From: Escherichia coli
Lineage (GTDB): Bacteria > Pseudomonadota > Gammaproteobacteria > Enterobacterales > Enterobacteriaceae
DNA: 854 bases
Reading direction: 5' to 3' (one strand)
Assembly (NCBI RefSeq): GCF_003334815.1
Contig: NZ_QOWO01000116.1
Part shown: positions 1-854 of the stretch, piece after piece
How positions within the stretch are numbered: the stretch's first letter is position 1
Layout of the letters: every line of letters starts with the position of its first letter
Translations under genes and position numbers: made by a program
The notes under the pieces: model-generated
Databases searched by the model: none
What the model saw: the letters and a program-made list of their open reading frames with translations, nothing else
Told to the model about the DNA's origin: nothing

Positions 1-62
1 CGCGAGGCATCGTCTTAACGAGGCACCGAGGCGTCGCATTCTTCAGATGGTTCAACCCTTAA

Positions 63-854
63 GTTAGCGCTTATGGGCTGGTCACCCACTGGCACTATGA
101 CGAAGCAGACCGCCTCACGCACCGCACCGTGAATGGCGAAACCGCAGAGCGGTGGCAGTATGACGAACGCGGCTGGCTGACAGACATCAGCCATATCAGC
201 GAAGGGCACCGGGTGACGGTGCACTATGGTTATGACAGTAAAGGCCGCCTCGCCAGTGAACACCTGACGGTGCATCATCCGCAGACGAATGAACTGCTCT
301 GGCAGCATGAGACCAGACATGCGTACAACGCACAGGGACTGGCGAACCGCTGTATACCGGACAGCCTGCCCGCCGTGGAATGGCTGACCTACGGCAGCGG
401 TTACCTGGCAGGCATGAAACTCGGCGACACACCGCTGGTGGAGTACACCCGCGACCGCCTGCACCGGGAAACGCTGCGCAGCTTCGGCCGTTATGAACTC
501 ACCACCGCTTATACCCCTGCCGGGCAGTTACAGAGCCAGCACCTGAACAGCCTGCTGTCTGACCGCGATTACACCTGGAACGACAACGGCGAACTCATCC
601 GCATCAGCAGCCCGCGCCAGACCCGGAGTTACAGCTACAGCACCACCGGCAGGCTGACCGGCGTTCACACCACCGCAGCGAATCTGGATATCCGCATCCC
701 GTATACCACAGACCCGGCAGGTAACCGCCTGCCCGACCCGGAGCTGCACCCGGACAGCGCCCTCAGCATGTGGCCGGATAACCGTATCGCCCGTGACGCG
801 CACTATCTTTACCGGTATGACCGTCACGGCAGGCTGACAGAGAAAACCGACCTC
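63..854 (+). CDS. Rhs-family YD-repeat protein, core (shell) region; 5'-truncated fragment, 3' end continues beyond window; possibly a pseudogene or orphan core remnant
   Basis: Seen in sequence: frame 3 is open from codon 63-65 to 852-854 (264 codons, no stop). Translation contains repeated YD-repeat motifs: [10 protein letters not shown] (87-116), [10 protein letters not shown] (153-182), [10 protein letters not shown] (222-251), YNAQGL (324-341), [11 protein letters not shown] (567-599), [10 protein letters not shown] (630-659), [10 protein letters not shown] (702-731), [15 protein letters not shown] (810-854). The motif YxYDxxGRLTEK is characteristic of enterobacterial Rhs core proteins (established knowledge). 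GC content is about 60-68% in the segments I counted by hand, typical of the GC-rich Rhs core. Start coordinate 63 is the first codon after the in-frame TAA at 60-62; recognisable Rhs sequence begins near 75. No in-frame ATG/GTG/TTG lies between 63 and the GTG at 129-131; the first ATG is 414-416, and none has a convincing Shine-Dalgarno. An annotation pipeline might instead call a start at 129 or label the region a pseudogene. A truncated mid-core start is reminiscent of rhsE in E. coli K-12, but I cannot verify the paralog. Confidence 0.88.

Follow-up and report, generated by a model that had tools for sequence, protein, structure and literature searches.

A probable IS186 insertion junction within an rhsC-type Rhs toxin gene of Escherichia coli

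Introduction

The stretch of Escherichia coli DNA analyzed here, 854 bases in length and referred to as the window, raises the question of how an Rhs reading frame comes to begin in the middle of a protein, shortly after an in-frame stop codon. An earlier note, made from the sequence alone, read the breakpoint as a deletion or recombination junction that had left a remnant of an Rhs core, and listed a mobile-element edge as one of several options for the 5' side. The analysis presented below favors, with a probability of about 0.9, a different reading, in which the window is the right-hand junction of an IS186 insertion amid an rhsC-type Rhs toxin gene. Features of the window, together with the occupied loci inspected in other genomes, are collected in Table 1.

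Table 1. Coordinates of features in the 854-base window, and rhs loci occupied by IS186 in other E. coli genomes
Feature	Position or locus	Strand	Remark
Sub-terminal non-coding part of IS186	1-52	+	Between transposase stop codon and inverted repeat
Terminal inverted repeat of IS186, 23 bp, CAACCCTTAAGTTAGCGCTTATG	53-75	+	Matches the opposite IS end, CATAAGCGCTAACTTAAGGGTTG, as its exact reverse complement
TAA in the Rhs reading frame	60-62	+	Within CCCTTAAGTT of the IS186 inverted repeat; incidental
Part of the YD-repeat shell of an rhsC-type Rhs core gene (3' portion, codons 692-951)	75-854	+	Runs off window end
Target-site duplication, right-hand copy, 10 bp, GGCTGGTCAC	76-85	+	Found at either flank of the IS in relatives
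Occupied rhsC, beside kdp-ybfA	L001, L005, L006, L012; L009, L010		L009 and L010 in opposite orientation
Occupied yibF locus	L003		
Occupied rpmE-metJ locus	L007		
Occupied rhsD, beside ybbP	L008		
Occupied pptA-yddH locus	L011, L018		VgrG gene upstream in L018
Occupied locus beside yeeJ	L017		

Results and Discussion

Breakpoint and reading frames

Three-frame translation of the window confirmed the stop codons described previously: frame 1 stops with TAA at 16-18, frame 2 with TAG at 65-67, and frame 3 with the TAA of Table 1. Frame 3 is the Rhs frame and is open from position 75 through the window end. Alignment against the intact rhsC of strain X14-3 (L002) placed the onset of Rhs homology at position 75, with none 5' of it, in agreement with the breakpoint proposed in the earlier note. 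When the whole window was compared by megablast with 5,426 complete E. coli genomes, two kinds of match emerged. Thousands of genomes matched over positions 75-854 only, while a handful matched over positions 1-854, at identities of 97.8% or less, and in the latter the PGAP annotation places an 'IS4-like element IS421 family transposase' between two rhsC pseudogene halves. The breakpoint is no chance effect, since positions 1-74 are 100% identical to a multicopy element (E 3e-29). The claim that positions 1-60 are not Rhs in any frame, and that a frameshift within an Rhs gene is therefore not involved, stands, as positions 1-74 are IS186 sequence; a frameshift or point-mutation reading was rejected on the same grounds.

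The window begins in a multicopy insertion sequence and stops in the multicopy rhs core, a pattern expected of a repeat-bounded short-read contig. Such a contig would account both for the missing upstream context and for the absence of the exact sequence from finished genomes.

The IS186 terminus

A search with positions 1-74 alone returned IS186 copies of 100% identity in 2,145 genomes, on chromosomes as well as plasmids, including the three IS186 copies of K-12 MG1655. Among the options listed for the 5' side, the mobile-element edge is thus the one borne out, and the flank that was to be identified is an IS186 end. The element is IS186 (copies IS186A/B/C in E. coli K-12; isoform IS421), a member of the IS4 family, which PGAP names IS4-like element IS421 family.

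The IS186 copy between nupC and pdeA of K-12 (L004) is 1,339 bp in length and is bounded by perfect 23-bp inverted repeats (CATAAGCGCTAACTTAAGGGTTG / CAACCCTTAAGTTAGCGCTTATG). Its transposase matches Pfam DDE_Tnp_1 (E 3.6e-26) and the IS4 family transposase model NF033592 (133 bits against a cut-off of 115); the transposase was assessed on this K-12 copy, the gene lying outside the window. In the same copy, the end of the transposase coding sequence lies 97 bases upstream of the base that corresponds to window position 1. Given that window positions 1-52 correspond to the stretch between transposase stop codon and inverted repeat, the transposase gene would be expected upstream of the window, on the + strand and in the same direction as rhsC.

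The two terminal repeats are exact reverse complements in all complete copies inspected, and the window contains one of them. Where the element is inserted in the opposite orientation, the match to the window begins only at position 53. The G at position 75 is ambiguous and may be read as the final base of the IS or the initial base of the flank; were the element to end at position 74, the duplication would be 12 bp in length (GGGCTGGTCACC, positions 75-86).

The Rhs fragment

The earlier note proposed to map the start of homology against full-length Rhs proteins, and this mapping places it at codon 692 of the 1,397-aa RhsC, the first base of which is window position 75. Over positions 75-854 the window matches the intact rhsC of strain X14-3 at 100% identity; among K-12 genes, identity is 99.5% to rhsC and 96.4% to rhsA and rhsB. 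The translated fragment matches positions 700-964 of the 1,261 in the NCBIfam RHS_core model NF041261 (E 1.1e-164); its score is 550 bits, the model's cut-off being 2000. It contains YD repeats according to matches to Pfam RHS_repeat and TIGR01643. Intact K-12 RhsC spans positions 1 to 1,261 of NF041261 and the fragment begins at position 700; its start is therefore mid-core and is no natural N-terminus, as had been supposed. The fragment falls short of a complete Rhs protein (N-terminal region, full shell, Rhs-associated core motif, and C-terminal toxin), and its 3' end lies outside the window. Judged by allele similarity, the sole guide in a window without flanking genes, the fragment probably belongs to the rhsC locus.

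The piece shares YD repeats, the RHS_core match, and near-identity to the K-12 gene with E. coli RhsC (b0700) and the RhsA/B/C/F core subfamily, but differs from RhsC (b0700) in being a fragment from codon 692 onward. A second point of comparison is provided by the orphan rhs C-terminal fragments such as ybfO, downstream of rhsC, which are likewise N-terminally incomplete Rhs coding sequences in an rhs locus. In these loci, however, orphan fragments lie downstream of the main rhs gene and measure approximately 1.0-1.5 kb, whereas the window fragment starts at codon 692 directly at the IS end. Nor is it, in the relatives, a stand-alone module separated from a 5' half; there the corresponding sequence is the second half of the main gene, with only the IS between.

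Target site and duplication

The 10-bp sequence GGCTGGTCAC occurs once in intact rhsC and twice, flanking the IS, in IS-bearing relatives. At the site of insertion intact rhsC reads GAGGATGAG GGG CTG GTC ACC CAC TGG. In strain 2013C-4991, the left junction runs from ...GAGGATGAGGGGCTGGTCAC into CATAAGCGC..., and the right junction from ...GCGCTTATG into GGCTGGTCACCCACTGG.... The target reconstructed from these sequences, GGGG-CTGGTC-ACCC, is located at codons 691-696 of the Rhs core and departs from the pattern GGGG(N6/N7)CCCC by one mismatch, ACCC for CCCC; in MG1655, its GGGG (rhsC codons 691-692) lies near coordinate 731,655. This pattern was derived for IS186 from 59 mapped insertions in K-12 mutation-accumulation lines, of which 7 contained one or two mismatches, single sites were struck up to 16 times, and both orientations were seen (Lee et al. 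2016, PMC5009759); the pattern is cited again in PMC6925257. When exact N6 and N7 patterns and one-mismatch N6 variants were examined, the site was the only one of its kind in K-12 rhsC.

The nupC-pdeA copy of K-12 has the same geometry as the rhsC site, with the target GGGG-ATAATT-CCCC and the duplication GGATAATTCC. The window therefore has in common with IS186 of K-12 the complete identity over positions 1-74, the 23-bp repeat, the 10-bp duplication geometry, and the preference for a G-run/C-run target, but contains the last 75 bases of the element only and has ACCC instead of CCCC on one side of the target. The motif varies among the K-12 rhs paralogs, reading GGGGCTGGTCACCC in rhsC (L015), GGGTCTGGTCACCC in rhsA (L013) and rhsB (L014), and GGGACTTGTCATCC in rhsD (L016). 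The difference between GGGT in rhsA and rhsB and GGGG in rhsC is a synonymous change of a glycine codon. The left-side GGGG was present in every occupied locus inspected.

Under the favored reading, the IS186 transposase would have recognized the G-run/C-run motif GGGG-CTGGTC-ACCC at codons 691-696, and a 10-bp staggered cut would have allowed the 1,339-bp element to insert with duplication of GGCTGGTCAC. Window positions 1-75 would then represent the transposase-distal end of the element, positions 76-85 the right duplicate, and the remainder the 3' half of the gene, displaced by the IS. With the rhs gene split in this way, its 5' half, comprising the N-terminal region and the first half of the YD shell, would run into stop codons of the IS. 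The 3' half would lose its promoter and start codon and keep the rest of the shell together with the toxin tip and immunity gene, both of which lie beyond the window. The split Rhs gene is presumably inactivated.

Occupied sites in other E. coli genomes

Junction queries, with distinct strains tallied, detected IS186 at the homologous site in 37 of the 5,426 complete E. coli genomes. The orientation seen in the window was found in 12 genomes, 11 of rhsA/B/C type and one with the insertion in rhsD. With an rhsD/E-type flank the window-like orientation was found in 11 genomes, one being the rhsD genome already counted and two also carrying an rhsC insertion. The opposite orientation occurred in 17 genomes (6 of A/B/C type and 11 of D/E type). 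Three sequences were found duplicated at the occupied sites, namely GGCTGGTCAC, GGCTTATCAC, and GGCTTGTCAC. The homologous codon position has been struck in at least six chromosomal rhs contexts and in both orientations. Gene conversion between Rhs cores is possible, so that not all occupied loci are necessarily independent transpositions; the two orientations, combined with three duplicated sequences, nevertheless point to no fewer than four or five separate events.

Twelve occupied loci were inspected (Table 1). All twelve contain an IS of 1,338-1,339 bp with perfect 23-bp inverted repeats and a matching 10-bp direct repeat, and in all twelve the rhs 5' half lies directly across the IS. These loci are simple insertions. 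The 5' half being intact across a 1,339-bp IS in related genomes, the gene is interrupted rather than truncated. By analogy with these relatives, the rhsC 5' half would also be expected across the IS in the genome from which the window derives; of the two IS ends and the two duplicates, the window itself shows one each.

In L006 (strain 600029, positions 5051-7700), the rhsC 3' half past IS186 is cut by IS1, and the usual ybfB-ybfC region is absent, with ybgA directly next; the IS1 cut and the missing region point to a second, IS1-associated deletion in the same locus. The bovine isolates OkiPb01676 (NZ_AP042480.1) and OkiPb01690 (NZ_AP042548.1) each carry IS186 in two rhs genes, rhsC and an rhsE-like gene near pptA. 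The IS186 copies at L001 4738-6075 and L018 3214-4551 are 1,338 bp rather than 1,339 bp in length and have a transposase annotated as frameshifted; decay is thus under way in some rhs-resident IS186 copies.

Compared with the window, the inspected IS-bearing genomes of rhsA/B/C type show 19-35 differences over 780 positions. The rhsC allele of the window was found together with the IS in none of the 5,426 complete E. coli genomes, X14-3 carrying the allele without the IS. Scans for the exact junction, one with a 66-mer and one with a 32-mer containing two N, found no match in species-representative genomes or JGI metagenomes. The plasmid collection contained no full-length match to the window, only IS-less rhs sequences of at most 96.5% identity and IS186 copies.

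Alternative explanations

One rival reading is a two-step history, in which insertion of IS186 was followed by homologous recombination with another IS186 copy or by an adjacent deletion that removed or relocated the rhsC 5' half and left the 3' half a true orphan. A single IS end in the window is compatible with such a history, IS copies often recombine with one another in E. coli (PMC5009759), and other IS-associated truncations exist at the Rhs loci of relatives, as where IS1 cuts the rhsC 3' part in L006. The window nonetheless contains no sign of a second event, and with all twelve inspected loci being simple insertions, in which the 10-bp duplications match and the 5' half has stayed where it was, a rearrangement of this kind appears quite unlikely.

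An assembly artefact would require a chimeric join of two repeat families, the multicopy IS186 and the multicopy rhs core. The window comprises only 854 bases with both ends in multicopy sequence, and its combination of allele and IS is found in no database record searched; both circumstances would suit a false join. The join falls, however, exactly at an IS terminus and a canonical target, and 37 finished genomes carry IS186 at this very site. So base-perfect a transposition junction makes a chimera very unlikely.

The deletion or recombination junction originally proposed, arising illegitimately or by homology but without a mobile element and leaving an Rhs core remnant beside unrelated DNA, would fit the reputation of Rhs loci as rearrangement hot spots with orphan C-terminal fragments (ybfO, and RHS fragments 'missing N-terminus' downstream of rhsC), yet is scarcely credible here, as the 5' side is an exact IS186 terminus (74/74 identity) whose repeat abuts a consensus-like target that is duplicated in relatives, the 5' rhs half is present in the relatives inspected, and native orphan fragments in these loci start much later in the core, downstream of the main gene, and not at codon 692.

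Relation to known IS186 hot spots

Insertion of IS186 into the rhsC-type gene is an ordinary event, the known element behaving as published and the arrangement already being annotated in RefSeq genomes of other strains. Reading the Rhs fragment as a new truncated toxin, or as the scar of an unexplained rearrangement, is therefore not warranted. Hot spots of IS186 have been described at fimA and menC in K-12 mutation-accumulation lines (PMC5009759), and PMC6925257, where it references saiSree et al. 2001, places another at the lon promoter of E. coli B. The rhs site resembles these in that a single motif-bearing site is struck repeatedly and in both orientations. It differs in lying inside a multicopy gene family, and a homologous site is therefore available, and struck, at several chromosomal loci. 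A full-text literature search returned no paper describing an rhs hot spot for IS186, only incidental co-mentions of IS186 and rhs.

That one homologous codon position is used again and again in the rhs family is a minor and apparently unreported curiosity, and the recurrence follows from the target specificity of IS186. It illustrates, on a modest scale, how a site-specific IS gains targets when its motif lies in a repeat gene family. A bolder proposal, which we regard as unlikely, is that the conserved target motif at codons 691-696 constitutes a family-wide mutational hot spot through which lineages repeatedly switch off single Rhs toxin genes. If true, synonymous variation such as GGGG versus GGGT in K-12 rhsA and rhsB would tune the vulnerability of individual paralogs, and later recombination between IS copies might seed new orphan toxin modules.

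Other features of the window

Expression signals were sought around the junction. No consensus-like promoter or terminator was found in window positions 1-300, and the full-text literature search returned nothing relevant on an outward promoter of IS186. No in-frame start codon with an obvious ribosome-binding site was found near the junction; by direct reading, the first in-frame GTG is at position 129 and the first in-frame ATG at position 414. Read-through from the co-oriented transposase gene into the 3' half is conceivable, if speculative. No structured RNA in the window matched Rfam at E <= 1.

Two antisense open reading frames are present on the - strand, one of 149 aa at 15-464, which extends across the junction into the IS186 end, and one of 99 aa at 528-827. 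Neither has an NCBIfam match, and both were set aside as by-products of GC-rich coding sequence. The 149-aa frame is a chimera made by the insertion.

Follow-up and report, generated by a model that had tools for sequence, protein, structure and literature searches.

An AT-rich patch beside an Rhs core fragment belongs to the terminal inverted repeat of IS186/IS421 and is not a compositional island boundary

The stretch of DNA analysed here (854 nt, called the window throughout) is very probably the right-hand junction of an IS186/IS421 element that inserted midway through an Rhs core gene, in an rhsC-like allele of Escherichia coli or a close relative, and we put the probability of this reading at about 95%. 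A short AT-rich patch near the start of the window had been taken, in a sequence-only reading, as a sign that the boundary of acquired or rearranged Rhs DNA lies near positions 60-75. These letters are the terminal inverted repeat of the IS element, not the boundary of a compositional island. The features of the window on which the argument is built are given below.

1-52, plus strand: right (transposase-distal) end of IS186/IS421, non-coding subterminal part
53-75, plus strand: right terminal inverted repeat of IS186/IS421, 23 nt, CAACCCTTAAGTTAGCGCTTATG, 43.5% GC
47-72: AT-rich patch named by the sequence-only reading, ATGGTTCAACCCTTAAGTTAGCGCTT
76-85, plus strand: right-hand copy of the target-site duplication, GGCTGGTCAC, whose left copy lies outside the window
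76-854, plus strand: internal fragment of an Rhs core open reading frame, of the RhsA/B/C/F core type, in frame 3 with its first full codon at 78

Much of the evidence comes from loci in which a similar arrangement can be seen at full length. A set of 5,426 complete E. coli genomes was surveyed with a 150-nt junction probe and with a probe for the opposite orientation, and 37 of these genomes carry the IS at the same site of the Rhs core, 20 in the orientation of the window and 17 in the opposite one. By megablast, the window is matched from end to end without a break in 11 genomes, with an IS421 transposase gene situated between two halves of an rhs pseudogene. Six or more Rhs loci have been hit, in both orientations and in both core subfamilies. 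The interrupted loci, and the site that they share with the window, are as follows.

kdpF-ybfA (rhsC): L001, L006 and L007, same orientation as the window
yibF-yibA: L003, orientation opposite to the window
rpmE-yiiX: L004, same orientation as the window
ybbP-ybbC (rhsD): L008, same orientation as the window
upstream of pptA: L009, same orientation as the window
next to yeeJ: L011, orientation opposite to the window
hot-spot site: window 75-89, GGGCTGGTCACCCAC; also L001 (4726-4737 and 6075-6086), L003, L004, L006-L009 and L011

Positions 1-75 had been regarded as upstream flank. Instead, they match the transposase-distal end of the IS without a single mismatch in seven to nine loci, including L001, L004, L006, L007, L008, L009 and L010, the last of these being the lon-promoter IS186 copy of BL21(DE3). 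IS186/IS421 is a 1,339-bp member of the IS4 family that encodes a DDE transposase. The annotation of the related loci agrees with this identification, given that RefSeq names the intervening gene an ‘IS4-like element IS421 family transposase’, and the IS open reading frame of L006 scores 133.3 bits (cut-off 115) against the IS4-family transposase model NF033592. This gene lies outside the window, and its stop codon falls about 97 nt ahead of the window start in the related loci. In every one of those loci, the left end, CATAAGCGCTAACTTAAGGGTTG, is perfectly reverse-complementary to positions 53-75, and a repeat search on a related locus returned inverted arms of 24 nt that are 100% complementary. 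The distance between the two ends is 1,339 bp, or 1,338 bp for L001, and the element has a GC content of 51.2%. Judged by this identity, positions 1-75 are the right end of IS186/IS421.

The remainder of the window belongs to an Rhs core. Frame 3 is open from position 63 through to the end of the window, which stops inside the core, and the reading frame is closed upstream by a TAA at 60-62 that is located within the terminal inverted repeat. The translated fragment matches the NCBIfam model NF041261 (RHS_core) with an E-value of 7e-165 over profile positions 700-964 of 1,261; its score of 550.8 bits falls short of the cut-off for whole proteins (2,000) for the sole reason that the fragment is 264 amino acids long. 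The YD repeat model TIGR01643 is matched at 39.3 bits, with a cut-off of 15.8. Matches to intact rhs genes among the 5,426 complete genomes start at window position 75 when examined by megablast. A complete Rhs open reading frame would have an N-terminal region, a PxxxxDPxGL motif at the end of the core and a C-terminal toxin tip, and the window holds a fragment that falls short of this. The equivalent halves in related genomes are likewise listed in RefSeq as pseudogenes that are ‘incomplete; missing N-terminus’. A scan of the window with Rfam returned no RNA family. A 149-amino-acid antisense open reading frame that runs across the junction between IS and Rhs DNA (15-464, minus strand) was considered and set aside as most likely a by-product of the GC-rich Rhs gene on the opposite strand.

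Positions 76-854 match rhsC of strain X14-3 with 100% identity, and K-12 rhsC with four mismatches. The cores of rhsA, rhsB, rhsC and rhsF are about 99% alike, such that a best match to an rhsC allele only suggests which Rhs locus the window derives from. When the window is compared with other IS-bearing loci, the mismatches are clustered, with approximately 20 in 224-338 relative to L006 and L007, and approximately 12 in 401-559 relative to L001, L003 and L004. This clustering suggests that the Rhs cores may be mosaics made by gene conversion.

The two unrelated DNAs do meet near where the sequence-only reading had proposed, and homology places their meeting point exactly at 75/76. However, this point is not an edge of the Rhs element, but is located in the middle of a core open reading frame. 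The insertion point lies at approximately codon 695 in rhsC, a gene of 1,397 codons, and K-12 rhsC runs uninterrupted across the site as GAGGATGAGGGGCTGGTCACCCACTGG. Beyond the 1,339-bp IS, seven related loci carry the first 2.1 kb of this Rhs open reading frame.

The sequence that borders the IS has the features expected of a target-site duplication. The 10 nt GGCTGGTCAC flank both IS ends in L001, L003, L004, L006 and L007, and a repeat search on a related locus finds a direct repeat of 12 nt with a spacing of 1,349 nt. The duplication can alternatively be drawn as window positions 75-86, GGGCTGGTCACC, with an ambiguous terminal G and C that leave its length at 10-12 bp. Together with the bases that follow, the copy in the window makes up the right part of the target GGGG-CTGGTCA-CCC. 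Intact K-12 rhsC contains GAGGGGCTGGTCACCCACTGG once. A mapping study of 59 new IS186 insertions (Lee et al. 2016, PMC5009759) defined a highly specific target, 5′-GGGG(N6/N7)CCCC-3′. As this motif is a palindrome, it serves in either orientation, and 7 of the 59 mapped sites departed from it at one or two positions. The Rhs target, GGGG-CTGGTCA-CCC(A), has an N7 core and a single mismatch to the motif (CCCA for CCCC). GGGG(N6-7)CCC occurs only once in the 4.2 kb of K-12 rhsC, and this occurrence is the Rhs target site. The same geometry is seen for the lon-promoter copy of BL21, where the target is GGGG(ATGTTT)CCCC and the duplication begins two bases into the G run.

These findings bear directly on the proposal that 60-75 is the edge of an acquired or rearranged GC-rich Rhs element, set against lower-GC chromosomal flank and marked by a step in composition. 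In its favour, unrelated DNA does begin at 75/76, and the Rhs core is GC-rich relative to its surroundings (62% versus 31-56% for the neighbours in L006, where kdpA is at 56% and adjacent non-core DNA at 31-40%). However, the upstream DNA is the end of IS186/IS421, the junction falls at about position 700 of the 1,261 positions of the RHS_core profile, and the core resumes past the IS in related loci. The fact that intact rhsC reads through the site already refutes the proposal, as does the perfect match between 1-75 and the IS end. Moreover, positions 1-46 are as GC-rich as the core, the window shows no significant change in composition, and the true edges of the core are elsewhere. We consider the Rhs-edge explanation to have almost no chance of being correct.

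The composition of the window was examined over segments of 26 nt and 60 nt, by shuffling, by Fisher tests and by a change-point scan. The hand counts that underlay the proposed step are accurate on recomputation, with 11 of 26 letters being G or C in 47-72 (42.3%), and with values of 60.0% for 481-540 and 68.3% for 601-660. What they reveal is not a step but a short dip, since 1-46 has a GC content of 60.9% and 76-854 has 61.9%. The dip is approximately 35 nt wide and GC-rich on both sides, and its lowest 26-nt window (37-62) is at 38.5%. A dip of this size is not beyond chance, given that in 5,000 mononucleotide shuffles, 91.5% of the shuffled windows held a 26-nt stretch with at most 10 G+C letters. 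The scale of local GC noise can also be seen within the Rhs coding sequence itself, where a 26-nt stretch in 216-245 is equally AT-rich (42.3% GC). The difference in GC content is not significant between 1-75 and 76-854 (Fisher p = 0.17), nor is it between 40-75 and 76-140 (Fisher p = 0.059). The best point in a single change-point scan is 328, not 75, and its likelihood ratio was matched in 810 of 1,000 shuffles; the likelihood ratio at 75 is 1.03. The sequence-only reading had stated that its step would be refuted by a GC profile with no significant change across 40-140, and this is what the computed profile shows, such that the compositional signal fails within that interval. Nowhere in the window is there a sustained, statistically supported change in G+C content, which is what defines the boundary of a compositional (horizontal-transfer) island. 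The junction at 75/76 is visible by homology and not by composition.

A GC and GC3 profile with several kilobases of flank had also been suggested as a check, and we ran it on L006, a related locus at the rhsC position. The GC content of its successive segments is as follows.

kdpA: 55.8%
ybfA region: 39.8%
rhsC 5′ half: 62.4%
IS: 51.2%, with 46-50% across its last 500 nt
Rhs core past the IS: 58-66%
C-terminal tip and ybfB: 31-47%

On the kilobase scale, there is indeed a step where the IS meets the Rhs DNA, from 51.2% in the element to approximately 62% in the core, but the sharp edges of the core are elsewhere. One is the start of rhsC, approximately 2-2.1 kb upstream of the IS, and the other is the junction between the core and the C-terminal tip, approximately 1.5 kb downstream of the window junction. 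GC3 values are 75.7% for the Rhs frame of the window, 44.2% for the IS transposase and 65.4% for kdpA. The claim that Rhs cores are GC-rich is thus upheld by this locus, although the AT-rich patch is unfit to serve as evidence of a horizontal-transfer boundary.

Another way to explain the junction would be an error of assembly, in which a short contig mis-joins reads from an IS186 end and from an Rhs core. The window is only 854 nt long, each of its parts belongs to a multi-copy repeat (the median number of Rhs-core places per genome is seven), and short-read assemblies break or mis-join at such repeats. However, the join coincides to the base with the terminus of the IS and with the known target motif, and the identical junction is present in 20 closed genomes, two of which are 100% identical across window positions 1-150. 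A chimera would not reproduce a junction that is both base-exact and recurrent, and we regard an artefact as extremely improbable. The window may nevertheless be a short contig that is bounded by two repeat families.

Some points do stand against the reading of the window as an IS186/IS421 insertion junction. The window contains a single IS end and a single copy of the duplication, the target is one base away from the canonical motif, and the window as a whole reaches no more than 97.8% identity in any complete E. coli genome searched. Because its X14-3-identical allele and the IS are combined in no complete genome, 97.8% being the best whole-window identity, the window may represent a further insertion event, or a strain or allele combination that was not sampled. 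Each part of the window is found separately at 100% identity in complete E. coli genomes.

The absence of this combination from complete genomes also lends something to a further alternative, in which IS186 inserted and then recombined with another IS186 copy by deletion or inversion, so that DNA other than the Rhs 5′ half would now adjoin the far end of the IS and a true 5′-truncated Rhs ‘orphan’ would be left behind. Recombination between IS copies is common in E. coli, with 98 events recorded in a mutation-accumulation study (PMC5009759), and only one junction is contained in the window. However, a simple insertion with the duplication intact was seen in all seven related loci whose two IS ends were inspected, and the window bears no sign of rearrangement. 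A secondary rearrangement therefore seems improbable to us, and the reading of a simple insertion is retained. We infer from the related loci that the 5′ half of the Rhs gene lies beyond the IS in the genome from which the window came; the window itself holds one IS end and one copy of the duplication.

The insertion can be accounted for by ordinary target-directed transposition of IS186. The transposase recognises a palindrome of a G run and a C run, GGGG(N6/N7)CCCC, represented in this Rhs core by GGGG-CTGGTCA-CCC, and its staggered cut of the target leads to the duplication of approximately 10-12 bp. The terminal inverted repeat is the binding site of the transposase. As a consequence of the insertion, the Rhs open reading frame would be split into a 5′ part, which takes in the N-terminal region along with half of the YD-repeat shell, namely the first, and a 3′ fragment, which starts in the window and would carry the remaining shell and the C-terminal toxin tip. 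No start codon in the Rhs frame is present at the junction, where the ATG at 73-75, in the IS end, is in frame 1 and opens a reading frame of only 21 codons. Likewise, a search of positions 1-300 for promoter-like or terminator-like sites, from which the Rhs fragment might be expressed again, found none. Because the 3′ fragment is preceded by the in-frame TAA at 60-62, and has neither a start codon at the junction nor a promoter-like site in 1-300, the toxin is most likely neither made nor delivered any more.

The IS end of the window closely resembles IS186/IS421 copies at GGGG(N6/N7)CCCC targets, such as the one that occupies the lon-promoter hot spot in E. coli B/BL21. Identity extends over the terminal 75 nt, which include the 23-nt inverted repeat, and the window and its related loci share with insertions of this type the element length (1,339 bp, from the related loci), a target made of a G run, a 6-7 nt core and a C run, a duplication of 10-12 bp, and the use of both orientations. 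Unlike the canonical targets of IS186, the one in the window falls within a repeat that is itself coding sequence, namely the Rhs core, and departs from the motif by one base (GGGG-N7-CCCA), and only the right end of the element is present.

The Rhs elements of E. coli (rhsA-F) have a GC-rich core open reading frame, an AT-rich C-terminal toxin tip and an immunity gene. Window positions 76-854 resemble these elements in being core sequence of 62% GC and 76% GC3 with YD repeats, and with clustered mismatches as for mosaic cores. In contrast to an intact rhsA-F gene, the core is interrupted, and both the core start and the junction between core and tip lie outside the window. The fragment also resembles the 5′-truncated ‘orphan’ Rhs genes (ybfO next to rhsC, for example), as it is without an N-terminus and a start codon, and as a toxin tip and an immunity gene are found downstream in related loci. 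Rhs orphans arise by displacement or recombination, and they start much later in the core. Unlike these orphans, the fragment in the window starts precisely where an IS terminates, with a target duplication, and the half that it lacks should, judging from the related loci, be 1.3 kb away.

Other IS elements are also present at these loci. IS1-family insertions are found in or just past the Rhs tip and orphan regions of L007 (7948-8645), L004 (7581-8273) and L005 (8894-9591), and remnants of ISAs1 (H-repeat) transposase genes flank these regions. Rhs loci appear to gather IS elements generally.

Both components of the window and the mechanism that joins them are already known, and insertions of this kind are already present in RefSeq annotation. 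The sole mildly new point is that the Rhs-core site is a natural IS186 hot spot in a repeat gene, because it is the only GGGG(N6-7)CCC motif in K-12 rhsC. This single GGGG(N7)CCC site is conserved as GGGGCTGGTCACCC in cores of the A/B/C/F type and as GGGGCTTATCACCC in those of the D/E type. RhsD/E-type cores share approximately 86-90% identity with the window, and where the IS resides in them, the duplication reads GGCTTATCAC and again matches the local sequence. Given that the duplication matches the local sequence, and that both orientations and both core types are represented, several independent insertions must therefore have occurred, with at least one for each orientation and core type.

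It is tempting to speculate that the Rhs site is a recurrent landing pad for IS186 that acts as a mutational on/off point, at which Rhs toxin genes of natural E. coli are split again and again in independent events, possibly under selection, such that, for example, a costly toxin is shed while the immunity gene is kept. We consider this rather unlikely. In a limited, non-exhaustive search of the literature on IS186 and rhs, we found no description of such a recurrent landing pad.

For annotation, the window is correctly labelled ‘IS186/IS421 right end, then rhs core pseudogene fragment’; beyond this, the finding has little import. As a practical lesson, a 26-nt dip in the GC content of DNA that is 61% GC is within noise, and the terminal repeats of IS elements are a common cause of sudden breaks in homology inside repeat genes. 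The recurrence of the insertion among E. coli Rhs loci follows from known biology, in that it illustrates the target specificity of IS186, and it is a possible source of both Rhs inactivation and assembly breaks.

Follow-up and report, generated by a model that had tools for sequence, protein, structure and literature searches.

An IS186/IS421 end joined to the 3′ part of an rhsC-type gene in Escherichia coli

The window analysed in this study, a stretch of 854 nt from E. coli, carries a long Rhs reading frame with no evident beginning. A TAA at 60–62 is the sole stop in this frame, and 63–854 is open, as the sequence-only reading had described. The question was why an open frame of this kind lacks a credible start, and whether it is a remnant, an internally started gene or a store of sequence for recombination. 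The window is very probably the place where the right end of an IS186/IS421 element, inserted midway along an rhsC-type gene of E. coli or a close relative, meets the rest of that gene. The lack of a start can then be explained with neither recoding nor a sequencing error nor an unusual mode of initiation, and the finding matters mainly for correct annotation.

The insertion sequence end and its target in rhs

The window was divided into two parts by sequence search against 5,426 complete E. coli genomes: 1–77 matched an insertion sequence (IS) and 75–854 matched rhs (Table 1). The IS/rhs boundary was placed at 75/76. The part at 1–77 matched thousands of multi-copy places in E. coli at 100%, among them the IS186 copy of K-12 that ends near 16,730, and no gene is annotated under these matches. 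No Rfam family was found in the window (E ≤ 1).

Table 1. Features of the 854-nt window
Feature	Position	Strand	Remark
Right end of IS186/IS421 (IS4 family), non-coding	1–75	+	Same sequence as the final 75 nt of the L001 element (1339 bp)
23-bp terminal inverted repeat of IS186, CAACCCTTAAGTTAGCGCTTATG	53–75	+	Exact reverse complement at the other IS end
TAA closing the Rhs frame, inside the IS inverted repeat	60–62	+	
Right-hand copy of the 10-bp target-site duplication, GGCTGGTCAC	76–85	+	Same 10 bp at both IS ends in L001, L002, L004–L006 and L010
3′ part of rhsC-type rhs core, YD-repeat shell, running off the window end	75–854	+	Codons 692–951

The complete element was examined in the equivalent locus of strain YF-1 (L001). 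It is 1339 bp long and has perfect 23-bp inverted repeats, CATAAGCGCTAACTTAAGGGTTG ... CAACCCTTAAGTTAGCGCTTATG. The first of these is the exact reverse complement of the second and forms the other element end in L001, L002 and L004–L010. Both the end sequence of IS186/IS421 and its 23-bp terminal inverted repeat were found in the window. The DDE transposase gene of L001 (insL) is annotated as an IS4-like element IS421 family transposase, and its stop codon lies about 97 nt before the position equivalent to the window start.

The TAA at 60–62 is invariant within the IS inverted repeat and is not a mutation of rhs. Where the IS lies in the opposite orientation (L004–L007), the same TAA still precedes the rhs 3′ half, because both 23-bp repeats are perfect. 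Recoding or a sequencing error at 60–62 was rejected on the ground of this invariance. The sequence-only reading had allowed for a true start further upstream, reached through one of these two routes; the start does lie upstream, beyond the IS, but neither route is involved. It had also recognised a truncated remnant but had missed the IS186/IS421 insertion as the cause, and 1–75 was not seen as an IS end.

IS186 inserts almost exclusively at 5′-GGGG(N6/N7)CCCC-3′ (Lee et al. 2016, PMC5009759). K-12 has just 54 such sites, some of which were struck many times, and one or two deviating bases were seen in 7 of the 59 IS186 sites of that study (Lee et al. 2016, PMC5009759). The uninterrupted rhs gene reads gatgaGGGGCTGGTCACCCactgg at the target, where GGCTGGTCAC is present once. 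In the disrupted loci GGCTGGTCAC stands on both sides of the IS, which identifies a 10-bp target-site duplication; it could reach 12 bp if the C/G at the termini of the element is counted as target. A direct duplication of 10 bp flanked the IS in all nine disrupted loci inspected. The target, GGGGCTGGTCACCCa, can be written as GGGG(CTGGTCA)CCCA with an N7 spacer and covers codons 691–696 of rhs. It agrees with the published motif except for one departure in the 3′ tetramer, CCCA for CCCC. In the 4.2-kb rhsC gene, GGGG(N6-7)CCC occurs only once, at the insertion target. Divergent rhs families (about 80–90% identical) keep the IS186 target as GGGGCTTATCACCC or GGGGCTTGTCACCC.

The following course of events very probably accounts for the window. 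The transposase recognised the GC-rich GGGG(CTGGTCA)CCC at codons 691–696, and the 1.34-kb element inserted there with duplication of 10 bp. A promoter-less and start-less 3′ half (residues 692–1397 in the intact allele) was left after the IS. Beyond the IS would remain the start codon, the PAAR/DUF6531 region and the YD shell as far as its first half. The true rhs start would then lie upstream, separated from the fragment by roughly 1.34 kb of IS and a further 2.07 kb or so of rhs. In a simple insertion, the rhs 5′ half would end with …GGGGCTGGTCAC at the other IS end (5′-half sequence …CGCAGCGAGGATGAGGGGCTGGTCAC). Two points stand against a simple insertion: the left junction and the 5′ half lie outside the 854-nt window, and the target is one base off the consensus.

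An assembly chimera joining two repeats, IS186 and the rhs core, was also considered. Both window ends (1 and 854) lie in multi-copy DNA of these two kinds, as is typical of short contigs that bridge repeats in short-read assemblies. Neither the complete genomes nor the GTDB-representative or metagenome contigs contained this exact pairing of allele and IS: across the 5,426 complete E. coli genomes no full-length match exceeded 97.8% identity, and an exact 50-nt junction pattern gave 0 matches in the two contig sets. No recorded gene product begins at GTG 129 either. However, the join coincides precisely with the IS terminus and with the one IS186 target motif that the gene contains. Long-read complete genomes have the join at the same nucleotide, which a chimera is not expected to reproduce. 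A chimera is therefore hardly credible, and an insertion remains the preferred reading.

Equivalent loci in complete genomes

The whole 854-nt junction was present in 11 of the 5,426 complete E. coli genomes searched, with 96.8–97.8% identity. A twelfth genome carried a 130-nt junction in rhsD, bringing the total for the right junction of the window type to 12/5,426. Strains YF-1 and 2013C-4991 (L002) were among the genomes carrying the whole junction. Both loci have the order ybfA, rhsC 5′ half (pseudogene, 2085 nt), IS421-family transposase, rhsC 3′ half (annotated as a pseudogene of 2121 nt) and ybfB. This structure upheld the proposal that the fragment is a probable non-functional remnant.

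A left junction was found about 1.3 kb away in all 11 genomes with a window-type right junction in rhsC-type genes. These genomes are therefore simple insertions. By analogy with them, the 5′ half probably adjoins the IS in the genome of the window too. Alternatively, an IS-mediated deletion, an inversion or recombination between IS186 copies might have removed or relocated the 5′ half and left an orphan 3′ fragment. The position of the left junction outside the window would fit such a rearrangement, as would the absence of this allele and IS combination from the complete-genome collection. IS copies often undergo homologous recombination with each other in E. coli (Lee et al. 2016, PMC5009759). 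Against it, the matching left junction together with the 10-bp duplication occurred in 11/11 complete genomes with the right junction. Loss or relocation of the 5′ half is thus distinctly unlikely, and a simple insertion is favoured.

The left junction in the orientation of the window was counted in 33/5,426 genomes, a count that also takes in more divergent rhs genes. The opposite IS orientation at the same site was counted in 17/5,426 complete genomes. The split state therefore occurs in about 50 of the 5,426 complete E. coli genomes (33 + 17), or roughly 1%. The nine loci inspected shared the same nucleotide position and the 10-bp duplication and were distributed over five chromosomal rhs loci: kdp-ybfA-rhsC, occupied in both orientations; yibF (the rhsA site); vgrG-rhs-ydcD; ybbP-rhsD-ybbC; and rpmE-rhs-yiiX. 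Since the same position is used in five rhs loci and in both orientations, the site is a genuine recurrent hot spot, with at least six independent IS186 insertions. Its coordinates are 71–90 in the window and 6713–6760 and 8053–8090 in L001, with equivalents in L004–L010. No mention of an IS186 hot spot in the rhs core was found in the literature searched.

The recurrence also raised the idea that the conserved IS186 target in the rhs core is kept as a recurrent on/off site, a switch at the population level rather than decay. If so, IS186 would repeatedly silence single Rhs toxins, and the 3′ halves would be repaired or reshuffled via recombination with paralogs. Such a switch is highly improbable. 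As a hot spot, the site may help annotators and may be of use in counting functional type VI secretion system (T6SS) effectors.

The rhs fragment and its missing start

The open frame at 63–854 is real Rhs coding sequence. It stayed open in 2 of 20,000 mononucleotide shuffles, and its translation maps to residues 692–951 of the 1397-aa RhsC. Positions 75–854 matched the intact rhsC of strain X14-3 at 100% identity and K-12 rhsC at 99.5%. Zero differences from an intact rhsC allele over 779 nt indicate that the insertion is recent on the point-mutation scale. The frame would still be open because the insertion is too recent for mutations to have accumulated. Recent truncation, one of the options given earlier, agrees with this result.

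Differences from other alleles were not evenly spread. They were concentrated in patches at 224–292 and 401–559, varied between strains and included synonymous and non-synonymous changes. The clustered patches look like the mosaic expected from gene conversion among rhs paralogs rather than decay. The dN/dS comparison with intact paralogs suggested by the sequence-only reading is uninformative in this case, given zero differences from the intact allele and the patchy mosaics in the others.

The same patches bear on the proposed role of the fragment as a recombination reservoir, in which core homology would allow its C-terminal toxin tip to be swapped into intact rhs paralogs or the gene to be repaired from them. 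Patches at 224–292 and 401–559 are what gene conversion among paralogs would leave, and the complete E. coli genomes carry a median of 7 matching places each. However, this property is common to any copy of the rhs core and is not specific to the fragment. No sign of selection was seen for the IS-split state, which is rare (about 50/5,426). A reservoir role is accordingly unlikely, and the fragment is better read as the 3′ half of an interrupted gene.

The in-frame start codons were counted again. GTG 129 and ATG 414 had been named as the only canonical starts, but eight were found: GTG at 129, 213, 219, 270, 375 and 438, and ATG at 414 and 768. The strings upstream of the two named starts had been given correctly (113–128, cctcacgcaccgcacc; 401–413, ttacctggcaggc). 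The anti-Shine-Dalgarno (anti-SD) duplex energies of the eight starts lay between +1.9 and −6.1 kcal/mol. Taken over every position of the window, the background averaged −2.4 kcal/mol, with −5.9 kcal/mol as its 5th percentile. The best values belonged to GTG 213 (−4.5 kcal/mol) and GTG 219 (−6.1 kcal/mol), which share GAAGGG at 201–206 upstream. This SD-like score is at the edge of the background and is not a distinguishing signal. No convincing Shine-Dalgarno was found at any of the eight in-frame starts by duplex energy, in broad agreement with what had been said of the first two. A consensus scan found no sigma-70-like promoter in the window. No outward promoter of IS186 was found in the literature searched.

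Expression of the 3′ half by internal initiation, from read-through of insL or of the rhs promoter, would give a truncated protein of shell plus toxin. Eight in-frame starts instead of two are available for it, and the weak SD-like GAAGGG precedes two of them. In L001, insL points the same way as the fragment, and transcription could enter from insL or from the upstream rhs promoter. Yet the SD scores reach only the edge of the background of the window, and promoter-like sites are absent from it. Both IS orientations occur, so co-orientation of insL is not conserved. A product started within 129–768 would be without the N-terminal region and half of the shell. It would lack PAAR/DUF6531, whereas the solved Rhs effectors, taken as analogues, form a closed shell. 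Internal initiation, the second option of the earlier reading, is most improbable and was not borne out. Under the favoured reading of an IS-split gene, the 3′ half is probably not translated because start and promoter signals are missing, and its product is probably either not made or not functional.

The domain content of both halves was compared by a Pfam scan of the 1397-aa RhsC, made as two separate halves. The fragment lacks the N-terminal 691 residues, where DUF6531 and the majority of the strong RHS repeats are located. In the identical allele, the 3′ half gave RHS_repeat hits and the RHS core domain. The window translation was homologous to solved T6SS Rhs shells, namely Tse5 (8cp6), RhsA (7q97) and Tse15 (8uxt), with E = 2.6e-12 to 1.4e-9 among the PDB matches. 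The YD/RHS repeats that form the shell of a functional Rhs toxin gene were found in the fragment, and a complete open reading frame with a start and a PAAR-like/DUF6531 N-terminus was absent. The end of the core, the toxin and the immunity gene would lie past position 854; in the identical intact allele (L003), PISNIDPLGL occurs at residue 1238, with the toxin tip and then ybfB after it.

The gene's own start is retained in the rhsC 5′ half, whose reading frame runs on into the IS. Proteins predicted from this half have 708 aa in L001 (4653–6779) and 714 aa in L004 (2655–4799), and they end in short IS-encoded tails, one of which is …EGLVTISANLRVVVLRLI followed by the stop. As predicted from these sequences, such a product would be a toxin-less half-shell protein with the N-terminal DUF6531 region.

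Relation to known insertions and rhs genes

A comparable case is the IS186 insertion in the lon promoter of E. coli B (SaiSree et al. 2001, as cited in PMC3045373 and PMC6925257). The element is the same as in the IS186 hot-spot insertions of this kind, with a 100% identical end and the 23-bp inverted repeat. The GC-rich palindromic type of target, repeated independent insertion at a single nucleotide, the use of both orientations and the inactivation of a gene are also shared. In contrast to the lon promoter, the rhs target lies inside coding sequence, and its CCCA is one base off the consensus.

Genes of the rhsA–E family consist of a YD-repeat shell, the motif PxxxxDPxGL, a C-terminal toxin and an immunity gene. 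The fragment resembles the E. coli RhsC/Rhs T6SS effector genes in its 100% identity to codons 692–951, its RHS repeats and its homology to the shell. It differs from them as a fragment without a start, PAAR/DUF6531 and the first half of the shell, and the piece is a RefSeq pseudogene in the equivalent loci.

Orphan rhs C-terminal tips are features of long standing. They consist of a partial core, an alternative toxin and an immunity gene downstream of a full-length rhs gene, and their starting point is inside core homology. The fragment is like these tips as a start-less piece of core able to recombine with a full-length gene. However, its exact starting point is the IS186 terminus, next to a target duplication, and the main gene consists of this fragment and the 5′ half. 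It was therefore not classed as an orphan tip. Separate orphan tips were found further downstream in the equivalent loci (10552–12072 in L001).

The fragment is an ordinary pseudogene half produced by IS186/IS421 and is known in kind; the recurrent IS186 hot spot in the rhs core is the only mildly new point. Two minor observations were made on the sequences. On the minus strand, a GTG-started open reading frame of 149 aa (15–464) crosses the IS/rhs boundary in GC-rich DNA that joins two unrelated sequences, and it is almost certainly spurious. The IS copies at 6738–8075 in L002 and 4740–6077 in L009 are 1338 bp rather than 1339 bp long and carry transposase genes annotated as frameshifted; both copies are probably no longer able to transpose on their own.

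Follow-up and report, generated by a model that had tools for sequence, protein, structure and literature searches.

Short direct repeats, natural deletion alleles and an IS186 insertion in the distal core of an Escherichia coli rhs gene

The IS186/rhs junction and the YD repeats downstream of it

The stretch of Escherichia coli DNA analysed here (854 nucleotides, referred to below as the window) consists of the right end of an IS186 element (1-74) joined to the distal part of an rhs core (75-854). Frame 3 of the plus strand contains no stop between base 63 and the last base of the window and codes for a YD-repeat protein. The principal features are the following, with L001 to L004 denoting related loci in other strains.

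1-74, plus strand: non-coding right end of IS186, which interrupts the rhs core; matches the final 74 nt of K-12 IS186A at 100% identity
53-74, plus strand: 22-bp terminal inverted repeat of IS186, CAACCCTTAAGTTAGCGCTTAT; its perfect reverse complement lies at the other end of the element
75-86, plus strand: 12-bp target-site duplication of IS186, GGGCTGGTCACC; flanks the element at either end in L001 and L003 and occurs as a single copy in the intact rhsC of L002
75-854, plus strand, frame 3: rhs core open reading frame, 3' continuation, rhsC-type, clade I, with YD/RHS repeats
174-181, plus strand: first copy of an 8-mer, TGG CTG AC, encoding W-L-T of G-W-L-T in a canonical YD unit (30.9 bits); left endpoint of the deletion in R1
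381-388, plus strand: second copy of the 8-mer, TGG CTG AC, encoding W-L-T of E-W-L-T, with no recognisable GxLT position; right endpoint of the deletion in R1
647-658, plus strand: first copy of a 12-mer (c, then GGC AGG CTG AC), exact, encoding G-R-L-T of a canonical YD unit (34.4 bits)
827-838, plus strand: second copy of the 12-mer, exact and with identical codons, for the G-R-L-T of a canonical YD unit (36.2 bits)

The rhs portion of the window (75-854) matches rhsC of E. coli X14-3 at 100% identity and K-12 rhsC at 99.5%, and the gene order in the relatives (L001, L002 and L004) is kdpFAB-ybfA-rhsC-ybfB-orphan. The 260-residue product encoded in the window has four Pfam matches to RHS_repeat (PF05593) with an independent E below 1, the best of which reaches 6.7e-5 and is the only one below 0.001, the others being weaker (0.003, 0.011 and 0.18). 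An HMM that we trained on the clear YD units of full-length RhsC (consensus TTRYRYDSRGRLTRVH) gives seven positive-scoring YD units in the window; the lengths of the units are irregular, at about 20-37 residues. Window-like sequence is present in 4,053 of 5,426 complete E. coli genomes, at a median of seven places per genome, and the best match to the full-length window among these 5,426 genomes is 97.8%. In many E. coli records the alignment to the window begins at base 75, as it does in those that lack the IS, and in some it begins at base 53. Clade I Rhs cores are expected to end at a DPxGL motif, with a variable toxin tip after it; in the relatives, the homology between rhs copies ends outside the window, at the window-equivalent position ~1745, where the reference reads GATCCATTAGGATTA (D-P-L-G-L). 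Minus-strand open reading frames of 149, 99 and 78 residues overlap the rhs frame in this GC-rich region.

The nature of the junction is apparent from the relatives. Strain 2013C-4991 (L001) has a transposase gene of the IS4-like element IS421 family inside rhsC, and strain 720632 (L003) carries this element, inverted and at the identical position, inside the rhs gene of the yibF locus; in both, the annotated transposase lies directly upstream of the IS end equivalent to that in the window. The IS4-like element IS421 family is the label that RefSeq gives to the IS186 element. The element in 2013C-4991 is 99.9% identical to K-12 IS186A and has at its other end ATAAGCGCTAACTTAAGGGTTG, the perfect reverse complement of the repeat at 53-74 of the window, and the records in which IS186 is in the opposite orientation align to the window from base 53. 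Only the right-hand copy of the duplication GGGCTGGTCACC (75-86) falls inside the window. The intact target, GGGGCTGGTCACCC (GGGG CTGGTCA CCC A), fits seven of the eight specified bases of the target preference reported for IS186, GGGG(N6/N7)CCCC (PMC6925257). With a 40-nt probe, the IS186/rhs junction was located in 17 genomes, which between them have the element in either orientation and at two or more rhs loci, and the exact IS/rhs junction pattern has no matches in 100,044 species-representative genomes. No published description of this particular IS186 site in the rhs core was found in the literature searched.

The combination of the IS end, the 12-bp duplication and the empty site in relatives indicates that the "5' truncation" of rhs in the window is an IS186 interruption at a target hot spot. 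As judged from its sequence, the interruption is a transposition of IS186 into a GC-rich site resembling the preferred target, and we infer that the other side of the element carries the 5' half of rhs, based on the two genomes examined (2013C-4991 and 720632) among the 17 that carry the junction. The proposal in the earlier note that the short repeats might be relevant to the truncation thus does not hold: what is found instead is an IS186 insertion whose duplication, at 75-86, is located ~90 nt from the nearest of the repeats named there.

Those repeats are present exactly as described, namely the 12-mer cggcaggctgac / CGGCAGGCTGAC at 647-658 and 827-838 and the 8-mer TGGCTGAC at 174-181 and 381-388, the latter embedded in ggctggctgac (171-181) and gaatggctgac (378-388), respectively. 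In each pair, both members are in the same codon phase in the rhs frame (G-R-L-T for the 12-mer and W-L-T for the 8-mer). The repeats had been proposed to track the GxL(T) position of the YD motif and to reflect repeated protein motifs. Both statements apply to three of the four copies, that is, both copies of the 12-mer and the first copy of the 8-mer, all of which occupy the GxLT position in strong YD units (G-R-L-T at 648-659 and 828-839, with 34.4 and 36.2 bits, and G-W-L-T at 171-182, with 30.9 bits). Neither applies to the second copy of the 8-mer. There, W-L-T (381-388) is preceded by Glu and its score is negative both in the GxLT register (-24 bits) and when W is placed at the YxYD position (-16 bits), and Pfam RHS_repeat has no match in the surrounding residues 64-167 of the window protein; given two negative registers and no Pfam match, we rejected this site as a GxLT motif. 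The peptide G-L-V-T encoded by the target duplication was also considered as a candidate GxLT motif and dropped, the HMM register placing it at the leading Gxxx of the next unit.

Deletions between short repeats in natural rhs alleles

Junction probes were searched against the 5,426 complete E. coli genomes. The probed pairs include the 22 maximal repeats of at least 8 nt in the window, 14 of which are spaced at most 250 nt apart, as well as 18 7-nt pairs and 49 6-nt pairs with spacing of at most 250 nt, and the controls are 133 spacing-matched pseudo-junctions without microhomology; a single reference allele served to define all the classes of pairs. Probes of 40 nt were used, of which no more than 26-27 contiguous bases can match a wild-type copy, under the 28-nt word of megablast. 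Junction probes with 150-nt arms were rejected because the wild-type arms merged into one place, which made real junctions indistinguishable. A wild-type probe of the same design matches 7,064 places in 2,718 genomes, and the requirement for a 28-nt exact word means that deletions in divergent rhs copies are missed. For the pairs of at least 8 nt, every deletion junction was confirmed in an alignment with intact rhsC. Several partial probe matches of 28-32 nt (H56, H74-76, H97, H98/99, selA and kdpB) were classified as non-junctions: H56 is explained by a SNP (C659A) and H98 by a local variant in a wild-type copy, whereas the remaining ones cover at most 29 of the 40 probe bases and were scored on coverage alone.

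Nine deletion junctions of 12-207 bp were identified within the window, and in all of them the endpoints lie exactly in the repeats and one copy is kept. The largest joins the two copies of the 8-mer: rhsC of R1 lacks exactly window positions 174-380 (207 bp, in frame), retains one copy of TGGCTGAC and is 3,987 nt long compared to 4,194 nt, with a single gap in the alignment. Elsewhere in the gene, R1 rhsC has an internal stop. Six further deletions occur at pairs of at least 8 nt.

96-104 and 159-167 (span 96-167), plus strand: TATGACGAA (Y-D-E); 96-158 deleted, 63 bp in frame, rhsC of LR-17-1, CDS intact
214-223 and 265-274 (span 214-274), plus strand: TGACGGTGCA; 214-264 deleted, 51 bp in frame, strain 789, CDS intact
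597-605 and 690-698 (span 597-698), plus strand: ATCCGCATC; 597-689 deleted, 93 bp in frame, XPFI_3_2 and YJR, CDS intact
641 and 668 (in the cluster 618-721), plus strand: CACCACCG; 641-667 deleted, 27 bp in frame, TOK-001 and CH423/425/458
618 and 709 (in the cluster 618-721), plus strand: CAGACCCGG; 618-708 deleted, 91 bp, frameshift pseudogene, Res13-Lact-PEB17-18 and two other genomes
646 and 714 (in the cluster 618-721), plus strand: CCGGCAGG; 646-713 deleted, 68 bp, frameshift pseudogene, GDAR2-2

The 63-bp deletion in LR-17-1 takes out one 21-residue YD unit. The two remaining junctions join shorter repeats, a 7-nt pair (ACCCGGA; 12 bp deleted in strain UTME-13) and a 6-nt pair (CCCGCG; 163 bp deleted in strains ABW_A32 and ABW_A33). 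Four of the junctions recur in independent assemblies (4, 3, 2 and 2 genomes), and five of the nine rest on a single assembly each, for which assembly error is possible in principle. Duplication junctions were found at none of the 22 pairs of at least 8 nt, including the 8-mer pair, in the 5,426 genomes. In the same genomes the 12-mer pair shows neither a deletion nor a duplication junction; the lack of a deletion allele at this pair is not significant given the rate of ~50% per pair. A comparison of breakpoints in related genomes with the named repeats, as suggested in the earlier note, therefore yields a coincidence for the 8-mer pair (the 207-bp deletion in R1) and none for the 12-mer pair.

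The frequency of deletion alleles follows the length of the microhomology: they are found at 7 of the 14 close pairs of at least 8 nt, at one of the 18 7-nt pairs, at one of the 49 6-nt pairs and at none of the 133 controls (Fisher p = 1.3e-8 for pairs of at least 8 nt vs controls, and 3e-5 for pairs of at least 8 nt vs 6-7 nt). With deletions at half of the longer pairs and at no control, the suggestion that short identical tracts in rhs serve as substrates for illegitimate recombination is well supported. Among the pairs of at least 8 nt, deletion alleles occur at 5 of 10 in-phase pairs and at 2 of 4 out-of-phase pairs, similar rates that give no sign of reading-frame filtering. The same probe design applied to kdpA, kdpB and selA detected full junction matches at 2 of 33 pairs of at least 8 nt, a per-pair rate below that in rhs (p = 0.0014). 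Given that rhs copies number roughly 3-5 per genome (estimated from probe match counts), the per-copy deletion rate is of the same order as in the control genes, a rough comparison that involves 33 control pairs and a copy number taken from probe match counts. The presence of the same deletions in ordinary genes at a comparable per-copy rate points to generic short-repeat instability.

We consider it highly probable that the complete account is correct, namely an IS186/rhs junction, repeats derived from protein motifs, slippage-type deletions between them and a separate IS186 event. Under this account, the conserved residues of the tandem degenerate YD repeats (Y-D, G-R-L-T etc.) are encoded by strongly preferred codons (GGC, CTG, ACN), and many identical in-phase tracts of 8-12 nt arise as by-products rather than designed elements. 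Direct repeats located close to each other then provide the microhomology for rare deletions that would be of the replication-slippage type, in which the intervening DNA is lost and one copy is kept, and the likelihood of such deletions climbs steeply with repeat length. In-frame deletions produce shorter open rhs genes and out-of-frame ones pseudogenes. Rhs shows more deletions than other genes owing to its roughly 2-3-fold excess of short repeats, its several copies per genome and its dispensability. The break of rhs in the window is a separate event, a transposition of IS186 accompanied by duplication of 12 bp. Both the slippage mechanism and the RecA independence of the rhs deletions are aspects that we infer by analogy with deletion between short direct repeats, which is documented as RecA-independent in E. 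coli K-12 (PMC5426353, citing Bzymek & Lovett 2001 and Lovett et al. 1994). All the mechanisms found here are already known biology.

A different reading of the same alleles is that the YD microhomologies are a built-in source of length variation in Rhs, giving rise to shortened functional shells and hence to diversification, not decay, and, separately, that there is an undescribed recurrent IS186 hot spot that inactivates rhs loci. The alleles that bear on the length-variation part are those with an intact annotated CDS after the loss of 63 bp (LR-17-1), 51 bp (789) and 93 bp (XPFI_3_2), and such in-frame variants could be putatively active. We regard this reading as unlikely.

Origin of the identical tracts

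The chance expectation of repeats was assessed for the coding part of the window (75-854) with 2000 replicates under each of three nulls, namely dinucleotide shuffle, codon permutation and synonymous-codon permutation. There are 40 identical 8-mer pairs, compared to 9.8, 13.4 and 16.9 expected under the three nulls, and none of the 2000 replicates under any null reaches 40. In-phase pairs make up 32 of the 40, and short in-phase repeats taken together show an enrichment of about 2-3-fold. Equal-length stretches of kdpA, kdpB, selA, the IS186 transposase gene and yibA contain 5-26 8-mer pairs, and within rhsC the stretch represented in the window has the highest count (38-40).

Under the generic explanation favored here, these tracts would be passive by-products of the encoded protein and its codon usage. 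It might be argued instead that the identical nucleotides are actively maintained, either by intragenic gene conversion or by selection at the DNA or RNA level. In particular, the number of 8-mer pairs exceeds the protein-preserving null, and both G-R-L-T copies use GGC AGG, though only 9 of the 125 Arg codons of rhsC are AGG; this codon is enriched after Gly, being present in 5 of 21 G-R dipeptides vs 4 of 104 other Arg (Fisher p = 0.007). However, the excess of identical codons at repeated di- and tripeptides is the same in kdpA as in rhs, which indicates that ordinary codon-context bias lies behind the excess over the protein-preserving null and is sufficient to explain it. Gene conversion as a Rhs-specific cause of nucleotide identity beyond the need of the protein was rejected for the same reason. 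Furthermore, the compared copies are at least 90% identical and invariant at both sites and accordingly carry no covariation signal, and a search of both strands of the window against Rfam gave no match at E <= 1. Active maintenance of the tracts thus appears improbable.

The possibility that the repeats are a coincidence in GC-rich coding sequence, without any consequence, derives from the individual repeats. A repeat of at least 12 nt is present in 4.3% of the dinucleotide shuffles, 7.7% of the codon permutations and 5.9% of the synonymous-codon permutations, so that the 12-mer by itself is borderline (p = 0.04-0.08), and kdpA, an unrelated gene, has its own exact repeat of 13 nt; a single 8-mer pair is unremarkable, with 10-17 expected by chance. 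Thus, an excess of matches over chance, which is what the earlier note presumed, is found for the short repeats as a class but not for the 8-mer pair alone, with the 12-mer alone remaining on the border. In addition to this class-wide excess, which no replicate reproduces and in which in-phase pairs dominate, coincidence is contradicted by the finding that, of the four named copies, three share one motif position in strong YD units and by the natural deletions at close repeat pairs vs none at the controls, and we deem it very improbable that the repeats are fortuitous and inconsequential.

Relation to classical Rhs recombination and other known systems

The Rhs name derives from a recA-dependent unequal crossover between rhsA and rhsB that was selected as a glyS duplication, and rhs elements are not hot spots in natural genomes (Jackson et al., PMC2935791). 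The minimal processing segment of RecA is about 23-27 bp (PMC12074656), and a rearrangement of Salmonella rhs involved 522 bp with 95% identity between main and orphan genes (PMC3967940). Homology on such a scale is also available in E. coli, where, in a related locus, the main core (window-equivalent 696-1730) shares a 1,036-bp direct repeat, at 97.6% identity, with the orphan fragment that lies downstream. The longest exact repeat inside the window is 12 nt. Tracts of 8-12 nt are too short for the RecA-dependent pathway and fit RecA-independent deletion between short repeats. The link between these tracts and the recombination that gave Rhs its name, as drawn in the earlier note, has to be abandoned, given that this event is recA-dependent and requires more than 23-27 bp.

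The view that the short tracts are the classical Rhs hot-spot substrates and also the cause of the 5' truncation in the window can be dismissed as extremely improbable: an rhs gene of TOK-001 has a 1,990-bp 5' deletion joined at an 8-nt microhomology, AAACCGGC, which implies that repeat-mediated 5' truncation of rhs can occur, but the break in the window is an IS186 end with a 12-bp duplication at a site that is empty and intact in other strains, and the classical event is a crossover between whole rhsA and rhsB elements that far exceed the tracts in length, as do the RecA minimum, the Salmonella rearrangement and the homology in the related locus.

The reading that we prefer, slippage-type deletion between motif-derived repeats with an independent IS186 insertion, has several practical implications. 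A 5'-truncated rhs fragment next to an IS end of this kind is to be read as an IS186 interruption, not as a repeat-mediated deletion. Two scales of rhs recombination that are easily conflated are now kept apart: the kilobase homologies between cores and orphans account for RecA-dependent swapping of toxin tips and for the historical "hot spot" phenotype, whereas the motif-encoded tracts of 8-12 nt give rise to no more than rare slippage-type deletions. A clean natural dose-response for microhomology length (0, 6, 7 and at least 8 nt) emerges from the 5,426 genomes surveyed. Finally, rhs cores accumulate such deletions, some of them with open frames, which should help in the annotation of rhs pseudogenes and length variants. 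The wider importance of these observations is small and mostly a matter of bookkeeping.

Among the known systems, the window gene most closely resembles the E. coli clade I Rhs cores (rhsA/B/C type, YD-repeat polymorphic toxin genes), as indicated by its identity to rhsC, the RHS_repeat matches and the synteny in the relatives; in contrast to these, it is split by IS186, and the distal core alone lies inside the window. The insertion shares with IS186 at GC-rich hot spots (e.g. the lon promoter of E. coli B) the identity of the element, the 12-bp duplication and the GGGG-N7-CCC target and, like those hot spots, the site has been hit repeatedly, with the element in either orientation and at several rhs loci; it differs from the consensus target in having three terminal C's, not four, and in its location inside the rhs coding sequence. 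The deletions share with RecA-independent deletion between short direct repeats (replication slippage or sister-strand misalignment) the endpoints in repeats, the retention of one copy and the dependence on length, whereas, compared to the assayed deletions, the rhs alleles represent standing variation in natural genomes and have no reciprocal duplications (0 of 22 pairs). Classical Rhs recombination and recombination between main and orphan genes concern the same gene family and have a counterpart in the long core/orphan homology of the related locus, but these events involve hundreds to thousands of bp and RecA, in contrast to the 8-12-nt tracts of the window, which are below 23-27 bp.

Deletions in rhs genes

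The yibF-linked rhs gene of strain TOK-001 (L008) carries a 1,990-bp, out-of-frame deletion that removes nearly all of the N-terminal two-thirds, with an 8-nt microhomology, AAACCGGC, at the join. Window-equivalent positions in this and other rhs copies follow window numbering, with negative values upstream of base 1.

L008 569-600: TOK-001 deletion junction, which brings rhs nt 10-17 together with window-equivalent 1-8

The TOK-001 gene shows a true 5' truncation mediated by a repeat, in a strain other than that of the window. The yibF-linked rhs of ABW_A32 (L012) lacks approximately 1.96 kb (window-equivalent -1691 to 266) besides a 163-bp deletion, and the larger junction (L012 1018-1040) has some 10 nt of unaligned sequence in place of a clean microhomology. 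The rhs gene of XPFI_3_2 that carries a 93-bp deletion (L007) has also lost, in frame, 87 bp flanked by GCGGCCTG and located outside the window (window-equivalent 1366-1452); its CDS is still annotated as intact.

Exact matches to the deletion-junction probes in kdpA genes of other strains represent candidate deletions.

L002 1404-3077, minus strand: kdpA reference (intact rhsC locus)

At gene positions 54/78, such a match points to a candidate 24-bp deletion at GCTGGCGCG in four genomes, and at positions 1120/1167 to a candidate 47-bp deletion at GGCGGTGT in a single genome.

IS186 and the orphan rhs fragment

Among the 5,426 genomes, 17 carry IS186 at one identical site in the rhs core, with the target GGGGCTGGTCACCC.

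Window 75-86; L002 6001-6012: IS186 target site, with equivalents in L001 (strain 2013C-4991, rhsC split by IS186) and L003 (strain 720632, yibF-locus rhs split in the opposite orientation)

Both orientations of the element are found at this target, and the hosts include rhsC, the yibF-linked rhs locus and other genes annotated as RHS. This distribution suggests either a recurrent IS186 hot spot within rhs cores or a single event spread via recombination between copies.

Downstream of ybfB, an orphan rhs fragment has 1,036 bp in common with the main core (97.6%).

L002 8478-9959 versus 6622-7656 (window-equivalent 696-1730): orphan fragment and core compared

The 5' homology boundary lies at window-equivalent ~690-696, adjoining the ATCCGCATC repeat, and a 6-bp gap flanked by ATCC distinguishes orphan and core at this boundary.

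AGG codons and the 12-mer pair

AGG, a rare arginine codon in rhsC (9 of 125), clusters directly behind glycine (GGC AGG) at YD-type G-R positions: it encodes the arginine in 5 of 21 G-R dipeptides, compared to 4 of 104 other arginines (Fisher p = 0.007).

Window 651-653 and 831-833; L002 rhsC codons 430, 440, 462, 884 and 944: GGC AGG sites

Both G-R-L-T copies of the exact 12-mer repeat (window 647-658 and 827-838) use AGG. The concentration of this codon after glycine could be a codon-context bias or a relic of an ancestral repeat unit. NCTC9080 (L005 1527) has A instead of C at window 659, a synonymous difference through which the 12-mer match to the copy at 827 grows to 14 nt (cggcaggctgacag); it represents either an ordinary SNP or a conversion tract of very short length.
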